In this document: piece by piece, positions 1-40,875 of the stretch
Layout: every line of letters begins with the position of its first letter
How positions within the stretch are numbered: the stretch's first letter is position 1
The notes under the pieces: model-generated
Told to the model about the DNA's origin: nothing
Seen by the model: the letters and a program-made list of their open reading frames with translations, nothing else
Database searches by the model: none
Made by a program: the position numbers and the translations under genes
Virus record (IMG/VR): IMGVR_UViG_2563366845_000003
Location: 1-40,875 of that record
From: a virus
Lineage: Duplodnaviria; Heunggongvirae; Uroviricota; Caudoviricetes
Length of the DNA stretch: 40,875 nucleotides
Reading direction: 5' to 3' (one strand)

Positions 1-1284
1 TTACTTCTTCGCCTCTGCAACCACTTTGCTACCCACGCCGCGGTTATTGTATTCCCACATGCGGTTGTAGTTAGTGTCATTCAGATTGCGCTGTACTTCG
101 TCGTTATCATCAACGTTGCCAGTATTACCCGCAAACGGACGATTGGAAATCACCGCATCGGCCCACGGTTTCGCCGTGTTAAAACCTTCGTTGATGGCGC
201 TATCACGGATCACTACCTGACCGTTGGTATTGGCATCAACATCCAGCGAGCGGCCCAGTTGCGCCACGCCATCCCCGGAAGCATTGAAACGGCTGTTTAC
301 GGCGAGGAAACCGTAGTAAATGTTGGACAGCGTAGCCGGTGCAAACACATACGCTTCTTGCTGGGTACGGGAGTTCACCACGCGGAATTCGGTGTTATCG
401 AACACCACTGCGCCGCGACCAGAAACGATATCCACATCCCCTTCAATGTAGCTGTTAGTCACCAGGGTACGCGGCTGACGGTTGCTTTCCAGACGGTTTT
501 GCACACCGCTGTTGGTGACAAAGAAGGTATTCTGGCGACCGAGAATATTGACGTTATTGATCTGCACTTTGTCGCCATCAGTACGCAGTGCCACCGCCGG
601 ATGGTTACCCGCATCTACGCTATCGCCCAGTGTGTTTTCGATGGTCAGGTTTTGCAGTTGCAGGCCATTGTTTTGTGACCAGAAGACCGCAGAACAGAGC
701 ACGCCAATGCTGTCGCTGCGTTTGCTCTGGCAGCTATCGTACATATACCACGCTGGTTTACCCGGCATATATTTGCCGCGTGGGTTGACGTCGTGACGCC
801 AGTCGGCTGGGCTCATGCCCCCATCAAGGGAAAGCCCAATTTTCACATCAATCGGTTTTTCACCTGTACCGTACAGAGTAATTCCACCCGGAGCGGCAGG
901 GACATACACCGTTCCCTGATACTCACCAGGCATCACGGCAATATACTGGCGCTTGTTGGTACGCTTGATAATTGCCGCATCTACCGCCGCCTGAATCGTG
1001 GTATGCGTTACACCTTGAGTACCCGCCGGGCCGACAACAAAGTCAGGTTGTGCAGGCAGGGTAATCGGGGAAGGATTCCACGCTGCAGCACCTGGTGTCA
1101 GGGATGCAAAATAGTGTTGAGCATCGAAATTCTGCGCTTCTTTTGCCGACAGAATCGGGCGAGAAGAGGTACCAGGCGCGGTTTGATCAGAAGGACGTTG
1201 ATCGGGCGGTGTTGAGCTACAGGCGGTCAGCGTCACGCCAAAAGCCAATGCCAGCGCCAGACGGGAAACTGAAAATGTGTTCAC
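1..1284 (-). CDS. ybhC: Host lipoprotein YbhC (pectinesterase-like / acyl-CoA thioesterase family); the gene that flanks att-lambda in E. coli
   Basis: 427 aa ORF with lipoprotein signal (LTAC lipobox) and YbhC-like sequence; GTG start at 1282..1284; lies immediately outside the att core. Confidence 0.85.
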   Translation of the reverse strand: MNTFSVSRLALALAFGVTLTACSSTPPDQRPSDQTAPGTSSRPILSAKEAQNFDAQHYFASLTPGAAAWNPSPITLPAQPDFVVGPAGTQGVTHTTIQAAVDAAIIKRTNKRQYIAVMPGEYQGTVYVPAAPGGITLYGTGEKPIDVKIGLSLDGGMSPADWRHDVNPRGKYMPGKPAWYMYDSCQSKRSDSIGVLCSAVFWSQNNGLQLQNLTIENTLGDSVDAGNHPAVALRTDGDKVQINNVNILGRQNTFFVTNSGVQNRLESNRQPRTLVTNSYIEGDVDIVSGRGAVVFDNTEFRVVNSRTQQEAYVFAPATLSNIYYGFLAVNSRFNASGDGVAQLGRSLDVDANTNGQVVIRDSAINEGFNTAKPWADAVISNRPFAGNTGNVDDNDEVQRNLNDTNYNRMWEYNNRGVGSKVVAEAKK

Positions 1285-1330
1285 AGGTTGCTCCGGGCTA
1301 TGAAATAGAAAAATGAATCCGTTGAAGCCT

Positions 1331-1345
1331 GCTTTTTTATACTAA
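1331..1345. other. Prophage attachment site attL core (lambda att core GCTTTTTTATACTAA); lambda P' arm follows to about 1420
   Basis: Exact 15 bp lambda core at 1331..1345; sequence to its right matches the lambda P' arm (gcattataaaaaagcattgcttatcaatttgttgcaacgaacaggtcactatcagtcaaaataaaatcattatttg) and to its left reads as host (B arm, ccgttgaagcct). Confidence 0.9.
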
Positions 1346-1418
1346 GTAGGCATTATAAAAAAGCATTGCTTATCAATTTGTTGCAACGAACAGGTCACTA
1401 TCAGTCAAAATAAAATCA

Positions 1419-2489
1419 TTATTTGATTTCAATTTTGTCCCACTCCCTGCCTCTGTCATCACGATACTGTGATGCCATGGTGTCCGACTTATGCCCGAGA
1501 AGATGTTGAGCAAACTTATCGCTTATCTGCTTCTCATAGAGTCTTGCAGACAAACTGCGCAACTCGTGAAAGGTAGGCGGATCCCCTTCGAAGGAAAGAC
1601 CTGATGCTTTTCGTGCGCGCATAAAATACCTTGATACTGTGCCGGATGAAAGCGGTTCACGACGAGTAGATGCAATTATGGTTTCTCCGCCAAGAATCTC
1701 TTTGCATTTATCAAGTGTTTCCTTCATTGATATCCCGAGAGCATCAACATGCAATGTTGTTGGGATGGCAATTTTTACGCCTGTTTTGCTTTGCTCGACA
1801 TAAAGATATCCATCTACGATATCAGACCACTTCATTTCGCATAAATCACCAACTCGTTGCCCGGTAACAACAGCCAGTTCCATTGCAAGTCTGAGCCAAC
1901 ATGGTGATGATTCTGCTGCTTGATAAATTTTCAGGTATTCGTCAGCCGTAAGTCTTGATCTCCTTACCTCTGATTTTGCTGCGCGAGTAGCAGCGACCGG
2001 GTTTGTTGTTATATGGCCTTCAGCTATTGCCTCTCGGAATGCATCGCTCAGTGTTGATCTGATTAACTTGGCTGACGCCGCCTTGCCCTCGTCTATGTAT
2101 CCATTGAGCATTGCTGCAATTTCTTTTGTGGTGATGTCTTCAAGTGGAGCATCAGGCAGACCCCTCCTTATTGCTTTAATTTTGCTCATGTAATTTATGA
2201 GTGTCTTCTGCTTGATTCCTCTGCTGGCGAGGATTTTTTCGTAGCGATCAAGCCATGAATGTAACGTAACAGAATTATCACTGTTGATTCTCGCTGTCAG
2301 AGGCTTGTGTTTGTGTCCTGAAAATAACTCAATGTTGGCCTGTATAGCTTCAGTGATTGCTATCCTCCTGTCTCGGCCTAATCCAAACTCTTTACCCGTC
2401 CTTGGGTCCCTGTAGCAGTAATATCCATTGTTTCTTATATAAAGGTTAGGGGGTAAATCCCGGCGCTCATGACTTCGCCTTCTTCCCAT
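1419..2489 (-). CDS. int: Lambda-type tyrosine integrase Int
   Basis: 356 aa, begins MGRRRSHERRDLPPNLYIRNNGYYCYRDPRTGKEFGLG, essentially lambda Int; overlaps xis by 23 bp as in lambda. Confidence 0.97.
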   Translation of the reverse strand: MGRRRSHERRDLPPNLYIRNNGYYCYRDPRTGKEFGLGRDRRIAITEAIQANIELFSGHKHKPLTARINSDNSVTLHSWLDRYEKILASRGIKQKTLINYMSKIKAIRRGLPDAPLEDITTKEIAAMLNGYIDEGKAASAKLIRSTLSDAFREAIAEGHITTNPVAATRAAKSEVRRSRLTADEYLKIYQAAESSPCWLRLAMELAVVTGQRVGDLCEMKWSDIVDGYLYVEQSKTGVKIAIPTTLHVDALGISMKETLDKCKEILGGETIIASTRREPLSSGTVSRYFMRARKASGLSFEGDPPTFHELRSLSARLYEKQISDKFAQHLLGHKSDTMASQYRDDRGREWDKIEIK

Positions 2490-2685
2490 TTCTGATCCTC
2501 TTCAAAAGGCTACCTGTTACTGGTCGATTTAAGTCAACCTTTACCGCTGATTCGTGGAACAGATACTCTCTTCCATCCTTAACCGGAGGAGGGAATATCC
2601 TGCACTCGCGTACCCATCGACGAACTGTTTCAAGGCTTCTTGGGCGTCGCTGGCGAGCGTTCCACTCCTGAAGTGTCAAGTACAT
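2467..2685 (-). CDS. xis: Excisionase Xis (72 aa)
   Basis: MYLTLQEWNARQRRPRSLETVRRWVRECRIFPPPVKDGREYLFHESAVKVDLNRPVTGSLLKRIRNGKKAKS matches lambda Xis; ATG at 2683..2685 preceded by a GGAG Shine-Dalgarno. Confidence 0.9.
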   Translation of the reverse strand: MYLTLQEWNARQRRPRSLETVRRWVRECRIFPPPVKDGREYLFHESAVKVDLNRPVTGSLLKRIRNGKKAKS

Positions 2686-2955
2686 CGCAAAGTCTCCGCA
2701 ATTACACGCAAGAAAAAGCCGCATTGATGCGGCGATGAATTCAGCATTGGCCTGCTGTTCCATTTGGAAATCTTCATCGAAACCGCTTTCAGGATGCGCT
2801 CCTTCAATTCTGCAAATGGGAAGATATCCAACAACTTCACGATGAATTAGCGCATCACCAGCATCAAATCTCTCCTCTCCATATTCGAGCGACCACGCAC
2901 CACACGTTGCTTTTTCTGCTGCCTCACGCAGTGCCTGATAGTCAATCTTGTTCAT
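2686..2955 (-). CDS. Open reading frame in frame with and directly upstream of xis (90 codons, no intervening stop); hypothetical protein or N-terminal extension
   Basis: ORF 2467..2955 reads MNKIDYQALREAAEKATCGAWSLEYGEERFDAGDALIHREVVGYLPICRIEGAHPESGFDEDFQMEQQANAEFIAASMRLFLACNCGDFA then continues straight into Xis; ATG at 2953..2955. Confidence 0.35.
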
Positions 2956-2956
2956 G

Positions 2957-3256
2957 TCACATCACCCTGAAGCCGTTGCATTTACGTAAGAAATCGCAGA
3001 TATAGCCCTTCATTTTTTCATGCCAATCTCGATCATTCCCATTGCACCACCCATCAGGTGGAGTCCAGTTTTCTATCAGAGCAGCCATTTTCTTTGCTTT
3101 CGCCGGAGTAGCTGTTGCGGTATCGCAGTAATGACGAGTGTCAACAAACTTATCCATGCCATCGATATCAAGTACGCAAAACCATGTGTGATTCGGAATT
3201 CCTACAGGTGGTATTTGTTGCCCACGTCGGCGTTTATCAATGAGATATACACTCAC
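2957..3256 (-). CDS. Hypothetical Cys/His-rich small protein (99 aa)
   Basis: GTG start with strong AAGGAGGT Shine-Dalgarno 6 nt upstream; stop overlaps the next gene start; several C and H residues suggest metal binding. Confidence 0.6.
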   Translation of the reverse strand: MSVYLIDKRRRGQQIPPVGIPNHTWFCVLDIDGMDKFVDTRHYCDTATATPAKAKKMAALIENWTPPDGWCNGNDRDWHEKMKGYICDFLRKCNGFRVM

Positions 3257-3918
3257 TGGTTACCTCCTTTGCGAAGCTCTGCGGCGAACTCGTTAAGTGA
3301 TATGTAGCAATCTCCAAATGTTAACGAACCGCTCGACCGCATATGCTCCATAGCCATCTCCACGCCCTGCGCCCGTACTTCAGCCAGGAAAGCATCGGTG
3401 GCTGGCATATTTCCTGTTGCCTTCATGGCCTCCAAAATAACCAGAACGCCATCTCGCCCAACCACCTCAGCGATAACCTCGGTGTTGTCGCCAACAACAT
3501 CGCAGAATGCCTGAACTGCCTTACGAGCCAGCTCATTCTCCACTGCCAGCGCCGTGCGATTACCCTCCAGCTCTGCAATGCGCTGTTTTGCGGCATCCAG
3601 TTCAATCGACAATTTTTCCAACTGCTCTTGATGCTTCTTGTATTCCTGATATGCGTGCCAAGACTGACCTTTGCGCACACTATCAGTGATATCAGTAATC
3701 TGTTCTGGTGTTAGCGTGGTCAGTGGCTGTGATGGGAAAATAAGCACTTTCCCGGAATCCCAATCAAAACCAGCGTGAATTGACTGAACCTCAACTGAAG
3801 GTGTTGAACCAATGCTGCCAGGCGAATGAACAACGATTGTTACATCCATATCGCGACGATGGCTGTGGTTGTTGGACAAAATACGATTCACCAACTCAGA
3901 AAATTTGGAAAATTTCAT
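3253..3918 (-). CDS. Ea22-like early-left protein (coiled-coil; paralog 1)
   Basis: 221 aa, ATG with AAGGGG Shine-Dalgarno; coiled-coil segment (EQLEKLSIELDAAKQRIAELEGN); shares the [12 protein letters not shown] motif with the neighbouring gene; position matches lambda ea22. Confidence 0.55.
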   Translation of the reverse strand: MKFSKFSELVNRILSNNHSHRRDMDVTIVVHSPGSIGSTPSVEVQSIHAGFDWDSGKVLIFPSQPLTTLTPEQITDITDSVRKGQSWHAYQEYKKHQEQLEKLSIELDAAKQRIAELEGNRTALAVENELARKAVQAFCDVVGDNTEVIAEVVGRDGVLVILEAMKATGNMPATDAFLAEVRAQGVEMAMEHMRSSGSLTFGDCYISLNEFAAELRKGGNQ

Positions 3919-4709
3919 GCTGATTCCCCTTTCTCTGCTCTCTCCTGTCGGAACATCACTATCATCAGGTCGCCTTTTGTCGCTATCCTGGCTGTTGTAC
4001 CTGGTTCAATGCGGCTAAGCTCAAATGCGTCATAGAACGCTTCTAATGCCTTCTGGCGTAGTTCCTGTTTGCGCCGTTTTTTCCACTGTTTTAGGAAAAT
4101 GGAACCCAGCCATCGCCATGTACGGGACATGATGTAAAGCCAACCGCACTGGCTGCTTCCTTTGCGAATCTGTTCCGCCCATTCTTCAAGGGATTTCTCC
4201 GCATATTCACCAGACAGGCCATCAATCGGATGCGCTTCATTAGCCAACTCTTCTTTCGCTGACAAAATCATGCGTGTAACGTCGAAAACTTCACGCAAAG
4301 ACTTATTGATAAATCCGTGATTGAACGCAGCAGCAAGACGGCTGGCGGTATAGTTAATCCCCTCGTTGCGTGCTTCCGCACGAATTTCAGCCAGGAAAGC
4401 ATCGGTGGCTGGGGTTTCAGTAACATCATCTTCCCATTCGCTAAACTCCTCACGACAAAAGTCATTAAATTCCTTCTCAGATTGCTTAAGCGAGGTATTT
4501 TCAGCAGCCATCTTCGCGCATTTAGCCTCAAGGTTATCAATCGTGATTCCAGCAGAACGACACTCCAGCAACGCCGTTTCTAGTTTTGATTCAAGTTCAC
4601 CGAACTTACGCACCAGATATTCAGCGTTTGTTTCGTTAACCTTTAAATCTCTGGGGATGCATTTACCTTTCAGAAAACCATCCATCTCAATTAGTGACAT
4701 TTGTTTCAT
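3915..4709 (-). CDS. Ea22-like early-left protein (paralog 2)
   Basis: Track ORF 3915..4727 begins with GTG; ATG at 4707..4709 with GGAG Shine-Dalgarno is the preferred start; contains [12 protein letters not shown] motif; TGA/ATG overlap with the downstream gene. Confidence 0.55.
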
Positions 4710-4870
4710 TTCTTCCCACTCCGCCACATTGCATTCAGATATTTGTTGTCATTAACAGAGCCGAAACTATTTCTCTTAAGCAATTCCTCTCTCGATGGCA
4801 TTGGCTTTACGCGTTGGCGAATAATCATTTCTGCCGGAAGAATGCCGGGATTGTATGCAAGTCCTCTCAT
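4706..4870 (-). CDS. Small hypothetical protein (54 aa), translationally coupled
   Basis: ATG 4868..4870 overlaps the stop of the upstream gene (ATGA); GGAGAG Shine-Dalgarno; translation [54 protein letters not shown]; below the ORF-track size cut-off. Confidence 0.35.
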
Positions 4871-5148
4871 GATTTACTCTCCATGAACTGGTCAACAGCC
4901 ATGCTAAGTGATACACCTAAAGTCTCGATATGCTGCTGAATATCCTGTAGCGTCTGCGCCTGAGATAACAGGATTTCACGGTTGCATAACTCTTTGACCA
5001 GATGCTCAAACTTGCTGTAATAACCGATACGGCTTAGTGTTTCTTTCCCTGCATTCTCACCTTCTTTGATAATTCCTCTTTCGCTAAGAATCAGATCGTG
5101 TTTAGTTCCGGTAATAACGTATTTTCCGAGGTCGATGTTTAGCTTCAT
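4867..5148 (-). CDS. Hypothetical protein (93 aa)
   Basis: ATG-initiated ORF in the leftward early operon; no recognisable motif. Confidence 0.55.
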
Positions 5149-5164
5149 TGTTAATTACTCCATG

Positions 5165-5479
5165 TTAATTTATTCGTATGCCTGCTCTTTCTTCATCGAG
5201 TTTTTTTAGCTTGTATCGCATAGCTCTTACTGAATAAATTGAGCGGCAGGTTGCAATTGCTATTTCTTCTGCGGAGAACTTACCGAAAAGTGATACTTCG
5301 GCTCTTGTCCAGCGTCTTCCACGAAGTCGGCTAACAATGTCAGCTCCAATCCTTGTTGCTTTCGCCATTACTGCTTTTTCAGTCCTTTCCAGTTTTTCAG
5401 CGATAACTTCAACTGGCATTGTCGCCGCCACTTCGCGCAAGAAATCGACCTCCCATTTCTCCCATGGAGTCTTTTTCAT
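5165..5479 (-). CDS. Hypothetical protein (104 aa) with two tandem W-x-E-V motif repeats, possibly DNA-binding
   Basis: ATG-initiated; internal repeat (WEKWEVDFLREVAA / WTRAEVSLFGKFSAEEIA) resembles tandem helix-type DNA-binding repeats. Confidence 0.5.
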   Translation of the reverse strand: MKKTPWEKWEVDFLREVAATMPVEVIAEKLERTEKAVMAKATRIGADIVSRLRGRRWTRAEVSLFGKFSAEEIAIATCRSIYSVRAMRYKLKKLDEERAGIRIN

Positions 5480-5490
5480 AGGCGATACCG

Positions 5491-5973
5491 TTATTTGATA
5501 AGAAGTGAAGGTTTCCCAACTTTGAGTTGAGCGCCGGGGATATTTATTCCTGCTTTTAGTTGGTGTTTGATTGCCAGTTTGTCGGCTTTAATTGTCGTTT
5601 CAAACTCAACGTATTCAGGAGGAAGGGCGCTTGAGTCGATGATTTCTACAGTTTCTGACGGTTTGCGGATTGTTACCTGGTGAATACCTGCTCGAATCTT
5701 TTTCTTGCCAACCATTTCAAGCGATGACGCTATATACGCCATAATGCTGTCAATCTTGTTTTGAATTACTGCGGCTCGCTCATTTAGTGACTTTGCCTCT
5801 TCCTTGAGGCGTTCAGCATAACCAGATTCATTTTTAATAATGGCAAGAAGTTGCTCTATTTTATCGGTAAATTCTCCTTCCATGCCTTCTATTGTGTCAG
5901 CAATCATCTCTGGTTCTAAATCTGAATCCATTAATTTTGCGTATTCATTGGCAATTTCATACAGTTTGCTCAC
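5491..5973 (-). CDS. Recombination-associated protein, Gp157-like (partner of RecT/Erf in many phages)
   Basis: 160 aa; GTG start with GGAGG Shine-Dalgarno; sits immediately upstream of recT; family assignment from memory of sequence character only. Confidence 0.5.
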   Translation of the reverse strand: MSKLYEIANEYAKLMDSDLEPEMIADTIEGMEGEFTDKIEQLLAIIKNESGYAERLKEEAKSLNERAAVIQNKIDSIMAYIASSLEMVGKKKIRAGIHQVTIRKPSETVEIIDSSALPPEYVEFETTIKADKLAIKHQLKAGINIPGAQLKVGKPSLLIK

Positions 5974-6859
5974 TGGCAGCCTCCAGTTTCGCTTTGCATT
6001 CTATGTAAATGGCTTGTACGTTCTGCTGCAATTTCATTCCAGATGTCAGTCGATATGCTTCTGCAAAATATCGCTTCAAATCATCCATGTTTTCTGCCTG
6101 ATCCATTTCATCACAAAGAAGTTGTGCTTTTTCCATTATTTCCTGCTGGCGTTTCCGTTCATCTTCGCGGATATCTTCCTCTGATTTGTGCGGCATAACT
6201 GGTTCCTGATGCATACCTTCATCTTCGTTAAGCAGGTGAATGGCATTATCCAGTCGCTGGGCTTTAGGCCAGTATTTGCTGGCGCGTTTAACTATTGTTT
6301 TACGCGCCATCTCTTCCCAGAATGTTTTCCACGGTCCATTCTTTGCCTTGCTCGTTGCTTCCACAGCTTTAATTTCTGCCAGACTCATTTCTTCAGTCAG
6401 GTAGTCACCATCTGCTGTTTTAACCGTGCAATAACCTCCAACAATAGAGCCTCGCTCACCAAATGCGTTGTATTTGTGGGTTGGTGCTGAATCAAGGCCA
6501 TTTGATTCATAGGTGTCGTTTGAGTACACCAGTTTGCATTGCCCCCACTTAATTGATCCTGTCGATTGCGCAAGATGAAGTAATCCCATGTAACTGATAT
6601 CAAGGCACACCATGCCGTCGCGCGGAACCAGATAAGCCAGTTTGCTGGCCGGGTTTAAGGTGATGCCGATCGCCGCAACATTGATGATGGCGTTCTGTGC
6701 GCTGGTTGGATTTGCCAGTGCCGTTTTAGCCAGGTAATCGTTTTTCTGGAAATACTGAATTGCAAACTGGCTTTCCTTAGCCCATGTCACCGTCTGTTCA
6801 GTCAATGCTCCGCAGAATAACTGCTCTTGCTGTTTAACGAATTCAACGATATTGCTCAT
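5957..6859 (-). CDS. recT: RecT-family single-strand annealing recombinase (lambda Bet analog)
   Basis: 300 aa; motif GPWKTFWEEMARKTIVKRASKYWP matches the RecT signature (GPWVTHWEEMAKKTAIRRLFKYLP in Rac RecT). Confidence 0.85.
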   Translation of the reverse strand: MSNIVEFVKQQEQLFCGALTEQTVTWAKESQFAIQYFQKNDYLAKTALANPTSAQNAIINVAAIGITLNPASKLAYLVPRDGMVCLDISYMGLLHLAQSTGSIKWGQCKLVYSNDTYESNGLDSAPTHKYNAFGERGSIVGGYCTVKTADGDYLTEEMSLAEIKAVEATSKAKNGPWKTFWEEMARKTIVKRASKYWPKAQRLDNAIHLLNEDEGMHQEPVMPHKSEEDIREDERKRQQEIMEKAQLLCDEMDQAENMDDLKRYFAEAYRLTSGMKLQQNVQAIYIECKAKLEAASEQTV

Positions 6860-7167
6860 GCTGCTTCTCCAAAAATGTGTCTGCGTTTGAATATTGCGAA
6901 GGCATATTCAGCCTTAACTCTTTCGGTTATTGCATCCCAGAACCATTCAGCGGCTTTTTCCTGATAGTTACAGTCATCATCTTCCAGCCAGTCGATAGCG
7001 TCCTTAGTGTGTTCATCTGGTTTATATGAGCGAAGCATTTCGCTTATTGGGTCGCAACGTTTGCAGAGGCGATCAACTTCACTGTTGATTCGTTCGTAAT
7101 CTTCATCAGTAAAACTTGCGATGATTTGCGATATTTCACGCTTATCATTCAGAGTCAGAATCATCAT
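6856..7167 (-). CDS. Hypothetical protein (103 aa) in the position of lambda gam
   Basis: ATGATG start; stop overlaps recT start (ATGA); acidic with several Cys; no similarity to lambda Gam apparent. Confidence 0.5.
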   Translation of the reverse strand: MMILTLNDKREISQIIASFTDEDYERINSEVDRLCKRCDPISEMLRSYKPDEHTKDAIDWLEDDDCNYQEKAAEWFWDAITERVKAEYAFAIFKRRHIFGEAA

Positions 7168-7252
7168 CTTTCTCCTGTTCTTTGTGCTGATTGAGCATTT
7201 TGTTCATCTGACGAATGAATTCCTCGTCTGACCAGTTATCTGTAAAACTCAT
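7145..7252 (-). CDS. Very small hypothetical protein (35 aa), translationally coupled to kil-like gene
   Basis: ATG 7250..7252 overlaps the kil-like stop (ATGA); translation MSFTDNWSDEEFIRQMNKMLNQHKEQEKDDDSDSE. Confidence 0.25.
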   Translation of the reverse strand: MSFTDNWSDEEFIRQMNKMLNQHKEQEKDDDSDSE

Positions 7253-7401
7253 TTCCTGCGATACCACGGAAGGTTGATAGCTGATTTCATCGCTTTATTT
7301 GCTTCAAGCCACATTTTGGAATCACCAATAAATCTGGCTATTACTGCTTTGTTTTGTGCTGCACGAAGCATCTGGTGATTGATGGCTATTTCATTGCGCA
7401 T
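7249..7401 (-). CDS. kil: Kil-like small protein (lambda Kil family, host division inhibitor)
   Basis: 50 aa MRNEIAINHQMLRAAQNKAVIARFIGDSKMWLEANKAMKSAINLPWYRRK; FIGD-KM motif recalled for lambda Kil; GGAGG Shine-Dalgarno; between cIII and the recombination genes as in lambda. Confidence 0.45.
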   Translation of the reverse strand: MRNEIAINHQMLRAAQNKAVIARFIGDSKMWLEANKAMKSAINLPWYRRK

Positions 7402-7520
7402 AACGCCTCCAGTTGTTTCTTTGCTGCTCTGATTAATTGTTTAACTCGGCGTGATAATTCAGATTCGTGCGGGTAGAAAGCGGACATGACGCCGCTACCC
7501 GCGAGCTGAAAGTGCATCAT
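7386..7520 (-). CDS. cIII: CIII-like protein (FtsH inhibitor that stabilises CII)
   Basis: 44 aa MMHFQLAGSGVMSAFYPHESELSRRVKQLIRAAKKQLEALCAMK; resembles the lambda CIII core (AGWPVAGCPSESLLERITRKLRDGW); GGAG Shine-Dalgarno; the track ORF 7386..7625 is an upstream over-extension. Confidence 0.55.
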   Translation of the reverse strand: MMHFQLAGSGVMSAFYPHESELSRRVKQLIRAAKKQLEALCAMK

Positions 7521-7584
7521 GGGTAACTCCTTATATTTGATTGCATAACGAAAACGCCTCGAGTGAAGCGTTATTGGTATGCAT

Positions 7585-7610
7585 ATAAAAAAGCCCTCAC
7601 ATTGGAGGGC
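7585..7610 (-). terminator. Intrinsic terminator on the minus strand, about 65 nt upstream of cIII
   Basis: Minus-strand hairpin GCCCTC-caatgt-GAGGGC followed by TTTTTTAT. Confidence 0.6.
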
Positions 7611-7673
7611 AAAGAAGATTTCCAATAATCAGAACAAGTCGGCTCCTGTTTAGTTACGAGCGACATTGCTCCG

Positions 7674-7700
7674 TGTATTCACTCGTTGGAATGAATACAC
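7674..7700. repeat. Perfect 9 bp inverted repeat with 9 bp spacer (GTGTATTCA-N9-TGAATACAC)
   Basis: Read directly; lies in the non-coding stretch between the two leftward terminators. Confidence 0.6.
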
Positions 7701-7728
7701 AGTGCAGTGTTTATTCTGTTGTTAGTGC

Positions 7729-7754
7729 CAAAAATAAAGGCCGGCTATGCGGCC
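7729..7754 (-). terminator. Intrinsic terminator (tL-like) at the 3' end of the accessory gene
   Basis: Minus-strand GC-only 5 bp stem GGCCG-catagc-CGGCC followed by TTTATTTTTGG; overlaps the stop codon at 7745..7747. Confidence 0.55.
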
Positions 7755-8368
7755 TCGGAAGGAAGTCCAATCATCTTATTCAAATCTTCTACCCGTAAAG
7801 CAGGAAGTGCTGTACTTGCTTTATCTGCTTCTTTTGGTAGCAACTCTTTGCTTTCAGGCCAAACTTCAATAAGTCGCTTAACTGTTGTGACTGAGTTCAA
7901 AGCAGCCCATACATTTGATTTGATATCCTTTTTCTTGACTTCAAGTTTTTGTTGCAATGCGCAGATTTCATCAAACCTTTTTGTTATTTCGTGTTCTGCG
8001 TCAAACATGCATTTATCTTTTTCTGGGGTGGGGAGCAATATATCTTCACCGTTGCCGTCTTTTCCGTATGAATGCCAGCCAACTCTTCTGCCAGATACAG
8101 TCAGATAAATTGATGTAGAACGAACATCGTATGAGTAAAATGAACATCCCAGTTTTTTAAGTTCTTCACTTATAGCTACTAACTTGGATGATAACTGATC
8201 CACTTCCTCAGTTTTCTTTTTACCGCCAAACGCAATAACTCTGGCGTCAAGTGCAAGCTGGTTCTTTAACTTTGTTACTTCTTCAAGTTCAGTGAAAACC
8301 CCAGACTTAATTAAAGCGTTACGAGCGATTTCCTCTTTCATTCTCGTAGTTAAGCGGATTGATGACAT
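7745..8368 (-). CDS. Hypothetical accessory protein (207 aa, hydrophilic, Lys/Glu-rich, coiled-coil-like); function unknown
   Basis: ATG at 8366..8368 (MSSIRLTTRMKEEIARNALIKS) with GAGAGGAA Shine-Dalgarno; the track ORF begins upstream at a TTG; followed by its own terminator; occupies the lambda ral/sieB/ea10 position. Confidence 0.7.
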   Translation of the reverse strand: MSSIRLTTRMKEEIARNALIKSGVFTELEEVTKLKNQLALDARVIAFGGKKKTEEVDQLSSKLVAISEELKKLGCSFYSYDVRSTSIYLTVSGRRVGWHSYGKDGNGEDILLPTPEKDKCMFDAEHEITKRFDEICALQQKLEVKKKDIKSNVWAALNSVTTVKRLIEVWPESKELLPKEADKASTALPALRVEDLNKMIGLPSEAA

Positions 8369-8504
8369 ATTAATTCCTCTCAAATAAGTGGTTTGCTGCC
8401 TAATTTCATTTTCTGGCGACCAACACAAGTCACACCCATTTCACTGCGTGGCTTGCGGTAGTAAATAGGGTTATTTATGTCATTAAAAACCAGCATGAGC
8501 GTGG

Positions 8505-8783
8505 TTATTTTTTCTTTCCAAGAGATGGAAGCCCTCCAGAATAATCTGGACCACTTGAACGATGCATTTGATACAATATTGCGTTTTTTATTGCGTTTTT
8601 GTTGGCGTTTAGTGGCTTTGTTGCGAAAGAAATTTTTTCTCGTTTTACATCTCTTATCATCATCAACTCACGTTCTGATGCTTTTGGATGATAATCATTG
8701 ATATGCTTCCATGCTGCCTTGGCGCTGAATTTTCTTCCACATAAAGGGCAATAGCATTTATATGATACTTGTTTGCTAGTCAT
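8505..8783 (-). CDS. Small C2H2-like zinc-finger protein (92 aa)
   Basis: Motif C-P-L-C-x11-H-x4-H (CPLCGRKFSAKAAWKHINDYH); ATG 2 nt after the N stop codon. Confidence 0.6.
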   Translation of the reverse strand: MTSKQVSYKCYCPLCGRKFSAKAAWKHINDYHPKASERELMMIRDVKREKISFATKPLNANKNAIKNAILYQMHRSSGPDYSGGLPSLGKKK

Positions 8784-8785
8784 TT

Positions 8786-9094
8786 CTATCTCGCCGTAAT
8801 TGATTTCATTGACCTGTAACCAGCAGCATACAGTGCAACTTCAGGCAAACAAACGCTTCCGCCATTCGCATCTGTATTTGATTTACTGATGATGCCGAGT
8901 GATATTGCTTTTTCAGAAAGACTTAAACGCTTTCTCGGTTCTTCCTGAACAGCTTCCTCACTGTCTGTGCCGAAGATCGAATCGATGATGTTGCAGATGG
9001 AATCACGCTCGATAGCCAGCTTTCTGCGCCGCTCATGACGGCGAGTTTTGGCATTTCCTGCAAATGTTGATTTTCCGTACACGATTACCGTCAT
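8786..9094 (-). CDS. N: Antitermination protein N, P22 type (gene 24 homolog)
   Basis: 102 aa starting MTVIVYGKSTFAGNAKTRRHERRRKLAIER; GNAKTRRHERRRKLAIER is the P22 N arginine-rich boxB-binding peptide; GAGGA Shine-Dalgarno; the track ORF over-extends upstream. Confidence 0.85.
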   Translation of the reverse strand: MTVIVYGKSTFAGNAKTRRHERRRKLAIERDSICNIIDSIFGTDSEEAVQEEPRKRLSLSEKAISLGIISKSNTDANGGSVCLPEVALYAAGYRSMKSITAR

Positions 9095-9213
9095 GATGTT
9101 TTCCTCATGTGAAATGGCTTTGGTGGTGATGCGCCAGGTGCTGATCTTCTGGTTGCTGTCGTTGCAGCTGCAATTCACATCACCGCCAAACCCATCTCGT
9201 TTGGTATCTGTTT

Positions 9214-9247
9214 GCGCTTTGTCAGCGCCCCATCGAAGTTAAAGAGC
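9214..9247 (-). promoter_or_regulatory. nutL site (boxA GCTCTTTAAC, 9 nt spacer, boxB GCGCTGACAAAGCGC)
   Basis: On the minus strand boxB is identical to P22 nutL boxB; boxA matches the CGCTCTTTA-type consensus; lies in the pL leader upstream of N. Confidence 0.8.
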
Positions 9248-9293
9248 CTGCCAATCTGTTCCGTTTGGCTACCAGCGTCCTGCTGATGGCTAA

Positions 9294-9322
9294 ATAGTAC
9301 GATGTGTACTTTAATGAGTCAA
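9294..9322 (-). promoter_or_regulatory. pL promoter (-35 TTGACT, 17 bp spacer, -10 TACTAT) with overlapping OL operator palindrome AGTACGATGTGTACT
   Basis: Hexamers on the minus strand at 9317..9322 and 9294..9299; palindrome AGTAC-N5-GTACT at 9296..9310 overlaps the -10; a related element sits in OR. Confidence 0.6.
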
Positions 9323-9385
9323 TACAAAATGTTCTAAATGTGGTTGGTTTTTTATAACACTTTGTATTTTATTGATTTATATTTT

Positions 9386-9417
9386 GGAAAAAGAAAACCC
9401 GACGCTAAGGTCGGGTT
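9386..9417 (-). terminator. Intrinsic terminator downstream of cI
   Basis: Hairpin CCCGAC-loop-GTCGGG with a T-rich run on the minus strand (TTTTCTTTTTCC); T-rich on the plus side too, so possibly bidirectional. Confidence 0.65.
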
Positions 9418-9447
9418 ATTGTTGTGTGTTTTAGAGTGGTGAGGCTG

Positions 9448-10107
9448 TTAACTAAATGTCTCTTCAGGCCACTGGCTGGCGATAACTTTCCCTACTACGG
9501 AACAGCTATCATTGCATGGGATCATTGGATATTGCGGGTTTAGTGGTTGTAGGAACACCTGACCGCTATCCCTGATCAGTTTCTTGAAGGTAAACTCGTC
9601 ACCGCCAAGTCTGGCTATGCAGAAATCTCCTGGCTCAACAGCCTGCTCAGGGTCAACGAGAATTAACATTCCGTCAGGAAAGCTTGGCTTGGATCCTGTT
9701 GGTGCGGTCATGGAATTACCTTCAACTTCAAGCCAAAACGCACAATCACTGGCTTTTTTGGTTGTGCTGACCCATCTCTCCGCATCACCTTTGGTAAAGG
9801 TTCTAAGCTCAGGCGAGAACATCCCGGCCTGAACATGAGAAAAAACAGGGTACTCATATTGTTTTTTAACGGGGGCAGATGAGTATTCGCCAACAGGTGA
9901 AAATGTACCGTCGTGGTTGAATGAGACGTTATCAATACCAAGGTATTTAAACACCACACCAATCTCGTCAAGAGATGGATGACGAGATCCGCGCAACCAG
10001 TGACCAATTCCACCCTGCGTCATACCAAGCTCTTCAGCTAACTTCTCTTGAGTTATGCCGAGCTCTTTCATTCTGGATCTAGCCAGTTCATACCATTTCA
10101 TTTTCAT
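9448..10107 (-). CDS. cI: CI-type prophage repressor (HTH N-terminal domain plus lambda-like S24 LexA-type autopeptidase C-terminal domain)
   Basis: C-terminal 130 aa nearly identical to lambda CI ([38 protein letters not shown] ... QWPEETF); N-terminal DNA-binding domain is different; ATG 10105..10107 with AAGGA Shine-Dalgarno; the track ORF over-extends to 10182. Confidence 0.85.
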
Positions 10108-10163
10108 ATCCTTATTATTACGCTCTGTACTAAAACCATCCATGCACAAGATGTATTTTTTGT

Positions 10164-10192
10164 TTGCATTCCAAAAGTACATATCGTATTAT
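10164..10192 (+). promoter_or_regulatory. pR promoter (-35 TTGCAT, 17 bp spacer, -10 TATTAT) with overlapping OR operator-like element AGTACATATCGTATT
   Basis: Hexamers at 10164..10169 and 10187..10192; AGTAC-containing element at 10176..10190 resembles the OL palindrome. Confidence 0.55.
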
Positions 10193-10218
10193 TGTTTCAT
10201 GGTTACTATGGAGGGCAT

Positions 10219-10434
10219 ATGAGCAACCTACGAAAATATCGAGAGTCACTGAATATCTCTCAAACAACACTTGCTAAGGCAGTTGGATGCACACAGGGAG
10301 CTATCGGGCATTGGGAATCTGGTCGTCGCTTCCCAGACCTTAAAACATGCCGTGCTCTTGTTGCGTGCCTAAACAAGTTAGGCGCAAAAGTAAGTCTTGA
10401 TGACGTGTTCCCGCCTGAACACAAAGCCGCTTAA
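10219..10434 (+). CDS. cro: Cro-like HTH repressor (71 aa)
   Basis: MSNLRKYRESLNISQTTLAKAVGCTQGAIGHWESGRRF, an XRE/Cro-type HTH; GGAGGG Shine-Dalgarno; divergent from cI; the track ORF over-extends upstream. Confidence 0.8.
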   Translation: MSNLRKYRESLNISQTTLAKAVGCTQGAIGHWESGRRFPDLKTCRALVACLNKLGAKVSLDDVFPPEHKAA

Positions 10435-10444
10435 TAAGCGGATC

Positions 10445-10479
10445 CGCTCTTTATCAATCTGCACCGCCGACAACGCGGT
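10445..10479 (+). promoter_or_regulatory. nutR site (boxA CGCTCTTTA; boxB ACCGCCGACAACGCGGT)
   Basis: boxA at 10445..10453; boxB hairpin at 10463..10479 with a 5 bp stem and 7 nt loop, recalled as P22 nutR type; between cro and cII. Confidence 0.7.
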
Positions 10480-10543
10480 AACTAATTAATCACTCATCGA
10501 AAAATGAGTATTAGTGATTATTTACCTATGGAAATAGTAAGAA

Positions 10544-10840
10544 ATGGAACAAACAAGTTATAGCAAACTATCACAGCGCGACGTTGATCGCGCAGAAACA
10601 GATTTACTCATCAACCTGTCAACGCTTACCCAGCGCGGTCTGGCAAAGATGATTGGCTGTCATGAATCGAAGATAAGCAGAACGGACTGGAGATTTATTG
10701 CTTCGGTCTTGTGTGCTTTCGGAATGGCATCAGACATCAGTCCGATTAGCAGGGCTTTTAAGTATGCGCTTGATGAAATCACAAAGAAAAAATCCCCGGC
10801 CGCCACCGAGGATTTTAAGCAAATTGATATGCAATTCTGA
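10544..10840 (+). CDS. cII: CII-like transcriptional activator
   Basis: 98 aa; C-terminus [18 protein letters not shown] resembles lambda CII (KKRPAATERSEQIQMEF); HTH region [14 protein letters not shown]. Confidence 0.8.
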
Positions 10841-10863
10841 GGGAATTACTGGATCAATCCACA
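10787..10863 (-). ncRNA. OOP-like antisense RNA (about 77 nt) overlapping the 3' end of cII
   Basis: Minus-strand terminator CCUCGG-uggcgg-CCGGGG followed by AUUUUUU at 10787..10811; candidate pO -10 CATAAT at 10870..10875 puts the 5' end near 10863; the 54 nt overlap with cII mirrors lambda OOP. Confidence 0.45.
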
Positions 10864-10872
10864 GGAGTCATT

Positions 10873-11019
10873 ATGACAAAACAACTCAGTCCTTACCAGG
10901 ACAAAATTCACAAACACATACTACGTGATCGCTTCCTGTCCAGCTTCAAGCAGCCTGGTCGATTCCGGGCTGAGTTGGAAAAAGTGAAGCTGATGCAGAA
11001 GGAGAAAGGTCATGAGTAA
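10873..11019 (+). CDS. Small hypothetical protein (48 aa) between cII and O
   Basis: ATG at 10873 with AGGAG Shine-Dalgarno; [48 protein letters not shown]; stop overlaps the O start; overlaps the predicted pO/OOP 5' end, so uncertain. Confidence 0.35.
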
Positions 11020-11911
11020 CATATCTAATCTAGCCGAAGCCAGAGAGGCCAGAAGGCTACAACAACCGCATCAAAGCAGCGGTAAGGGGTATGCCTTGCT
11101 GCACCGTAAAATTATGGATGTGCCGTTTTACAAGGACGCAGAAGCAGCGCATCTGTGGGTTCACTTAATCCTCAAAGCAAAGCATACGCCTGAGTATGTA
11201 ATGACTGACGCAGGAGAAATTCTGGTAGGCAGAGGGAAGCTACTTGGCGGTAGAAACTCTCTGGCGTTTGAAACAGGACTCAAACCAGATCGCGTTCAGT
11301 ACCTGCTTAGAAAGTTCAAAAAACTCGGCATGATTGACTGGGTTTCACACGGTAAATTCTCAGTTTTCTCGGTAGAGAAATATGACGATTATCAGTCAAA
11401 TTTTGTACCAGCAGATTACCAGCAAATTACCACCTCAAAGCCAGCAATACCAATGGCTGCAAGCAATACTGTACCAGCAGATTACCAGCAAATTACCACA
11501 GATAAAGAATATAATAATATTATCTCTAATACTGACGTATTAGAGAGTACCGCAGCAGACAAAAAGTCTGACAAGAAAAAACCTTCCGTTAGCTGTCAGG
11601 ATGTTGTCGATGCTTACCACGAAATCCTTCCTGAAGCGCCAAGAATCCGCGCACTGAATGACAAGCGTAAAAACCAGATCCGAACGTTCTGGCGCAAAGC
11701 CGGAGTGATAACCCGCCAGCTTGACGGGCATGGGTTCACGATGCAGGACTGGAGAAATTATTTGAGCTACGTAGGCGAAAATTGTCGATGGATGTTCGAA
11801 GAGCGCCCAAACCATCAGCGCGGAACCGTCTGGCACAAAAAGGGATTTGATTTCCTGCTTAACGATAATACCTACCTGAAAGTTCGTGAGGGTGAACACG
11901 ATGACCGATAA
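11012..11911 (+). CDS. O: Replication initiation protein (lambda O / P22 gp18 functional class)
   Basis: 299 aa; position after cII; contains the ori-like iteron array; internal tandem [10 protein letters not shown] peptide repeat. Confidence 0.7.
11404..11537. repeat. Putative replication origin: two 29 bp direct repeats (iteron-like, ATTACC units) followed by an AT-rich block
   Basis: GTACCAGCAGATTACCAGCAAATTACCAC at 11404..11432 and 11470..11498; then gataaagaatataataatattatctctaatactg; same architecture as lambda ori inside O. Confidence 0.55.
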
Positions 11912-13337
11912 TTTTTATTCGCCGCCAAATAGCATCGAGGCAGAGCAGGCGGTGATTGGTGGATTGCTTCTGGATGATGACAGCAGTGAGCGCGTCCAGA
12001 AAGTTCTGGCGATGCTGAAGCCTGACTCATTTTACAGCCGGCCACACAAAATCCTTTTCGAAGAAATAACCAGAATGCACCGGGAGCAAAAGCCAGTAGA
12101 TGGCCTGACGCTTTTCGATGAACTGGAGCGTAAATCGTTAACGGCGTCTGTTGGCGGTTTTGCTTATATCGCTGAGATCGCAAAGAACACGCCAAGCGCA
12201 GCAAACATCGTTGCCTATGCAATGCAGGTTCGTGAAACCGCAATGGAACGCTACGCCATCAACCGCATGACTGAAGCGACGGAATTGCTCTATTCCCGCA
12301 ACGGAATGACTGCAACGCAGAAGTACGAAGCTATTCAGTCGATTTTCACGCAACTGACAGACCATGCAAAAACCGGATCGCGTCGCGGCCTTCGTTCATT
12401 TGGTGAGGTCATGGAAGACTGGGTTAGCGACCTTGAGAAGCGATTTGACCCATCAGGCGAACAACGGGGAATGAGCACAGGGATCCCATCGCTGGACAGG
12501 ATGCTGTCACCGAAAGGTCTGGTGAAAGGCTCTCTGTTTGTCATTGGCGCTCGCCCTAAGATGGGGAAAACGACGCTATACAGCCAGATGGCAATCAATT
12601 GCGCAGTGCATGAGAAAAAGCCCGCTTTGATGTTCAGCCTTGAAATGCCAGGTGATCAGATACTGGAAAAACTGGTAGGGCAGAAGTCTGGTGTTAACCC
12701 GAATATTTTTTACCTTCCGGCGACAAATGACGCTGATGACGGCTATCAGGGTGATTACGATGGTGACTTCAACAGGGCGATCGAAACAGCCAATCGCTTG
12801 AGTGAAATCGACCTGCTTTACATCGACGACACGCCGGGATTATCTCTGGCTCAAATCGTCAGCGAAAGTCGTCGAATCAAGCGAGAAAAAGGATGTGTTG
12901 GCATGATTCTGGTCGATTACCTGACACTAATGACCGCTGAGAAGGCCGATCGCAACGACCTTGCTTACGGCATGATCACCAAAGGACTGAAGAACCTTGC
13001 CAAAGAGCTTGATTGTGTTGTTGTGCTTCTGACACAGCTTAACCGCGCACTGGAAAGCCGAACCAATAAACGCCCATTACCAAGTGACTCCCGAGATACA
13101 GGGCAGATTGAACAGGATTGCGATTATTGGGTTGGGATCCATCGTGAAGGTGCTTTTGATGACAGTGTTCCACCTGGTGAAACTGAACTAATCCTTCGTC
13201 TCAATCGTCATGGCAATACCGGCACGGTGTATTGCATTCAGGCAAATGGCGCTATTTATGACACAGACCAACAGTCTGCTGAAATGCGCCGCCGTGAACG
13301 CGAGGAACCGCAATCCAAGAAGAAAGGAGGATTCTGA
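11901..13337 (+). CDS. Replicative DNA helicase, DnaB family (P22 gp12-like)
   Basis: Walker A GARPKMGKTT; DnaB-like N-terminal domain; ATG 11901 overlapping the O stop; the track ORF begins at an upstream GTG. Confidence 0.85.
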   Translation: MTDNFYSPPNSIEAEQAVIGGLLLDDDSSERVQKVLAMLKPDSFYSRPHKILFEEITRMHREQKPVDGLTLFDELERKSLTASVGGFAYIAEIAKNTPSAANIVAYAMQVRETAMERYAINRMTEATELLYSRNGMTATQKYEAIQSIFTQLTDHAKTGSRRGLRSFGEVMEDWVSDLEKRFDPSGEQRGMSTGIPSLDRMLSPKGLVKGSLFVIGARPKMGKTTLYSQMAINCAVHEKKPALMFSLEMPGDQILEKLVGQKSGVNPNIFYLPATNDADDGYQGDYDGDFNRAIETANRLSEIDLLYIDDTPGLSLAQIVSESRRIKREKGCVGMILVDYLTLMTAEKADRNDLAYGMITKGLKNLAKELDCVVVLLTQLNRALESRTNKRPLPSDSRDTGQIEQDCDYWVGIHREGAFDDSVPPGETELILRLNRHGNTGTVYCIQANGAIYDTDQQSAEMRRREREEPQSKKKGGF

Positions 13338-13364
13338 TGACCATCTACATCACTGAGCTAATAA

Positions 13365-13396
13365 CAGGCCTGCTGGTAATCGCAGGCCTTTTTATT
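13365..13396 (+). terminator. Intrinsic terminator between the replication genes and the nin region (tR2-like)
   Basis: AGGCCTGC-tggtaatc-GCAGGCCT followed by TTTTTATTT. Confidence 0.7.
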
Positions 13397-13413
13397 TGGG
13401 GGAGAGGGAAGTC

Positions 13414-13854
13414 ATGAAAAAACTAACCTTTGAAATTCGATCTCCAGCACATCAGCAAAACGCTATTCACGCAGTACAGCAAATCCTTCCAGACCCAACC
13501 AAGCCAATCGTAGTGATCATTCAGGAGCGCAACCGCAGCTTAGACCAGAATCGAAAGCTTTGGGCTTGCCTTGGTGACGTTTCGCGTCAGGTTGAATGGC
13601 ATGGTCGCTGGCTGGATGCAGAAAGCTGGAAGTGTGTGTTTACCGCAGCATTAAAGCAGCAGGACGTTGTTCCTAACCTTGCCGGGAATGGCTTTGTGGT
13701 AATAGGCCAGTCAACCAGCAGGATGCGTGTAAGCGAATTTGCGGAGTTATTAGAGCTTATACAGGCATTCGGTACAGAGCGTGGCGTTAAGTGGTCAGAC
13801 GAAGCGCGACTGGCTCTGGAGTGGAAAGCGAGATGGGGAGACAGTGCTGCATGA
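13414..13854 (+). CDS. ninB: NinB (Orf-family recombination mediator)
   Basis: MKKLTFEIRSPAHQQNAIHAVQQILPDPTKPIVV ... near-identical to lambda NinB; GGAGAGGG Shine-Dalgarno. Confidence 0.92.
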   Translation: MKKLTFEIRSPAHQQNAIHAVQQILPDPTKPIVVIIQERNRSLDQNRKLWACLGDVSRQVEWHGRWLDAESWKCVFTAALKQQDVVPNLAGNGFVVIGQSTSRMRVSEFAELLELIQAFGTERGVKWSDEARLALEWKARWGDSAA

Positions 13855-14378
13855 CTATCAAATCAAATACGCCAGCACACGACAAGGACTGCTGGCAAAC
13901 GCCGCTCTGGCTTTTTGATGCACTGGATATTGAGTTTGGATTCTGGCTGGATTCGGCAGCGAGCGACAAAAATGCTCTGTGCGCTCACTGGCTAACTGAG
14001 GCTGACAACGCGCTCAATTCTGAGTGGATAAGCCACGGTGCAATCTGGAATAACCCACCGTACAGCAATATCAGGCCGTGGGTGGAAAAAGCCGCTGAGC
14101 AGTGCATACAACAGCGACAGACGGTAGTGATGCTTGTGCCAGAGGATATGTCAGTCGGATGGTTCAGCAAGGCTCTGGAGAGTGTTGACGAAGTTCGTAT
14201 TATCACTGATGGACGGATTAATTTTATCGAACCATCGACAGGGCTGGAGAAAAAGGGAAACAGCAAAGGCTCCATGCTGCTGATTTGGCGACCGTTCATC
14301 AGTCCTCGACGGATGTTTACTACCGTATCCAAAGCGGCATTGATGGCGATCGGGCAGGGCGTCAGGAGGGCAGCATGA
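13851..14378 (+). CDS. dam: Phage DNA N6-adenine methyltransferase (Dam-like)
   Basis: NPPY catalytic motif (WNNPPYSN); ATG overlaps the ninB stop (ATGA). Confidence 0.75.
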
Positions 14379-14551
14379 GACGACAGCGACGAAGTATCAC
14401 CGACATCATCTGCGAAAACTGCAAATACCTTCCAACGAAGCGCTCCAGAAATAAATGCAAGCCAATCCCAAAAGAATCTGACGTAAAAACATTCAACTAC
14501 ACGGCTCACCTGTGGGATATCCGGTGGCTAAGACATCGTGCGAGGAAATGA
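14375..14551 (+). CDS. ninE: NinE
   Basis: [58 protein letters not shown] matches lambda NinE. Confidence 0.9.
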
Positions 14552-14913
14552 CAATGGATTATTCACAGTTAAGTGATTTTGAAATTAACGTGGCGGTATT
14601 CGAAGCCATTCATAACGGATCACCTGATTACAAAGAAGGTGAGAATGGCGATATGGTGTTTGTCTCATTTGAGGGAGACATTGTAAACGGAGACGCAGTT
14701 GAAGTAGAAGTTGAGCGCGGATCATTTAACCCATGCGTAAACCCAGCAGACGCATGGCCGATTATTGAAAAATACAGGATTAGCATTATCAATCTCGATG
14801 AAGACGAGTGGGGTGCACGCGGTGTGGCCTACTGTAAATCTAAGCGAGCTATACATGAAAATCCCCTCCGCGCCGCCATGATTGTCTTTCTCATGATGCA
14901 GAGAATCCAATAA
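14548..14913 (+). CDS. Nin-region protein (NinX / DUF2591-like), hypothetical
   Basis: 121 aa from ATG 14548 ([36 protein letters not shown]); family name recalled, not verified. Confidence 0.5.
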
Positions 14914-15089
14914 TGCTTAGCCCATCCCAATCCCTTCAATACCAGAAAGAAAGCGTCGAGCGAGCTTTAACGTGCGCTAACTGCGGTCAGAAGCTGCATG
15001 TGCTGGAAGTTCATGTGTGTGAGCACTGCTGCGCAGAACTGATGAGCGATCCGAATAGCTCAATGTACGAGGAAGAAGACGATGAGTGA
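14913..15089 (+). CDS. ninF: NinF
   Basis: 58 aa [50 protein letters not shown] matches lambda NinF; below the ORF-track cut-off. Confidence 0.85.
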   Translation: MLSPSQSLQYQKESVERALTCANCGQKLHVLEVHVCEHCCAELMSDPNSSMYEEEDDE

Positions 15090-15591
15090 TGTTAAAGAAA
15101 AAGATATCCCCGGCTTTGAGGGTATATATAAAGTAACTGAAAATGGAGACATCATTTCATGCCGTAAATCAAAAAAATTATCTCATGGTATTAAACCAGG
15201 AGGATATGCATTTGTCGGTCTGTATCCAGGTGGCGGGAAAAGACCATCATATAAAATGGTTCACAGAATTGTTGCAGAAGTATTTATTGATAACCCAGAT
15301 GGCAAACCGGAAGTTAATCACAAGGATGGAAATAAACTTAATAATAAAGTTGAAAATCTTGAGTGGGTAACGCGAACAGAAAATGCGAAACATGGATTTG
15401 ATTCCGGGTTGCTTGTTCATGGTTTTAATCATCACTTCTGCAAACTAACGCCAGAACAAGTGAAATCAATATATAAATCAAAAGGCAAATACAGAGATAT
15501 AGCCAAAGAATTTGGTGTTTGTGCGCAGACAGTGTGCAACATAAAAAACAAATCAGCGTACCGACGTTTTTTGGAGGGGATTGATGTTTAG
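15082..15591 (+). CDS. HNH homing endonuclease (NUMOD4-like N-terminus plus HNH_3-type nuclease domain)
   Basis: GFEGIYKVTENGDIIS N-terminal motif; HNH-type H/N residues (VNHKDGNKLNNKVENLEWVTRTEN); markedly AT-rich compared with neighbours. Confidence 0.75.
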   Translation: MSDVKEKDIPGFEGIYKVTENGDIISCRKSKKLSHGIKPGGYAFVGLYPGGGKRPSYKMVHRIVAEVFIDNPDGKPEVNHKDGNKLNNKVENLEWVTRTENAKHGFDSGLLVHGFNHHFCKLTPEQVKSIYKSKGKYRDIAKEFGVCAQTVCNIKNKSAYRRFLEGIDV

Positions 15592-15859
15592 AAGCAAAAA
15601 ATGGCTTCAGGCAGTCAGGGATATTGAGTTTTGCGTTCTTTGCGGAAGATACGGAGTTCAGGCCGCTCACAGAAATGAAGGGAAGGGGGTTGGGATTAAA
15701 GTAGATGATTGCCTTACTGCTGCGCTATGTGTTGATTGTCATTCAAGAATTGATAATGGGAGAGATATGAGCAGGGAAGAGCGAAGGGCTGAAATGGATC
15801 GGGCCATTGTGCTTACCCTTAAAAAATTGGTTAACAATGGGAGGGTGTTTGTCCAATGA
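15584..15859 (+). CDS. DUF1364-family protein (YbcO-like putative zinc-binding nuclease)
   Basis: Pattern C-x2-C ... AH ... C-x2-CH-x2-ID shared with E. coli DLP12 YbcO; GGAGGGGA Shine-Dalgarno. Confidence 0.55.
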   Translation: MFRSKKWLQAVRDIEFCVLCGRYGVQAAHRNEGKGVGIKVDDCLTAALCVDCHSRIDNGRDMSREERRAEMDRAIVLTLKKLVNNGRVFVQ

Positions 15860-16218
15860 ACGAATATCAGTTTGTGCTTCCATACCCGCCGTCGGTGAAT
15901 ACCTACTGGCGAAGACGGGGAAGCCAATATTACATAAGCGATAAAGGCCAGAAATACCGAAAAGACGTACAGCAAATCATCTGCCAACTCAAGTTAGACA
16001 TTTTCACCAAATCACGACTCCGCATCAAAGTCATTGCAGACGTTCCAGACTCCCGCCGCCGCGACCTCGATAACATCCTGAAGGGTTTACTCGACTCCCT
16101 TATCCATGCCGGATTTGCGGAAGACGACGAGCAATTCGATGACATTCGCGTAATTCGTGGTGTGAAAGTACCAGGCGGACGGCTTGGAATAAAAATCACT
16201 GAACTGGAGAACGTATGA
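15856..16218 (+). CDS. rusA: RusA-family Holliday junction resolvase
   Basis: LPYPPSVNTYWRRRG ... PDSRRRDLDNILKGLLDSLIHAGFAEDDEQFDDIRV ... GGRLGIKITE; conserved RusA catalytic aspartates and motif. Confidence 0.9.
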   Translation: MNEYQFVLPYPPSVNTYWRRRGSQYYISDKGQKYRKDVQQIICQLKLDIFTKSRLRIKVIADVPDSRRRDLDNILKGLLDSLIHAGFAEDDEQFDDIRVIRGVKVPGGRLGIKITELENV

Positions 16219-16403
16219 ACGCCACAATTCAAACGATACCAGAGCTTCTTATCCAGACACGAGGCAATCAGACCGAAGTGGCAAGGATGCTTTCCTGCGC
16301 AAGAGGAACAGTGCTCAAGTACAACCGAGACAGCAAAGGCGAGCGTCATGTAATAGTTAACGGCGTCCTGATGGTCAAACAGGGAAAGAGGGGAAGACGA
16401 TGA
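16215..16403 (+). CDS. Small hypothetical protein (62 aa), possibly DNA-binding
   Basis: ATG overlaps the rusA stop; basic C-terminus; HTH-like segment TEVARMLSCARGTVLKY. Confidence 0.5.
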   Translation: MNATIQTIPELLIQTRGNQTEVARMLSCARGTVLKYNRDSKGERHVIVNGVLMVKQGKRGRR

Positions 16404-17023
16404 GACTCGAAAGCGTAGCTAAATTTCATTCGCCAAAAAGCCCGATGATGAGCGACTCACCACGGGCTACGGCTTCTGACTCTCTTTCCGGTACTGATGT
16501 GATGGCTGCTATGGGGATGGCGCAATCACAAGCCGGATTCGGAATGGCTGCATTCTGCGGTAAGCATGAACTCAGCCAGAACGACAAACAAAAGGCTATC
16601 AACTATCTGATGCAATTTGCACACAAGGTATCGGGGAAATACCGTGGCGTTGCAAAGCTTGAAGGAAATACTAAGGCAAAGGTACTGCAAGTGCTCGCAA
16701 CATTCGCTTATGCGGATTATTGCCGTAGTGCCGCGACGCCGGGTGCAAGATGCAGAGATTGCCACGGTACAGGTCGTGCGGTTGATATAGCAAAAACAGA
16801 GCAGTGGGGGAGAGTTGTTGAGAAAGAGTGCGGAAGATGCAAAGGCGTTGGCTATTCAAGGATGCCAGCAAGCGCAGCATATCGCGCTGTGACGATGCTA
16901 ATCCCAAACCTTACCCAACCCACCTGGTCACGCACTGTTAAGCCGCTGTATGACGCTCTGGTGGTGCAATGCCACAAAGAAGAGTCAATCGCAGACAGCA
17001 TTTTGAATGCGGTCACACGTTAG
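16400..17023 (+). CDS. Q: Late antiterminator Q (lambda type)
   Basis: 207 aa MRLESVAKFHSPKSPMMSDSPRATASDSLSGTDVMAAMGMAQSQAGFGMAAFCGKHELSQNDKQKAINYLMQF ... essentially identical to lambda Q. Confidence 0.97.
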   Translation: MRLESVAKFHSPKSPMMSDSPRATASDSLSGTDVMAAMGMAQSQAGFGMAAFCGKHELSQNDKQKAINYLMQFAHKVSGKYRGVAKLEGNTKAKVLQVLATFAYADYCRSAATPGARCRDCHGTGRAVDIAKTEQWGRVVEKECGRCKGVGYSRMPASAAYRAVTMLIPNLTQPTWSRTVKPLYDALVVQCHKEESIADSILNAVTR

Positions 17024-17065
17024 CGGCATGATTGCCACGGATGGCAACATCTTTACGGCATGATA

Positions 17066-17094
17066 TTGACTTTTTGAATAAAGTTGGGTAAATT
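17066..17094 (+). promoter_or_regulatory. Late promoter pR' with overlapping qut site (-35 TTGACT, 17 bp spacer, -10 TAAATT)
   Basis: Hexamers at 17066..17071 and 17089..17094; sequence through the early transcribed region matches lambda pR'/qut, including the pause-inducing region. Confidence 0.8.
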
Positions 17095-17130
17095 TGACAT
17101 CAACGATGGATAAATGCACTCGTTAAGTAA

Positions 17131-17160
17131 AGCCCTGAGTTAATAGCTCGGGGCTTTTTG
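17131..17160 (+). terminator. Intrinsic terminator about 55 nt downstream of pR' (tR'-like, terminating a short 6S-like RNA)
   Basis: AGCCCTGAG-ttaatag-CTCGGGGCT followed by TTTTT; 9 bp stem with one G-U pair. Confidence 0.75.
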
Positions 17161-17176
17161 CGTTACAATCACAAAG

Positions 17177-17250
17177 GGAAGAGCGTTAGGTGAATCGGCG
17201 ATACTGCCCCACAAGCCCGTTAATCGATAGAGGTAGACTAGCGCTCTTCC
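17177..17250. repeat. Long-range 9 bp inverted repeat (GGAAGAGCG ... CGCTCTTCC) enclosing 56 nt
   Basis: Read directly; this block is the part of the pR'-to-S leader that differs from the lambda sequence as I recall it, while flanks match lambda. Confidence 0.5.
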
Positions 17251-17580
17251 TTTTGTGCTGAATTAAGCGAATGCCGGAAGCAGAACCGGATCACCAAATG
17301 CGTACAGGCGTCATCGCCGCCCAGCAAAAGCACAACCCAAACTGAGCCGTAGCCACTGGCTATCCTGAATTCATCAGTGATAGTTATGCTGCGGCCTTCT
17401 GCACATGACCTTCGTGAAAGCGGGTGGCATGAGGTTGCTCTAACAACCTCCTGCCGTTTTGCCCGTGCATATCGGTCACGAACAAATCTGATTACTAAAC
17501 ACAGTAGCCTGGATTTGTTCTATCAGTAATCGACCTTATTCCTAATTAAATAGAGCAAATCCCCTTATTGGGGGTAAGAC

Positions 17581-17904
17581 ATGAAGATGCCAGAAAAACA
17601 TGACCTGTTAGCCGCCATTCTCGCGGCAAAGGAACAAGGCATCGGGGCAATCCTTGCGTTTGCAATGGCGTACCTTCGCGGCAGATATAATGGCGGTGCG
17701 TTTACAAAAACAGTAATCGACGCAACGATGTGCGCCATTATCGCCTGGTTCATTCGTGACCTTCTCGACTTCGCCGGACTAAGTAGCAATCTCGCTTATA
17801 TAACGAGCGTGTTCATCGGCTACATCGGTACTGACTCGATTGGTTCGCTTATCAAACGCTTCGCTGCTAAAAAAGCCGGAGTAGAAGATGGTGGAAATCA
17901 ATAA
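17581..17904 (+). CDS. S: Holin S (lambda S107/S105 dual-start)
   Basis: [39 protein letters not shown] ... identical in character to lambda S, with the Met1-Lys-Met3 dual-start motif. Confidence 0.97.
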
Positions 17905-18364
17905 TCAACGTAAGGCGTTCCTCGATATGCTGGCGTGGTCAGAGGGAACTGATAACGGACGTCAAAAAACCAGAAATCATGGTTATGACGTCATTGTTGG
18001 CGGAGAGCTATTCACTGATTACTCCGATCACCCCCGCAAACTTGTCACGCTAAACCCCAAACTCAAATCAACAGCCGCAGGACGTTACCAGCTTCTTTCC
18101 CGTTGGTGGGATGCCTACCGCAAGCAGCTTGGCCTGAAAGACTTCTCTCCGAAAAGTCAGGACGCTGTGGCATTGCAGCAGATTAAGGAGCGTGGCGCTT
18201 TGCCGATGATTGATCGCGGTGATATCCGTCAGGCAATCGACCGTTGCAGCAATATCTGGGCTTCACTGCCGGGTGCTGGTTATGGCCAGTTCGAGCATAA
18301 GGCTGACAGCCTGATTGCAAAATTCAAAGAGGCTGGCGGAACGGTCAGAGAGATTGAGGTATGA
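17888..18364 (+). CDS. R: Endolysin R (lambda-type lytic transglycosylase)
   Basis: [51 protein letters not shown] ... matches lambda R. Confidence 0.97.
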
Positions 18365-18798
18365 GCAGAGTCACCGCGATTATCTCCGCTCTGGTTATCT
18401 GCATCATCGTTTGCCTGTCATGGGCTGTTAATCATTACCGTGATAACGCCATTACCTATAAAGAACAGCGCGATAAAGCCACGTACATCATCGCTGACAT
18501 GCAGAAGCGTCAACGTGATGTAGCAGAACTCAACGCCAGATATACAAAGGAGCTTGCTGATGCTAACGCGACTATCGAAAGTCTCCGTGCTGATGTTTCT
18601 GCTGGTCGTAAGCGCCTGCAAGTCTCCGCCACCTGTGCAAAGTCAACGACCGGAGCCAGCAGCATGGGCGATGGAGAAAGCCCAAGACTTACAGCAGATG
18701 CTGAACTCAATTATTACCGTCTACGAAGTGGAATCGACAGGATAACCGCGCAGGTTAACTACTTGCAGGAATACATCAGGACGCAATGCCTTCGATGA
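18361..18798 (+). CDS. Rz: Spanin inner-membrane subunit Rz
   Basis: [35 protein letters not shown]-terminus identical to lambda Rz; the C-terminal half diverges. Confidence 0.9.
18560..18745 (+). CDS. Rz1: Spanin outer-membrane lipoprotein Rz1, embedded in the +1 frame of Rz
   Basis: [20 protein letters not shown] lipoprotein signal with lipobox, Pro-rich mature part ([16 protein letters not shown]); embedded position as in lambda; track ORF 18554 begins at a TTG. Confidence 0.75.
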
Positions 18799-18972
18799 TA
18801 GCGATAATTTTACTCATCATCCTTCACATCTGGCTCTGCAGACAGGGTGGTGATCACTTCTGGAGTGAATCCAGATTAAACATCTCATTGCTGATGCTTG
18901 ATATTGAGCATCTGGCGCGCGGTAAGGGGCTGCGTTGAGATAAGAGCCAGTCATTACAAATACCAGGATTTA

Positions 18973-18996
18973 GCCTCGCATTCGCGGGGCTTTTTT
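18973..18996 (+). terminator. Intrinsic terminator downstream of the lysis cassette
   Basis: GCCTCGC-attc-GCGGGGC followed by TTTTTT. Confidence 0.65.
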
Positions 18997-19140
18997 ATAT
19001 CTGAATTTCACAGCGCATCTCACGCGCATATTAACGAGAGCCTTTCAGTAAGCGAGCCTGAGAAATGCCGTTATAGGTGGCGACCTCTCTCGGGCGGCTT
19101 TTCTGTGAGACAGGCTCACTTTCTAAAAGGTAAAGACGCT

Positions 19141-19659
19141 ATGAATCATCAATTGGCTAATCTCGATTTCCGGGACATGGTGGTTGTTTCTGGTGATCGC
19201 GTGATCACAACCTCCCGCAAGGTAGCAGCTTACTTCGACAAGCAGCATCACCACATCATTCAGAAAATCGAAAAGCTAGACTGTTCGGATGAATTTCTAA
19301 CCAGCAACTTTTCGCGGGTTACCTATGAACACAAGGGTAATCAGTATGTTGAATATGAAATTTCCAAAGACGGCGCGATGTACATCATCATGTCGTTTAC
19401 CGGCAAAAAAGCTGCCGCCATCAAAGAGGCGTTTATCAAAGCATTTAATTGGATGCGTGACAGGCTGATGGAGATGGCTCACTCATACCAAAGAGAGCAC
19501 AACGAGTTAATGCTGGAGTTCATGAAGGAAAAGGATGTTGCCAGTATGTCAGGACGCTTGCTGAACCGCTGGGGCAGGATCAAAAAACCGCAACTCATAG
19601 CAAGAATCGAAAGGCTTGAGCAGCAGGCGCAAATATCGATCCCCGGACTGCCAAAGTGA
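19141..19659 (+). CDS. rha: Rha-family phage regulatory protein
   Basis: 172 aa from ATG 19141 (MNHQLANLDFRDMVVVSGDRVITTSRKVAAYFDKQHHHIIQKIEKL ...); Rha N-terminal domain signature; the track ORF over-extends upstream. Confidence 0.7.
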   Translation: MNHQLANLDFRDMVVVSGDRVITTSRKVAAYFDKQHHHIIQKIEKLDCSDEFLTSNFSRVTYEHKGNQYVEYEISKDGAMYIIMSFTGKKAAAIKEAFIKAFNWMRDRLMEMAHSYQREHNELMLEFMKEKDVASMSGRLLNRWGRIKKPQLIARIERLEQQAQISIPGLPK

Positions 19660-19942
19660 CCATTCCAAAGCCCATCTACGGGTGGGCTTGATAATGAAAC
19701 CGTGATTTACATCCCCACAATCCGGGTATGTAAAAGATAGTTCAGGCGAGAACAGATTTAACTAAATCTGTGCACCACCAGTTACGGCAGTACCACGAAA
19801 CAACCCAAGCCAGTAAGTGGGGAAATAACACTGGCAGCCACTGAAAGATGAACCTCCAGCCTTATGGCAAAAAAGATTCTTTGTGGTGGCGGACTGATGG
19901 AAAGACATCCTAATCAAGCAACCACTCTACAGGGTCATAATT

Positions 19943-20323
19943 ATGAACGACCAGCAAATCGAAAAAGAAATCGTTGAGAAAGGCAAAACAGCCCCGCGAA
20001 TCACTCCTCAGCACATCGAAGACGTGATTAAAAGCGAGCATTACTTTACTGCTTATGATGGACGTAATGGTGCCATTTCCAGCAACGAATATTGTGGCAG
20101 GGAAAAACCAGAAGAAGACGATCGTGATTTATCACCATTGAAGTTGCTCACTTTCTGCGTACTGGTGCTGAAGAATGGCTTCACCGTCACCGGAGAGAGT
20201 GCCTGTGCAAGCCCGGAAAACTTTGATGCAGAAATTGGTCGGAAGATTGCCCGGCAGAATGCTGTAAACAAAATCTGGATGCTCGAAGGTTACTTGCTGA
20301 AGCAGAAGCTAAGCGAACAGTAG
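19943..20323 (+). CDS. Hypothetical phage protein (possibly Gp49/Sf6 gene-66 family)
   Basis: 126 aa ATG-initiated ORF; C-terminal ENFDAEIGRKIARQNAVNKIWMLEGYLLKQ; family assignment tentative. Confidence 0.5.
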   Translation: MNDQQIEKEIVEKGKTAPRITPQHIEDVIKSEHYFTAYDGRNGAISSNEYCGREKPEEDDRDLSPLKLLTFCVLVLKNGFTVTGESACASPENFDAEIGRKIARQNAVNKIWMLEGYLLKQKLSEQ

Positions 20324-20426
20324 TTATTACAAAAGCCATTCCCTACAGAGTGGCTTTGATAATGGCTTATACCCTACACGGGATAACTTAACTGATATCC
20401 CTTTTAACGGATAAACGGAGCCAACA

Positions 20427-20669
20427 ATGGCAGAGATTATTCCCATGACTGAAGAACAGAAATTCCAGTTAGAGATTTACAAACTGGTCATGAACCAGAA
20501 CGCAGCCGCAGAGGAAGCATTTCAGTTCATTGGTACTGACGAGCTGAAGCTTGAGCTATTCAAAATTCACTTCCAGTCAGGCGGCGCTAATTCAGATATC
20601 ACGACCCGCACTATCGAAGCGGTGCGTAAATCGAAGGAAGCGTTAGACCTGTTCACTACCGGAGCATAA
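20427..20669 (+). CDS. Hypothetical small protein (80 aa)
   Basis: ATG-initiated ORF with GGAG-like Shine-Dalgarno (aaacggagccaacaATG). Confidence 0.5.
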   Translation: MAEIIPMTEEQKFQLEIYKLVMNQNAAAEEAFQFIGTDELKLELFKIHFQSGGANSDITTRTIEAVRKSKEALDLFTTGA

Positions 20670-20748
20670 ACATGGCAACTCAAGGTTTCGACAACCCATC
20701 CAAATTCCGCGATGAATGGGATAAGCAAGCAGAAGGGAAATAATCAAT

Positions 20749-21237
20749 ATGGCAGCACCAAAGGGCAACCGATTTTGGGAGGCCCGCAGTAGTCATGGGC
20801 GAAATCCTAAATTCGAATCGCCTGAGGCGCTGTGGGCTGCTTGTTGTGAATACTTCGAGTGGGCTGATGATAACCCGCTATGGGAGGGTAAGGTATTTTC
20901 ATATCAGGGAGAAATAATTAAGGCTAATGTCCCTAAGATGCGAGCCATGACTATTTCAGGATTGTGTACCTTCCTTGATATCACCAGGCAAACATGGGGA
21001 ACCTTCCGGTCAATGGAAGGTTTTTCTGACGTCACATCACGAGCGGAAGACATCATCTACGACCAGAAATTCTCTGGCGCAGCCGCTGATCTTCTCAACG
21101 CTAACATCATCGCCCGTGATTTGGGCCTCAAAGAGCAGTCGCAAGTTGAAGACGTGACACCTGATAAGGGAGATCGCGATAAGCGGCGCTCTCGTATCAA
21201 GGAGCTATTCAACCGTGGAACTGGACGCGATTCTTGA
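20749..21237 (+). CDS. Terminase small subunit (P22 gp3-like)
   Basis: 162 aa, same length as P22 gp3; immediately upstream of and overlapping the large terminase gene. Confidence 0.65.
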
Positions 21238-22714
21238 TAACCTGAGCGACGAAGAGCAAATCGAATTGCTCGAGCTACTCGAAGAAGAAGAGAACTACCG
21301 GAACACACACCTGCTATATGAATTTACGCCATACAGCAAACAGCGTGAGTTCATCGACGCCGGGCATGACTATCCAGAGCGCTGTTTTATGGCTGGTAAC
21401 CAGCTTGGTAAGTCATTTACTGGTGCTGCTGAAGTCGCGTTTCACCTTACCGGGCGTTATCCGGGCACAAAAGGCTATCCTGCTGATGGTAAATATGGCG
21501 GTGAGTGGAAAGGTAAGCGTTTCTATGAGCCTGTTGTCTTCTGGATTGGTGGCGAGACAAACGAGACTGTAACCAAAACGACTCAACGCATCCTGTGTGG
21601 TCGTATCGAAGAGAATGGTGAGCCAGGCTACGGTTCCATACCTAAAGAAGACATCATTAGCTGGAAGAAGTCTCCTTTCTTTCCGAACCTTGTTGATCAC
21701 CTTCTGGTTAAGCATCACACGGCTGATGGCGTTGAAGATGGCATTTCAATCTGCTACTTCAAGCCATACTCGCAAGGTCGTGCTCGCTGGCAGGGTGACA
21801 CAATCCACGGCGTGTGGTTTGACGAAGAGCCACCATACAGCATTTATGGTGAAGGCCTTACCCGTACCAACAAATACGGGCAATTCTCAATTCTGACGTT
21901 TACCCCGCTGATGGGGATGTCTGACGTTGTTACCAAGTTCCTGAAGAATCCAAGCAAGTCGCAGAAAGTGGTCAACATGACCATCTACGACGCTGAGCAC
22001 TACACAGACGAACAGAAAGAGCAAATCATCGCATCCTATCCCGAGCATGAGAGAGAGGCGCGTGCTCGCGGTATTCCTACGATGGGTAGCGGTCGAATCT
22101 TCCAGATACCGGAAGAGACGATTAAGTGTCAGCCGTTCGAGTGTCCTGATCACTTCTACGTAATTGGTGGGATGGATTTCGGATGGGATCACCCACAGGC
22201 GCAGGTTCAGCTTTGGTGGGATAAGGACGCAGACACAATCTACGTTTCACGCGTGTGGAAGGCGAAAGAAAAAACAGCTGTTCAGGCATGGGGAGCTGTT
22301 AAATCATGGGCGCATAAAGTGCCAACCGCATGGCCTCATGACGGAAACCAGCACGAGAAGGGCGGCGGTGAGCAGCTCAAAGGGCAGTATGCAGATGCTG
22401 GTTTTATGATGTTGCAGGAGCATGCGACATGGCCTGATGGCGGTAATGCTGTGGAGCCTGGCATCACTGAATTGCGCGACATGATGCTCGATGGTCGCTT
22501 CAAAGTATTCAACACCTGTGAGCCATTCTTTGAGGAGTTCCGCCTCTATCACCGTGATGAAAACGGGAAAATCGTCAAGCTTAACGACGACGTTCTCTCA
22601 GCCGTTCGCTATGCATACATGATGCGCCGCTTCGCCAAAATGATGCGCGACATCAAAAAACCAAAAGAGAAAAAGATACCAGCCCCAATCAGGCCCATCG
22701 CACGGAGAACTTAA
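21215..22714 (+). CDS. Terminase large subunit (P22 gp2-like)
   Basis: 499 aa; GTG start with AAGGAG Shine-Dalgarno; ATPase and nuclease-type motifs; followed directly by the portal gene. Confidence 0.85.
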
Positions 22715-24880
22715 ATGGCCGACGAAAACAGACTCAATTCCATTCTGTGTAAGTTTGACGCGGACTGGATGGCGAGCGATGAAGCCAGAACCGAGGCGAC
22801 AAATGACCTGTATTTTAGCCGAGTGTCGCAATGGGATGACTGGCTATCAAACTACACTACCCTGCAATATCGCGGACAATTCGATGTTGTTCGCCCGGTG
22901 GTCAGGAAACTGGTAGCAGAGATGCGCCGGAACCCTATCGACGTTCTCTTCCGACCCAAAGACGGCGCTAATCCTGATGCTGCCGATGTGTTGATGGGAA
23001 TGTATCGTACTGATATGCGCCATAACACGGCAAAGATTGCCGTTAACGTTGGCGTTCGTGAGCAGATAGAGTCCGGCGTTGGTGCATGGCGTCTGGTCAC
23101 CCAGTACGAAGACAACGACCCAACAAGCAACAATCAGGTAATCCGACGACTGCCAATCCATGAAGCCTGCTCACACGTCATATGGGACGCCAACAGCAAG
23201 CAGATGGATAAGAGCGACGCTAAGCACTGCACGGTGATTAACGCCTTGTCGCGCAATGGCTGGAAAGAGTTCGCAGAGGATTACGGTATTGATCCGGACA
23301 CCTTGCCATCTTTCCAGAATCCGAACGATACATGGCTGTTTCCGTGGGTATCGAATGATGTCGTCTACGTCGCTGAGTATTACGAGGTCGAAGAGAAGAA
23401 AGAAAAAGTCTTCATCTACCGCGACCCGCTGACAGGTGAGCCGGTCAGCTATTACCAGCAGGATATCAAAGACGTCATCGACGATCTGGCTAATCGTGGA
23501 TTCATTAAGGTAGCAGAGCGTAAGGTCAAGCGTCGGCGTGTGTATAAGTCGATCATCACATGCACACAGATACTGAAAGACCGCGAGAAGATAGCCGGAG
23601 AGCATATTCCAATCGTTCCAGTGTATGGCGAATGGTCCTTCGCTGGTGACAAGGAGTGCTACGAAGGAGTGGTAAGGCTGACGAAAGACGGTCAGCGCCT
23701 TCGTAACATGATCATGTCATTCAACGCCGATATTGTTGCTCGTTCACCGAAGAAGAAACCGACCTTTTTCCCTGAGCAAATCGAAGGCTACGAATACATG
23801 TACGGTGGAAATGATGACTATCCGTACTATCTCCAGAACAGGACTGATGAAAACGGTAACGACCTGCCGATTGGTCCAATCTCCTACATGGAAAACCCTG
23901 AAGTGCCGCAAGCCAACGCTTACATGCTTGAGGCTGCCACCAACGCAGTGAAAGAGGTGGCTAGTCTTGGTGTGGATGCGCAGGCAGCAAACTCTCAGGT
24001 CGCTTTCGATACCGTCAATCAACTGAACATGCGGGCAGACCTTGAGACATACGTGTTTCAGGATAACCTGGCTACCGCAATGCGACGTGATGGCGAGATT
24101 TATGCCTCAATGGTCAACGATATTTATGACGTTCCTCGTCATGTAACGCTGACACTTGAAGATGGAAGCGAGAAAGACGTTCAACTCTACGCGCAAGTTG
24201 TAGATTACCATTCCGGTAATGTGGTCACACTCAACGACATTCGCGGTCGCTATGAGTGCTATACAGACGTCGGACCATCCTTCCAGAGTATGAAGGAACA
24301 GAACCGCGCAGAGATTCAGGAGTTGCTAACCAAGGTTCCGCAAGGTACTCCAGAGTTCCAGATGCTGATGCTGCAATACTTCACGTTGCTTGACGGTAAA
24401 GGCGTCGAGATGATGCGAGAGTACGCGAACAAGCAACTGGTGATGATGGGGCTGAAGAAACCAGAAACACCTGAAGAGATGGAGATGGTACAGCAGGCAC
24501 AACAACAGCCGCAGCAGCCATCAGCAGAGCAAATTCAGGCGCAGGGTATCCTTCTGCAAGGTCAGGCTGAATTGCTCAAGGCAGAGAACCAACAGGCGCA
24601 GATTCAGGTTGAAGCCGCCAAGGTTGAAGCCCAAAACCAACTCAATGCCGCGAAGATTGCAGAAATCTTCAACAATATGGACCTCGACAAGCAGGCAGAA
24701 CTGCGTGAGTACCTCAAGCTCGTAGGTCAATTCCAGCAACAGCGCAGCAAAGATGCTCGTGCTAACGCTGAGCTGCTTCTTAAAGATGCAGACCAGACTC
24801 ATTCACAACGCATGGATTTCGCGAATCTTATGCGTCAAGTTCAAATCCCCTCCGGCGGAGTAGCCGAGACACCTCAATAA
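22715..24880 (+). CDS. Portal protein (P22 gp1-like)
   Basis: 721 aa; [45 protein letters not shown] ... closely resembles P22 portal. Confidence 0.92.
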
Positions 24881-24893
24881 GAGAGAGTTAACC

Positions 24894-25805
24894 ATGGACC
24901 AAACCACCGACATTCAGGCTTCTGAAGAATTAACCCTGCCCGGCAATCATGCAGCGGCATCTGCTGATGGCTTAGTTGTCGATAATGCCAACGACAACGC
25001 AGGTCAGGAAGAAGGCTTCGAGATTGTCCTGAAAGACGATGAGAAACCAAAACAAGACCCGGCAACTAATGCTGAATTTGCCCGTCGCCGCATTGAACGC
25101 AAACGCCAGCGTGAGCTTGAGCAGCAGATGGAAGCGGTTAAGCGTGGAGAGTTGCCGGAGCACCTGCGGGTGAACCCTGAGTTACCAAAACAACCAGACC
25201 CTAACGATTATCTTTCCGAAGATGCACTGGCTAAGTACGACTATGACCAGAGCCGCGCACTGGCTGCCTTCCAGCAGGCAAACAGTGAATGGCAGATCAA
25301 GGCTATGGACGCACGAAGCCAGGCTGTCGCCGAGCAGGGTCGCAAAACTCAGGAGTTCACCCAGCAATCAGCGCAATACGTCGAGGCAGCCCGTAAGCAC
25401 TACGACGCAGCGGAAAAGCTCAATATCCCTGACTATCAGGAGAAAGAGGATGCATTCATGCAACTGGTGCCGCCAGCAGTCGGTGCCGACATCATGCGCC
25501 TCTTCCCGGAGAAATCCGCCGCTCTCATGTATCACCTTGGTGCTAATCCTGAGAAAACACGCCAGTTGCTGGCGATGGACGGGCAATCCGCGCTGATTGA
25601 ACTCACTCGACTGTCAGAACGTTTAACTCTCAAGCCTCGAGCCAAGCCTGTTTCAGAAGCCCCGTTACCTGATGAACCCATTCAGGGACACGCTGTTGCT
25701 GCAAATATTTCTGCGATTGAAAAGCAGATGGAAGCGGCAGCAAACAAAGGGGATGTAGAGACATACCGCAAGCTCAAGGCGCAACTGAATAAAGGAATTC
25801 GATAA
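24894..25805 (+). CDS. Scaffolding protein (P22 gp8-like)
   Basis: 303 aa; [50 protein letters not shown] ... matches P22 scaffold. Confidence 0.9.
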
Positions 25806-27103
25806 TGGCATTAAATGAAGGTCAACTGGTCACGTATGCTCTGGATGAAATCATCGAAACCATCCAGAACCTGACGCCAATGGCGTCTAAAGTGACAAAA
25901 TACACCCCTCCGGCAGAATCCATGCAACGTTCAAGCAATACCGTGTGGATGCCTGTTGAGCAGGAAGCGCCAACTCAGACTGGCTGGGATTTAACTGGCA
26001 ACGCTACCGGTATTCTGGAACTGTCCGTGAAATGCAACATGGGCGATCCGGATAACGATTTCTTCGAGCTTCGTGCAGATGACCTGCGTGATGAGCGTTC
26101 TTACCGTCGCCGCATCCAGGCATCAGCTAAAAAACTGGCGAATAACATTGAGTCAGCAATTGCCAAACAGGCAACTGAAATGGGCTCACTTGTTGTTCAC
26201 GATACCCGAGCAATTGGTCCATCTACTGGCCTGTCTGGCTGGGATTTTGTGTCTGATGCAGAGCGCCTGATGTTCTCCCGTGAGCTAAACCGCGATATGG
26301 GCATCAGTTACTTCCTGAACCCTGACGATTACCGCAAAGCAGGCCGCAACCTGGTAGATGGTGACATCTTCGGGCGCGTTCCTGAAGAAGCGTATCGCAA
26401 CGGTACTATTCAGCGTCAGATTGCTGGCTTTGATGAAATTCTTCGCTCACCGAAACTTCCGGCAGTTACCAAGTCAACCGCTACTGGTGTAACTGTTTCT
26501 GGTGCGCAGAAGTTTAAGCCGCAGGCATACACCCTTGATACCGATGGTAACAGAGAGAACGTCGACAACCGTGTTGCAACGGTAACCGTATCCTCCACCA
26601 CCGGATTTAAGCGCGGCGACAAAATCAGCTTCACTGGTGTGAAATTCCTGTCTCAGATGGCGAAGAACGTGCTGACTGATGATGCTACTTTCTCAATCAC
26701 CCGTGTGATCGATGATACTCACCTCGAAATCACTCCGAAACCGATTGCACTGGATGACGCGTCACTGACAAAAGAAGAGAAGGCTTACGCTAACGTAAAC
26801 ACCTCTCTTGCTGATACCACTCCGGTAAATGTTCTGAACGTGGCAACAACCACCGCTAACGTGTTCTGGGCTGATGACTCAATCCGTCTGCTGTCTCAGC
26901 CGATCCCGGTAACTCATGAACTGTTTGCTGGCATGAAAACTTCTTCCTTCAGCATTCCTGGTATTGGTGTTAACGGCATCTTCGCAACGCAGGGTGATAT
27001 CAACACTCTGTCTGGTAAGTGCCGTATTGCTGTGTGGTATTCAGCATGTGCTGTACGACCAGAGGCAATTGGTGTTGGTCTGCCTAACCAGACTGCGCGA
27101 TAA
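25805..27103 (+). CDS. Major coat protein (P22 gp5-like)
   Basis: 432 aa; [29 protein letters not shown] ... [31 protein letters not shown] matches P22 coat. Confidence 0.92.
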
Positions 27104-27107
27104 CCAG

Positions 27108-27131
27108 AGGGAGCTTCGGCTCCCTTTTTTA
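27108..27131 (+). terminator. Intrinsic terminator after the coat gene
   Basis: AGGGAGC-ttcg-GCTCCCT followed by TTTTT. Confidence 0.75.
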
Positions 27132-27144
27132 TCTGGAGACAAGC

Positions 27145-27369
27145 ATGACACACATGATCTTTCGTCATGGCGACATGAAGAAGTGGAAAGGCGTTGGCTA
27201 CGACTTTGAAATCGTGAAAGCCGAAGAGCTTCAGGAATATCTGGATGCTGGCTGGTTTTCACATCCTGATGACCTTTTGAAGGATGTTGCAGAGCCAGAA
27301 GAAAAACAGCGTAAAAAGCCCGGTCGAAAACCTAAGGCGGCAGCAGATGAACCTGACAACGAAGGGTGA
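27145..27369 (+). CDS. Hypothetical small protein (74 aa) between coat and gp4
   Basis: ATG with GGAG Shine-Dalgarno; acidic/basic C-terminus; overlaps the gp4 start. Confidence 0.5.
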
Positions 27370-27847
27370 TTTAGTTCTTGCGGCATTACGTAAGCTCGGT
27401 GTGGCATCAAATGCCACGTTAACCGATGTCGAACCGCAGTCTATGGAAGATGGCGTCAACGACCTTGAAATGATGATGGCTGAATGGCTTGGCGGTGATG
27501 CGTCACCAGGTATCAACGTTGGCTACATTTTCGCTGATGCAGATGTCGCTCCAGATCCTGGCGATGAACACGGTTTATCAAATAACGCTATCAATGCCGT
27601 CATTTTCAACCTTGCCTGCCGCATTGCTCCGGATTATGCGCTGGAAGCGTCTGCAAAACTTATAACCACTGCCAGATACGGGAAAGAGAGACTCGTCAAA
27701 CTGTCTGCAATGGACAGAGCAAAAGCCGCAAAATGTAAGTCCGGTTATCCAAACCGTATGCCTGTTGGTAGTGGTAACCAGTTGGCGAAGTGGAACGGTT
27801 GGAATTACTTCCACCGGAAGGAACCTTGCGATGACGGGAGCGAATAA
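27347..27847 (+). CDS. Head completion / tail adaptor protein (P22 gp4-like)
   Basis: [47 protein letters not shown] ... matches P22 gp4; the track ORF over-extends upstream. Confidence 0.85.
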
Positions 27848-29266
27848 ATGCCGATTCAGCAACTTCCGCTTATGAAAGGTGTCGGCAAAGACTTCCGAAA
27901 CGCCGACTATATCGACTATCTGCCAGTGAATATGCTGGCTACACCCAAAGAAATCCTGAACAGCAGCGGATATCTTCGCTCATTCCCGGGCATTGCCAAA
28001 CGTTCTGATGTGAACGGTATATCGCGCGGCGTCGAGTACAACATGGCGCAGAGTGCTGTTTATCGCGTGTGTGGTGGCAAGCTGTATAAGGGCGAAAGTG
28101 AAGTCGGTGATGTTGCCGGAAGTGGTCGTGTATCAATGGCGCATGGTCGGACATCTCAGGCTGTAGGCGTTAATGGTCAACTGGTCGAGTATCGCTATGA
28201 TGGCACGGTTAAAACCGTCTCAAACTGGCCTACTGATAGCGGATTCACTCAGTATGAGTTAGGTTCAGTCCGCGACATTACACGCTTACGTGGGCGTTAT
28301 GCGTGGTCAAAAGACGGCACGGATTCATGGTTTATCACTGACCTTGAAGACGAATCGCATCCTGACCGTTACAGCGCACAATATCGCGCAGAATCGCAGC
28401 CGGACGGCATCCTCGGCATCGGAACATGGCGAGACTTCATCGTCTGCTTTGGTTCATCGACGATTGAATATTTCTCCCTGACTGGCGCAACCACCGTTGG
28501 TGCTGCTTTGTATGTCGCACAGCCATCACTGATGGTGCAAAAAGGCATCGCCGGGACTTACTGCAAAACGCCGTTTGCTGATTCGTATGCGTTCATCAGC
28601 AATCCGGCAACGGGTGCGCCGTCTGTGTATATCATCGGCTCCGGTCAGGTGTCACCAATTGCCAGCGCGAGCATTGAGAAAATCCTCCGCTCCTACACTG
28701 CTGATGAACTGGCTGATGGTGTGATGGAATCGCTGCGGTTTGATGCTCATGAGTTGCTGATTATCCACCTTCCTCGCCATGTTCTCGTGTACGACGCATC
28801 TTCAAGCGCCAATGGTCCGCAATGGTGCGTACTGAAAACAGGCCTGTATGACGATGTGTACCGCGCTATCGACTTCATTTACGAAGGCAATCAGATAACG
28901 TGCGGCGATAAGCTGGAATCGGTGACCGGGAAATTGCAATTCGATATCAGCAGTCAGTACGACAAGCAACAGGAACACCTGCTGTTTACTCCGTTGTTCA
29001 AAGCGGATAACGCCAGGGTGTTTGACTTTGAGGTTGAATCGTCAACTGGCGTTGCGCAGTACGCCGACCGCCTTTTTCTCTCTGCAACCACTGACGGCAT
29101 CAATTACGGACGTGAGCAGATGATTGAGCAGAATGAACCGTTCGTTTACGACAAACGCGTTTTGTGGAAGCGAGTCGGGCGCATCAGGAAAAATGTCGGA
29201 TTCAAATTGCGCGTTATCACGAAGTCACCTGTCACTCTGTCTGGCTGCCAGATAAGGATTGAGTAA
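27848..29266 (+). CDS. Tail accessory / head completion protein (P22 gp10-like)
   Basis: 472 aa; [49 protein letters not shown] ... matches P22 gp10. Confidence 0.9.
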
Positions 29267-30219
29267 TGGCTGATTCGAATCTCAATGAGCCAGTAATCAT
29301 CCAGGCTACGCGGCTCGATACATCAGTCCTTCCACGCAATATCTTCTCGCAGTCATATCTGCTGTACGTTATCGCACAGGGTGCTGATGTTGGTAACGTG
29401 GCAAACAAGGCCAACGAAGCAGGGAAGGGGGCTTATGATGCACAGGTGAAGAATGATGAGCAGGATGTCACCCTTGCAAACCATGAATCCAGAATTGAAG
29501 CTGCTGAAGCAACTCTCATCAATCATGAACATAGAATCGCAGAAGCGGAAAGCACTCTTGCAGATCATGAAACAAGGATTACGGCTGCCGAAACAGAGCT
29601 GGCTGATCACGAAACGCGAATTGCTGCCAATGAATCTGAGTTAGCAAACCATGATGCGCGCATAACTCAGAATACAACCGATATCGACGCACTTGATACC
29701 AGGCTCACAGCGGCAGAGGGAAGTATTTCGACGCTACAAAGCACAGTTGGTGATCACTCAACAAGAATATCTGCGCTTGAGTATGCCACCACGCGCAAGA
29801 AATCAGAGGTTGTTTACTCAGGGGTATCGGTAACAATTCCGACAGCGCCTACCAACCTTGTTAGTCTGCTGAAAACGCTCACGCCGTCATCCGGCACGTT
29901 GGCACCATTCTTCGACACCGTTAACAACAAGATGGTTGTGTTCAACGAGAACAAAACCTTGTTCTTCAAGCTGTCGATCGTCGGGACGTGGCCCAGCGGA
30001 ACCGCCAACAGGTCAATGCAGCTAACCTTTTCCGGCTCTGTTCCTGACACACTTGTGAGCAGTCGTAATGCGGCTACAACAACCGACAACATCCTGTTAG
30101 CTACGTTCTTCAGCGTGGATAAAGACGGCTTTCTTGCCACAAATGGCAGTACGTTAACCATTCAGTCAAATGGTGCGGCGTTTACTGCCACAACCATCAA
30201 GATAATCGCGGAGCAGTAA
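29266..30219 (+). CDS. Tail needle protein (P22 gp26-like) with extended C-terminal domain
   Basis: N-terminus [39 protein letters not shown] matches gp26; heptad-type HE-RI repeats (coiled coil); 317 aa against about 233 aa for P22 gp26. Confidence 0.8.
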
Positions 30220-30674
30220 TGATTCAGTTCAAACCAACGCGAAACATCGACCTGATCGAAGCAGTCGGAAATCATCCTGACATTATCGCCGGGAGCAACA
30301 ACGGCGATGGATACGACTACAAACCTGAATGCCGTTACTTTGAAGTGAACGTGCACGGGCAGTTCGGCGGCATTGTTTACTATCAGGAGATTCAGCCGCT
30401 GACATTCGATTGCCACGCCATGTACCTGCCAGAGTTTCGTGGATTCAGCAAGGAAATCGGGCTGGCGTTCTGGCGATACATTCTGACTAACACCACTGTT
30501 CAGTGTGTCACATCGTTCGCTGCACGCAAATTCCGCCACGGGCAGATGTACTGCGCAATGATTGGCCTTAATCGTGTAGGAACCATCAAGAAATACTTCA
30601 AAGGCGTGGATGACGTGACGTTTTACAGCGCCACACGCGAAGAACTAACCGACTTCCTGAATCACGGGAGATAG
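30219..30674 (+). CDS. Virion protein in the gp14 position (P22 gp14-like ejection/assembly protein)
   Basis: 151 aa ORF directly after the tail needle gene, as in P22 gene order. Confidence 0.55.
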   Translation: MIQFKPTRNIDLIEAVGNHPDIIAGSNNGDGYDYKPECRYFEVNVHGQFGGIVYYQEIQPLTFDCHAMYLPEFRGFSKEIGLAFWRYILTNTTVQCVTSFAARKFRHGQMYCAMIGLNRVGTIKKYFKGVDDVTFYSATREELTDFLNHGR

Positions 30675-30676
30675 CC

Positions 30677-31369
30677 ATGTTATATGCATTTAAGCTGGGC
30701 AGAAAACTGCGCGGCGAGGAACCTTATTGCCCTGAAAAAGGCGGGAAAGGTGGCAGTTCTGATAAAAGCGCAAAGTATGCAGCAGAAGCTCAGAAGTATG
30801 CCGCAGACCTGCAAAATCAGCAGTGGCAGACGATCATGAAAAACCTTGCTCCGTTCACGCCGCTTGCGGAGCAGTATGTTAACCAGCTTCAGAATCTTTC
30901 CAGTTTAGAAGGACAGGGGCAGGCACTTAATCAGTATTACAACTCTCAGCAGTATAAAGACCTTGCAGGTCAGGCGCGTTACCAGAGTCTTGCTGCTGCG
31001 GAGGCGACTGGGGGACTTGGCTCGACAGCCACAAGCAATCAACTGGCCACGATTGCCCCGACTCTCGGTCAATCGTGGTTGTCAAACCAGATGAGCAACT
31101 ACAACAATCTGGCAAACATTGGCCTTGGTGCGCTGCAAGGTCAGGCGAACGCCGGGCAGACATACGCCAACAACATGAGCAGCATTGCACAGCAAAGCGC
31201 TGCACTTGCCGCTGCTAATGCCAATAAACCATCAAGTCTTCAGACCGCAATTAGCGGTGGAACGTCTGGTGCGATTGCCGGTGCAGGTCTCGCCAGCCTT
31301 TTGGGAACATCAACACCTTGGGGCGCTGGCATTGGTGCTGGTATCGGATTGCTTGGCTCGTTGATTTAA
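30677..31369 (+). CDS. Ejection protein (P22 gp7-like)
   Basis: 230 aa; MLYAFKLGRKLRGEEPYCPEKGGKGGSSDKSAKYAAEAQKYAADLQNQQW; Gly/Ala-rich C-terminus. Confidence 0.75.
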   Translation: MLYAFKLGRKLRGEEPYCPEKGGKGGSSDKSAKYAAEAQKYAADLQNQQWQTIMKNLAPFTPLAEQYVNQLQNLSSLEGQGQALNQYYNSQQYKDLAGQARYQSLAAAEATGGLGSTATSNQLATIAPTLGQSWLSNQMSNYNNLANIGLGALQGQANAGQTYANNMSSIAQQSAALAAANANKPSSLQTAISGGTSGAIAGAGLASLLGTSTPWGAGIGAGIGLLGSLI

Positions 31370-31378
31370 GGGGTAATC

Positions 31379-34224
<2,846 letters not shown>

Positions 34225-34634
34225 CGTTCAGCACCGCGCTTGATTCTCTCAACGAGATAGAGCAAAGCCCCGGCCTTTCAAAAGCAGTAGGAATTCGCTC
34301 AGCGTTTCCGACAGTCCCTGGCTCTGATGCGGCTAACTTTGAAGCAAGGCTCGACACCTTTAAAGCTCAAACATTCCTTCCTATGGTGCAGTCCCTGAAG
34401 GGTATGGGCGCTCTTTCAGATGCTGAGGGTAAAAAATTATCCGATGCGGTTGGTGCCCTAAGCCCCAAAATGAGTGAAAAGGCTTTTCGTGACTCTATCG
34501 GAAAGATTAGAAATCAGCTTGAAAGCAAGTTGAGCACTGTTAAAAAACAGTTTGATTATCAGGAGCCAGTACAGAATACGCCAGCGCAACAACCTACTAC
34601 TGGCAGTAACTTTTCTTCACTATGGGGTGATTAA
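34225..34634 (+). pseudogene. Ejection protein gene (P22 gp20-like), 3' fragment downstream of the IS
   Basis: Continues the gp20 frame (…GAVDTF | STALDSLNEIEQ…) after the right target-site duplication copy; stop overlaps the gp16 start. Confidence 0.7.
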
Positions 34635-36643
34635 TGGCTAAAGCATGGAAAGATGTTATCGCCTCTCCACAGTATCAGGCGTTAGCACCAGAACAAAAAG
34701 CGCAGGCTCAGGAGCAATACTTCAATGAAGTCGTGGCCCCGCAAGCCGGAGAAAATGCAGAGCAGGCTAAGCAAGCTTTCTATGCTGCCTATCCATTGCC
34801 ATCTGTGCAGCCAGTGGATACACAGCAACCAGTAGCACAGCAACAACCACAGCAACAACCACAGCAAAGTGGATTTATGTCTGATCTTGGTGAAGCCGTG
34901 AAAGAAACTGGTCGCGGACTGGTGCAGGCTGGCGTGAACGTGGCAAACATACCTGCATCAGTTGCCGATGCTGTAACAAGCGCGGCGGCTTGGGCTGGCG
35001 GTAAACTCGGAATTGGCGATGGGACATATCACCCAGCGCCACGAGTAACAACGCAGGGATTAGAGCAGGACTTTGGCCTTCAGCAAGGCGCGCTGACTCC
35101 ACAAACTACAGAGGGCAGGGTATTTGCTGAGGCATTGCCTTACCTCACTCCTGCTGGCATTGAGAGAGCGGCAACACAGGCACCAACACTCGCTGGTAGA
35201 ATCGCTCAGGGTGCAACTCGCCTTCTCGCTGAAAACGCAGTCGGGTCACTTGCTGCAAATAGTGCGAAAGATGATGCGGAAGCCCTCGCCACCGATTTAG
35301 GTGTTGGCGTTCTGGCAGGCGGCGCTATTAACGCTGCTGGACGTGGATTAGGTGCTGCTTATCGTGGCGTTAGTGGTGCTATTGCGCCAGAAGCGCAGCA
35401 GGCTATCAGATTTGCAGAGCGTGAAGGAGTTCCTCTGCACACCACAGACCTGTTACAGCCTACTTCCCGCGTCGGGAAAATGGCGCAGACGACAGCGGAA
35501 AATATCCCCCTGGCTGGCACAAGCGGAATGAGAGCAACGCAACAGGAAGCGAGAAGCCAGTTGGTGCAGAGATTTGCTGATAAATTCGGTGAGTATGATC
35601 CAGCTGTTGTTATTGACAGCCTTAAAGCGAAAACATCAGGAATTCGTCGTGCTGCAGGGAACCGTCTTGAGCAGGTTCAGAATGCAATGGCGGGAGTCAA
35701 TATCCAGCCTGCGCGAGCAATTCAGCAGATTGATACTGAGATATCTAACCTGCAGAAGCTTGGTAAGGTTGCTGATAACGAGACTATTTCAAAACTTCAA
35801 TCATATCGTGATGAACTTGTTCGCAATGCTGGTCCTGATGGTCCGGTAAATCTGGATTTGAAGCAATTAAGCGACCTGCGCAGCCAGTTCAGAATGGACG
35901 TGAAAGGTGAGCGACCAGTGTTACCAAACCGTTCCGATGCTGCCATTCAGCGCGTTTACAAGGCAATGACCGACGATATCAATGGTGCCATTGGTCAGAA
36001 TCTTGGCAACGATACTCTCCGTAAATATCAGCAGGCCAATGCCGTCTACGCTGACGAAGCGGCGAAACTAAAGAATACCAGGCTGAAGAATGTTCTCATG
36101 AAAGGCGACCTGACGCCGGAAGTTGTCAACAACATGCTATTCAGCAAGAACAAATCGGAAATTAAGACTCTGTATAACTCAGTTGGTCGTGTTGGCAGGA
36201 CGCAAATGCGCAATGGCATCATTGGAAAGGCGATGGAGAAATCTGGCGGATCCCCTGACCAGTTCCTTCGGCAGCTTAACATCCTGCAAAACCAGACTGG
36301 CATCACATTTAAGGGGCAGGACGCTGCTTATCTGAAAGGATTAAAAAACTACCTGCAATCCACGCAGCAGGCTGCAAAAGCGGCAGTAACAACACCCACA
36401 GGGCAGCAAACTATCCCGTTCATAATTGGGTATGGGACGGCAATGAACCCGGCTACAACTGGCGCAGCAGTAAGCTACGGACTTCTTACTCGCGCCTATG
36501 AGAGCGAGCCATTCAGAAATGCAATGCTCCGAATGGCAAACACCCCACGCGGATCAACAGCGTTTGAGAAAGCCATGCAGCAGGCGCAAAAGGCCATTAA
36601 CGCCCTTACTCAGGGGGCTAAGTCTGATGCGTTGTCAGAATAG
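34634..36643 (+). CDS. Ejection / DNA transfer protein (P22 gp16-like)
   Basis: 669 aa in the gp16 position; contains a Gln/Pro-rich low-complexity tract (QQQPQQQPQQ). Confidence 0.75.
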   Translation: MAKAWKDVIASPQYQALAPEQKAQAQEQYFNEVVAPQAGENAEQAKQAFYAAYPLPSVQPVDTQQPVAQQQPQQQPQQSGFMSDLGEAVKETGRGLVQAGVNVANIPASVADAVTSAAAWAGGKLGIGDGTYHPAPRVTTQGLEQDFGLQQGALTPQTTEGRVFAEALPYLTPAGIERAATQAPTLAGRIAQGATRLLAENAVGSLAANSAKDDAEALATDLGVGVLAGGAINAAGRGLGAAYRGVSGAIAPEAQQAIRFAEREGVPLHTTDLLQPTSRVGKMAQTTAENIPLAGTSGMRATQQEARSQLVQRFADKFGEYDPAVVIDSLKAKTSGIRRAAGNRLEQVQNAMAGVNIQPARAIQQIDTEISNLQKLGKVADNETISKLQSYRDELVRNAGPDGPVNLDLKQLSDLRSQFRMDVKGERPVLPNRSDAAIQRVYKAMTDDINGAIGQNLGNDTLRKYQQANAVYADEAAKLKNTRLKNVLMKGDLTPEVVNNMLFSKNKSEIKTLYNSVGRVGRTQMRNGIIGKAMEKSGGSPDQFLRQLNILQNQTGITFKGQDAAYLKGLKNYLQSTQQAAKAAVTTPTGQQTIPFIIGYGTAMNPATTGAAVSYGLLTRAYESEPFRNAMLRMANTPRGSTAFEKAMQQAQKAINALTQGAKSDALSE

Positions 36644-36733
36644 CTTTTCAAACACCAGGAACGTGCAAAAACCAAATATGTAGAACGCGAGGTTTATCGT
36701 ATCCCTCTGCATAGGCGATACCTTTGCTGATTG

Positions 36734-37219
36734 TTATCTGATGTTACTGCTACTGTTGCATGTGACTGTATTTCCAAACCCTGAATTGCAGTTTGTGTAA
36801 GTGTCAACGCGTGTTGGGTAAGGTTGAGTTATAACAGGCTGGCGCGCTTTTTGCTCGATAGCTTGCATTGTGTTTACAGCCTGATAATTCAATAAAGCCT
36901 GCTGGAATGCTTGGCTTTGTGCTATTTGTTGGGCTTGTTCTTGGCTTTGTAATTGAACATAAAGATTCTGAAGCTCAAGTCTTGCCTGCGCGTCACTTAT
37001 CTTGCCATCATCGACACCTTGCCCGAGCATCTTCGCAGCAAGGACATATAACTTAGGTGTTGGTGCTGATGCCATGCGTGAGTCGCTCTTCACGCTAGCA
37101 TCAAGGCAATTAGCCATATCGCTAAGCTTTGGATAGCGTTGTTCGCAACTTGCCTGATAGTCGCTAACCTTTGCACACCCTGCCAGCAGAAGCGGGATAA
37201 TTAACAGTGATTTTTTCAT
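36734..37219 (-). CDS. Hypothetical lipoprotein (161 aa) with Gln-rich central region
   Basis: ATG at 37217..37219 with strong AAGGAGAG Shine-Dalgarno; signal peptide plus lipobox LLAGC; track ORF begins 10 codons upstream. Confidence 0.7.
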   Translation of the reverse strand: MKKSLLIIPLLLAGCAKVSDYQASCEQRYPKLSDMANCLDASVKSDSRMASAPTPKLYVLAAKMLGQGVDDGKISDAQARLELQNLYVQLQSQEQAQQIAQSQAFQQALLNYQAVNTMQAIEQKARQPVITQPYPTRVDTYTNCNSGFGNTVTCNSSSNIR

Positions 37220-37353
37220 ATGATTAACTCTCCTTATCTTTGCCATCATGGCACTGTTGGGTGTAAATGAGTTATTAACTCAATCGACAATATCTTCACG
37301 AAAATACTTTTTATTATTAAGATCTTTCTGATTCTAACAAAACGGAAAGTAAT

Positions 37354-37773
37354 ATGAAGAGGATTATCGGCGTCGTTGCTGGCGCTATATTGTTATCTGG
37401 GTGCGCAACTATTGTTGGTGACGAAACACAGCTTGTGCAAGTGAACAGCAATCCTTCCGGTGCGAGCTTTAAGGTAAAAGACGAATCCGGCGTGATTGTT
37501 GCGCAAGGTAAGACTCCGCAAGGAGTAACTCTTGCCAAGTCAGATGGTAGTTATTTTGGCAAAAAGAGCTACCATATCACTATGGAAAAGGATGGGTACG
37601 AACCAGTTACCCTGCCAATCAAAGCCAATGCTAATGGTTGGTATATTGGTGGAAACCTTGTGTTTGGTGGGTTAATTGGTTGGCTTGCTGTAGATCCTTT
37701 TAATGGTGGGATGTATACCTTGAAGCCAAAAGAGGCAAACGCATCTCTTATACCATCAACAAAGCAAGACTAA
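37354..37773 (+). CDS. Hypothetical lipoprotein (139 aa), PEGA-like beta-rich domain
   Basis: Signal peptide with lipobox LLSGC; Gly-rich C-terminal segment; followed by a terminator. Confidence 0.7.
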   Translation: MKRIIGVVAGAILLSGCATIVGDETQLVQVNSNPSGASFKVKDESGVIVAQGKTPQGVTLAKSDGSYFGKKSYHITMEKDGYEPVTLPIKANANGWYIGGNLVFGGLIGWLAVDPFNGGMYTLKPKEANASLIPSTKQD

Positions 37774-37782
37774 TAAATAGGA

Positions 37783-37804
37783 CCCACCTTCAGGTGGGTT
37801 TTTT
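37783..37804. terminator. Bidirectional intrinsic terminator between the convergent lipoprotein and mnt genes
   Basis: CCCACC-ttca-GGTGGG followed by TTTTTT on the plus strand; overlaps the mnt stop codon. Confidence 0.7.
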
Positions 37805-38041
37805 GTACAAATCCTTCAGCGTATCAAACACCATCTTCTTAACAAGTTCAGACTGCTCATCAGCGATGCGTTCCGCATCGTCTCGATAGCCTGAAATTTT
37901 GGATGGCTTTGATACAGCATCAGTCACTATCTGAACTAATTCTGAATTAAGAGAGCGGCCATTGGATTTGGCTCGCTGTTTTAGTTTTTCCTTTAATTCG
38001 TAAGGTAGCCGCAGATTAAATTGCGGGTCATCTCTTCCCAT
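37790..38041 (-). CDS. mnt: Mnt repressor (P22 immI ribbon-helix-helix repressor)
   Basis: 83 aa MGRDDPQFNLRLPYELKEKLKQRAKSNGRSLNSELVQIVTDAVSKPS ... ERIADEQSELVKKMVFDTLKDLYKKPT closely matches P22 Mnt as recalled. Confidence 0.85.
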   Translation of the reverse strand: MGRDDPQFNLRLPYELKEKLKQRAKSNGRSLNSELVQIVTDAVSKPSKISGYRDDAERIADEQSELVKKMVFDTLKDLYKKPT

Positions 38042-38104
38042 TCTTGATGCCTCGCTTTTGTGAGTGGATCGGCATCTTATTATCTGCTGGTTGCATCCTC
38101 AATA

Positions 38105-38119
38105 AGACCACAGTGGTCT
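38105..38119. promoter_or_regulatory. Candidate Mnt operator: perfect palindrome AGACCAC-A-GTGGTCT
   Basis: 15 bp palindrome between divergent mnt and tailspike; resembles the P22 Omnt half-site (GGTCCAC); flanked by a second inverted repeat GATGCC-N19-GGCATC. Confidence 0.55.
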
Positions 38120-38187
38120 CTTTGTTTGATTAATAATGCATCACTGTGGCAATGCTGCGGCGATTCCTTGTATCTGGAGCAAATTAA

Positions 38188-40875
38188 ATGACAGACATTA
38201 CAGCCAATGTTGTAGTGAGTATGCCTTCGCAACTCTTCACTATGGCTCGTTCTTTTAAAGCCGTAGCCAATGGCAAAATTTATATCGGTAAAATTGACAC
38301 TGACCCGGTAAATCCTGAAAACCAGATTCAGGTTTATGTGGAGAATGAGGATGGTTCTCACGCTCCTGTATCGCAACCAATCATCATTAACGCTGCTGGT
38401 TACCCGGTATATAACGGACAGATTGCCAAATTCGTTACCGTGCAAGGCCATTCTATGGCTGTTTATGATGCGTATGGTGCGCAGCAGTTCTATTTTCCTA
38501 ATGTGCTGAAGTATGACCCTGATCAGTCATTGAAATATGTAGAAGGGGCATTGCTTGTTACTGACTTAGGTAATGGGACGTTTAAGAATAGTAGAAAAGA
38601 CGTTGCCATTGGGGATAATCTAACAGGAACCAATTTTATTAGAATAAACGGCGGCGTCTATAAATGCACTCCAGTTGCAACTGGAATTGTTACTGAGATC
38701 AAACATAGATACATTATCGCAGGCGGGGTTAAAAGCTACCTGTCTCATATTTCTAGGCATGTCAGTGGTACGCGTAGGCCGCTGAACTGGAAATTAGAAT
38801 TCAGCATCATAGACGATGAGATTACCGCAGATCTTAAAGATCAGTATGGTTACACGACCATGGGATTTCAGGGGATTTACATAGACAGCAATGATGGAAT
38901 GGTATACATCGGCTGGCAGACGCTAGACCCCGCATCGGTATGGGTTACGGTGCATGACTGGATAACAGGAGCATTGGTAACACGTCTTCATTTTCCGAAT
39001 AACGTTGGTGCACCAGAAGGCATCCACGTTTACCGAGTGGCAGGACAGCGTTACATCCTGCTGCCGTACAGCCCATCTCGCACTATCAGAATTTACCCTA
39101 TCGAAGATCCGCGTACGCTGGTTGATAAAACGCAGATTACAAACTTCACTGAATCAACACCCCTTGGAGTGCGATATCAGTTTAGTGGCTTTGGTAATAC
39201 CCTGATATACGAAAATGCGGATATGGGTTGGCCGAAAATTTTTGATGTTGAGACAGGTGTATCCAATATCTTTAACACACTGGATATTAACAGCCTTATA
39301 GAAGGATCTTACAGTCCAATGGGGACTATTACGGTTGATGCAAATGTTGGAGGTCGCGGAGCCGGTAAACCAAAACGGCAGGGTGTCGCTCTTGGTTCTC
39401 AACGGATATTTGCTGGTATTGGTGCATCTACCACGGCGGGATCTGGAAATACTTTCGCAGGGTTGCAGGGTTATATTGAGTACAGCCTTAATGGTTCAGA
39501 ATTAGGTCAGTACCTGCTGTCACCTGCAGATTTCAAAACATACTGGGATAGTTATTCAGGGAAGAGTGTTTACTCCACTGAAAATGAGGGGGTGCAGTCT
39601 TGTGATATTTCTGGCTCTGAGGAATTGTATCTTCTACAGTCTATTCGCTATGACAATGGGGGCGGATCAAATTATAGGACTTTAAACATCATTCGCGCTA
39701 ACTGTCCATCTAATGAACCTGGAACAGTAGACATGACTCCGCTATCCAATGCCTCATCACAGTTATTTAACCCTCGCGGAAGGGTGATTAACGCTGGCCG
39801 TCACCCTGTAAACCCGGCTGATGGTATTGCGCTATTTACATCGGCACAGGCTATTTGTGACTATTTGCGGAATACAGATGCAGGTAGATATGTGACATAT
39901 CTTGAACAGGATATGCCACTGTTTGAAGGTGGGCCATCTGCGCCAGGACAGATGACGCTGCCAGCATTCTGCCTATTGCAGATCGACTTCATCAACGGCG
40001 ATACCTGGGAAATTACAGTTAATGGAACTAACAGGGCTAATAATTATACAGGAAGGATTTCCAAAAACGGCGGGTACAACTCTTTTACTAAGGTGTCCTC
40101 CCGCAGCATGTCGATTCTCGGATCCCCTGGTCTGGTTGATGTATCAATTCGCTCACCTAACTCACTAAATCTTCCAGAATTTGCTGGAGACTGGTCTACT
40201 GGTGTAAGTGTAGGAGCTGCAGGTGGGGTGACAAACTGGCAGCCAGAAGGAACAGGTAACGGAGCATTATGGGAGTCAGGATATGCAAAAAACCGTGTGT
40301 TGCAGATATTCATGTCCACAACATCAAAACTGTTCTTCCGCTACGCAGACGATGCTATTCGCGCAGGTAACACAGGCTGGGCTGAGGCATGGTCGTCGCT
40401 GAACACGACCGTCGATTCAAGTGGTTTCATCAAAAAAGCCTCTCCGGTTGTGAAGATTTTCTCAGACGGTAGTAGTGAAACAAATCGCGAATCAGATGGG
40501 GTAACCGTCACACGGCTGGCATTGGGTGAATATCTGATTGAGGGTTGCGTAGGTCTGAATGCAGATGCTTCATGGGGGGGGATTGATGGTGGATTTGAAA
40601 TACCGCAGGACCGAAACAAGCAGCCGCTCATCTGGCTGGATTATGTTGTTAACCAAGATGGATCTGTGTTGGTGAAAACGTTTCACCGCACTCATGATAA
40701 CTCGCCCGTTTTTGCACGTAACGACATCCCTGGTGTTTCGAACGGTGACCCGATCGACATTCCTGCTAATCAATTCGTTTCTGTGCGAGTACAGATGCCT
40801 GAGGATTCTGCATGGAATAAGCTTAAGGAACAACTAAATAAGGCTGAATTGATAGAAGATGATGTTGTGGAATAG
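38188..40875 (+). CDS. Tailspike protein: P22 gp9-like N-terminal head-binding domain fused to a different receptor-binding domain
   Basis: First ~110 aa ([60 protein letters not shown] ... NVLKYDPDQ) match the P22 tailspike head-binding domain; the rest does not resemble the P22 endorhamnosidase domain; GGAG Shine-Dalgarno; stop codon is the last three bases of the window. Confidence 0.85.

Follow-up and report, generated by a model that had tools for sequence, protein, structure and literature searches.

A 162-codon open reading frame on the minus strand (2467..2955) joins the 5' part of an ead/Ea22-like gene to an intact excisionase gene in the window, by which we mean the whole 40,875-nt stretch of prophage-bearing DNA analysed here. 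We consider this fusion to be a real, strain-specific product of recombination, by deletion or module exchange, and a one-off by-product of lambdoid mosaicism, and we assign a probability of about 0.75 to this interpretation. The frame starts with the ATG at 2955 and is composed of a 76-codon ead fragment (hereafter Ead'), a 14-codon linker and the 72 amino acids of Xis. The 162-amino-acid product is present in RefSeq as WP_001595493.1 (also ELG53025.1), where it carries the annotation "excisionase". The original prediction stated that 90 ATG-led codons precede xis in frame and without a stop, and that the 72-amino-acid Xis retains its own ATG and Shine-Dalgarno sequence, and the list of open reading frames bears out this description; the xis ATG is at 2685 and its GGAG at 2697..2694. 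The stop-free interval at 2686..2955 corresponds to the 90 codons, and 92 codons are open back to a TGA. The fusion protein reads ...EFIAASMRLFLACNCGDFAMYLTLQ across the join and has a computed mass of 18.7 kDa, with an acidic 90-residue head (computed pI 4.4) and a basic Xis part (computed pI 11.2), while the computed mass of native Xis is 8.6 kDa.

The protein-family search that had been proposed for the 90-residue segment revealed the identity of the head. Pfam family PF13935 matched residues 3-76 with 38.1 bits (gathering cut-off, 27 bits), covering profile positions 2-63 of 139, and codons 1-76 (2728..2955, minus strand; MNKIDYQALREAAEKATCGAW...NAEFIAA) are thereby classified as the start of an ead/Ea22-like gene. 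Residues 1-76 are identical to those of P0036, an ead/Ea22-like protein of 226 amino acids that continues as ...EFIAAANPATVLALLDELE..., and the DNA of the fragment shares 99.5% identity with E. coli D1 and 94.8% with gene 21 of Sf6. The open frame is no chance run, given that 76 of its 90 codons match the N-terminus of a full-length ead/Ea22-like protein exactly. The fragment resembles the ead/Ea22-like proteins of the PF13935 family (lambda Ea22, Sf6 gp21 and HK629 gp33) in its start codon, in its place after the DUF7739 gene and in its first 76 residues, but differs from them in lacking everything after the FIAA of FIAAANPA, that is, the coiled coil and the C-terminal domain. No complete Ead_Ea22 domain followed by a C-terminal domain was found in the fusion, since identity to the full-length proteins ends at residue 76.

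The start of the fragment has been retained in the same form as in its intact relatives. The ATG at 2955 is the annotated start of Sf6 gp21 (gene 21), of HK629 gp33 and of the ead gene in D1. It is preceded by the Shine-Dalgarno-like sequence GGGTGAT, and the TGA (2959..2957) of the DUF7739 gene (2957..3256, minus strand) ends 1 nt ahead of it, which is a tight layout of the coupling type. The Shine-Dalgarno duplex predicted for ead' is -10.0 kcal/mol, as compared to -6.6 kcal/mol for xis. According to published work, Ea22 genes form a mosaic group in which the N-terminal segment and the coiled coil are common to the members and the C-terminal domains are unrelated (PMC10834534), and the C-terminal domain on its own is non-functional (PMC10834534, PMC7093339). 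Because the rest of the domain and the C-terminal part are missing, the Ead' piece probably does not function as an Ea22 protein.

The downstream part of the fusion, in contrast to the truncated head, is a complete excisionase. Residues 91-162 match the Pfam family Exc (PF07825) over profile positions 1-77 of 77 with E=3.8e-40 and 136 bits (cut-off, 23 bits). The xis gene (2467..2685, minus strand) encodes lambda Xis with Ser at position 59, and the 72 amino acids are exactly those of a database sequence named excisionase, with the UniRef name VXIS_BP434, so that the protein is identical to the sequence named 434 Xis. The Xis part also matches the solved structures of lambda Xis (1PM6, 1LX8, 1RH6, 2IEF and 5J0N), with E=7e-45 for 1PM6. 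The genomic setting is that of a lambda-type Exc gene: xis is located directly 5' of the lambda-type int gene (1419..2489, minus strand) and overlaps it by 23 nt, beside the attachment site and ybhC. The latter gene (1..1284, minus strand) opens the window, and between ybhC and int lies a 15-nt sequence, GCTTTTTTATACTAA (1331..1345; attL), which we take to be the lambda att core. HK97 and HK629 annotate att sites at the corresponding place downstream of int. The prophage is thus located at the lambda attachment site, with its left end inside the window.

The native start of xis is intact despite the open upstream frame. The GGAG (2694..2697, minus strand) is situated 8 nt 5' of the ATG, and both the Shine-Dalgarno sequence and the ATG are the same as in every relative among the 80 IMG/VR loci that encode this Xis. 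Native Xis is probably the working excisionase. Full-length Xis, its Shine-Dalgarno sequence and ATG, the overlap with int, the cII box and the attachment site are all shared with the Xis modules of lambda, 434 and HK97. The difference is that the window adds 90 in-frame codons to the gene, whereas the frame is closed by a TGA at 13 codons in lambda and by a TAA at 35 codons in HK97. A stand-alone xis of about 72 amino acids with a nearby upstream stop is therefore absent from the window, where 92 codons are open, compared with 13 in lambda and 35 in HK97. A sequencing error at 2686..2690 had been named as a potential cause, but this can be dismissed: the window differs from HK97 over 2737..2400 only at 2611 and 2605, both of which lie within xis, and on the other side of 2728 it shares 99.5% identity with intact ead genes.

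Judged by its gene content, the remainder of the window resembles a complete lambdoid prophage of the P22-like kind, with genes for a cI-like repressor, a DnaB-type helicase, Q, gp3, the large terminase, a P22 portal protein, a P22 coat protein and a tailspike. N, cIII, Kil and a RecT recombinase are also encoded by the prophage, and the gene order on both sides of the junction is coherent for a prophage inserted at attB-lambda next to ybhC.

The position of the crossover can be inferred from the alignments of the two sets of relatives. The relatives with an ead gene (D1, 99.5%; Sf6, 94.8%; HK629; 23CRST022) all align up to query position 584, while the relatives with the xis module (HK97, 99.4%; lambda; HK629; 23CRST022) all align from query position 564-568, about 20 nt earlier. 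A base-by-base comparison showed that the window follows the D1 ead gene without a difference through ...GAATTCATCGCCGCA and equals HK97 from CATCGCCGCATCAATGCGGC... onwards, and the crossover must therefore have occurred within the 10-nt microhomology CATCGCCGCA (2728..2737, minus strand), which is common to the ead parent and to the HK97-type parent upstream of xis. The two flanks thus belong to two lineages, 99.5% identical to the D1 prophage on one side and 99.4% identical to HK97 on the other, with CATCGCCGCA present in both. The similarity of the parents extends over 12 positions past CATCGCCGCA, so that, with one gap, 19 of 22 positions match in total. In ead, the microhomology contains ATC-GCC-GCA, which encodes the Ile-Ala-Ala of FIAAANPA; in the HK97-type frame of xis the same triplets are read as ...T-I-A-A-S-M-R-L-F..., and in the xis module the sequence corresponds to the left arm of a terminator-like hairpin. 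Because both parents read the microhomology in the same codon phase, any exchange within it is in frame, and the frame arises without a point mutation or homopolymer slip. Of the suggestion that an upstream gene had lost its stop and now reads into xis, the continuous frame has been confirmed, but the stop was not removed by mutation; everything after codon 76 was lost by recombination or deletion. At the level of these sequence comparisons, the junction and its origin by recombination are well established.

We propose that one parent would have contributed an early-left segment with the DUF7739 gene followed by an ead/Ea22-like gene, an arrangement seen in Sf6 and in the prophage of E. coli D1, and that the other would have contributed an HK97/434-type module composed of the hairpin, the cII box, xis, int and attP. 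The likeness of the ead motif to the hairpin segment at 19 of 22 positions goes beyond typical chance microhomology and might, on this comparison, reflect shared ancestry, which if true would change the history of the region but not its present structure. We also considered that the break in ead could be a hot spot shared with the relatives, and rejected this idea: the ead genes of the relatives continue past the break and resemble each other, and it is the sequence of the window itself that changes there.

The interval between exo and xis is known as mosaic and dispensable, and phage recombinases are known for the efficient joining of diverged sequences (PMC2327257). The junction resembles other mosaic junctions in lambdoid phages, with homeologous recombination (PMC2327257) and the boundary sequences bsq2 and bsq3 of the Sf6 record as points of comparison, in that the flanks are 95-99% identical to different phages, the switch occurs in a short shared sequence and RecT is encoded nearby. 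Typical boundary sequences are situated at gene starts; an example is the 31-nt sequence that opens Sf6 gene 21 and corresponds to 2954..2924 in the window. Here, in contrast, the crossover is placed inside a gene and a regulatory hairpin, and has generated a fusion reading frame rather than a swap of whole genes.

The 14-codon linker SMRLFLACNCGDFA (2686..2727, minus strand) consists of control DNA from upstream of xis that is now within the reading frame. It contains the 3' part of the hairpin, the T-run TTTTTCTT, the cII box of pI (TTGCGTGTAATTGC) and the Shine-Dalgarno sequence of xis, and is, by its content, a control region that is normally untranslated. The terminator-like element (2710..2733, minus strand) is composed of the hairpin GCCGCA-TCAA-TGCGGC (2733..2718) followed by TTTTTCTT (2717..2710), and is the same element as the one annotated as "putative terminator" in HK97. 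The TTGC-N6-TTGC box (2698..2711, minus strand) has the same sequence and the same distance from xis as a segment of HK629 that is annotated as "putative lambda cII binding site" in the -35 region of pI.

Whether a stop codon is present ahead of xis depends on the hairpin allele. In lambda, HK629 and 23CRST022, the hairpin is CCGCC-TGAT-GGCGG and its loop provides an in-frame TGA 13 codons 5' of the xis ATG, which disposes of the possibility that lambda itself has an identical arrangement. The HK97-type DNA 5' of xis has 35 open codons ending in ...TIAASMRLFLACNCGDFA, with a TAA beyond, and this 35-codon frame is without a genuine gene start. No stop precedes xis in the window because it carries the HK97 allele, the TCAA loop of which is stop-free. 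A survey of the 80 IMG/VR loci encoding this Xis identified the lambda allele 5' of xis at 36 loci, the HK97 allele at 25 loci with a run of five T and at 11 loci with a run of four T, and a third hairpin type at the other 8. The TTGC-N6-TTGC box was present at all 80 loci, identical at 72 and one base off (TTGCGAGTAATTGC) at the 8 loci of the third type. The stem change between the lambda and HK97 alleles is compensatory, and together with the presence of the box at every locus this supports, on sequence grounds, the idea that the hairpin is a functional element normally located outside xis. The predicted fold of the 91-nt junction region is unexceptional (z=-1.08), and it is the 6-bp hairpin alone that stands out. 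An Rfam search of the whole window yielded no family at the gathering score, and the hairpin does not correspond to a curated RNA family.

A comparable situation is provided by lambda, in which lambdap35 (55 amino acids) is followed by a TGA, 13 codons and xis. As in the window, the upstream frame of lambdap35 is in phase with xis and reads into the hairpin, and P0017 (141 amino acids) is a stop-less variant in which a lambdap35-type frame is joined to Xis. The head of lambdap35 and P0017 is unrelated to that of our fusion, and in lambda the two frames are parted by the TGA in the hairpin loop, whereas the window has the stop-free type of hairpin and a head that represents a truncated gene.

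The junction is exceedingly rare. The exact 162-amino-acid protein occurs on one NCBI contig (KB733435.1 of GCA_000352525.1) and in one Logan assembly, with no other record, and the window is identical to GCA_000352525.1 over 8,955 nt. The two assemblies may share their strain or reads, which would limit the independent support for the junction. Neither a 901-nt query nor a 141-nt query centred on the junction produced a match spanning the junction among 5,426 complete E. coli genomes and 50,697 phage records, although about 2,400 of these E. coli genomes contain one half or the other. Exact searches for 39-nt and 25-nt junction strings found none in the GTDB species genomes, IMG/VR or the JGI metagenomes, and no protein matched both halves among 5.8 billion clusters and 1.84 billion representatives. 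P0020, P0035 and others, with a fusion "coverage" of 81-86%, and P0166 gave the appearance of such matches, but were rejected as ordinary ead proteins with a coiled coil that was spuriously aligned to Xis. A search of the literature on N-terminally extended Xis proteins retrieved nothing relevant. Conservation of the two starts and the open frame in related elements was not observed, as the junction was in no other record of the five collections. Since the arrangement has been found in one strain only, there is no sign of a selected regulatory device, and the region looks, from its sequence, like an ordinary mosaic junction; a conserved new system for the control of excision is not suggested.

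With regard to expression, the original prediction mentioned two products, the fusion and Xis alone, and both are possible from the sequence, which has two starts in one open frame. We envision that the N-antiterminated pL transcript would cross the ead'-xis region upon induction or infection, and that ribosomes would start at the ead' ATG (2955), where the Shine-Dalgarno sequence and the coupling are retained. They would then pass the hairpin, the cII box and the xis Shine-Dalgarno sequence into xis and end at the xis stop, thereby producing the 18.7-kDa Ead'-Xis protein, while the 8.6-kDa native Xis could still be initiated internally at its own GGAG and ATG. Because the predicted duplexes rate the ead' start no worse than that of xis, initiation at ead' is probable, and the fusion is probably made alongside native Xis. 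A possible side effect is that translation of the terminator-like hairpin would weaken the termination of unmodified transcripts. In-frame dual-start genes are known from other phages, with S107/S105 in lambda as an example, and these resemble the fusion in having two starts in one frame and the potential for a long and a short product. They are, however, conserved, and their products differ by a few residues, whereas the long form in the window is from one strain and carries a foreign head of 90 amino acids.

The Xis protomers that occupy X1 and X1.5 in the excisive intasome pack on the N-terminal domains of Int (PMC4880445), and because of this packing a 90-residue head may be poorly tolerated. 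One could imagine that Ead'-Xis is abundant and behaves unlike Xis, either because the head hinders DNA binding or intasome packing or because it shifts the turnover of Xis, and that excision is altered as a result, probably reduced or delayed. We regard this as rather improbable; if true, a recombination directionality factor would here have been domesticated or retuned in nature through a fortuitous fusion at its N-terminus. AlphaFold2, run on the fusion as a single sequence, returned a mean pLDDT of 32.5, too low for the model to be informative, and searching the PDB with the sequence of a full-length ead relative gave no meaningful match (best E=0.26). The listed homologs were more than 95% identical and provided no diverse alignment, and MAFFT forced the C-termini of ead proteins onto Xis.

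Several other explanations for the long reading frame were considered. One is that native Xis is all that matters, with ead' as a dead pseudogene that has a weak or inactive start and with the long frame as an artefact of annotation, RefSeq having taken the longest frame where a 72-amino-acid xis and an ead pseudogene would be correct. It would fit with this explanation that almost all members listed in the 90% protein cluster are 72 amino acids long, the fusion alone being 162, that PGAP calls comparable truncated ead genes pseudogenes in other genomes, and that the xis start is the same as in all relatives. Yet the ead' ATG is the annotated start in intact relatives, its predicted Shine-Dalgarno duplex is the stronger of the two, the upstream stop is only 1 nt away and no sequence feature was found that would halt a ribosome ahead of xis, and we therefore consider this explanation unlikely. 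An artefact of assembly or sequencing, by which two prophage regions would have been wrongly joined into a chimera in a draft genome, is the least probable of the alternatives, and one to which we give hardly any weight. The source is indeed a draft scaffold, and lambdoid prophages are rich in repeats and often misassembled. The parents share no more than 10 nt exactly at the join, or 19 of 22 if extended, which is too short to mislead an assembler. Furthermore, the gene order is coherent on both sides at attB-lambda beside ybhC, the same protein was obtained from a Logan and an NCBI assembly, and the frame needs no homopolymer change.

At the other extreme, the gene could be an adaptive, programmed two-product gene, in which a long form with an acidic Ead head tunes excision and the short form serves as the standard excisionase. 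Both starts are intact, and Ea22 has been reported to favor lysogeny (PMC7093339). Moreover, other N-terminally extended Xis frames are present in the public data, namely P0016 and P0018 (110 amino acids) and P0017 (141 amino acids). The heads of these other forms are however unrelated to Ead', and they are mostly found on short contigs from Logan or ENA. The junction is restricted to one strain, the Ead domain breaks off after position 63 of a 139-position profile, and the linker is an accidental translation of the hairpin, the cII box and the Shine-Dalgarno sequence. An adaptive function thus seems very unlikely to us, and we favor the interpretation of the fusion as a one-off by-product of recombination.

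Our findings provide an example, at the level of single base pairs, of the way in which lambdoid mosaicism can join a fragment of one gene to an intact neighbor through a microhomology of 10 nt. The outcome hinged on the hairpin allele 5' of xis, which carries a stop in the lambda type and none in the HK97 type. The case also calls for caution, as automatic annotation has named the whole 162-amino-acid product "excisionase"; we suggest that xis should be annotated as the 72-amino-acid gene and ead' as a pseudogene. If the fusion protein is made, the strain would represent a natural test of the extent to which Xis can tolerate an N-terminal extension.

A truncated ead gene upstream of xis was also identified in HK97 (locus L003), where an unannotated relic of the ead start, 34 codons long (MSKIDYQALREIAKHQRL...*), is located at 1362..1466 and overlaps the stop codon of gp37. 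Truncation of ead upstream of xis is therefore recurrent, although this relic has a stop of its own and a frame different from that of xis. In an IMG/VR locus (L063, 965..1348), the DUF7739 gene is followed by just the first 38 nt of ead and then by HK97-type DNA.

Stretches of 38 nt are found at the starts of both genes, that of DUF7739 (window 3289..3252) and that of ead (window 2954..2917), and both are approximately 90% conserved in HK97 and HK629, in which the flanking genes are otherwise missing. In HK97 the two stretches adjoin each other, as would be expected had the DUF7739 gene been inserted between them as a cassette. The stretch at the ead start coincides with a feature that the Sf6 record labels "bsq3; boundary sequence".

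Two adjacent genes on the minus strand of the window, coding for proteins of 221 aa (3253..3918) and 270 aa with a C-terminal DUF4752 domain (3915..4727), have a common internal motif of 16 residues in one and 18 residues in the other, which suggests that part of the exo-xis-like interval has been duplicated or that its genes share modules. Between N and cIII there is an accessory gene unusual for this position, also on the minus strand, for a 207-aa protein that matches Nmad5 in Pfam (PF18757; window ~7745..8428; locus L007, 588..1211). The tailspike gene (38188..40875), which encodes both a P22-type head-binding domain and Phage_tail_C_2, reaches the very end of the window, and its stop codon is not seen within it. 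A search of the whole window against Rfam gave zero matches at the gathering score.

In lambda itself (L005, NC_001416 29118..29285 and 29078..29120), the 55-aa GeneMark open reading frame lambdap35 (end ...KEHQAA*) has the same frame as xis, and its TGA stop is situated within the loop of the hairpin, 13 codons upstream of the xis ATG. The database protein P0017 (141 aa; see also L001, 2470..2615) consists of lambdap35 fused to Xis with the stop replaced by W; its cluster contains 18 sequences, all from Logan. Since this fusion implies two compensating 1-nt changes relative to lambda, the joined reading frame may be real or else a sequencing artefact.

Other public sequences show joins within xis. 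In the protein P0213 (193 aa) an unrelated N-terminus of about 150 aa leads into the middle of xis at ...RIFPPPVKDGREYLF, and in P0223 (96 aa) one of about 58 aa does so at ...VKDGREYLF. Both presumably arose by deletion, which destroyed the N-terminal half of Xis; deletions that end within xis or close to it seem to be common.

HK97-type DNA upstream of xis contains yet another relic, similar to the N-terminal part of an HTH_17-type excisionase (LTLDEAC.FLKISRPT / LTLDEACSLLNDIQTYHRRINAAF...), about 110 nt upstream of xis in the IMG/VR loci L011, L015, L017 and L027. Where the relic is provided with an ATG and a GAGGTGA Shine-Dalgarno sequence of its own, as in some loci, it runs through the hairpin and stops within the cII box, the putative cII binding site; in others, the T4-run variants, it is in the frame of xis, as in the 110-aa proteins P0016 and P0018. 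HK97 itself (L003, 1440..1535) has no start for this relic. The relic might be translated across the terminator, but it is not conserved.

Finally, a third terminator-like element, unrelated to the other two, was identified ~40-75 nt upstream of the same xis in the IMG/VR loci L009, L013, L014, L018 and L086. It consists of GAGCTTCGGCTCC followed by TTTTTTG and is accompanied by a variant cII box, TTGCGAGTAATTGC. That three different hairpin-plus-T-run elements occupy the same position argues that a terminator upstream of pI and xis is functionally required.

What the first reader, a model, noticed from the sequence alone, without database searches (positions are those of the whole stretch)
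4706..5479. Cluster of small uncharacterised genes between the Ea22-like genes and the recombination module
Three tightly packed, translationally coupled ORFs (54, 93 and 104 aa) lie in the variable early-left region. The 104 aa protein contains two tandem W-x-E-V helix-like repeats that suggest nucleic-acid or protein binding. Small early-left genes in lambdoid phages often encode host-takeover or anti-defence functions and are rarely characterised.
Basis: inference. Interest (0 to 1): 0.4.

Follow-up and report, generated by a model that had tools for sequence, protein, structure and literature searches.

The report
Three small early-left phage accessory genes
The three small ORFs are real, conserved phage genes from three separately shuffled families already in the databases (a distant relative of P22 Abc1 with two DNA-binding helix-turn-helix units, a P2 Orf83/DUF5405 protein, and a P22 orf56/DUF2737 protein); none has a known function, so the cluster is ordinary but sits in a region where anti-defence genes are being found.

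Summary
Three minus-strand ORFs of 104, 93 and 54 aa lie at 5165-5479, 4867-5148 and 4706-4870. They sit between a RecT + Gp157 (Mu Gam-like) recombination module and EaE/Ea22-like genes. Gaps are 11 and 16 nt, followed by two ATGA overlaps. All three are under purifying selection (dN/dS 0.07-0.3).

They are not a fixed system; each belongs to its own family and assorts independently.
- **54 aa:** DUF2737, 74% identical to P22 orf56.
- **93 aa:** DUF5405, homologous to P2 Orf83 and Sf6 gp24. It is a gene-precise cassette absent from close relatives. Its fold (beta-meander plus helical hairpin) matches no solved structure.
- **104 aa:** two three-helix HTH units, basic (pI 10), in PHROG 323 together with P22 Abc1. 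Profile-profile comparison with Abc1 gives 88% probability, E 3e-6.

Relatives of the 104-aa protein lie directly distal to recombination modules of every type examined: RecT/Gp157, Gam/YqaJ, DUF3799 exonuclease and Erf.

Best reading: an Abc1-like bipartite DNA-binding accessory protein, followed by two small binding proteins of unknown target. Functions are inferred, not shown. The downstream neighbour resembles the anti-OLD inhibitor Oad2.

Novelty is low: new members of known, uncharacterised families.

The parts
5165..5479 (-). 104-aa gene: Abc1-like protein made of two three-helix HTH units (PHROG 11492 / 323), pI 10.0
   Evidence: ORF. phrog_11492 4.6e-23 and phrog_323 2.8e-20; P22 Abc1 is also in phrog_323 at 1.3e-23. 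hhalign of the broad family against the Abc1 family: probability 88%, E 3e-6, collinear. AF2 pLDDT 82 with six helices. dN/dS 0.07-0.12. pI.
4867..5148 (-). 93-aa gene: DUF5405 family (P2 Orf83 / Sf6 gp24 / ES18 gp45 / HK446 gp29), a four-stranded beta-meander plus a helical hairpin
4706..4870 (-). 54-aa gene: DUF2737 family (P22 orf56 / HK97 gp38 / Sf6 gp23), basic, pI 10.7
   Evidence: PF10930 at 103.8 bits against a cutoff of 25. 74% identity to P22 orf56. tblastn finds it in 694 phage records. dN/dS 0.13-0.30.
5158..5161 (-). Shine-Dalgarno GGAG, 9 nt upstream of the 93-aa ATG
   Evidence: Read from the sequence (alignment).
4877..4882 (-). Shine-Dalgarno GGAGAG, 6 nt upstream of the 54-aa ATG, lying inside the end of the 93-aa gene; the stop and start overlap as ATGA at 4867-4870
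   Evidence: Read from the sequence (alignment).
5491..6859 (-). Context, upstream: recombination module, RecT (5957-6859) plus Sipho_Gp157/Mu Gam-like protein (5491-5973)
   Evidence: Pfam RecT 2.5e-33 and Sipho_Gp157 9.9e-37. PHROG 148 and 253. The HK140 module is described as SAP type 4 + MuGam in PMC12315714.
3915..4709 (-). Context, downstream: EaE/Oad2-like protein with a C-terminal DUF4752; its start is probably the ATG at 4709
   Evidence: DUF4752 2.4e-34. 62% identity over 139 aa to HK446 gp27 (Oad2). 47% identity to P22 EaE.

Best explanation
The cluster is three separate accessory genes of the lambdoid early-left (PL) operon. They are expressed together with, and just distal to, the recombination (Rec) module.

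(1) The 104-aa protein is a divergent homologue of P22 Abc1. It is a small basic protein built from two three-helix helix-turn-helix units. I infer that it binds double-stranded DNA with both units, as bipartite HTH domains do, and that it assists or regulates the phage's recombination and replication functions. That role would not depend on which annealing protein or anti-RecBCD protein the phage carries.

(2) The 93-aa DUF5405 protein (P2 Orf83 family) and (3) the 54-aa DUF2737 protein (P22 orf56 family) have no catalytic or nucleic-acid-binding signature. I infer that they work by binding a host or phage protein.

Shown here: gene reality, family membership, purifying selection, fold predictions, independent assortment, and the conserved position next to Rec modules. 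Inferred: DNA binding, any role in recombination, and any binding partner.
For: - **Genes are real and selected:**
- **Abc1 link:**
  - Both proteins match phrog_323 (2.8e-20 and 1.3e-23).
  - A family HMM scores Abc1 at 18.2 bits, above all 2000 composition-matched shuffles.
  - Profile-profile comparison gives 88% probability, E 3e-6, collinear over both units.
- **Conserved position:** family members lie directly after the last Rec-module gene beside four different module types.
  - RecT+Gp157: window, HK140, Gally, L018.
  - Gam + YqaJ: L004.
  - DUF3799 exonuclease + phrog_11517: L005, L016, SEN22, with a remnant in L015.
  - Erf: P22.
  - Sources.
- **HTH and DNA-binding class:**
  - AF2 predicts two three-helix units.
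  - Unit 1 aligns weakly to the NarL LuxR-type HTH (E 0.0023).
  - 3282 profile hits include proteins with up to 10 repeats that pass the Pfam Myb_DNA-binding threshold.
  - The repeat is fused to HNH nucleases and methylases.
  - pI is 10.0.
- **Literature on Abc1:** it is needed for full P22 recombination activity and its function is unknown (PMC9836394; PMC12315714). It has an HTH, triggers cell death that depends on a P4 prophage, and has a broad phage-sensitising phenotype (10.1101/2023.04.06.535777; PMC12373910).
- **DUF5405 = P2 Orf83:**
- **DUF2737 = P22 orf56:**
- **Independent assortment:**
Against: - The Abc1 relationship is remote: about 21% identity, no pairwise BLASTP hit, and only 14% hhalign probability with the narrow alignment. 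Part of the signal could be generic HTH similarity.
- A position-based 'Abc1' label was wrong before: HK620 HkaK turned out to be an SSB (PMC5928155).
- The window protein does not itself reach any Pfam HTH or Myb threshold. Comparison with c-Myb R2R3 is not significant. Foldseek hits to bipartite HTH domains are not significant either (best E 0.08).
- Abc1's own mechanism is unknown, so 'Abc1-like' transfers little function.
- Nothing here shows DNA binding or an effect on recombination.
- For the 93-aa and 54-aa proteins there is no functional evidence at all.
Confidence: 0.55

Rival explanations
1. The 104-aa protein is an ordinary transcription factor unrelated to recombination. It binds promoters of the host, of resident prophages or satellites, or of the phage itself, and its position next to the Rec module is only an accident of operon order.
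For: It has an HTH architecture with similarity to sigma-70 region 4 and LuxR. NCBI names Abc1 relatives 'sigma-70 family'. P22 Abc1 triggers death through the P4 satellite prophage, which Silas et al. interpret as interference with P4 transcriptional control. PHROG 323 is labelled 'transcriptional regulator, D5-like'.
Against: The position after the last Rec gene is kept beside four non-homologous Rec module types. That is hard to explain without a functional or regulatory link. Genetic work cited ties Abc1 to recombination efficiency.
Confidence: 0.25
2. One or more of the three proteins is a direct counter-defence factor. It would inhibit an immune system that senses Rec-module or anti-RecBCD activity, as the neighbouring Oad2-type gene does for OLD.
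For: In HK446 the DUF5405 and DUF2737 genes (gp29, gp28) lie between Abc2 and the anti-OLD inhibitor Oad2 (gp27). That preprint describes the locus as an anti-defence hotspot. The window's next gene is 62% identical to Oad2 over 139 aa. DUF5405 behaves as a mobile cassette present in lambdoid, P2-like, N4-like and other phages. Abc1 gave a broad phage-sensitising phenotype.
Against: The HK446 genomic library screen recovered only gp27 as an OLD inhibitor. There are no matches in PADLOC. No phenotype has been reported for DUF5405 or DUF2737 (literature search). Strong conservation (dN/dS about 0.1; DUF2737 in 694 phage records) is unlike the fast-evolving inhibitor interfaces described for Oad2.
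Confidence: 0.15
3. The three genes form one obligate three-component system whose products act together.
For: They are tightly packed and appear translationally coupled. The arrangement is intact in 143 E. coli genomes and 5 phage records. Singleton in-frame fusions of the 104-aa protein to DUF2737 exist in metagenomes.
Against: The genes assort independently. Gally, mEpX1, Kapi1 and SEN22 have the 104-aa and 54-aa genes without the 93-aa gene. Sf6, ES18 and HK446 have the 93-aa and 54-aa genes without the 104-aa gene. P22 and Stx phages have DUF2737 only. P2 has DUF5405 only. Phage record counts are 16, 160 and 694.
Confidence: 0.03
4. The ORFs are chance open frames or decaying pseudogenes.
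For: They are small. The 104-aa gene has a weak ribosome-binding site. Truncated copies exist in databases.
Against: dN/dS is 0.07-0.30 at synonymous divergence up to saturation. Lengths are conserved across genera. The structure predictions are confident. Curated family matches exist.
Confidence: 0.02

Closest known systems
P22 Abc1 ('anti-RecBCD protein 1', gp35; PHROG 323)
   Same: Similar size (94 aa against 104 aa). Basic. Two HTH units, with the second starting at a conserved Trp followed by acidic residues and ending in a ...GRS..SV..R... recognition helix. Both match phrog_323. Profile-profile comparison is collinear at 88% probability. Same slot immediately after the recombination genes in the PL operon.
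   Different: Only about 21% identity and no pairwise BLAST hit. P22 pairs Abc1 with Erf and Abc2, whereas this phage has RecT and a Mu Gam-like protein and no Abc2. Any role therefore cannot be specific to Abc2. Abc1's own mechanism is unknown.
Bipartite HTH DNA-binding domains (Myb R2R3, paired domain, Tc3 transposase, AraC-type, Sulfolobus Cbp1)
   Same: Two about 50-aa three-helix units in tandem on a flexible linker. The best, though non-significant, Foldseek hits are to such domains. Multi-repeat relatives pass the Pfam Myb_DNA-binding threshold at the segments matched by this protein's repeat HMM.
   Different: The window protein does not reach the Pfam Myb threshold. hhalign against c-Myb R2R3 gives E 0.27. 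It lacks the three regularly spaced tryptophans of Myb repeats. DNA binding is untested.
P2 Orf83 / Sf6 gp24 / ES18 gp45 / HK446 gp29 (Pfam DUF5405, PHROG 154)
   Same: The 93-aa protein is a full-length homologue: 34% identity to P2 Orf83 with hhalign probability 99.4%, 98% to Sf6 gp24. In the lambdoid relatives it overlaps the following DUF2737 gene by 4 nt, as here.
   Different: In P2 the gene sits directly before and overlapping the replication initiator gene A, not beside a Rec module. No member has a tested function. The PHROG label 'replication initiation protein' is unsupported.
P22 orf56 / HK97 gp38 / Sf6 gp23 (Pfam DUF2737, PHROG 1117)
   Same: 74% identity to P22 orf56. It occupies the same place as the last small gene before the EaE/Ea22-type genes in P22, Sf6, ES18, HK446, SEN22 and Stx phages.
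   Different: Nothing notable; it is a typical member. Function unknown.
Lambda / Stx-phage exo-xis region genes (orf60a, orf61, orf63, orf73, ea8.5, ea22)
   Same: Same genomic compartment: small non-essential early genes between the recombination genes and xis/int. In lambda and Phi24B these modulate the lysis-lysogeny decision and prophage induction (PMC3824215, PMC8614690).
   Different: No sequence relationship was found between the three proteins and those genes. Effects on lysogeny were not tested for these families.

Membership tests
P22 Abc1 family (PHROG 323) | Significant match to the family profile | tested here: met
   phrog_323 E 2.8e-20 for the 104-aa protein; P22 Abc1 E 1.3e-23 against the same profile. 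The matched profile ranges overlap only partly (145-269 against 93-190), as expected for a repeat-containing profile.
P22 Abc1 family (PHROG 323) | Direct homology to P22 Abc1 itself | tested here: inconclusive
   BLASTP finds no hit. hhalign with the narrow alignment: probability 14%, E 0.0019. The family HMM scores Abc1 at 18.2 bits, above all 2000 shuffles. hhalign of the broad alignment against the Abc1 alignment: probability 88%, E 3e-6, collinear 15-92 against 12-92. Homology is likely but remote.
P22 Abc1 family (PHROG 323) | Gene lies immediately distal to the recombination genes in the early-left operon | tested here: met
   The window gene starts 11 nt after the Gp157 stop. Relatives have the same placement beside four Rec module types.
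P22 Abc1 family (PHROG 323) | Contributes to phage recombination or RecBCD modulation | not testable with these tools
   This needs genetics or biochemistry. The literature says Abc1 is needed for full activity and that its mechanism is unknown.
Myb_DNA-binding (Pfam PF00249) | Score at or above the Pfam gathering threshold | tested here: not met
   No PF00249 hit for the 104-aa protein at E <= 1. P22 Abc1 scores 17.0 bits against a cutoff of 24.4. Only multi-repeat relatives such as P0157 pass (140 bits). hhalign against c-Myb R2R3 gives E 0.27.
Tri-helical HTH repeat class (Myb / sigma-70 r4 / LuxR-like) | Two three-helix units, each of the same domain type | tested here: met
   AF2 helices 8-17/23-30/34-44 and 59-66/70-77/81-103. 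HMMs of each half coincide on 60 segments of multi-repeat proteins. Unit 1 aligns to the NarL HTH at E 0.0023. Direct half-against-half similarity is not significant.
DUF5405 (Pfam PF17399; P2 Orf83) | Score at or above the Pfam gathering threshold, and full-length homology to P2 Orf83 | tested here: met
   25.5 bits against a cutoff of 21.6. hhalign to P2 Orf83: probability 99.4%, E 2.2e-21 over 88 columns.
DUF2737 (Pfam PF10930; P22 orf56) | Score at or above the Pfam gathering threshold, and full-length homology to P22 orf56 | tested here: met
   103.8 bits against a cutoff of 25, profile positions 1-52 of 53. 74% identity over 53 aa to P22 orf56.
P22 Abc2 (Pfam PF11043 Anti-RecBCD_p2), considered for the 93-aa protein because of its position after the Abc1-like gene | Sequence similarity to Abc2 | tested here: not met
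   No Pfam hit and no BLASTP alignment. Abc2 and DUF5405 also coexist as adjacent genes in Sf6, ES18 and HK446.
Replication initiation proteins (the label carried by PHROG 154) | Similarity to any characterised initiator, or a nuclease or origin-binding motif | tested here: not met
Known anti-phage defence proteins (PADLOC) | Match to any defence-system model | tested here: not met
   No hits for any of the three proteins at E <= 0.1.

The most novel reading that the evidence does not exclude
Abc1-like two-HTH proteins may be a previously unrecognised general component of lambdoid recombination modules. They would work with any annealing protein (RecT, Erf, the phrog_11517 and phrog_21613 types) and any anti-RecBCD strategy, and so are misnamed 'anti-RecBCD'. 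For example, they could bind a DNA structure or site to direct the annealing machinery, or to time the switch to recombination-dependent replication. A corollary is that satellites such as P4 may sense this conserved factor. The DUF5405 and DUF2737 proteins next to it could then be undiscovered inhibitors of immune systems that watch recombination activity.
Probability: 0.2. Interest if true: 0.5.

Novelty: new member of a known kind. Interest (0 to 1): 0.27.

Why it matters
As it stands, little. The genes are near-identical to annotated genes of phages HK140, Gally and Sf6, and they belong to catalogued families of unknown function.

Two points have modest value. First, Abc1 has been an unexplained member of the P22 recombination system since the 1980s. 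Here, distant Abc1 relatives occupy the same slot beside four unrelated Rec module types, including modules with no Abc2. That argues Abc1-type proteins are not Abc2 or RecBCD cofactors, and it gives a broader, comparative handle on their function. Second, the cluster lies next to an Oad2-like gene, in a locus now reported to be a hotspot for triggers and inhibitors of recombination-sensing immunity. DUF5405 and DUF2737 are therefore reasonable, cheap candidates for anti-defence screens.

Tried and rejected
- **Abc1 and Abc2 by pairwise BLASTP:** the 104-aa and 93-aa proteins gave no hits in any combination. The Abc2 idea for the 93-aa protein was dropped. The Abc1 link needed profiles.
- **Internal repeat of the 104-aa protein:** direct tests (BLASTP; half-against-half HMM with shuffles) were not significant. 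I replaced them with transitive evidence.
- **c-Myb R2R3 comparison:** not significant.
- **Fold searches:**
  - Foldseek against PDB for the 104-aa model gave nothing at E <= 0.001.
  - The afdb50 library was unavailable.
- **PDB sequence searches:** only a weak NarL HTH match for the 104-aa family, coiled-coil noise for the 93-aa family, and nothing for the 54-aa protein.
- **Other libraries:** NCBIfam, PADLOC and Rfam on the whole window gave nothing relevant.
- **Signals inside the cluster:** the promoter and terminator scan found no minus-strand signals there. The repeat search found no candidate operator-like repeats; the only clear repeats are the shared Ea22-family motif in two paralogous downstream genes.
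- **P2 Orf81:** it carries the same PHROG-derived label but is not related to the 93-aa protein.
- **Literature:**
  - DUF5405, DUF2737 and P2 orf83 turned up no functional work.
  - Supplements of the Silas et al. papers did not contain these sequences.
  - Oad1 is an unrelated vibriophage protein.
- **Contexts of DUF5405 in N4-like and Hafnia phages:** uninformative.
Full report
**1. The observation**

The window is a mosaic lambdoid phage genome. The region around the finding is 98.7% identical to phage HK140 and 96% identical to several P22-like coliphages. The rest of the window matches IME10, E212, 683R2 and Gally in patches.

On the minus strand the early-left operon reads as follows:
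- cI-type repressor (9448-10182) and N (8786-9178)
- an Nmad5 protein (7745-8428) and Kil (7249-7401)
- a phrog_3486 protein (6856-7167)
- RecT (5957-6859) and a Sipho_Gp157/Mu Gam-like protein (5491-5973)
- the three ORFs of the finding: 104 aa at 5165-5479, 93 aa at 4867-5148, 54 aa at 4706-4870
- an EaE-like protein (3915-4727) and an Ea22-like protein (3253-3918)
- DUF7739, xis and int

Packing is tight:
- 11 nt separate the Gp157 stop from the 104-aa ATG.
- 16 nt separate the 104-aa stop from the 93-aa ATG, with a GGAG Shine-Dalgarno.
- The 93-aa and 54-aa genes overlap as ATGA, with a GGAGAG Shine-Dalgarno.
- The 54-aa stop overlaps an ATG at 4709, again as ATGA. This is most likely the true start of the next gene, because it matches the start of HK446 gp27.

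No promoter-like or terminator-like site lies inside the cluster on the coding strand. There is no Rfam match anywhere in the window.

**2. Are they genes?**

Yes. Each matches an existing family. Homologues keep their length across Escherichia, Salmonella, Citrobacter, Enterobacter, Klebsiella, Raoultella and Buttiauxella at 50-98% identity.

Pairwise Nei-Gojobori estimates against relatives:

| Gene | dN/dS | Compared with |
|---|---|---|
| 104 aa | 0.07-0.12 | SEN22, an Enterobacter prophage |
| 93 aa | 0.07-0.21 | ES18, Sf6 |
| 54 aa | 0.13-0.30 | P22, SEN22, Sf6 |

Synonymous sites are often near saturation.

**3. The 54-aa protein**

It is a full-length DUF2737 member (103.8 bits against a cutoff of 25) and 74% identical to P22 orf56. 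tblastn finds the family in 694 of 50,697 phage records. A conserved C-terminal core also occurs in virulent Salmonella and E. coli siphoviruses.

In every lambdoid context examined it is the last small gene before the EaE/Ea22-type genes: P22, Sf6, ES18, HK446, SEN22, an Enterobacter prophage and an Stx2a phage. It is basic (pI 10.7). It has no PDB relative, and I found no paper on its function.

**4. The 93-aa protein**

It passes the DUF5405 threshold and is a full-length homologue of P2 Orf83 (hhalign probability 99.4%). That gene lies directly before, and overlaps, the replication initiator gene A in P2-like phages.

In Sf6, ES18 and HK446 the order is Abc2, DUF5405, DUF2737. DUF5405 is therefore not a replacement for Abc2, and it has no sequence similarity to Abc2.

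The PHROG label 'replication initiation protein' has no visible basis beyond a phiKT protein name and the adjacency to P2 gene A.

The gene is a gene-precise cassette. In Gally and SEN22 the 104-aa stop is followed by one Shine-Dalgarno-bearing spacer and then the DUF2737 ATG. The window and HK140 carry the 93-aa gene between two similar spacers.

**5. The 104-aa protein**

*Family size and repeats.* Close relatives form a narrow enterobacterial family, with only 16 phage records. Some members, at 152 aa, carry a third repeat.

*Fold.* AlphaFold2 (pLDDT 82) predicts two three-helix units joined by a lower-confidence linker. W6, E10, F13 and L14 correspond to W57, E61, L64 and F65, all invariant or nearly so in the family.

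*Are the two halves the same domain?* They are too diverged to detect directly. However, a profile search of 1.84 billion representative proteins returns 3282 hits (E <= 0.001), many of 300-900 aa with up to ten copies of the unit. In those proteins, HMMs of each half land on the same segments 60 times. Those segments pass the Pfam Myb_DNA-binding threshold; some also match GcrA-N or sigma-70 region 4.

*Other HTH evidence.* Unit 1 aligns weakly with the LuxR-type HTH of NarL (E 0.0023). In other phages the same repeat is fused to HNH nucleases and DNA methyltransferases. The protein is basic (pI 10.0), and most of the charge is in unit 2, with its long recognition helix.

All of this points to a bipartite DNA-binding protein. 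The window protein itself reaches no Pfam threshold, and fold hits to bipartite HTH domains are not significant. DNA binding is therefore an inference.

**6. Relationship to P22 Abc1**

P22 has the parallel gene order erf, abc1 (94 aa), abc2 (97 aa), orf56 (DUF2737), eaE. The Gally record already labels its identical protein 'Anti-RecBCD protein 1, similar to P22 Abc1'.

| Test | Result |
|---|---|
| Pairwise BLASTP | no hit |
| phrog_323 match, 104-aa protein | 2.8e-20 |
| phrog_323 match, P22 Abc1 | 1.3e-23 |
| HMM of small two-unit relatives scored on Abc1 | 18.2 bits, above all 2000 composition-matched shuffles |
| hhalign, broadened family against Abc1 family | probability 88%, E 3e-6, collinear over both units |
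| hhalign, narrow alignment | probability 14% |

I accept remote homology as likely, at about 0.8.

The positional evidence is stronger than for a single case. Family members lie immediately after the last gene of Rec modules built from non-homologous parts:
- RecT + Gp157 in the window, HK140, Gally and a metagenomic phage. The last has two tandem paralogues.
- Gam + phrog_21613 + YqaJ exonuclease in a Salmonella prophage.
- DUF3799 exonuclease + phrog_11517 in SEN22, an Enterobacter prophage and another prophage.
- A phrog_11517 remnant in one more locus.
- Erf in P22.

A caution from the literature: the position-based 'Abc1' of HK620 turned out to be an SSB (PMC5928155).

**7. What is known about Abc1**

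It is required for full activity of the P22 recombination system but is not essential. [quoted passage not shown]

In a functional screen, P22 abc1 triggered cell death that depended on a resident P4 satellite prophage. It was noted to have an HTH, and it sensitised several wild E. coli strains to phages. No target was identified by AP-MS (10.1101/2023.04.06.535777; PMC12373910).

Relatives of the 104-aa protein occur with Mu Gam-like, lambda Gam-like or Abc2-type anti-RecBCD proteins. A role as a dedicated Abc2 or RecBCD cofactor is therefore unlikely. This is my inference.

**8. Not one system**

The three genes assort independently.
- Five phage records carry all three contiguously (two of them are the same phage, HK140), as do 143 of 5426 complete E. 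coli genomes. Parts of the region occur in 1375 genomes.
- Gally, mEpX1, Kapi1 and SEN22 lack the 93-aa gene.
- Sf6, ES18 and HK446 lack the 104-aa gene.
- P22 and Stx phages have only DUF2737.
- P2 has only DUF5405.

**9. Surroundings**

A 2026 preprint identifies HK446 gp27 as Oad2, a direct inhibitor of the P2 OLD abortive-infection nuclease. Oad2 is related to P22 EaE. The preprint describes the Rec-module neighbourhood as a hotspot of immune triggers and inhibitors (10.64898/2026.07.10.737580).

In HK446 the DUF5405 and DUF2737 genes (gp29, gp28) sit between Abc2 and Oad2. The window's next gene is 62% identical to Oad2 over 139 aa, and about 95% identical over the first 75 aa. It carries an extra C-terminal DUF4752.

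That paper's library screen recovered only gp27 as an OLD inhibitor, so gp28 and gp29 are not anti-OLD factors in that assay. None of the three proteins matches a PADLOC model.

**10. Verdict**

The finding is real but ordinary: three conserved hypothetical genes of known families in the variable early-left region.

What the tools added:
- The 104-aa protein is a remote Abc1 homologue with two HTH units and a conserved position beside all kinds of Rec modules.
- The 93-aa protein is the P2 Orf83 family, a mobile single-gene cassette with an unassigned fold.
- The 54-aa protein is P22 orf56.

Function is inferred only for the first, as DNA binding with an accessory or regulatory role near recombination. 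It is unknown for the other two, which I take to be small protein binders and possible counter-defence factors.

Interest is low to moderate, and novelty is 'new member of a known kind'.

Noticed in passing
window 3915-4709 (-): The gene directly after the cluster resembles the anti-OLD inhibitor Oad2. It is 62% identical over 139 aa to HK446 gp27, nearly identical in the first 75 aa, and 47% identical to P22 EaE. It also carries an added C-terminal DUF4752 domain. Its real start is probably the ATG at 4709 (ATGA overlap with the 54-aa stop), not the GTG at 4727.
   Followed up: partly
window 2467-2955 (-): A 162-aa ORF joins an Ead/Ea22-like N-terminal part (PF13935, residues 3-111) to an excisionase domain (PF07825, residues 91-162). 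It is either a fusion or an over-long ORF call upstream of xis.
   Followed up: no
window 7745-8428 (-): A 227-aa Nmad5 (nucleotide modification associated domain 5) protein is encoded in the early-left operon between N and Kil.
   Followed up: no
L004 5001-6007; L015 4001-4815; L018 2713-4279: In several relatives the Abc1-like gene overlaps the start of, or lies close to, a phage Dam methyltransferase gene (PF05869). In mycobacteriophages the same HTH repeat is fused to DNA methylases and HNH nucleases. This may point to a DNA-targeting role.
   Followed up: partly
L018 3702-4001 and 4001-4279: Two tandem Abc1-like paralogues (99 and 92 aa, both phrog_11492/323) follow the Gp157 gene in a metagenomic phage that also has RecT and Dam.
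   Followed up: partly
proteins P0002 and P0035 (metagenome gene calls): Two singleton proteins fuse the 104-aa protein in frame to DUF2737. One is full-length through an 'EEFT' junction; the other is an internal deletion. They could be real deletion variants or assembly errors.
   Followed up: no
whole window: There is no Chi site (GCTGGTGG) on either strand in 40.9 kb, against 1.3 expected. The deficit is not significant, but it is in line with phages that carry their own Rec module and an anti-RecBCD function (PMC12315714).
   Followed up: no
window 3254-3405 and 4147-4412: Direct repeats of 36-48 nt (73-92% identity) reflect a shared Ea22-family motif (…PATDAFLAE[IV]RA…) in the two adjacent downstream genes, which are partial paralogues.
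   Followed up: no
database annotation (PHROG 154; Gally GALLYPH_26): Two inherited labels look unreliable. 'Replication initiation protein' for DUF5405 has no supporting similarity. 'Anti-RecBCD protein 1' for the 104-aa protein implies a RecBCD role that has never been shown even for P22 Abc1.
   Followed up: yes

Follow-up and report, generated by a model that had tools for sequence, protein, structure and literature searches.

CIII of phage lambda is a competitive inhibitor of the FtsH protease; the mechanism has been studied with the lambda protein, in which an amphipathic region (residues 14-37) is essential and through which CII (and sigma-32) is stabilised, and an HK022 class of CIII has also been described (PMC1838920). 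Kil of phage lambda inhibits FtsZ in a ZipA-dependent manner and possesses a helix-turn-helix core with a G-D turn (PMC3961180, PMC11762379). Nearly all lambda Kil homologues carry an RSK or RS(S)K C-terminus (PMC11762379), which is no criterion of the Pfam family. A third small protein, Arf of phage P22, aids recombination, and its molecular function is unknown (PMC12315714).

The window, that is, the whole stretch of 40,875 nucleotides analysed here, carries on its minus strand three small ORFs that jointly fill positions 7145-7520 exactly: cIII, kil and a 35-codon ORF (Table 1). All three are found where a sequence-only reading of this DNA had placed them. The DNA probably comes from a P22-like lambdoid phage or prophage, with the interval as the cIII-kil part of its early-left (pL) operon, continued by a coupled micro-ORF that fronts a recombination module. 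The closest relative is Escherichia phage Kapi1, and the query region was matched in 1039 of 5426 complete genomes. Starts and stops overlap one after another all the way from cIII to recT, the central gene of the recombination module that lies behind the small ORF. A CI-type repressor, a Cro-like protein and N (PF25694) are also encoded in the window. The locus is ordinary lambdoid-phage biology, with the small ORF as its one, mildly interesting, loose end. Functions of cIII, kil and the small ORF are putative assignments by homology, and every biochemical activity named below is an expectation of that kind.

Table 1. Features of the cIII-to-recT stretch and its context in the window
Feature	Position	Strand	Basis
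Two terminator-like hairpins (7610-7593 then T-run; 7572-7553)	7553..7610	-	consensus scan
Shine-Dalgarno AAGGAG of cIII, 6 nt 5' of ATG 7520	7527..7532	-	sequence reading; anti-SD duplex -8.8 kcal/mol
cIII, HK022 class, 44 aa, ATG start, MMHFQLAGSGVMSAFYPHESELSRRVKQLIRAAKKQLEALCAMK	7520..7386	-	PF08134, PHROG 550, identity to HK97/HK022
Shine-Dalgarno GGAGG of kil, 4 nt from ATG	7410-7406	-	anti-SD duplex -9.3 kcal/mol
kil, 50 aa, ATG start	7401..7249	-	PF06301, PHROG 2055, identity to HK97/HK022
35-codon ORF (MSFTDNWSDEEFIRQMNKMLNQHKEQEKDDDSDSE), net charge -7	7252..7145	-	PHROG 17766 E=5.1e-16; identical to Kapi1_014
Conserved 48-nt head (codons 1-16, MSFTDNWSDEEFIRQM), mosaic joint	7205..7252	-	nucleotide comparison of contexts
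Shine-Dalgarno GGAG of the 103-aa gene, inside small-ORF codons 26-27	7172..7175	-	sequence reading; duplex -7.4 kcal/mol
103-aa gene (PHROG 3486)	6856..7167	-	pN/pS 0.30
recT, single-strand annealing protein	5957..6859	-	Pfam PF03837 E=2.5e-33; PHROG 148 E=1.9e-91
cII (client that CIII should protect; context)	10544..10840	+	Pfam Phage_CII PF05269 E=5.4e-32

CIII and Kil

By homology, the identities of CIII and Kil are close to certain. CIII matches the Pfam family cIII (PF08134) over the entire model (positions 1-37 of 37; E=2e-30; 104.7 bits with a cut-off of 25 bits) as well as PHROG 550 (E=2.6e-13), and its amino acids are observed to be 100% identical to those of HK022 CIII and HK97 CIII. 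With the lambda-class family PF02061 it scores 12.4 bits (E=0.17), short of the 25.7-bit cut-off. Because the PF08134 threshold is passed and the PF02061 threshold is missed, the protein is filed by its sequence in the HK022 class and not in the lambda class. A core resembling lambda CIII had been noticed earlier; the similarity is indeed non-random (Smith-Waterman score 34, reached by 0 of 2000 composition-preserving shuffles), but the class is that of HK022. Residues 17-40 align with the essential lambda region 14-37, with lambda R32 opposite K35, and about one third of the residues in that region are common to the two proteins, the lambda protein having 54 aa and that of the window 44, ten fewer. 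Alignment and hydrophobic moment together predict a central amphipathic helix that matches the lambda 14-37 region; the computed moment is 0.53, and 10 of 2000 shuffles attain it. As a homologue of lambda CIII, the product would be an amphipathic-helix peptide that acts as a competitive inhibitor of the FtsH(HflB)/HflKC protease and is itself degraded. Inhibition of FtsH would transiently stabilise CII and favour lysogeny.

The setting is that of a lambdoid pL operon with CII encoded in the same window, and the order cIII-kil is as in HK97 and HK022. An intergenic stretch of ~225 nt with terminator-like hairpins precedes cIII, whose start overlaps no gene, and HK97 has a 'putative terminator' annotated at the position homologous to these hairpins. 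Longer versions of cIII (79 aa from TTG 7625, or 61 aa in the manner of Kapi1) were dropped in favour of ATG 7520, since they would cross the hairpins and since the Kapi1 ATG is absent in the window. The gene occupies the same pL slot as cIII of HK022, HK97 and H-19B (PF08134), past the terminator and directly upstream of, and overlapping, kil; from HK022 CIII its product shows no difference.

Kil matches Lambda_Kil (PF06301) over model positions 1-31 of 31 (E=1.7e-20; 72.6 bits, cut-off 27.6) and PHROG 2055 (E=1.2e-35), and its amino acids are again 100% identical to those of HK022 Kil and HK97 Kil. Alignment with lambda Kil gives a Smith-Waterman score of 70, which none of 2000 composition-preserving shuffles reaches. 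The alignments proposed as a check back homology for both proteins, and the labels 'cIII-like' and 'Kil-like' were right and even understated. The FIGD-KM motif ascribed to the Kil-like product is present as RFIGDSKMW (TFIGDEKMF in lambda). In the alignment, G26-D27 stand opposite lambda G19-D20 within FIGD(S/E)KM, where the Gly-Asp turn of the helix-turn-helix core is expected; the sequence of the conserved helix / G-D turn / helix core matches that of lambda Kil (ARFIGDSKMW in the window, ATFIGDEKMF in lambda). The window Kil has seven more N-terminal residues than lambda Kil, and its basic C-terminus (...PWYRRK) differs from RS(S)K, with YRRK in place of lambda RSSK. Its gene overlaps the end of cIII, as lambda kil does, here by 16 nt. 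Whereas lambda kil overlaps gam, kil in the window precedes the small ORF. Purifying selection is clear, with a pN/pS of 0.19 where the alternative frames have 0.89 and 1.59. By homology with lambda Kil, the product would be a helix-turn-helix peptide that blocks assembly of the FtsZ ring in a ZipA-dependent manner; upon derepression of pL, cells would be expected to filament.

cIII and kil are already known and biologically nothing new, the same proteins having been described in HK022 and HK97. All three genes had been thought to be missed by default annotation. This is so for the 35-codon ORF; cIII and kil are routinely annotated. On a 99.3%-identical E. coli prophage, PGAP still names the HK022-class CIII 'hypothetical protein', calls kil as 'host cell division inhibitory peptide Kil' and omits the 35-codon ORF entirely. 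All three ORFs are present in relatives: the annotation of Kapi1 holds each of them, and those of HK97, HK022 and mEp235 hold cIII, kil and a longer third ORF. A large share of E. coli prophages carry HK022-class CIII and the 35-codon ORF, and the gain for annotation is a practical one.

A coupled micro-ORF at a mosaic joint

The sequence-only reading gave the third ORF no identity. Its ATG overlaps the TGA stop of kil as ATGA, and this overlap is found in 126 of 126 copies of the small ORF, behind three unrelated upstream genes. The broader proposal that every start overlaps the preceding stop holds for the 35-codon ORF, in every copy examined, but not for cIII, which has no such overlap, nor for kil, whose 16-nt overlap is not of the ATGA type. 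Likewise, a GGAG-type Shine-Dalgarno sequence accompanies two of the three starts (AAGGAG of cIII and GGAGG of kil), whereas at the 35-codon ORF there is no more than AGGA (7257-7254; 1 nt before the ATG; -4.3 kcal/mol), a pairing that is not conserved in other upstream contexts. Since the small ORF has no usable Shine-Dalgarno sequence of its own, termination-reinitiation at the ATGA overlap is proposed as the most likely mode of its translation. GTG 7267 as an alternative start (40 aa) was dropped in favour of ATG 7252; it is without a Shine-Dalgarno sequence (+0.4 kcal/mol) and is absent from other upstream contexts. At the other end, the small ORF shares its final 23 nt with the beginning of the 103-aa gene, and ribosomes on the small ORF may also help to bring translation to that gene.

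The frame is persistent. It is open in 50/50 type-A copies found by motif scan and in 80/80 loci anchored independently on the 103-aa gene, and the ORF is intact in about 130 close copies. In the diverged modules L213, L215 and L217, identity of the 103-aa protein drops to 69-81% and synonymous sites have reached saturation (pS 0.67-0.81). These modules keep a small ORF of 32-36 codons that overlaps the gene before it by 4 nt and the gene after it by 20-29 nt, and it still encodes a W-[ST]-D-[DE]-x-F-[IY] core. In shallow polymorphism, pN/pS is 0.45 in the ORF's own frame and 1.0 and 3.39 in the alternative frames; this value neither proves nor excludes selection, because the test has little power at such small gene size, scoring even the proven gene cIII at 0.97. 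Unique mutations comprise 7 synonymous and 20 nonsynonymous changes (binomial P=0.067), a weak and not significant constraint, and in deep pairwise comparisons pN/pS comes to about 0.5, 0.5 and 1.1, compared with 0.09-0.35 in neighbouring genes.

AlphaFold2 predicts for the product one helix, residues 9-29, at a pLDDT of 71; the hydrophobic moment of the helix is 0.42, which 77 of 2000 shuffles reach. The product would be a fast-evolving acidic peptide whose conserved part, approximately the first 28 residues, would consist of a W-[ST]-D-[DE]-x-F-[IV] core followed by one amphipathic helix. A literature search with the peptide string, gp42.1 and HK022p38 returned nothing relevant, and no ribosome-profiling or proteomic evidence for the small ORF; a tryptic peptide of its product would be SFTDNWSDEEFIR. 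From the overlap and the persistent frame we infer, with somewhat better than even confidence, that the small ORF is genuinely translated and under selection.

The overlaps described above and the mosaic structure of the region are directly observed. The 48-nt head of the small ORF is common to different upstream genes and different downstream recombination modules, as seen in a combinatorial table of 126 copies. Its breakpoints are sharp: identity starts exactly at the ATG, and types A and B part at ~nt 51. Past codon 28, the tail of the small ORF is an out-of-frame reading of whichever gene comes next, with a length of 7 to at least 32 codons, and the stop always lies 20-95 nt inside that gene. 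The small ORF is always directly upstream of a recombination module, be it RecT, Erf or Rad52-like, and represents a clean case of a mosaic joint that coincides with a coupled micro-gene beside interchangeable recombination modules.

Wherever the small ORF has its 35-aa form, the 103-aa gene is present too, and the latter is coupled to recT by an ATGA overlap. AlphaFold2 models its product as all-helical (pLDDT 77), and the model has no significant fold match in the PDB or BFVD, the best being an unnamed viral protein at E=0.088, with UvsY at E about 7 amounting to noise. The protein had no match in Pfam, NCBIfam or PADLOC, and no relative of it was confirmed in a scan of species-representative genomes. 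A programmed frameshift from the small ORF into the 103-aa gene was ruled out on reading the sequence, as the overlap has no slippery heptamer. The databases contain one fusion protein (P0051), and a deletion between two GATGATGA repeats accounts for it.

Alternative readings of the small ORF

The mosaic structure could also mean that the 35-codon ORF is no functional gene and only a run-on frame, open by chance, over a conserved DNA linker at the joint; its head would then be near-identical as a recent and repeatedly used site of exchange between the cIII/kil and recombination modules. Both the linker and this account of its head are unlikely. The sharp breakpoints, on the left exactly at the ATG and on the right at ~nt 51, are what such a linker would leave, and so are a head of almost 100% nucleotide identity over three upstream and at least two downstream contexts and an out-of-frame tail of variable length past codon 28. 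The predominance of nonsynonymous polymorphism (20 vs 7), the failure of PGAP to call the ORF, and the tolerance of natural fusions and duplications of it point the same way. A passive linker, however, would lose the frame, the ATGA start, the length of 32-36 codons and the W-[ST]-D-[DE]-x-F core, all of which are kept despite saturated synonymous sites. Moreover, the left breakpoint is the start codon in every context, and pN/pS in the ORF frame (0.45) is below that in the other two. The very high nucleotide conservation of the 48-nt head would also suit a block downstream of kil that acts as RNA or DNA, for instance as a structured RNA, an antisense transcript or a promoter, but this explanation is highly improbable and was rejected: Rfam has no relevant match at E<=1, folding energy is no better than in shuffled controls (z-scores of +0.50 and -1.15), promoter-like sites are absent from both strands over 6800-7800 and terminator-like sites from within the ORF, and the diverged modules keep the ORF and not the nucleotide sequence.

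If, as preferred here, the small ORF is translated, it could still be that only the act of translation matters: through reinitiation at ATGA, ribosomes from kil (or cIII) would be handed on to the start of the overlapping next gene, whose expression would be set in this way, and the peptide would have no function. The universal ATGA overlap, the weak, misplaced and non-conserved Shine-Dalgarno sequence and the weak constraint on the peptide are in keeping with such a relay, as are a stop that always falls 20-95 nt inside the next gene and the run of overlapping starts and stops from cIII to recT. Furthermore, in two module types the next gene takes its ribosome-binding site from the 3' end of the conserved region (CAGGAGAAAG), and in Salmonella phage SPN9CC the same element stands before a different gene. 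The 103-aa gene, however, has a good Shine-Dalgarno sequence of its own (GGAG, spacing 4-7 nt), which no stable mRNA structure hides (z=+0.50), and the conserved W-S-D-E-E-F-I core, persisting through nucleotide divergence, would be needless for a pure relay. Such a relay is considered quite improbable.

Known relatives and comparison with P22 Arf

By sequence, the family of the small ORF is already catalogued, though uncharacterised: it comprises PHROG 17766, Kapi1_014 and the head of HK97/HK022 gp42.1. Kapi1_014, identical to the 35-aa ORF of the window, is annotated only as hypothetical. With HK97 gp42.1, HK022 gp42.1 and mEp235_034 (PHROG 17766 and 2123), the small ORF has in common the ATGA overlap with kil and the first 16 codons, which are near-identical in nucleotides. 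Unlike the window ORF, the HK97/HK022 type continues after codon 16-17 with unrelated sequence to a total of 52-83 aa, and what follows it is a 56-aa gene with an Erf or Rad52-type recombinase, whereas the 103-aa gene and RecT follow the ORF of the window.

Membership of the small ORF in the Arf family was not supported. P22 Arf itself scores 121 bits with PF17585 (Phage_Arf), whereas neither the 35-aa ORF nor its 52-, 60- and 83-aa variants give a match at E<=10; PHROG 2445 is reached only at E=0.062. Alignment of profiles with hhalign gives a probability of 30% (pairwise E=5.5e-4, 21 columns), which goes down to 17% (1.5e-3, 15 columns) once the profile is made more diverse. When 1.84 billion representatives were searched exhaustively with a profile, there were 29 matches, among them no Arf-type or bridging protein. 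One public source labels a family member 'accessory recombination function protein'. What is left is a motif and the gene position; the direct alignment of the small ORF with P22 Arf has a Smith-Waterman score of 41, reached by 2 of 2000 shuffles. The idea that Arf corresponds to the conserved head joined to the tail of the 56-aa gene, as in the natural fusion HK97 gp42.1, was rejected (hhalign probability 0.1%).

The small-ORF peptide may be an accessory factor of the downstream recombination module and a positional analogue, possibly a distant relative, of P22 Arf. An Arf-like recombination-accessory role is a tentative suggestion, and on balance a doubtful one. In a more general form of it, which we consider unlikely, the ~28-residue segment (W-S/T-D-D/E-x-F-I core plus amphipathic acidic helix) would be a real, reinitiation-made peptide and a general accessory factor for lambdoid recombination modules. 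It is similarly unlikely that this factor, as a functional counterpart of P22 Arf, would serve modules of the RecT, Erf and Rad52 types whatever the recombinase family, for instance by way of a common host partner and not of the recombinase. If true, the small ORF would offer a widespread and easily manipulated handle on the role of Arf-type peptides, a question open since 1991; a functional peptide would provide a route to the role of these accessory recombination peptides, which is a modest and unproven possibility.

The small ORF and P22 Arf (PF17585) are both small and acidic and lie in the same slot of pL. Arf is a very acidic protein of 47 aa encoded in the pL operon, directly upstream of a recombinase gene and overlapping its neighbours. 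The conserved C-terminal half of Arf (VEQQINLAAERQN...WDEFAG) has no counterpart in the small ORF, but near the N-terminus both have a [FW]-S-D-E-E-F-I motif, and its positions in the two nearly coincide. The gene order is kil-arf-erf in P22 and kil, small ORF, 103-aa gene and recT in the window.

The cIII-kil operon and its known genes

The sequence-only reading placed three ORFs at 7145-7520, and direct reading of the minus strand confirms them: cIII, kil and a 35-codon small ORF jointly cover exactly this interval, all on the minus strand. The 44-aa product matches Pfam PF08134 (cIII family, E=2e-30) and the 50-aa product PF06301 (Lambda_Kil, E=1.7e-20), PHROG agrees in both cases, and both proteins are 100% identical in amino acid sequence to those of HK97 and HK022. 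The homology calls of the earlier reading were thus correct; as judged by sequence, the identities of cIII and kil are settled, and both genes were already known.

Coordinates of the features discussed (window positions unless a locus is named)
Feature	Position	Strand	Basis
ORF running off left end	1-1284	-	pectinesterase-like beta-helix match, PF01095 E=3.5e-14
recT, after 103-codon ORF	6859..5957	-	strand read directly
103-codon ORF, gapless after small ORF	7167..6856	-	strand read directly
Small ORF, 35 codons, ATG	7252..7145	-	strand read directly
kil ORF, 50 codons, ATG	7401..7249	-	strand read directly
cIII ORF, 44 codons, ATG	7520..7386	-	strand read directly
Terminator-like hairpins, three in series, Nmad5 gene to cIII	7737-7756, 7593-7610, 7553-7572	-	
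Nmad5-domain protein gene	7748-8368	-	PF18757 E=3.8e-71; PHROG 1965
PGAP-called cIII, WP_000972063.1	L009 1241-1375 = NZ_CP023820.1 2760545-2760679		equivalent to window 7386-7520

Kobiler et al. (PMC1838920) distinguish two classes of CIII, that of lambda and that of HK022. The window CIII is assigned by its sequence to the HK022 class, and its score of 12.4 bits against the lambda-class model PF02061, below the threshold of 25.7 bits, is consistent with this placement. The alignment to lambda proposed earlier was run: in the essential amphipathic region CIII aligns with lambda CIII (Smith-Waterman 34, 0/2000 shuffles) and with P22 C3 (45, 1/2000), and Kil aligns with lambda Kil (70, 0/2000). 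The FIGD-KM motif noted in Kil is real (RFIGDSKMW), and G26-D27 aligns on the G19-D20 turn of lambda Kil, part of its helix-turn-helix core (PMC11762379). In a population sample, the pN/pS of kil is 0.19 versus 0.89 and 1.59 in the other frames, and purifying selection is clear. In lambda, CIII inhibits FtsH competitively, is itself a substrate of this protease and protects CII (PMC1838920), and Kil needs ZipA to inhibit FtsZ-ring assembly (PMC3961180). By homology, the mechanisms assigned here are those established for lambda: the window CIII would shield CII as a competitive FtsH inhibitor and substrate, and Kil would inhibit FtsZ-ring assembly in a ZipA-dependent manner.

The surroundings are those of a classical lambdoid early region, with genes for N, CII, a repressor of CI type and a Cro-like protein. 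The P22-like Lederbergvirus Kapi1, an Escherichia phage, is the nearest phage (97.9% identity across this kilobase). Upstream of cIII lie ~225 nt of non-coding sequence and then the Nmad5-domain gene, which sits between N and cIII; in Kapi1 an extra 83-aa gene, Kapi1_017, absent from the window, separates the Nmad5 gene from cIII. The terminator-like hairpins in this stretch number three against 1.2 expected by chance, and the middle one is the counterpart of HK97's annotated putative terminator. Presumably, N antitermination is needed for cIII-kil expression. [quoted passage not shown]

Every start had been said to overlap the preceding stop. This holds for kil (16 nt with cIII) and for the small ORF, whose start shares ATGA with the kil stop (4 nt), but not for cIII. 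Further overlaps follow between the small ORF and the 103-aa gene (23 nt), the 103-aa gene and recT (4 nt, ATGA), and recT and Gp157 (17 nt), so that ATGA-type coupling is the rule of the operon rather than a peculiarity of the small genes. A GGAG-type Shine-Dalgarno (SD) sequence is likewise found before cIII (AAGGAG, 6 nt before ATG; strong anti-SD pairing, -8.8 kcal/mol) and kil (GGAGG, 4 nt; -9.3 kcal/mol), but the small ORF has only AGGA, 1 nt from ATG (-4.3 kcal/mol), and the different upstream sequences in its other genomic contexts pair no better.

The description of all three genes as unannotated applies to the small ORF, in some pipelines only; cIII and kil are called by PGAP and in Kapi1, HK97, HK022 and mEp235. 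On a 99.3%-identical E. coli prophage, PGAP names kil, calls cIII a "hypothetical protein" and leaves the small ORF uncalled; the Kapi1 annotation includes all three, and those of HK97, HK022 and mEp235 carry a longer ORF in the third slot. NCBIfam holds no model for HK022-class CIII, Kil or the small ORF; WP_000972063.1, an HK022-class CIII, is "hypothetical protein" in RefSeq/PGAP despite its PF08134 match (2e-30). In Kapi1, cIII is annotated as 61 aa (Kapi1_016, L001 2012-2197), with a 17-codon N-terminal extension that would enter a terminator-like hairpin. In window 7520-7625 the upstream ATG of Kapi1 is missing (TLHSRRF for MLHERHF), and the 44-aa start is used by HK97, HK022, mEp235 and PGAP; the Kapi1 start is probably a mis-call. 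Overall, the observation of the sequence-only reading was partly confirmed and its interpretation partly supported.

The small ORF as a probable gene

The 35-aa product, MSFTDNWSDEEFIRQMNKMLNQHKEQEKDDDSDSE (net charge -7), is identical to Kapi1_014 and matches PHROG 17766 (E=5.1e-16) as well as positions 1-20 of PHROG 2123; no match was found in Pfam, NCBIfam, PADLOC or PDB. It is already catalogued as hypothetical, as Kapi1_014, as the head of HK97/HK022 gp42.1 and in these two PHROGs. A scan of viral contigs with a back-translated W-S-D-E-E-F-I pattern yielded 126 copies, and in loci anchored on the neighboring 103-aa gene, not on the small ORF itself, it is intact in 80 of 80. Among close copies (24 unique sequences), 20 of the unique mutations are nonsynonymous and 7 are synonymous; the ORF's own frame has a pN/pS of 0.45, the other frames 1.0 and 3.39 (binomial P=0.067). 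This evidence is weak because the copies barely differ, and the proven gene cIII scores 0.97 in the same test, implying little power at this gene size.

More telling are diverged modules reached via distant relatives of the 103-aa protein (69-81% identity). In three of them, independent gene callers predict a small ORF at the same position: MSFGETMSELEFILTMQEMLKEQENDDDSDSE (L213, 32 aa), MTGAAKQWTDEQFYHLLKDIFPTPQEQEKQDEPVTE (L215, 36 aa) and MTTPVKQWSDDAFIRLMKDLMKQEKKDESHSQRQG (L217, 35 aa), each with a 4-nt upstream and a 20-29-nt downstream overlap. At synonymous sites these comparisons approach saturation (two of the three have pS 0.67-0.81); retained nonetheless are the frame, the ATGA start, the length and a core reading W-[ST]-D-[DE]-x-F-[IY]. 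The peptide evolves faster than the neighboring proteins (31-52% versus 59-91% identity; pN/pS ~0.5, 0.5 and 1.1 versus 0.09-0.35). When 1.84 billion cluster representatives were searched exhaustively with a profile, only 29 matched, all of this narrow family; further variants with the core are among them (MSIADTWTDDAFIRLM... and MSIADTWSEDAFVRLM..., for example). In the AlphaFold2 prediction, residues 9-29 form one helix (pLDDT 71), computed to be moderately amphipathic. We lean towards regarding the small ORF as a genuine, weakly constrained, translationally coupled micro-gene, which would be made by termination-reinitiation at ATGA rather than SD-driven initiation.

A mosaic joint and alternative readings of the small ORF

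What precedes the small ORF is HK022-type kil, a cIII of lambda type or a gene whose product ends ...LIKVVKQ; the three are unrelated to one another, and each is joined to the ORF by the ATGA overlap. Downstream, the 35-aa type is always accompanied by the 103-aa gene and RecT. A 52-83-aa type is followed by a 56-aa gene plus a recombinase of the Erf or Rad52 type; together the contexts make up a combinatorial mosaic. Nucleotide identity among contexts starts exactly at the ATG and the two downstream types split at ~nt 51; the shared joint is therefore 7252-7205, the opening 48 nt. This neatly exemplifies the mosaicism already known from lambdoid phages and adds no new principle. In Salmonella phage SPN9CC, the copy shares codons 1-28 with the window's and diverges at the onset of the next gene's SD and ATG (out-of-frame run of 32 codons versus 7 in the window), so the C-terminal tail is incidental, and the conserved unit, if one exists, would be the first ~28 residues.

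The sharpness of the joint would suit a passive by-product of a recombination "linker", yet the ORF persists through saturating divergence. Alternatively, only the act of translation may count, passing ribosomes into the overlapping next gene. The next gene's ribosome-binding site is the 3' end of the conserved part, and this, like the weak constraint on the peptide, fits ribosome passage; however, the next gene has a good SD itself, no RNA structure sequesters it, and the amino acid core is conserved. An RNA-level element was not supported by Rfam, promoter/terminator scan or folding.

Several variants were observed in addition. In six loci (L034, L101, L022, L033, L120, L007) the place of cIII/kil is taken by the third upstream gene, whose product ends ...CEDIIEVTQLIKVVKQ; the ATGA overlap is present here too, and the copies behind this gene begin MSIADTW instead of MSFTDNW. 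Among natural rearrangements in public data (P0051, P0062, P0059, P0060), one joins the small ORF to the 103-aa protein's C-terminal half through a deletion between two DDD repeats (GATGATGA); the others are a Kil-small-ORF fusion and tandem duplications, in frame, of seven codons (KEFIRQM). A relic without start codon (...NWSDEEFIRQMNKMLNQHKEQEKDDDSDSE; L212 ~500-961) stands before a chimeric form of the 103-aa gene (125 aa), adjoins an injection-translocase gene on the opposite strand and looks like a recombination scar.

Candidate role and comparison with lambda and P22

Whichever recombinase family the recombination module uses, the small ORF always lies at its upstream edge. The literature search found no experiments on this ORF; one public source labels a relative "accessory recombination function protein". 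Its 103-aa neighbor, predicted all-helical (pLDDT 77) and without significant match in sequence-family and fold searches, sits where lambda has gam, with kil on one side and the annealing protein on the other.

P22 Arf is a 47-aa acidic peptide aiding Erf-mediated recombination (PMC12315714). Membership of the small ORF in the Arf family was not supported: the hhalign probability is 30% over 21 columns (pairwise E=5.5e-4) and falls to 17% with a more diverse profile, the Arf model PF17585 detects none of the variants, and the search of cluster representatives found no bridging sequences. The direct comparison of the peptides (Smith-Waterman 41, 2/2000 shuffles) nevertheless shows a similarity that, though short, is more than compositional. 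A function like that of Arf is the likeliest candidate, if a tentative one: Arf lies in the same slot, between kil and erf, and carries F-S-D-E-E-F-I near its N-terminus.

Follow-up and report, generated by a model that had tools for sequence, protein, structure and literature searches.

A probable lambda-type PreS small RNA module, with a conserved hairpin at its 5' end, upstream of cIII in a phage genome

CpxQ and SdhX are Hfq-dependent small RNAs (sRNAs) that are cut from longer mRNAs and end at the intrinsic terminator of the operon, and StxS is an sRNA of Stx phages that arises from early termination at tR'. The system closest to the locus described here is PreS/LPR1 of phage lambda, which was published by Silverman, ..., Melamed (bioRxiv 10.1101/2024.10.31.621285; Mol Cell 2025;85:4678) and is located between ea10 and ral (review PMC12197685). 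Lambda PreS was found by RIL-seq during infection as an Hfq-enriched RNA whose 3' end is the terminator tL2a; northern blots give bands of ~88 and ~68 nt, the shorter being a processed form, and the RNA is expressed in the lytic cycle only (bioRxiv 10.1101/2024.10.31.621285). Its targets share an 11-nt motif complementary to the unpaired seed, through which PreS activates the translation of dnaN, the host DNA-replication clamp, and represses alaS, both effects being proved by compensatory mutations (bioRxiv 10.1101/2024.10.31.621285). Spontaneous phage release drops 2-fold when the seed is deleted and 4-fold when all of PreS is deleted, with fewer plaques; this effect depends on Hfq and RecA, and a seed-deletion prophage has less phage DNA after UV induction (bioRxiv 10.1101/2024.10.31.621285). 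PreS is conserved at no less than 92% identity in 2,537 genomes (bioRxiv 10.1101/2024.10.31.621285).

The window analyzed here is a stretch of 40,875 nucleotides, positions 1 to 40,875 of the IMG/VR virus record IMGVR_UViG_2563366845_000003 (Caudoviricetes). We found that the interval at 7521-7744 is very probably a lambda-type PreS module that lies between terminators in the early leftward pL operon, and we place the probability of this reading at about 0.88. PreS and the leftward terminators are already known, and the window copy by itself adds no new biology. The conserved hairpin at the 5' end of PreS is the sole element that the accessible text of the preprint leaves undescribed, and the final paper may already explain the biogenesis of the RNA. 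The features of the region are as follows, in the order in which leftward transcription would meet them.

9322..9294, minus strand: pL-like promoter, TTGACT-17-TACTAT, in the immunity-left control region
9247..9238 and 9228..9214, minus strand: nutL-like site of the immunity-left control region, boxA-like GCTCTTTAAC and boxB-like GCGCTGACAAAGCGC, respectively
8789..9097, minus strand: N-like open reading frame (ORF), PHROG match phrog_271, with the arginine-rich motif GNAKTRRHERRRKLAIE
Stop codon at 7745-7747, minus strand: upstream accessory gene of 207/227 aa, phrog_1965, function unknown
7728..7756, minus strand: intrinsic-terminator-like hairpin, stem 7756..7737 and then UAUUUUU, overlapping the stop codon at 7745-7747
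7703..7727, minus strand: C/A-rich spacer homologous to the lambda ral-ea10 intergenic region, with mosaic junctions
7671..7702, minus strand: 14-bp RNA hairpin, 5' arm 7702..7689, loop CAAC 7688..7685, 3' arm 7684..7671
7586..7671, minus strand: PreS/LPR1 homolog of 86 nt (in lambda 88 nt, NC_001416 34011..33924, complement)
7610..7641, minus strand: PreS seed or target-pairing region, PreS positions 31-62, identical to lambda
7587..7610, minus strand: PreS terminator, homolog of lambda tL2a, stem GCCCUC/GAGGGC 7610..7593 and U6 7592..7587
7542..7583, minus strand: cIII leader hairpin, core stem AACGCUUC/GAGGCGUU 7572..7553, outer stem GCAUA(C)/(U)UAUGC
7386..7532, minus strand: cIII gene, 44 aa, Shine-Dalgarno sequence AAGGAG 7532..7527, ATG 7520; phrog_550, E = 2.6e-13
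Downstream, with cIII, minus strand: kil, phrog_2055

The minus strand from 7745 to 7585 is ~96% identical to the intergenic region between ral and ea10 in lambda (lambda 34083..33924), and the minus strand from 7583 to 7521 matches the intergenic region between ea10 and cIII, that is, the cIII leader. By alignment, the window carries these two intergenic pieces of lambda fused to each other, with ea10 missing. Because ea10 is absent from the window phage, cIII is the first gene downstream of the PreS terminator. We rebuilt lambda PreS from the primers P810, P1103 and P1104 (Table S5 of the preprint) as GAGCAAUGUCGC...GAGGGCGAUUUUUUA, 88 nt in length. A global alignment over these 88 nt showed one substitution, in the terminator loop, and a deletion of 2 nt before the U-run in the window copy, and judged by this comparison the minus strand at 7671..7586 is a member of the published PreS/LPR1 family. 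An earlier note on this DNA, made without database searches, had suggested a small RNA of about 120 nt between two terminators. An sRNA does appear to be encoded there and the second terminator is its predicted 3' end, but its length is ~86 nt, and its body starts after the palindrome and does not contain it.

The window copy has the seed of lambda PreS and its upstream hairpin, is likewise placed after N in the pL operon and is likewise predicted to end at the terminator. The two loci differ in their surroundings. The lambda RNA lies between ral and ea10, whereas in the window the phrog_1965 gene lies upstream, ea10 is missing, and the terminator is followed after ~20 nt by the cIII leader hairpin. 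In addition, the U-run comes directly after the stem in the window (GGGC-UUUUUU), compared to GGGCGA-UUUUUU in lambda.

The other described sRNAs were less close. Like CpxQ and SdhX, PreS is without a promoter of its own, ends at a terminator and presumably obtains its 5' end by cleavage, and it resembles StxS in arising as a by-product of termination at a site where an antiterminator would otherwise prevent it. Unlike these three, PreS is intercistronic and lies within the operon, not at its end. To our knowledge, no stable hairpin directly adjoining the 5' end has been described for sRNAs of the CpxQ, SdhX or StxS type. AgvB, AsxR, HnrS and PasA-D resemble PreS in being short Hfq-associated sRNAs of lambdoid prophages in pathogenic E. 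coli. We rejected them as the identity of the element; they lie in the late region, near Q/pR' and the lysis or structural genes, not between N and cIII, and have no sequence relation to PreS. Rfam, which includes AgvB and AsxR, gave no match when its covariance models were run on the whole window at gathering thresholds, and at E<=10 no real family was obtained in 7300-7900. The sub-threshold matches to mir-137 (20 bits) and RyhB (16 bits) were chance matches to the hairpin and the terminator. Searches for the sequence strings of the element in article full texts, and in the supplements of Tree et al. 2014, returned nothing relevant.

The interval is intergenic, as the earlier note had claimed; the upstream gene has its stop codon at 7745-7747, and cIII starts with the ATG at 7520. 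Inside it there are only two small ORFs, of 31 aa (7571..7666, minus strand) and 41 aa (7673..7798, plus strand), and both are unsupported, the best match in a PHROG search having E=0.36. A search for tRNA and tmRNA genes found none in the interval, and no Rfam family is represented there. Folded as a minus-strand RNA, the whole 221-nt interval has z = -6.7 compared to shuffles.

The operon context is that of lambda. PreS lies ~1.6 kb into the operon, on the sense strand and between the N-like gene and cIII, as in lambda. The boxA and boxB of the nutL-like site are recognizable as the P22 type. Between the N-like gene and the phrog_1965 gene there is also an ORF of 92 aa (8505-8783, minus strand), which carries a C2H2-like motif, YKCYCPLCGRKFSAKAAWKHINDYHP, and belongs to phrog_20899, function unknown. 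The suggestion that the interval is a termination zone of an N-antiterminated operon was borne out, in that the preprint equates the PreS terminator with tL2a and that pL-, nutL- and N-like features lie upstream.

In a consensus scan, the minus strand showed three terminator-like hairpins in a stretch of 204 nt, and over the 2.5-kb region scanned there were 4 terminator-like sites, compared to 2.1 +/- 1.3 in shuffles. The most upstream hairpin, at 7756..7737, has 7 pairs, of which 5 are G-C, and a loop of 6 (-11.2 kcal/mol, z = -2.45). Its motif GGCCG..CGGCC-TTTATTTTT recurs 5' of PreS in many IMG/VR loci, and among these loci we found one variant changed on both sides, GGACG..CGTCC. The PreS terminator at 7610..7587 is a 6-bp stem of G and C followed by U6 (-11.1 kcal/mol), its end being the predicted 3' end of the RNA, and the records of phages HK97 and HK106 list the hairpin at 7610..7593 as a terminator. 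The two minus-strand terminators of the earlier note (7756..7737 and 7610..7593) were therewith confirmed, but a third hairpin at 7572..7553 had been missed. It is followed by TTCGTT and folds with -16.9 kcal/mol (z = -4.65). This hairpin is homologous to the intergenic region between ea10 and cIII in lambda, which has a hairpin just upstream of cIII, and presumably corresponds to lambda tL2b. Some related contigs show a two-sided change in it (AACGC..GCGUU to AAUGC..GCAUU) together with several loop changes, which would fit a conserved RNA structure immediately 5' of the ribosome-binding site of cIII. Compared to the tL2 cluster of lambda, the hairpin at 7610..7587 is homologous to the sequence that the preprint equates with tL2a, but in lambda the 369-nt ea10 gene separates the two hairpins, whereas they are adjacent in the window.

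The seed, the target-pairing region of the RNA, is identical to lambda in the window. In the lpr1 seed mutant of lambda the deleted stretch is UGUUCUGAUUAUUGGAA, which corresponds to 7636..7620 within the seed, and the M1 site CUG and the M2 site GAA are both present. We took the dnaN target from the dnaA-dnaN junction of E. coli MG1655. The duplex between the seed and dnaN -48..-11 was predicted at -31.9 kcal/mol, compared to -15.9 +/- 3.0 for shuffled seeds. Among 119 IMG/VR loci anchored on the 5' part of PreS, the seed was exact in 110 (92%), and the variation of the module was concentrated in the loop of the terminator and in the bases that separate its stem from the U-run. It had also been proposed that the interval controls the expression of kil, cIII and the recombination genes. 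As a function of the sRNA this was not supported, because lambda PreS acts in trans on host mRNAs and the pairing of the seed with the cIII leader (a 7-nt complement, UUAUUGG/CCAAUAA) was at chance level (-12.2 vs -11.5 +/- 2.4 for shuffled seeds). The best complement of the seed within the operon, at 5880..5850 on the minus strand (-21.2 kcal/mol), was equaled somewhere in the operon by 7% of the shuffled seeds and was not significant; this site lies inside an ORF of 160 aa (5491..5973).

The two arms of the palindrome, GTGTATTCA / TGAATACAC, at 7673-7681 and 7692-7700, match perfectly, as the earlier note had stated, but the spacer is 10 nt and not 9. Inverted repeats of 9-mers with a short spacer gave 11 matches in the window, at about 7 distinct sites, compared to 3.3 +/- 2.1 in Markov-1 simulations. 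The palindrome alone is not statistically exceptional, and it is the conservation and the fold that lift it above chance. Other perfect inverted repeats of 9 bp or longer occur, for example, at 1330-1365 (TGCTTTTTTATA at 1330 with its complement ending near 1365), 11523-11546 and 9962-9988. As minus-strand RNA, the hairpin at 7702..7671 has 14 bp including two G-U pairs and folds with -21.9 kcal/mol (z = -7.2), whereas the same region as plus-strand RNA is weaker (-17.0 kcal/mol, z = -3.7). Three further pairs (7706-7704 with 7669-7667) can stack below the hairpin across a 1x1 internal loop. The last paired base of the hairpin, G7671, is nucleotide +1 of PreS, a coincidence that is only as exact as the lambda 5' end, which was taken from cloning primers and northern sizes.

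We surveyed the hairpin in 110 IMG/VR contigs anchored on the PreS seed and found it in 104 of them. Point changes were few, and they were located in the loop, kept the pairing (U-G to C-G, U-G to U-A) or were rare singletons that break a pair. The remaining 6 contigs, as well as phage mEp043, have a different hairpin, UAUAGCAGAUU-UACG-AGUCUGCUAUG, which also contains G-U pairs on the sense strand and lies between unchanged flanks (GAAUAAGC on the left and GAGCAAUG on the right). In a MAFFT alignment both hairpins fall in the same columns. In this alignment 98% of the cells were paired, and 8 of the 14 pairs had changed on both sides, although all 8 two-sided changes come from a single variant lineage and count as one evolutionary event. 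When the partner was slid by 1-3 columns as a control, pairing fell to 23-55%. Because the variant lineage replaced eight pairs and kept the helix, we read the palindrome as an RNA structure, and the variant hairpin argues for such a structure rather than for a DNA sequence bound by a protein. Among relatives, in which the earlier note had proposed to check conservation and covariance, the hairpin was thus kept in 104 of the 110 contigs and replaced in register in the other 6. In HK022 (X16093, ~470-500), PreS and the 3' arm and loop of the hairpin are kept, but the 5' arm is replaced by an unrelated sequence, leaving a stem of ~5 bp. Because HK022 keeps PreS without the 5' arm, the hairpin is not indispensable for keeping the PreS sequence.

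We searched 6500-9000 for promoter-like sites and found none, compared to 5.4 expected. This range includes 7611-7728, for which the earlier note had proposed a promoter prediction on the minus strand. Inspection of 7672-7716 showed that the -10 and -35 positions for a start at 7671 would lie within the helix. Because no promoter was found and because the expression of PreS in lambda is pL-dependent, we infer that the 5' end is formed by cleavage and that PreS is most likely excised from the pL transcript instead of being initiated separately. On this basis the palindrome may be a conserved element of PreS biogenesis, the foot of which defines the 5' end, with selection acting on the pairing and with the hairpin, the sRNA and the terminator moving from one lambdoid phage to another as a single cassette that has mosaic junctions at its borders. 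We hold this proposal tentatively, at somewhat less than even odds, and a role of the hairpin as a processing or stability element would be part of it.

The module is widespread. A megablast search with 7380-7800 found 330 phage records, including HK97, HK022, mEp235, HK106, many Stx phages and lambda, and the element itself was found in 331 phage records with 95-99% identity. The element was present in 2239 of 5426 complete E. coli genomes (~41%), where it was unannotated and reached up to 6 copies per genome. The IMG/VR contig IMGVR_UViG_2713896799_000014 also has the PreS module. The upstream start of the homology varied among query positions 3, 23, 30 and 41; the innermost of these, 41, is window position 7705, just before the hairpin. 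Downstream, the homology of the module ends right after the U-run, and then comes ea10 in lambda, the cIII leader in the window and HK97, or other small genes. Phage vB_EcoP-611R6 (905-1030) and two further phage loci retain the hairpin and the 5' stem, but of the seed only the first half, as far as GGAAAUC. The 3' part of this vB_EcoP-611R6 type has a different terminator hairpin, UGCCGC-UCUAUAUGG-GCGGCA-UUCUUUU, and the record annotates a hypothetical coding sequence across it. Recent mosaic exchange, and not selection, could account for the high identity among lambdoid phages.

Contigs of GTDB species representatives contained the PreS seed in 24 cases, of which 16 were from non-enteric organisms (Pseudoxanthomonas, Enterococcus, Shewanella, Bradyrhizobium, Pseudomonas, Bacillaceae and others). 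Over up to 400 nt, 15 of these 16 contigs were identical to lambda and the other had one mismatch, and several matches were on contigs of ~48.4-48.5 kb. They look like laboratory lambda DNA contaminating the assemblies and not like real prophages. The taxonomic spread of PreS in BLAST matches should be read with this contamination in mind.

It is conceivable that the interval consists of nothing more than stacked terminators and a linker for recombination, which has been conserved through the exchange of modules at its boundaries and from which the window copy makes no functional RNA. The mosaic junctions on both sides of the module, at ~7705 upstream and right after the U-run downstream, would fit such a linker, and lambdoid segments that have been exchanged recently typically show such identities, 95-99% across phages. 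However, the same sequence in lambda gives an abundant Hfq-bound RNA with genetically proven targets. The substitutions gather in the loop and the tail of the terminator, whereas 92% of the loci have an exact seed, and a pure linker would not need 32 nt complementary to dnaN. We therefore regard this explanation as improbable.

It is even less probable that PreS is a primary transcript from its own promoter, with the palindrome serving as the operator site at which a dimeric regulator binds the DNA. The inverted repeat, with its perfect 9-bp arms and 10-bp spacer, is placed just where the promoter or operator for a start at 7671 would be, but no sigma-70-like pair of -35 and -10 elements was found there, and lambda PreS is seen only when pL is derepressed. 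The G-U pairs lengthen the helix in the sense RNA only, and the variant hairpin keeps the pairing with a completely different sequence, which is the signature of a structure. The product might also be a protein of 31 aa, MSLVTKQEPTCSDYWKSSLPSNVRAFLYAYQ, encoded by the ORF at 7666..7571 on the minus strand, which overlaps PreS. This ORF has an ATG start in both the window and lambda, with GGAG just upstream, and a hypothetical protein is annotated over the region in some records. However, the GGAG is 2 nt from the ATG and partly within the hairpin, and the reading frame runs through the terminator, so that its C-terminus alters with each downstream junction and with the 2-nt indel. In one locus the ATG has become ATA, no protein family was matched, and the lambda phenotypes are explained by compensatory mutations between the two RNAs. 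This is the least probable of the three explanations, and its chance of being correct is very small.

We therefore return to a PreS module within the pL operon, for which the following course of events can be proposed. Transcription from pL (from ~9294) would cross N and two accessory genes before it enters the interval. It would then meet in order the hairpin at 7756..7737, the 14-bp hairpin at 7702..7671, PreS at 7671..7586 with its terminator at 7610..7587, and, after a further ~20 nt, the hairpin of the cIII leader. If transcription terminates at the tL2a homolog, or if the 3' end is trimmed back to it, the RNA would be left with a stem and a U-tail to be bound by Hfq. The 5' end of PreS would most likely be made by an endonuclease that cuts the pL transcript at the base of the upstream hairpin, and candidate nucleases are RNase III acting at the helix or RNase E acting just 3' of it. 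Classical RNase III sites, such as those of the lambda N leader and sib, consist of roughly two turns of near-perfect double helix. The helix here, 14 bp plus 3 bp, is shorter than that. The same cut would leave the upstream message with a protective 3' stem, and a further cut ~20 nt downstream may give the shorter form of PreS.

The homology, the identity of the seed, the complementarity to dnaN, the predicted structures, the conservation and the operon context come from the present analysis. We assume that the window PreS is expressed as in lambda. It would then act in trans during lytic growth, when the seed at 7641..7610 would pair with the dnaN leader and open the ribosome-binding site, so that DnaN increases. 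Together with the repression of alaS, the net effect would be to support the replication of phage DNA. RNA polymerase bound by N would read through all three hairpins and go on to express cIII, kil and the recombination genes.

Reading the raw sequence had flagged a phage sRNA that went unrecognized in lambda until 2024. PreS is unannotated in RefSeq and has no family in Rfam release 15, and a covariance model together with an annotation rule would help. For the hairpin, nature already offers variants, HK022 having lost the 5' arm and vB_EcoP-611R6 having its 3' half swapped. With its compensated variant, the hairpin also lends itself to a concrete and inexpensive test of the way in which PreS is freed from the pL transcript.

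Follow-up and report, generated by a model that had tools for sequence, protein, structure and literature searches.

The window analyzed here is a 40,875-nucleotide stretch of viral DNA, and the interval of interest lies on its minus strand, between the N and cIII genes of a leftward early operon (Table 1). From the pL-like promoter the order is a P22-type nutL, N, a gene for a 92-residue zinc-finger protein, an 81-bp relic of a lambda-type N gene, a gene for a 207-residue Nmad5-family protein, and the first predicted terminator, after which come two further hairpins and then cIII, kil, and recT. The pL-like promoter is placed after the terminator that follows cI and before nutL and N, and the boxB of nutL has what we take to be the boxB-left sequence of P22. 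The original prediction had placed a C2H2-like protein directly after a P22-type N gene, and the ORF, the motif, the 2-nt spacing and the identity of N were all verified, as was the presence of the 207-residue ORF downstream of it.

Table 1. Features of the leftward early operon, in order from cI to kil.
Feature	Position	Strand	Evidence or detail
cI-type repressor (HTH and S24 peptidase)	9448..10182	(-)	Pfam
Strong predicted terminator after cI, isolating cI from pL	9417..9396		dG -12.4, z -4.35
Predicted sigma-70 promoter, pL-like, TTGACT-17-TACTAT	9294..9322	(-)	promoter scan, 9/12 matches
nutL, P22 type	9214..9247	(-)	boxA GCTCTTTAA 9247..9239 and boxB GCGCTGACAAAGCGC 9228..9214; unique exact matches
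Antiterminator N, P22 type, 102 aa	9094..8786	(-)	Pfam PF25694 N_peptide 6.5e-37; PHROG 271
Basic protein (pI 10) with one C2H2-like finger, 92 aa	8783..8505	(-)	PHROG 20899 at 3.9e-62
In-frame tandem duplication, 12 nt, KNAI-KNAI	8577..8600	(-)	alignment with L001-L005 alleles, and sequence
Relic, 3' end of lambda-type N gene (..YRKPRSEMGVTCVGRQKMKLGSKPLI*)	8380..8460	(-)	81 bp, non-functional here
Nmad5-family protein, 207 aa, pI 8.3	8368..7745	(-)	Pfam PF18757 3.8e-71, full length; PHROG 1965 1.3e-82
First predicted intrinsic terminator after pL	7729..7756, hairpin 7756..7737	(-)	dG -11.2 kcal/mol, T-tract
Second terminator-like hairpin	7585..7610, hairpin 7610..7593	(-)	dG -11.1, z -3.35; T6 tract
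Third, weaker terminator-like hairpin, just upstream of cIII	7545..7572, hairpin 7572..7553	(-)	dG -9.9
cIII, 44 aa, next pL-operon gene	7386..7520	(-)	Pfam cIII 2e-30
kil, 50 aa	7249..7401	(-)	Pfam Lambda_Kil 1.7e-20

Promoters and terminators were sought with simple consensus searches. On the minus strand from pL to position 7756 the scan predicted no terminator-like site, the promoter scan predicted none for the finger gene or Nmad5 themselves, and scanning the whole window against Rfam gave no match. The T-tract hairpin that was expected to close the larger gene, and the second terminator further on, are both present, and a third is seen upstream of cIII; terminator-like sites in the region number seven, against 3.4 ± 2.2 expected. 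The predicted hairpins have the properties of intrinsic terminators (a GC-rich hairpin, a T-tract, and conservation in relatives), and the first of them is kept, with minor stem variants, in 79 related viral loci in which the end of the gene could be located. Its stem overlaps the Nmad5 stop codon. This first site is the predicted functional equivalent of a tL1. From their composition, neither an antisense ORF at 7707..8108 (+) nor the small ORFs that separate Nmad5 from cIII were taken to be coding.

The finger gene and Nmad5 are co-directional within the repressor-controlled pL operon, and because they occupy the pL-nutL-N transcript before the first predicted terminator, they are best taken as early lytic genes and not as genes expressed by the lysogen. 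Given this anatomy, both genes would be silent in a lysogen, since pL would be under repression and transcription of cI would stop short of pL. On infection or induction, N and both genes would share the earliest transcript, and the hairpins would then be read through by N-modified RNA polymerase into cIII, kil, and recT.

The finger gene begins 2 nt past the N stop codon and is a real gene, as its homologs (60–99% identity) and its PHROG match indicate. The motif is C12-x2-C15-x11-H27-x4-H32, with all four residues invariant in intact homologs, and the KNAI-KNAI duplication separates this 92-residue allele from the common 88-residue allele. Against Pfam the finger falls below the gathering threshold (zf-C2H2, 14.0 bits versus 25.2; zf-Di19, 19.5 versus 27.5); its PDB profile matches are all C2H2 fingers and all weak, and a low-confidence AF2 model (pLDDT 52.6) has a beta-beta-alpha arrangement at residues 9–31, with strands at 9–11 and 18–20 and a helix at 21–31. 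The protein may be a small basic single-finger binder of nucleic acid or protein that is carried along with this N allele. It was also considered as a Nun analog and rejected, having no similarity to the Nun-like protein of mEp235 (BLASTP E=4.6) and no N-terminal arginine-rich motif.

The 207-residue protein, which the original prediction could not assign to any family, falls in Pfam PF18757 (Nmad5) over its full length, residues 4–203 matching profile positions 1–206 of 206 at 239.8 bits (cut-off 27), and RefSeq labels near-identical copies “Nmad5 family putative nucleotide modification protein.” The ORF is preceded by the ribosome-binding site GAGAGGA and is a real gene, with a dN/dS of 0.29 over 62 alleles and homologs down to 28% identity. 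The family comprises 2304 clusters at E≤1e-3, of which the best 150 are nearly all 190–220 residues long, and the query follows this norm of a stand-alone phage or prophage protein of ∼200 residues. All of the motifs of PF18757 are present, namely T-x-K-[KR]-L-x3-W-P-E-x2-E-L-x-P, L-N-x2-I-G-L-P, and the single positions R5, A18, R43, G48, and G93, with conservation of at least 90% over 141 sequences (140 diverse representatives and the query). The conserved positions are mainly Gly, Pro, Leu, Trp, and Asn, and acidic and histidine residues are few; the conserved residues R5, N17, K21, R43, H126, E172, and E175 could still build an active site, which counts against reading the protein as a non-enzyme. 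The AF2 model (pLDDT 84) is a helical bundle with a beta hairpin, for which no relative was found among solved structures, enzymes included, and searching PDB sequence profiles with the Nmad5 alignment gave no match. The NCBIfam scan gave nothing for either protein, and the PADLOC-DB v2.0 defense HMMs gave no family for Nmad5 and nothing better than a single E=0.017 (11.4 bits) for the finger protein. Neither gene has sequence homology to Ral, which is a distinct 66-residue gene, and in the literature searched no nucleotide-modifying activity is reported for Nmad5.

The two genes differ greatly in distribution. Of 5426 complete E. coli genomes, 1385 (about a quarter) contain DNA that matches the cassette, the matching part being essentially Nmad5, and such DNA is also present in phages mEp235, HK542, and Kapi1 and in Stx phages. 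The finger gene is rare, occurring in 14 of the 5426 genomes with the full pair in only two of these 14, and the pair is found at one of 80 viral loci. At all five finger loci inspected the finger gene immediately follows the same P22-type N, while the genes 3′ of it vary (Nmad5, Ral in locus L003, or other hypothetical or small genes). Nmad5 itself can come after a lambda-type N, as in HK542, after a Nun-like gene, as in mEp235 and Kapi1, or after Ral. N was detectable in 58 of the viral loci that carry Nmad5; 44 of these have nothing between the two genes, seven have Ral there, four have a Nun-like gene, two have both, and one has the zinc finger. The space between Nmad5 and cIII carries four further optional genes among viral loci. 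The finger gene and Nmad5 are, on this comparative evidence, separate modules that appear to be exchanged independently and not a functional pair, and the description of them as a two-gene cassette does not hold. The accompanying view of the N-to-cIII interval as a variable cargo slot is upheld by the synteny of the 58 loci, and since its genes vary across related phages they do not form a conserved core. The interval is catalogued mosaic cargo and not a new defense cassette.

The relic between the two genes is consistent with this history. Over 120 nt, the sequence is identical at 119 positions to the end of HK542 N and the start of the HK542 Nmad5 gene, and the same leader is found in other loci with differing junction points; the relic marks a recombination joint that travels with the Nmad5 module.

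Distant relatives place Nmad5 in other settings, and in four enterobacterial genera it is immediate-early and promoter-proximal. In prophages of Klebsiella, where N is missing, it comes first after a pL-like promoter, and in Providencia it heads an operon of a DUF2800 nuclease, an Enc34-type SSB, and DNA polymerase A. Among 46 divergent viral loci, 16 link Nmad5 to a DUF2800 nuclease and an Enc34-type SSB, usually with a ∼700-residue family-A DNA polymerase, and this linkage comes in two different gene orders; at 11 divergent loci Nmad5 is one or two genes from the DNA polymerase, which leaves no space for a cluster of several modification genes. In the N4-like Shigella phage B2 it (gp19) has thymidylate synthase on one side and, on the other, a PD-(D/E)XK nuclease, a large gene without assignment, an AAA protein, and an SSB, and in YuA it (gp15) adjoins a 5-hmdU DNA kinase and a thymidylate-synthase-like hydroxymethylase. 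Members of the family are found in Dhillonvirus as well, where substitutions that escape the Tmn system map to Nmad5, where cloning of the gene failed with apparent toxicity, and where a deletion mutant was viable with unchanged Tmn sensitivity (PMC11846954). The escape residue K216 of Dhillonvirus phage SM_A8 aligns with R165 of the query, inside a conserved motif; the Tmn evidence itself comes from Dhillonvirus phages, to which the lambdoid Nmad5 is linked by alignment. In T2 the Tmn trigger is RIIB, which the authors call a replisome-associated early protein (PMC13001434), and a relationship of Nmad5 to this known direct trigger was considered and rejected (hhalign probability 0.6%). The NMAD domain of a validated DefensePredictor system is Nmad2, which makes that system irrelevant here.

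Taken together, we tentatively favor, at somewhat short of an even chance, a reading in which the interval holds two independent, exchangeable pL-operon accessory genes of a lambdoid or P22-like prophage, not a two-gene system, with Nmad5 as a non-enzymatic early accessory of replication or recombination. Nmad5 would be a mostly helical early protein that works by binding a partner, perhaps during the start-up of phage DNA replication or recombination, or in the associated takeover of the host; a candidate surface for that contact combines the conserved basic T-x-K-[K/R]-L...W-P-E element with the disordered C-terminal L-N-x2-I-G-L-P peptide, which is also conserved. It would be neither a nucleotide-modifying enzyme nor a lysogen defense protein. 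The argument from replication context is transferred from distant relatives (28–58% identity), because the lambdoid carriers depend on the replisome of the host and lack the DNA polymerase A module. Nor is Nmad5 an essential replication factor, since it is optional among lambdoid phages and its deletion in Dhillonvirus is viable (PMC11846954).

The main rival to this accessory role is that Nmad5 is an anti-defense protein, made first to neutralize a host system and itself detected by a second-line system such as Tmn, which we consider unlikely but the most serious of the alternatives. The immediate-early position of Nmad5 and its optional status suit anti-defense equally well, and the Tmn-escape substitutions and apparent toxicity in Dhillonvirus, together with the placement of that homolog in a two-gene island among capsid genes, also fit; the unchanged Tmn sensitivity of the deletion mutant does not (PMC11846954). 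Nmad5 shares its variable interval with the anti-restriction gene ral, but it co-occurs with Ral, both being present at nine of the 58 loci, instead of replacing it, and its place in many phages is between the SSB and DNA polymerase genes. The protein is not acidic (pI 8.3), so that it is not a DNA mimic of the Ocr/ArdA type. Whereas many anti-defense genes reside in the leading regions of conjugative plasmids, Nmad5 occurs in only six of 72,556 plasmid records, all non-mobilizable and, save one of 473 kb, of phage-genome size (24–48 kb).

A broader possibility, which we regard as doubtful, is that Nmad5 is a widespread immediate-early effector whose fold has no solved relative, that its basic T-x-K-[K/R]-L/W-P-E surface and C-terminal peptide dock a host or replisome partner, and that this surface is monitored by the Tmn membrane NTPase; separately, the N-linked finger may act from the Nun slot as a novel factor for transcription or exclusion. 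If the surface is what Tmn monitors, induction of a lambdoid prophage would be visible to Tmn.

That Nmad5 belongs to a pathway of DNA or nucleotide base modification, as its name implies, we consider improbable. The name was given for linkage to modification genes, according to the account of Iyer et al. 2013 as cited in PMC11846954, and some relatives do keep such company, as in the thymidine hypermodification cassette of the M6-like phage SN1, in which Nmad5 is listed (PMC9476957), beside the kinase and hydroxymethylase of YuA, and next to the thymidylate synthase of B2. In the window, however, the proteins scanned (ORFs between 1 and 17023 and two near the right end) include no hydroxymethylase, 5-hmdU kinase, or aGPT-pyrophosphorylase, and the sole modification gene among them is a Dam methylase at 13791-14378, in the rightward operon and ∼5.4 kb from Nmad5. 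The 11 polymerase-proximal loci also speak against a modification role, as does the predicted helical-bundle fold with no relative among solved enzymes.

The original prediction that the pair is a prophage defense or superinfection-exclusion cassette acting in the lysogen is very improbable and found no positive sign, for although the position recalls that of ral/sieB/ea10 in lambda, the content of the interval is variable, and the finger gene sits in the slot of a Nun-like gene, PADLOC gave no hits, the genes have no predicted promoter of their own and lie co-directionally behind a repressed pL with the cI transcript predicted to end ahead of it, the two genes do not co-travel, the finger protein does not resemble the Nun-like protein, and lysogen defense would be meaningless in N4-like phages and Dhillonvirus, which are virulent.

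Roughly one complete E. coli genome in four has DNA matching the region, essentially the Nmad5 gene, as do Stx-converting phages. The database name of the gene, “nucleotide modification,” comes from guilt by association, and in lambdoid phages that association fails. The immediate-early place and the distant linkage to nuclease, SSB, and polymerase offer a sharper starting hypothesis for experiments, and the fall of a Tmn-escape substitution on the conserved R165 motif gives a specific residue for mutation.

The closest comparators are the PF18757/IPR040835 genes of mEp235 (gp37), HK542 (gp33), HK244 (orf01), and Kapi1 (Kapi1_018), whose products are 95–97% identical to the query, of the same length, in the same N-to-cIII place, and followed by the same hairpin; the gene itself is no different, and only the upstream neighbor, the zinc-finger gene, is unusual in the window. 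More distant are YuA gp15, the M6/SN1 protein, and B2 gp19, which belong to the same family as stand-alone proteins of ∼200 residues with the same C-terminal motifs, but which are only 28–35% identical and are set among replication or modification genes that are absent from the window. The Dhillonvirus proteins (SM_A8, SMS22) fall in the same Pfam family (2.8e-55) with a C-terminal half 34% identical to the query, though they are at least 254 residues long, have a divergent N-terminal half, and, unlike the early-operon gene here, are encoded on the opposite strand in their island among the capsid genes. For the finger, the local likeness is to classical beta-beta-alpha C2H2 fingers, with CPLCGRKFS...H-x4-H resembling the eukaryotic consensus Y-K-C-P-E-C-G-K-S-F-S, but the spacing C-x2-C-x11-H-x4-H, with F19 and W25, has a Cys-to-His spacer of 11 residues, one shorter than the 12 of the classical C-x2-4-C-x12-H-x3-5-H, and the Pfam scores are sub-threshold; its slot right after N is that of the Nun-like gene of mEp235 and Kapi1. 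Finally, the lambda genes ral, sieB, and ea10 occupy what we take to be the same operon position and have the same optional, mosaic character, but they have no sequence relationship to the genes here; sieB has a promoter of its own, where none is predicted for these genes, and Ral is a separate, co-occurring gene that lies directly upstream of Nmad5 at those nine loci.

The 207-amino acid protein encoded between N and cIII aligns along its whole length with Pfam PF18757 (Nmad5, "nucleotide modification associated domain 5"; 3.8e-71) and also matches PHROG 1965 (1.3e-82), and RefSeq names near-identical genes "Nmad5 family putative nucleotide modification protein". The original prediction, made from sequence only, had considered this protein unassignable to any family, which is incorrect: the gene adds one more copy to a catalogued family whose functional label is putative. 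DNA matching Nmad5 and its smaller neighbor, essentially the Nmad5 gene, is present in 1385 of 5426 complete E. coli genomes, and Nmad5-matching DNA is also found in phages mEp235, HK542, HK244, Kapi1 and SH2026Stx1 and in Stx1a- and Stx2a-converting phages. In the Stx2a-converting phages (for example LC616058.1 11132-11653; H2-H30, H60-H70) the match begins only at residue 34, and each record lists the copy at two places or as several pieces, so that Nmad5 seems to be truncated or interrupted in that lineage. An exhaustive profile search recovered 2304 Nmad5 clusters (50% identity) at E<=1e-3, and among the best 150 of these nearly all are stand-alone proteins of ~200 amino acids. Homologues down to 28% identity keep a constant length, and alleles of the 80 related viral loci have a dN/dS of 0.29, both of which indicate that Nmad5 is a genuine gene.

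An integrated lambdoid prophage whose virion genes are of P22 type makes up the window, and the table collects its features. Sequence and hairpin prediction agree with the original description of two open reading frames, a finger motif and terminator hairpins in the N-to-cIII interval. The boxB sequence is what we take to be that of P22 boxB-left.

Features of the prophage and of its leftward early operon
Feature	Position	Strand	Remarks
Host pectinesterase-like gene fragment, adjoining lambda-type integrase, excisionase	1-2489 (fragment, integrase)		left end
Leftward early operon		-	includes finger gene and Nmad5
kil	7401..7249	-	followed by 103-aa ORF, RecT, Gp157-family protein
cIII	7520..7386	-	beyond third hairpin
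Third hairpin	7572..7553	-	dG -9.9
Second hairpin	7610..7593	-	dG -11.1, z -3.35
GC hairpin + TATTTTT after Nmad5	7756..7737	-	dG -11.2; Nmad5 stop codon in loop
Nmad5 (207 aa)	8368..7745	-	GAGAGGA ribosome-binding site in front
Spacer, finger gene to Nmad5			136 bp
Finger gene (92 aa)	8783..8505	-	start 2 nt past N stop codon
N	9094..8786	-	N-peptide family match, 6.5e-37
nutL boxB GCGCTGACAAAGCGC	9228..9214	-	single occurrence in window
pL-like promoter	9322..9294	-	downstream of repressor hairpin
Repressor-pL hairpin	9417..9396		hairpin on both strands; dG -12.4 kcal/mol, z -4.35; clear T-tract on minus strand only
Repressor gene	10182..9448	-	cI-type; 3' end at strong hairpin + T-tract
cII, DnaB-type helicase, NinB, Dam (next row), NinX, RusA, Q			further right
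Dam methylase	13791-14378		nin region
NUMOD4/HNH homing-type endonuclease	15082-15591		nin region
P22-like head genes, then tailspike with P22 Head_binding domain	38188-40875 (tailspike)		tailspike reaches right end of window

Lysogenic transcription and the early operon are kept apart by the strong hairpin that lies ahead of pL, just past the repressor gene. On the minus strand, no terminator-like site is predicted from pL to 7756, so that the first transcript, which does not depend on N, should cover N, the finger gene and Nmad5, and the hairpin after Nmad5, which is kept in all 79 loci with an identifiable end of the gene, would take the role of tL1. No separate promoter is predicted for either the finger gene or Nmad5, and since the cI transcript is stopped before pL, both should be off in the lysogen; they would be switched on almost as soon as infection or induction starts. 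Distant prophages support this early-expression reading: Nmad5 (57% identity) is the first gene past a pL-like promoter (TTGACG-17-TATTAT) in Klebsiella prophages, with no N between, and in Serratia and Providencia prophages it is the first called gene after the repressor, without an N gene. The Klebsiella prophages are Rac-like; these Klebsiella, Providencia and Serratia cases, in which a pL-like promoter accompanies the repressor, are L211 4577-5630 (Klebsiella) and L209, L210, L212 and L213. Where Ral is present among the 80 viral loci (L010-L089), it ends, like Nmad5, in its own small GC hairpin and T-tract (GGCTGCCTGATGGTGGCCTTTATTTT). Each N-to-cIII module, Ral and Nmad5 alike, seems to bear a terminal hairpin, and these may be a weak terminator and a recombination boundary at once.

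The two genes had been proposed to form a cassette, a proposal contradicted by their varied partners in five E. coli and 58 viral loci. The finger gene is rare (14 of 5426 E. coli genomes), and in all five loci inspected it directly follows the same P22-type N and lies beside a LexA-family (cI-type) repressor, which has an identical protein accession in four of them. It is followed by Nmad5 in L001, by 83-aa and 322-aa genes in L002, by Ral in L003, by 107-aa and 98-aa genes in L004, and by a 107-aa gene and an IS element in L005. Ahead of Nmad5, HK542 carries a lambda-type N and SH2026Stx1 a hybrid N, and both mEp235 and Kapi1 carry a Nun-like gene. Among the 80 viral loci, whose Nmad5 is 94-98% identical, N is detectable in 58; the gap from N to Nmad5 is empty in 44 of these and holds Ral in 7, a Nun-like gene in 4, both in 2 and the finger gene in 1. 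Four other optional genes are variably present between Nmad5 and cIII, and this synteny comparison bears out the view of the interval as variable cargo. Within the spacer, 8460..8380 (-) shares 99% identity with the 3' end (26 codons plus the stop codon) of the lambda-type N that directly adjoins Nmad5 in HK542. This segment is a non-functional lambda-type N relic, a recombination scar that marks the source of the Nmad5 module, which was therefore imported from a phage with a lambda-type N before Nmad5 and brought part of that N along. The same relic leader occurs in other loci, cut at different points.

The finger protein is a rare orphan, and its gene's tight abutment with N suggests that the two are co-expressed. 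The motif, C12-x2-C15-x11-H27-x4-H32, is exactly as originally written; homologues of 60-99% identity keep all four residues and the protein matches PHROG 20899 (3.9e-62), indicating a genuine gene. Its Pfam matches are all to zinc-finger families and all sub-threshold, and a PDB profile search found C2H2 fingers only, weakly, via CPLCGRKFS. The AF2 model is poor (pLDDT 52.6), with a beta-beta-alpha placed at residues 9-31, and the protein is basic (pI 10). The allele in the window differs from the common 88-aa allele solely by a 12-nt in-frame tandem duplication (KNAI-KNAI, 8600..8577), and all five E. coli alleles inspected are of the 88-aa form. The Nun-like gene of mEp235 and Kapi1 occupies the same slot, though sequence comparison finds no relation between the two proteins.

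The AF2 model of Nmad5 is confident (pLDDT 84). Its helices comprise three long ones within 8-72, another long one at 127-158 and short ones bearing W170-P-E, and a beta hairpin spans 86-100; the tail (184-207) is disordered, yet it holds L-N-x2-I-G-L-P, the family's best-conserved peptide. A search of solved structures found no likeness, and matches in BFVD are essentially just family members and unnamed proteins. Conserved positions are mainly G, P, L, W and N, and Nmad5 does not look like an enzyme; its slightly basic pI of 8.3 rules out an acidic DNA mimic. In Nmad5 and its closest relatives the C-terminus is -EAA, -QAA or -EEAA (7745-7753, -), which, speculatively, recalls ClpX recognition tags, and this ending is not kept in distant members.

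In 16 of 46 divergent viral loci Nmad5 is linked, in two different gene orders, to a DUF2800 PD-(D/E)XK-type nuclease, an Enc34-type SSB and usually a ~700-aa family-A DNA polymerase. A recurrent IMG/VR module (for example in L135, L204, L131, L134, L179, L098 and L173) combines a 300-aa protein with no Pfam match, the DUF2800 nuclease, the Enc34-type SSB, Nmad5 and the family-A DNA polymerase, and Nmad5 either follows the SSB or precedes all the other genes. The Providencia prophage, where Nmad5 heads the operon, has the order repressor, Nmad5, 259-aa gene, DUF2800, SSB and PolA, and in the N4-like Shigella phage B2 the order is thymidylate synthase, Nmad5, PD-(D/E)XK nuclease, 720-aa protein, AAA protein and SSB. 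In YuA, Nmad5 lies between a 5-hmdU DNA kinase and a hydroxymethylase, with PolA a few genes further. Across these contexts, the hypermodification linkage behind the family name therefore appears to be one special instance of a wider association with replication modules.

Structure and sequence, these contexts and the published Tmn data lead us to favor, tentatively, a reading of Nmad5 as an early accessory protein that, without being an enzyme, assists DNA replication, recombination or takeover of the host. An anti-defense protein ranks second and is rather unlikely, given that Nmad5 is found together with Ral and not in its place, is nearly absent from plasmids (6 of 72,556 records, 0 mobilizable) and is embedded in replication modules. 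That it is an actual modification enzyme, as its family name implies, is improbable; no modification genes of the hypermodification-linkage kind were found among the window's scanned proteins (ORFs between 1 and 17023 and two near the right end). Defense expressed in the lysogen is very improbable, and the defense function originally proposed finds no positive support; PADLOC and NCBIfam scans returned nothing for Nmad5.

The chief gain from the finding is a clearer hypothesis about a prophage gene that is very common in E. coli. In Dhillonvirus, escape from Tmn maps to a K-to-E change in Nmad5, which was uncloneable because of apparent toxicity, and deletion of Nmad5 leaves Tmn sensitivity unabolished (PMC11846954). 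When the homologue from Escherichia phage SM_A8 is aligned with the protein in the window, K216 falls opposite R165, the basic residue that is conserved in T-x-K-[K/R]-L immediately ahead of W-P-E. In SM_A8 (L207 3178-4297) this homologue and a 104-aa protein with no Pfam match make up an island of two genes, flanked by capsid genes and carried on the opposite strand. A 2026 preprint describes the Tmn trigger in T2 as RIIB, an early replisome-associated protein (PMC13001434); by comparison Nmad5 and RIIB are unrelated, and thus any parallel between them would be functional at most.

Follow-up and report, generated by a model that had tools for sequence, protein, structure and literature searches.

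Which immunity does the switch region at positions 9214 to 10479 specify, and has it been seen before? The sequence-only reading of the window (the whole stretch of DNA that was analysed, 40,875 bases) described a mosaic, in which a CI with a C-terminal domain of the lambda type and a non-lambda DNA-binding domain is combined with P22-type N and nut sites and rexAB is absent, and could not assign its specificity to any named phage. The mosaic account was correct, but the statement about specificity was wrong. The region, which runs exactly from the nutL boxB (9214-9228, minus strand) to the nutR boxB (10463-10479), is very probably the immC lysis/lysogeny switch of a P22-like (Lederbergvirus-like) E. 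coli prophage with the immunity type of phage VT2-Sakai. Because its repressor, Cro and operators match the VT2-Sakai type and named coliphages, the immunity type is, judging from sequence, one already described (in VT2-Sakai and several named coliphages) and not a new specificity. The VT2-Sakai type corresponds to cI2c/cro4 (PMC3430580), and the same study directly describes the hybrid CI of VT2-Sakai, whose C-terminal domain is like that of lambda but whose N-terminal domain differs; for this structure, PMC10742460 cites Fattah et al. 2000.

The cI gene (9448-10107, minus strand) codes for a repressor of 219 amino acids (217 if the start is at 10101), with an N-terminal HTH_3 domain and a C-terminal S24 autopeptidase domain (Pfam HTH_3 and Peptidase_S24, the latter with E = 9e-29). 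From YEYPVF onward, the C-terminal domain is, as had been read from the letters, almost that of lambda CI, with 133 of 136 residues identical (three differences, 98%) and a DNA identity of 93.4%. The N-terminal part is indeed not that of lambda (only 45% DNA identity). Its homology to the N-terminal domain of the lambda repressor is weak (E ~7e-4 versus 1LLI), and a search for a close solved structure of this domain gave only distant helix-turn-helix relatives, the lambda repressor among them at that E value. The motif QAGM at residues 93-96 (Ala94-Gly95), Ser132 in GNSM and Lys175 in FKKL align with A111-G112, S149 and K192 of lambda CI; with the S24 domain, the Ala-Gly cleavage site and the Ser/Lys dyad all present, the predicted protein fits the LexA/S24 self-cleaving repressors. 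The entire CI is 100% identical to those of vB_EcoP-720R6, Dewey and E. coli MS1718 and differs from that of phi458 at one residue. Compared with VT2-Sakai CI, 211 of the 219 residues are identical (BLASTP 97%), and none of the eight changes falls within residues 1-46, where the helix-turn-helix sits. Taken alone, the N-terminal 83 amino acids are 96.4% identical to those of VT2-Sakai, Stx2 II and 2851, and 100% to those of phi458.

On the other side of the switch, cro (10219-10434, plus strand) codes for an HTH_3 protein (Pfam) of 71 amino acids, all 71 of them identical in VT2-Sakai Cro. The Cro proteins of phi458 and E. coli MS1718 are also 100% identical, while those of 720R6, Dewey and Louie carry A49E relative to the Cro of the window. 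Cro shares 35% identity with the N-terminal domain of CI, and the recognition helices of the two are near-identical (QGGIGHW in CI, QGAIGHW in Cro). The cII activator gene that comes next (10544-10840, plus strand; Pfam Phage_CII, E = 5e-32) is of the same type as in VT2-Sakai, and the terminator scan placed an oop-like terminator on the strand opposite cII (10789-10816, minus strand).

The candidate operators had been described as sharing an AGTAC-N5-GTAYT element that overlaps the -10 of both pL and pR. This element is real, and its two copies, at OL1 (9295-9311) and OR1 (10175-10191), each overlap the -10 hexamer of a good sigma-70 promoter, but there are six putative 17-bp operators in all where only two had been seen. 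We built a weight matrix from the six annotated operators of VT2-Sakai, i.e., from a related phage, so that the matrix is not independent of homology. Over the full 40,875 bases, the six sites with the highest scores were three at OL and three at OR, and they coincide with the positional equivalents of the VT2-Sakai operators, which the VT2-Sakai record itself labels as putative. The binding data found for operators of this type were obtained with lambda CI and not with the cognate CI (PMC10742460). As in VT2-Sakai, the three OL and three OR sites have the same placement relative to pL, pR and pRM. On the left, OL1 (AAGTACACATCGTACTA on the minus strand) is the best hit in the window (19.7 bits), with one spacer base different from OL1 of VT2-Sakai. 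It is followed by OL2 (TAGAACATTTTGTATTG on the minus strand, 9320-9336, 16.4 bits), which overlaps the pL -35 and is identical in phi458, 720R6, Dewey and Louie, and by OL3 (AAATACAAAGTGTTATA on the minus strand, 9353-9369, 16.4 bits), identical to that of E. coli MS1718 and one base off phi458. On the right, OR3 (TATTACGCTCTGTACTA, 10116-10132, 15.1 bits) and OR1 (AAGTACATATCGTATTA, the second-best hit with 18.3 bits, overlapping the pR -10) are both identical in phi458, 720R6, Dewey, Louie and MS1718, and between them lies OR2 (ATGCACAAGATGTATTT, 10142-10158), the positional equivalent of VT2-Sakai OR2. Altogether, OR1, OR2 and OR3 are identical to the OR sites of phi458, 720R6 and Louie, and each OL site differs by at most one base from those phages. 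Every operator differs by one to three bases from its VT2-Sakai counterpart, with the conserved positions (AC at 5-6 and GT at 12-13) unchanged.

The promoters fit this arrangement to different degrees. The promoter scan recovered pL (TTGACT-17-TACTAT, 9294-9322, minus strand), at the position of the pL annotated in VT2-Sakai, and pR (TTGCAT-17-TATTAT, 10164-10192, plus strand), for which it gave the overlapping register 10163-10192. The candidate pRM (TGGATG-17-AATAAT, 10114-10142, minus strand) is placed purely by the position of the pRM annotated in the VT2-Sakai record; its hexamers are weak, and the consensus promoter scan did not pick it up. From this position, the cI mRNA would be near-leaderless. 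The weakest of the operators is OR2, the sixth-best hit, whose score of 11.2 bits falls short of the average best score obtained with shuffled sequence. Its distance from OR1 is 33 bp, compared with 24 bp in lambda, and it does not overlap the pR -35. Since the match is weak and the distance long, neither cooperative binding of OR1 and OR2 nor repression of pR by OR2 is assured. No candidate for an alternative OR2 nearer to OR1 was found within 10155-10175, either by eye or in the weight-matrix scan.

The slot between cI and OL is empty in the window. The cI stop codon is only 78 bp from OL3, and the order is 30 bp, a strong intrinsic terminator of the cI (pRM/pRE) transcript (9388-9417, minus strand) and then OL3. 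This terminator, found by the terminator scan, folds with -12.4 kcal/mol (z = -4.6), a value that none of 200 shuffles matched. The absence of rexA-rexB, with cI followed directly by terminator and OL, was thus described properly: tblastn with lambda RexA, RexB and P22 SieB against the whole window gave nothing significant (the best match for rexA-rexB had E = 1.9). In lambda this slot is occupied by rexAB, and in VT2-Sakai and phi458 by other cargo.

The N gene (8786-9094, minus strand) codes for an antiterminator of 102 amino acids of the P22 gp24 type (Pfam N_peptide, E = 6.5e-37). It is 69% identical to gp24, with full identity over residues 6-31, where the arginine-rich motif GNAKTRRHERRRKLAIERD lies. 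Its targets are also P22-like, as previously proposed, since both boxB hairpins are identical to those of P22: nutL boxB GCGCUGACAAAGCGC (9214-9228, minus strand), which folds into a 5-bp stem with a 5-nt loop, and nutR boxB ACCGCCGACAACGCGGU (10463-10479, plus strand), which also folds as a hairpin. Alignment with P22 nutL placed the nutL boxA (GGCTCTTTA, where P22 has CGCTCTTTA) at 9240-9248 on the minus strand, and alignment with P22 and VT2-Sakai placed the nutR boxA (CGCTCTTTA) at 10445-10453 on the plus strand. It is at this nutR boxA that the homology to VT2-Sakai stops and P22-type sequence starts. Both nut sites were exchanged along with N. In relatives, the same cI/operator/cro cassette is found joined to three different partners, i.e., N/nut cassettes of the lambda, 933W or P22 type. 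Close by, at 8383-8475, the displaced lambda-type N gene has left a relic. At gathering thresholds, Rfam gave no hit anywhere in the window.

Comparison with named systems places each module. The resemblance to lambda lies in the divergent pRM/pR, the three OR and three OL operators of 17 bp, the centres of OR1 (near -17 of pR) and OR2 (near -42/-43 of pRM) and the probably leaderless cI mRNA; the differences lie in the DNA-binding domain, the operator sequences, Cro, N, the nut sites and the missing rexAB. This is not imm lambda, with 45% DNA identity in the N-terminal part, operators of the AAGTAC type rather than the TATCACCGC type, and no rexA-rexB. With P22, the window shares an identical or nearly identical pL leader, like the N arginine-rich motif and both boxB, a repressor gene followed directly by OL without rex genes, and P22-like virion genes. 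It does not carry P22 immC (c2 immunity): the C2 repressor is only 37% identical to CI, P22 Cro gave no significant match in the window, and the P22 operators are of a different type. In the window, we found no true homologue of P22 ant, arc, sieA, int, c3, kil, gp17 or erf (the arc query hits only the mnt homologue), so that ant and arc of the immI region are missing and mnt alone remains.

The DNA-binding domain, Cro and the six-site operator set all fit the VT2-Sakai type, which is also found in Stx2 phage II, the Stx1-converting phage of Morioka V526, Nil2 and 2851 (PMC3430580). VT2-Sakai itself (Sp5, an Stx2 phage) differs in its 933W/H-19B-type N with its own nut sites and in two extra ORFs (H0092 and H0093) between cI and OL. 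Closer are the E. coli P22-like phages vB_EcoP-720R6, vB_EcoP-683R2, Dewey and Louie, and phi458, with a DNA identity of 97.4-97.8% over 9275-10434, although all five have a lambda-type N and a lambda-type nutR boxB (GCCCTGAAAAAGGGC). The compact layout of the window (OL, terminator, cI, OR, cro) is shared by 720R6, Dewey and Louie, whereas phi458 carries an inserted ORF of 348 amino acids in the cI-OL interval. Dewey and Louie belong to Lederbergvirus and form plaques on E. coli K-12 (PMC12243541), and phi458 comes from avian pathogenic E. coli, where it is a prophage that was induced spontaneously (PMC9701743). In the prophages of E. coli W and MS1718, the whole arrangement, including the P22-type N, nutL and nutR, is 98.8-99.4% identical, with only scattered point differences.

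The sequence-only reading had itself named an exact match of repressor and operators to a known type as what would overturn its view of the specificity, and such matches exist in named phages for CI (720R6 and Dewey), Cro (VT2-Sakai and phi458) and OR1-OR3. One could still argue that the eight CI substitutions relative to VT2-Sakai, together with the operator spacer differences, make the prophage heteroimmune to every named phage, given that the region is only ~93-94% identical in DNA to VT2-Sakai, that the CI N-terminal domain differs at D47S, E48D and V61I, and that no operator is free of changes (one to three bases each). However, the first 46 residues of CI, with the helix-turn-helix, are the same as in VT2-Sakai, as are AC 5-6 and GT 12-13 of the operators and the entire Cro, and CI and the OR operators have identical counterparts in named phages (720R6 and Dewey for the former, phi458, 720R6 and Louie for the latter), so we regard a new specificity as very unlikely. 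Somewhat less remote, but still unlikely, is that the region is functionally lambda-immune, the near-lambda C-terminal domain and the distantly similar recognition helices allowing CI to bind lambda operators, or to form mixed oligomers with lambda CI, with cross-immunity as the outcome. Besides the 133 of 136 residues shared with lambda in this domain, Fattah et al. 2000, as cited in PMC10742460, pointed to cross-immunity between VT2-Sakai and lambda, and lambda CI binds VT2-Sakai operators in vitro with an apparent KD of 3.7-6.4 uM (PMC10742460). Yet this affinity is more than tenfold weaker than that for its own OR1 and OL1 (PMC10742460). Moreover, the N-terminal domain has only 45% DNA identity to that of lambda, and no half-site is common with lambda TATCACCGC beyond the 17-bp geometry and AC at positions 5-6.

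A third possibility is that the prophage is cryptic and its immunity region decayed and no longer functional. Past rearrangement is visible in the lambda-type N relic at 8383-8475 and in the loss of ant and arc from the immI region, but cI, cro, N and cII are all intact, and the catalytic residues, promoters, terminator and nut sites are in place. The identical CI is found in plaque-forming phages (PMC12243541), and the window contains complete P22-like gene sets for replication, lysis and the virion, which makes decay highly improbable. The VT2-Sakai immunity type in a P22-like prophage is the reading that we follow below.

The region is most likely a lambda-style switch with SOS-triggered self-cleavage of CI. 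In the lysogen, CI dimers would occupy the six putative operators (consensus roughly wAnTAC-N5-GTAnTw). Since CI at OL1 and OL2 would cover the -10 and -35 of pL, and at OR1 the -10 of pR, early transcription would be shut off in both directions. At OR2, centred ~43 bp upstream of the cI start codon and beside a weak -35, CI probably activates pRM, whose transcript, the near-leaderless cI mRNA, would end at the terminator 30 bp past cI, while the overlap of OR3 with pRM suggests negative autoregulation. The near-lambda C-terminal domain would provide dimerisation and cooperativity; stimulated by RecA, it would also cleave CI at Ala94-Gly95 through Ser132/Lys175 and thereby make the prophage SOS-inducible. 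After induction, Cro, with its CI-like recognition helix, would bind the CI operators and switch pRM off, and the P22-type N would load on the P22-type boxB in the pL and pR transcripts and allow terminator read-through. There is a small chance that the wiring departs from this scheme: the 33-bp spacing of OR1 and OR2, combined with a lambda-type cooperativity domain, might mean that OR2-bound CI only activates pRM without repressing pR, with OR2-OR3 and OL1-OL2 as the pairs, or else the small differences from VT2-Sakai in CI and operators could make a separate immunity subtype, and we hold this to be quite unlikely. In its modules, the region shows ordinary lambdoid mosaicism.

For annotation, the value of the assignment is that the prophage should be homoimmune with Dewey, 720R6 and VT2-Sakai-type Stx phages, as far as sequence can predict it. 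As a discovery the region is of little importance, since its repressor, Cro and OR operators recur exactly in named phages and hundreds of sequenced E. coli genomes. It is a clean textbook case of lambdoid modular exchange. The exact sequences of CI and N were found on 616 and 778 contigs, respectively, and that of Cro on at least 1000. At least 80% of the region 9214-10479 is present in ~200 of 5,426 complete E. coli genomes, and over its full length it is 99.3% identical to the prophage of E. coli W.

The interval 9214-10479 is exactly the span from the boxB of nutL to the boxB of nutR in a lambdoid early control region. To its left lies N (8786-9094, minus strand, Pfam N_peptide). Inside it, nutL boxB (9214-9228) and boxA (9240-9248) are followed by pL (TTGACT-17-TACTAT, 9322-9294) with OL1 (9295-9311), OL2 (9320-9336) and OL3 (9353-9369). 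Only 78 bp separate OL3 from the stop codon of cI (9448-10107, minus strand, Pfam HTH_3 and Peptidase_S24), and an intrinsic terminator (9388-9417, -12.4 kcal/mol, z = -4.6) sits inside that stretch. Then come OR3 (10116-10132), OR2 (10142-10158), OR1 (10175-10191), pR (TTGCAT-17-TATTAT, 10164-10192), cro (10219-10434, Pfam HTH_3), nutR boxA (10445-10453) and boxB (10463-10479) and, outside the interval, cII (10544-10840, Pfam Phage_CII). A terminator with a 12-bp stem is found antisense in the 3' end of cII (10789-10816, minus strand), where lambda and P22 have the terminator of their oop RNA; Rfam gave no family match at this site.

The immunity type of the region is already known, and its arrangement is common. 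Megablast against phage records matched, at ca. 94%, the cI-cII segment of the Shiga-toxin phage VT2-Sakai and of Stx2 phage II, Nil2, 2851, the Stx1-converting phage of Morioka V526 and many O157 Stx2a phages. Cro is identical to that of VT2-Sakai (71/71), and CI shares 211 of 219 residues with its counterpart (BLASTP, 97%), the first 46 being identical. A search with the core only (9275-10434) recovered the P22-like coliphages vB_EcoP-720R6 (720R6), vB_EcoP-683R2, Dewey and Louie and the avian pathogenic E. coli prophage phi458 at 97.4-97.8%. In translation, CI is identical in 720R6, Dewey and the prophage of E. coli MS1718 and one residue off in phi458. OR1, OR2 and OR3 are the same in phi458, 720R6, Louie and MS1718; OL2 is also identical in the phages phi458, 720R6 and Louie, with OL1 and OL3 each one base off from theirs. 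Since the exact CI and identical OR sites occur in named phages, repressor and operators match a known type, and the sequence-only reading was wrong to consider the specificity unassignable. The tblastn comparison it had proposed, with the first 83 residues of CI, gave 63 phage records at ≥95% and phi458 at 100%. The exact sequences of CI, Cro and N are present on 616, at least 1,000 and 778 public contigs, respectively. Prophages in E. coli W and further strains match the full length of 9214-10479 at 99.3-99.4% identity, and at least 80% of the interval is present in ca. 200 of the 5,426 complete genomes of E. coli. The repressors of VT2-Sakai, Stx2-II, 1717 and YYZ-2008 have been assigned to type cI2c, and the Cro proteins that go with them to cro4 (PMC3430580).

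The mosaic nature described earlier was right. From YEYPVF to the end, CI differs from lambda at 3 of 136 residues (C122/S, D200/E and S219/G; 93.4% DNA identity), while the N-terminal part has 45% DNA identity to lambda. In an alignment with lambda, the Ala94-Gly95 cleavage site corresponds to A111-G112 and the catalytic residues Ser132 and Lys175 to S149 and K192; by homology, the C-terminal domain should supply dimerization, cooperativity and RecA-stimulated self-cleavage. The recognition helices of CI (QGGIGHW) and Cro (QGAIGHW) are nearly the same, which fits the binding of both to one operator set. As cited in PMC10742460, Fattah et al. (2000) found the homology between VT2-Sakai and lambda CI to be high C-terminally and low N-terminally and reported cross-immunity between the two phages. 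Lambda CI binds the six VT2-Sakai operators at 3.7-6.4 µM, more than tenfold more weakly than lambda OR1 and OL1 (PMC10742460).

The AGTAC-N5-GTAYT elements noticed before are OL1 and OR1, each overlapping the -10 hexamer of its own promoter (pL and pR), but four of the six predicted operators had been missed. We derived a symmetrized weight matrix from the six annotated VT2-Sakai operators; across the whole window, the six top matches to it were exactly the three OL and three OR sites (11.2-19.7 bits), the seventh scoring 9.1 bits. OR2 by itself is not distinguishable from shuffled sequence, and the six-operator call is an annotation transferred between homologues, not an independent discovery. 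We found no literature report of cognate CI binding to VT2-Sakai-type operators, so the sites remain predictions. Relative to the predicted start of pL, OL1 and OL2 have their centers at ca. -16 and -41, as they do in lambda, with a spacing of 25 bp; OR1 is at ca. -17 from the predicted pR start. OR2 adjoins a weak -35 (TGGATG), and its center precedes the ATG of cI by ca. 43 bp, the lambda geometry for activating a leaderless pRM transcript; OR3 overlaps the candidate pRM -10. We infer the workings of the switch as a whole from homology with lambda. However, there is a real difference in the OR1-OR2 center-to-center distance, 33 bp here (10142-10191) versus 24 bp in lambda, which places OR2 upstream of the pR -35 and not over it.

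N and the nut sites are of P22 type, as had been proposed: N is 69% identical to P22 gp24, with residues 6-31, including the arginine-rich motif, identical, both boxB hairpins are identical to those of P22, and the pL leader is mostly so. The N genes that accompany this cI/operator/cro cassette vary: 720R6, Dewey, Louie and phi458 combine it with a lambda-type N and lambda boxB (GCCCTGAAAAAGGGC); VT2-Sakai has it with a 933W/H-19B-type N; and MS1718, E. coli W and phiKp_30, like the window, have it with P22-type N and nut sites. On the right side, identity to VT2-Sakai stops inside boxA, where P22-type sequence starts; to the left, all the phages compared have the pL leader in common. A lambda-type N has left a relic of its 3' end at 8383-8475 (minus strand), apparently in no called gene, the overlying ORF having only ca. 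38 codons. The relic encodes YYRKPRSEMGVTCVGRQKMKLGSKPLI*, which from KPRSEMG up to the stop matches the C terminus of Dewey N, and this suggests that an ancestral lambda-type N was mostly replaced by the P22-type N together with a 92-aa ORF (8505-8783, minus strand). This 92-aa product (PHROG 20899, with weak, subthreshold zinc-finger matches) and a 207-aa protein (7745-8368, minus strand, PHROG 1965) are encoded downstream of N in the pL operon.

The absence of rexAB was also correctly noted: the cI-OL slot contains nothing but the terminator, and tblastn found no rexA, rexB or sieB in all 40,875 bases. Their lack is normal and no special feature, the slot holding rexAB in lambda, H0092 and H0093 in VT2-Sakai and a 348-aa ORF in phi458. 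Slot cargo in these relatives falls in PHROG 6191 (phi458, locus L005, 3186-4232) and PHROG 2602 (VT2-Sakai, locus L001, 1182-1999). Given that lambda carries rexAB at the same place, the phi458 and VT2-Sakai genes are candidate exclusion or defense genes.

The prophage in the window is complete and P22-like, with terminase, coat protein and tailspike head-binding domain 92, 73 and 76% identical to those of P22. The nearest phage record is IME10, with 97% identity and 48% coverage over the first 25 kb. A homologue of mnt (37793-38041, minus strand; 76% identical to P22 Mnt) is located directly upstream of the tailspike gene (38188 onward), and no homologue of ant, arc or sieA is present in the window. 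Of immI, the second immunity region of P22, mnt alone is thus left, so immunity should depend only on the 9214-10479 switch.

The Klebsiella phage phiKp_30 (LC768498; locus L004, 3560-4021) has an N identical to that of the window, nutL and nutR sites that match, and a Cro in the same 90%-identity cluster. Its cI is almost wholly deleted, OL3 is missing, OL2 is altered and OR1-OR3 have point changes; phiKp_30 appears to have arisen, as a virulent form, from a phage of this immunity type.

Follow-up and report, generated by a model that had tools for sequence, protein, structure and literature searches.

A putative I-HmuI-type homing endonuclease gene and its YbcO-like partner in the nin region of a P22-like Escherichia coli prophage

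We describe a free-standing gene for an HNH protein that is probably an I-HmuI-type homing endonuclease engaged in intronless homing, with a gp66-type YbcO gene as its likely target. The gene lies in a stretch of virus DNA of 40,875 nt, analysed as a whole and called the window here, and is directly followed by a gene for a 91-aa YbcO-like protein, which we call allele B. The two genes have very low diversity among the loci that carry them and appear to have been acquired as one block. No published description of this two-gene cassette was found in the literature.

An HNH protein of the I-HmuI type

The gene encodes 169 aa and sits between ninF and the gene for the 91-aa protein, with rusA next in line (Table 1). 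This is the position given in the first-pass annotation, which had described a protein with a NUMOD4-like N-terminus and an HNH motif. Both domains score above their Pfam cut-offs, NUMOD4 at aa 7-48 (E 1.1e-6, 29.2 bits versus 23.4) and HNH_3 (PF13392) at aa 58-102 (E 6.2e-11, 42.2 bits versus 24.8), and a weak helix-turn-helix (HTH) match lies at aa 139-157. The protein also matches phrog_59 (E 7.6e-51), while the NCBIfam search gave no family for it or for the 91-aa protein. PADLOC matched it to 'homing endonuclease' (HEase) models only, which led us to reject a defence or toxin-antitoxin pair; nothing in PADLOC matched the allele B protein.

I-HmuI (1U3E) was the sole significant solved relative in a phmmer search of the PDB (E 8.9e-19). 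The AF2 model of the HNH protein (pLDDT 93.6) was matched by Foldseek to 1u3e_M with E 5.8e-10, probability 1.00 and TM 0.59/0.57 over 164 columns, covering 164 of the 169 residues, and to nothing else below E 0.001. The two proteins are 29% identical over the 164 aligned columns, are close in length (169 versus 174 aa) and have the same order of a beta-strand DNA-binding region, an HNH beta-beta-alpha core and C-terminal helices/HTH. The catalytic His and Asn are conserved, with H80, N92 and N101 aligned to H75, N87 and N96 of I-HmuI, and N79, H80, N92, N101 and H104 do not vary across 54 homologs. In the AF2 model, strands at 77-80 and 93-96 are followed by a helix at 98-107. The metal ligand D74 of I-HmuI differs, being replaced by an Asn (N79) that is invariant across the subfamily, and nicking by the window protein is only putative. 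By homology and modelled fold, the product is confirmed as an I-HmuI-type HNH protein with NUMOD4, a predicted beta-beta-alpha-metal nuclease core and a C-terminal HTH. Comparison of its gene with a 72% relative (pN 0.20 versus pS 0.83) shows purifying selection that has kept the gene functional.

The relatives of I-HmuI include I-HmuII, I-BasI and I-TwoI, all HNH nicking homing endonucleases. I-HmuI itself, from Bacillus phage SPO1, is encoded inside a group I intron of the DNA polymerase gene and nicks beside the intron insertion site (PMC3428280), whereas the window gene is free-standing and belongs to a temperate enterobacterial phage. No Rfam family of any kind was found at E <= 1 in 14500-16300, and the HNH ORF overlaps the ORFs on both sides, with no space left for a ribozyme; there is no intron at the locus and the gene is therefore free-standing. 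A split DUF1364 gene interrupted by a group I intron, with a gp66 remnant as exon 1 and allele B as exon 2, was rejected on the same grounds and because allele B has an N-terminal region that is complete and homologous to that of gp66. The ninF stop codon overlaps the HNH ATG (ATGAGTGA), the final 8 nt of the HNH ORF overlap the allele B start, and a Shine-Dalgarno-like GAGGAAG for the HNH gene is found within the 3' end of ninF. No promoter or terminator was found near the HNH gene, which parallels the promoterless mobE gene of T4 (PMC2790892).

The first-pass annotation had called the gene more AT-rich than its nin surroundings, and windowed GC content agrees. Composition is not uniform: the HNH ORF has 36.5% GC, where the window averages 47.8% (sd 3.8%, 510-nt windows), and is the lowest-GC 510-nt stretch of the window, the next lowest non-overlapping one having 37.5%. 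Its GC3 is 27%, versus 48-58% in ninB, dam, ninE, ninF, rusA, ninH and Q and 44% in ninX. At 39%, the GC3 of the allele B gene is also somewhat low.

Table 1. Features of the HNH-allele B locus and its flanks in window coordinates
Feature	Position	Strand	Basis or remark
ninF, left flank	14913..15089	+	Pfam NinF PF05810, E 1.8e-12
Low-diversity cassette (HNH gene and allele B)	15067..15855, approximate	+	Homology breaks and step in pi
HNH gene, free-standing, I-HmuI-like, 169 aa	15082..15591	+	ATG start; Pfam, PHROG, PDB and fold matches
NUMOD4 beta-strand region of HNH gene	about 15100-15225	+	
Segment lost in degenerate copies (330-bp in-frame deletion)	15243..15572	+	AH19B041 (L008), IMG/VR L074
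HNH_3 core of HNH gene	15253-15387	+	H80 = 15319-15321; N101 = 15382-15384
C-terminal helical/HTH region of HNH gene	about 15451-15579	+	
GGAGGGG Shine-Dalgarno of allele B, inside HNH 3' end	15573..15579	+	Read from sequence
Allele B, 91 aa, YbcO/DUF1364/DUF968-like putative zinc-finger nuclease	15584..15859	+	phrog_131, sub-threshold Pfam
rusA, right flank	15856..16218	+	Pfam RusA, E 2.5e-16

Extent, distribution and diversity of the two-gene cassette

Allele B shares several features with HK97 gp66 and E. coli YbcO (PF07102, DUF1364). It belongs to phrog_131 (E 6e-31), the PHROG that also holds gp66; it has the C-x2-C ... H ... C-x2-C-H pattern common to gp66/YbcO; and it stands where the gp66-type YbcO gene would be, immediately before rusA or Q. 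It differs in being just 29% identical to gp66 over 55 aa and in falling below the Pfam threshold for YbcO (18.9 versus 29.9 bits), with DUF968 sub-threshold as well. A PDB sequence search with allele B gave no meaningful relative.

Homology of the window to HK97 and mEp043 runs through ninF to 15090-15095 and resumes at the rusA start (15856; 96.5%). As judged by alignment with HK97, mEp043, N7 and HK620, the acquired block appears to be the HNH gene together with allele B (about 15067-15855), replacing a slot gene and a gp66-type YbcO gene. The first-pass annotation had expected the boundaries of an inserted gene here; the sharp homology breaks agree with it, but the HNH ORF alone does not stand as the acquired block against these four relatives. 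The view that the HNH gene was simply inserted downstream of ninF and upstream of the YbcO-like gene was rejected as the whole story because the non-homologous block reaches the rusA start relative to HK97-type phages, and a transposon-like element was rejected because no terminal direct or inverted repeats were found at the cassette boundaries.

At this place, eight sequenced HNH-less relatives have a slot gene and gp66. The alternatives in the slot after ninF are roi, a 213-bp ORF and a 270-bp ORF; the HNH gene is not a plain alternative to roi, since two loci (L065 and L066) have both. Phage Huey has ninG/rap at this position and is unsuitable as a recipient for that reason.

Among 5,426 complete E. 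coli genomes, 34 carry the HNH gene and about 970 carry the rusA-ninH flank, and approximately 96% of the flank-sharing prophages are without HNH. Only two of 50,697 phage records have it, those of Louie and Dewey; the phages nearest to the window are Lederbergvirus. The GTDB species-representative set contains no relative of the HNH protein above 46% identity, its best matches being in Ignavibacteria, Bacteroidota and Firmicutes assemblies. A strictly empty site with both flanks identical was not found, and three HNH-less E. coli genomes that share this allele B have a different ninF allele. The gene is missing from most close relatives, and this, along with the I-HmuI homology and fold, the lack of an intron and the AT-rich composition, supports the first-pass suggestion of a free-standing homing endonuclease acquired separately.

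Nucleotide diversity (pi) among 19 HNH-positive loci is 0.0046 in the HNH gene and 0.0041 in allele B, compared with 0.042 in ninF, 0.026 in rusA and 0.027 in ninH; for the alternative gp66 allele it is 0.036. Diversity of the cassette is 6-10 times below that of the flanks and the gp66 allele, and at third positions pi is 0.010-0.012 in the cassette and 0.058-0.075 in the flanks. Scanned in 60-nt windows, pi changes at about 15067, where 0.059 gives way to 0.008, and it is back up to 0.034 past about 15900. The copies in L065 and L066 likewise begin to match the window at 15067. The step is sharp, not graded, and co-conversion tracts are not directly visible. Flank diversity is nearly the same among HNH-positive loci (0.0245), among HNH-negative loci (0.0238) and between the two (0.0253), and the flank alleles of the two groups are intermixed. 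Against these flanks the cassette looks young, and it has the look of a selfish element recently spread among related phages. Its low diversity and the co-transfer of allele B fit homing, but ordinary recombination with a sweep could give the same pattern, and a recent sweep with some other cause, or hitch-hiking, could also lie behind the low diversity.

Lambdoid nin regions typically show gene-boundary breakpoints and swapped modules even without an endonuclease. Under ordinary lambdoid mosaicism, which we consider rather unlikely as the full explanation, the block would be an interchangeable nin module moved by general or phage-encoded homologous recombination at ninF and rusA, and the HNH protein would be inactive or act on something unrelated. 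The variety of alternatives housed in the post-ninF slot, breakpoints exactly at gene boundaries, freely recombining flanks and diversity boundaries without a graded co-conversion tract all speak for this. It does not account for the much lower diversity of the cassette than of the flanks and the gp66 allele, for the purifying selection that keeps an I-HmuI-like nuclease gene intact, or for the clustering of left junctions, described below, within 16 codons of the start of gp66-type genes.

Diverged relatives and degenerate copies

In E. coli, Salmonella and K. aerogenes the HNH gene is directly followed by allele B while the outer neighbours vary, and the identities of the two proteins co-vary across E. 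coli, Salmonella and Klebsiella relatives. At the diverged locus L070, the HNH protein and allele B are 72% and 77% identical to those of the window, compared with 37% for NinF, 43% for NinE, 59% for RusA and 36% for Q. From these comparisons, the constant cross-genus partner of HNH appears to be allele B and not ninF. Co-divergence of the pair under purifying selection also fits stable vertical linkage or cooperative function. Sliding identity between the window and L070 peaks at 86-90% at the junction of the HNH stop and the allele B start (15586-15625), which could mark a recognition site or just reflect conservation of the coding sequence.

Most relatives with 58-75% identity have the N-terminus of gp66 (MANLRKEARGRECQV..., the first ~16 codons) fused in frame to the HNH core, and in L065 and L066 28 nt of the gp66 5' end sit between roi and HNH. 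In the window, gp66-type 5' sequence is absent. These gp66 remnants could come from a single old recombination and not from repeated site-specific insertion.

Decayed copies of the HNH gene are also present. In AH19B041 and L074, ...GGGAAAAG is joined straight to GGAGGGG..., removing the HNH core and HTH. The deletion stops exactly before the Shine-Dalgarno of allele B, which these variants retain. In L091 an insertion sequence (HTH_Tnp_1) after about 15222 disrupts HNH. Such degenerate copies are as expected from an invasion-decay cycle.

They count against a second explanation, a domesticated nuclease that would act with allele B and RusA in recombination, replication restart or the processing of phage or host DNA, and be kept for the benefit of the phage. 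We regard this as improbable. Strong purifying selection, a location amid recombination genes (ninB, rusA), and synteny and co-divergence with allele B that are stable in E. coli, Salmonella and Klebsiella would all suit such a role. On the other side, disrupted and deleted copies persist, HNH is missing from the great majority of flank-sharing prophages, and its composition is still foreign. It is also dispensable: about 10 phages have allele B without it, as do many enterobacterial prophages.

Proposed homing, related systems and significance

For intronless homing, our preferred reading, we propose the following course. The HNH protein would be made during lytic growth from the early-right (PR) transcript, without a promoter of its own, and its translation is probably coupled to ninF upstream and to allele B downstream. 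Where a lambdoid or P22-like relative with the order ninF, slot gene, gp66-type YbcO and rusA shares the cell, the protein may nick or cut the genome of that relative. The likeliest site is the start of the gp66-type gene (its first ~30-70 nt), a candidate target placed from junction positions only. Resection would extend into the shared ninF and rusA sequences, and repair off the HNH-positive genome would copy the entire heterologous block, comprising HNH and the sequence-unrelated, presumably cleavage-immune allele B. This would amount to intronless homing accompanied by localized marker exclusion, as demonstrated for SegF, SegG and MobE of T4. The catalytic activity, the nick or double-strand break, the target and the biased inheritance are all inferred.

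Three known systems come close to this. T4 MobE, also encoded by a free-standing HNH gene between conserved genes (nrdA and nrdB), acts on the 5' region of the neighbour gene's allele in an endonuclease-less phage and takes adjacent DNA along (PMC2790892). Such trans homing resembles what we propose for the gp66-type gene, with allele B transferred alongside. MobE differs in belonging to a lytic T-even phage, in its DNA-binding region and in that its activity and biased inheritance were shown experimentally, where those of the window protein are putative. In addition, the neighbour co-transferred with MobE is near-identical to the target allele, while allele B is a very divergent allele (29%) of the putative target. 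With SegF and SegG of T-even phages, a sensitive allele is cut and replaced and the endonuclease gene is gained, in intronless homing accompanied by marker exclusion (PMC2988022). There too the endonuclease gene adjoins the resistant allele, although SegF and SegG are GIY-YIG and not HNH enzymes and their phages are lytic. Salmonella phage epsilon34, a P22-like temperate phage, has in gene 31 a putative homing endonuclease of the HNH type, fused in frame behind the N-terminus of the resident gene eaE and related to such enzymes in Gram-positive phages (PMC2629481). This parallels the fusions of the gp66 N-terminus to HNH in relatives of the window gene, with the difference that gene 31 lies in the early-left operon, involves another host gene and has no linked replacement allele described.

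The protein might instead serve inter-phage competition, cutting competing or resident lambdoid genomes chiefly to exclude them, with gene conversion as a by-product. Homing endonucleases do give marker exclusion, both in T-even phages and in those of the SPO1/SP82 (HMU) type (PMC2988022), and the evidence for this role is the same as that for homing. Sequence data cannot separate the two. Expression only from the lytic early operon, as position and the lack of a nearby promoter imply, would leave a lysogen unprotected, and we give this explanation little credence.

The window contains ORFs for a portal of 721 aa and a coat protein of 432 aa, sizes that fit the P22 genes, and the P22-like group packages by a headful mechanism. 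A packaging-associated HNH protein that helps terminase cleavage in the manner of HK97 gp74 is effectively refuted by position and architecture, even if HNH proteins are frequent terminase partners in cos phages (PMC3592412): the gene is among the nin genes, over 5 kb upstream of those for terminase (20749-22714), the virion module resembles that of P22, the nearest phages are Lederbergvirus and the NUMOD4-HNH_3-HTH order is not of the gp74 type.

The element is of a known kind in a less familiar setting, the nin region of a P22-like E. coli prophage. Homing endonucleases have been well studied in lytic T-even and SPO1-type phages, and to our knowledge little has been documented of their contribution to mosaicism in temperate lambdoid phages. 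The locus is tractable, with a delimited two-gene cassette, a population-genetic sign of recent spread and a candidate target at the 5' end of the gp66-type YbcO gene; moreover, the donors (Louie and Dewey) and the recipients (N7, HK620, HK97 and mEp043) were all isolated on E. coli. If homing does not occur here, the gene is merely an annotated "NUMOD4 motif-containing HNH endonuclease" carried in a mosaic module. If it does, module exchange in the nin region would be partly driven by an endonuclease and not passive, and the protein would be a new sequence-specific nicking or cleaving enzyme. We further suggest, tentatively, that the HNH-allele B pair is a naturally occurring 'cut-and-replace' drive among temperate phages, lambdoid and P22-like, in several enterobacterial genera, in which the resident gp66-type YbcO/DUF1364 gene would be hit near codon 16 and a highly diverged, cleavage-immune functional substitute supplied. 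Destruction of the target would then cost nothing, and the pair would do at the level of whole genes what introns and inteins do by splicing, as a counterpart in nature of synthetic cleave-and-rescue drives.

The HNH gene and its product

The nin region runs ninB, dam, ninE, ninX, ninF, the HNH gene, a 91-aa YbcO/DUF968-like gene (allele B), rusA, ninH and Q. The first-pass annotation had placed a 169-aa ORF with a NUMOD4-like N-terminus and an HNH motif between ninF and a YbcO-like gene, and both points hold: the ORF is present between Pfam-named neighbours, and the two domains score above the curated thresholds. The start codon overlaps the ninF stop (ATGAGTGA), the final 8 nt are shared with allele B, and the GGAGGGG Shine-Dalgarno of allele B sits within the HNH gene 3' end. 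Windowed GC content agrees with the earlier remark that the gene is more AT-rich than its nin surroundings: it has 36.5% GC where the window averages 47.8% (sd 3.8%), with no 510-nt non-overlapping window as low; GC3 is 27%, compared with 48-58% in most neighbouring genes.

Coordinates of the HNH gene, its cassette and other features (residues or window positions unless a contig is named)
Feature	Position	Strand	Remark
HNH gene	15082-15591	+	ATG start, 169 aa
NUMOD4	aa 7-48 of HNH protein		Pfam, above curated threshold
HNH_3	aa 58-102 of HNH protein		Pfam, above curated threshold
Helix-turn-helix (HTH)	aa 139-157 of HNH protein		Pfam, weak match
Allele B	15584-15859	+	91 aa, ATG at 15584
ninX	14512-14913	+	PF10765, between ninE and ninF
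Deletion in AH19B041 and L074	15243-15572		330 bp, in frame
Conserved stretch 1	15586-15625		HNH stop and allele B start
Conserved stretch 2	15749-15790
Palindrome in ninF	15029-15036		CTGCGCAG
Nmad5 gene	7745-8428	-	227 aa
cI-like repressor	9448-10182
Second HNH_3 ORF	L061:3441-3947		168 aa, E 1.2e-19
HNH_3+AP2 ORF	L008:4022-4534		AH19B041, downstream of Q
HNH_3 ORF	L131:1996-2544		182 aa
Classical HNH ORF	L070:5116-6141		341 aa, PF01844
Ref-like nuclease	L136:3540-3902		RecA-dependent, PF16786

The sole strong solved-structure match of the HNH protein is I-HmuI, the intron-encoded nicking homing endonuclease of SPO1 (1U3E; phmmer E 8.9e-19, residues 6-121). With an AlphaFold2 model built from 54 homologs (mean pLDDT 93.6), Foldseek returned 1u3e_M alone below E 0.001 (E 5.8e-10, TM 0.59); the alignment spans 164 columns and therefore takes in the C-terminal helical domain. 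Residues H80, N92 and N101 pair with I-HmuI H75, N87 and N96 and, like N79 and H104, are invariant across the family alignment, whereas the I-HmuI metal ligand D74 is replaced by Asn. PHROGs assigns the protein to phrog_59 (HNH endonuclease), its PADLOC matches are all homing-endonuclease models, and RefSeq already annotates it as "NUMOD4 motif-containing HNH endonuclease". Comparison with a 72%-identical relative gives pN 0.20 and pS 0.83 (saturated), thus the gene is under purifying selection. There are no Rfam matches and no space for an intron at the gene, which together with the I-HmuI homology and predicted fold supports the earlier reading of a free-standing homing endonuclease. Searches found no terminal repeats at the cassette and no promoter or terminator close to the gene, which from its sequence context is judged to be free-standing and transcribed with the early-right operon.

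A two-gene cassette between ninF and rusA

Homology of the window to HK97 and mEp043 stops at 15090-15095 and restarts exactly at the rusA start, 15856. All eight sequenced HNH-less relatives examined (HK97, mEp043, N7, ECP1, HK140, mEpX2, HK620 and mEp235) have ninF, a variable slot gene (roi, a 213-bp ORF or a 270-bp ORF), a 291-bp YbcO gene of the type of HK97 gp66, and rusA at the place where the window has ninF, HNH, allele B and rusA. The ninF-to-rusA alignment thus shows the homology breaks of an acquired unit, but not of the HNH gene alone as first supposed; the best-supported reading of these sequences is a mobile unit of two genes, HNH plus allele B. Allele B and gp66 share only 29% identity over 55 aa; both belong to phrog_131, and the Cys/His pattern of gp66 recurs in allele B. 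The latter is widespread in enterobacterial prophages in its own right, and about 10 sequenced phages carry it without a window-type HNH gene (e.g. SEN22, NinF-B-RusA). Window-type allele B occurs in 37 E. coli genomes, directly preceded by HNH in 34; in the other three, which have another ninF allele upstream, homology to the window starts about 5 nt past the HNH stop codon. The position of ninX is empty in HK97 and Dewey and holds a different 408-bp gene in Louie, therefore a second presence/absence polymorphism adjoins the cassette.

Of 5,426 complete E. coli genomes, about 970 have the rusA-ninH flank that adjoins the cassette, and 34 contain HNH DNA (full-length at 98.6-100% identity in 33, truncated in one). 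A search of 50,697 phage records returned the gene from two Lederbergvirus isolates only, Louie and Dewey. IMG/VR holds about 20 contigs at 97-100% protein identity, further relatives at 72% and 58%, and nothing else above about 50%; the best match in GTDB species-representative genomes is 46%, with top matches in Ignavibacteria, Bacteroidota and Firmicutes assemblies. A protein search identified a graded enterobacterial subfamily (58-75% identity) in E. coli, Salmonella, Klebsiella aerogenes and Citrobacter.

The divergent lambdoid contig L070 keeps the window order (ninF-like, HNH, allele B, rusA), with 72% and 77% identity for HNH and allele B and 37%, 43%, 59% and 36% for NinF, NinE, RusA and Q. 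A 91-aa allele B homolog directly follows HNH in all contexts from E. coli (L130, L131), Salmonella (L132-L134) and K. aerogenes (L135). There, the identity of HNH to its window counterpart varies together with that of allele B (HNH/allele B 73/78, 66/64 and 63/66%), the gene before HNH varies (81-aa ORF, 100-aa ORF, DNA methylase or DUF1367), and RusA or Q follows allele B. L136 and L137, from a host context of roughly 60% GC, have a 60%-identical HNH homolog that carries a gp66-like fusion at its N-terminus, and the next gene encodes a Ref-like nuclease rather than allele B; in every case some small HNH-superfamily nuclease occupies this position. The best-conserved cassette DNA between the window and L070 lies in two stretches (86-90% identity in 30-nt windows; see table), which could be recognition or regulatory sequence, or just conserved coding sequence.

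In the window, only MSDVKE precedes the I-HmuI-homologous core, which begins KDIPGFEG, and the first three codons form the generic overlap with the ninF stop that mEp043 gp60 shares. Most of the 58-75% relatives start with MANLRKEARGRECQV(R), MSKLTKEARGRDC... and similar, a gp66-type YbcO N-terminus fused in frame to the HNH core; in L070 and P0005, 16 of 16 residues are identical to HK97 gp66. In two further loci (L065, L066), ninF and roi are followed by the initial 28 nt of a gp66-type gene, then by some 10 nt similar to the 3' end of ninF, and lastly by HNH and allele B. These fusions and the 28-nt remnant therefore place the cassette against the gp66 5' end in at least two independent arrangements, in which, judging from the junctions, it adjoins the first 10-16 codons of a gp66-type gene and has replaced the body. 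A search of the window itself found no gp66-type 5' sequence. AH19B041 and the IMG/VR contig L074 share an identical deletion that removes the HNH core and HTH and keeps the 3' end with the allele B Shine-Dalgarno and start codon, and in L091 an IS element (called from a transposase HTH_Tnp_1 domain) breaks the gene after about 15222.

Across 19 HNH-bearing loci aligned over window 14947-16404, pi is 0.0046 in HNH and 0.0041 in allele B, and 0.042, 0.026 and 0.027 in ninF, rusA and ninH. At third codon positions, the cassette genes have 0.010-0.012 versus 0.058-0.075 in the flanks. The steps in diversity fall near 15067 and 15856. For gp66, the alternative allele, pi is 0.036 in the eight HNH-less phages. 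Mean rusA-ninH distances are 0.0245 among HNH-bearing loci, 0.0238 among HNH-less loci and 0.0253 between them; the flank alleles are fully intermixed, and most HNH-less phages are nearer to some HNH-bearing locus than to any other HNH-less phage. The backbones of HNH-bearing loci vary on both sides as well, with ninX or other genes upstream and more than one Q allele downstream. Low cassette diversity with intermixed flanks therefore suggests that HNH and allele B form a young, near-uniform haplotype within an older pool of freely recombining backbones.

Other HNH-type and AT-rich genes

Some HNH-bearing relatives (L061 and L074) have a second, unrelated HNH_3 ORF within ninF, directly upstream of the HNH gene, where it takes the place of NinF's acidic C-terminal tail. 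Its insertion point (corresponding to window 15024-15029) coincides with the ninF palindrome, and its product is 49% identical over 99 aa to that of the HNH_3+AP2 ORF of AH19B041. It thus appears that several HNH genes resembling those of homing endonucleases have gathered in nin regions. An E. coli contig has another HNH_3 gene between ninB and a 100-aa ORF, and L070 has a classical HNH gene between rusA and Q. After the HNH gene, the most AT-rich part of the window is a stretch at about 7500-8500 (down to 37.5% GC). It includes a gene for a protein with a full-length nucleotide modification associated domain 5 (Nmad5; PF18757, E 5e-71); this gene, possibly a moron or counter-defence gene, has the early-left genes on one side and the cI-like repressor on the other.

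Proposed homing and alternative explanations

We consider the HNH protein probably a free-standing, I-HmuI-type homing endonuclease whose mobile unit includes allele B. The enzyme would be made from the PR operon in lytic growth and would nick or cut a gp66-type genome in the same cell, with the first ~30-70 nt of gp66 as the most likely site. Resection would extend to ninF and rusA sequences common to both genomes, and repair from the HNH-bearing template would exchange the slot gene and gp66 for HNH and allele B. The logic is common to T4 SegF and SegG, for which intronless homing and localized marker exclusion were shown (PMC2988022), and to MobE, a promoterless HNH enzyme that nicks the 5' region of a neighbouring gene in an endonuclease-less phage and mobilizes adjoining DNA in trans (PMC2790892). 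In the P22-like phage epsilon34, the N-terminus of a resident gene is fused in frame to an HNH homing endonuclease (PMC2629481).

The main rival, ordinary exchange of nin-region modules with the nuclease uninvolved, is compatible with breakpoints at gene boundaries and with a diversity step that is sharp rather than graded, yet we judge it unlikely. That HNH is a domesticated functional nuclease would agree with the purifying selection and with the gene order it has long shared with allele B, but the gene is evidently dispensable, which weakens this reading; it appears improbable. A role in packaging is ruled out by gene position and protein architecture.

Homing endonucleases are a well-known mechanism class. 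In the searchable literature we found no description of the two-gene structure, of the diversity pattern that it shows in lambdoid and P22-like phage populations, or of gp66-derived junctions pointing to a specific target. If HNH and allele B do home together, the cassette might tentatively be viewed as a natural cut-and-replace drive, in which allele B would be a diverged stand-in for the gene that is targeted.
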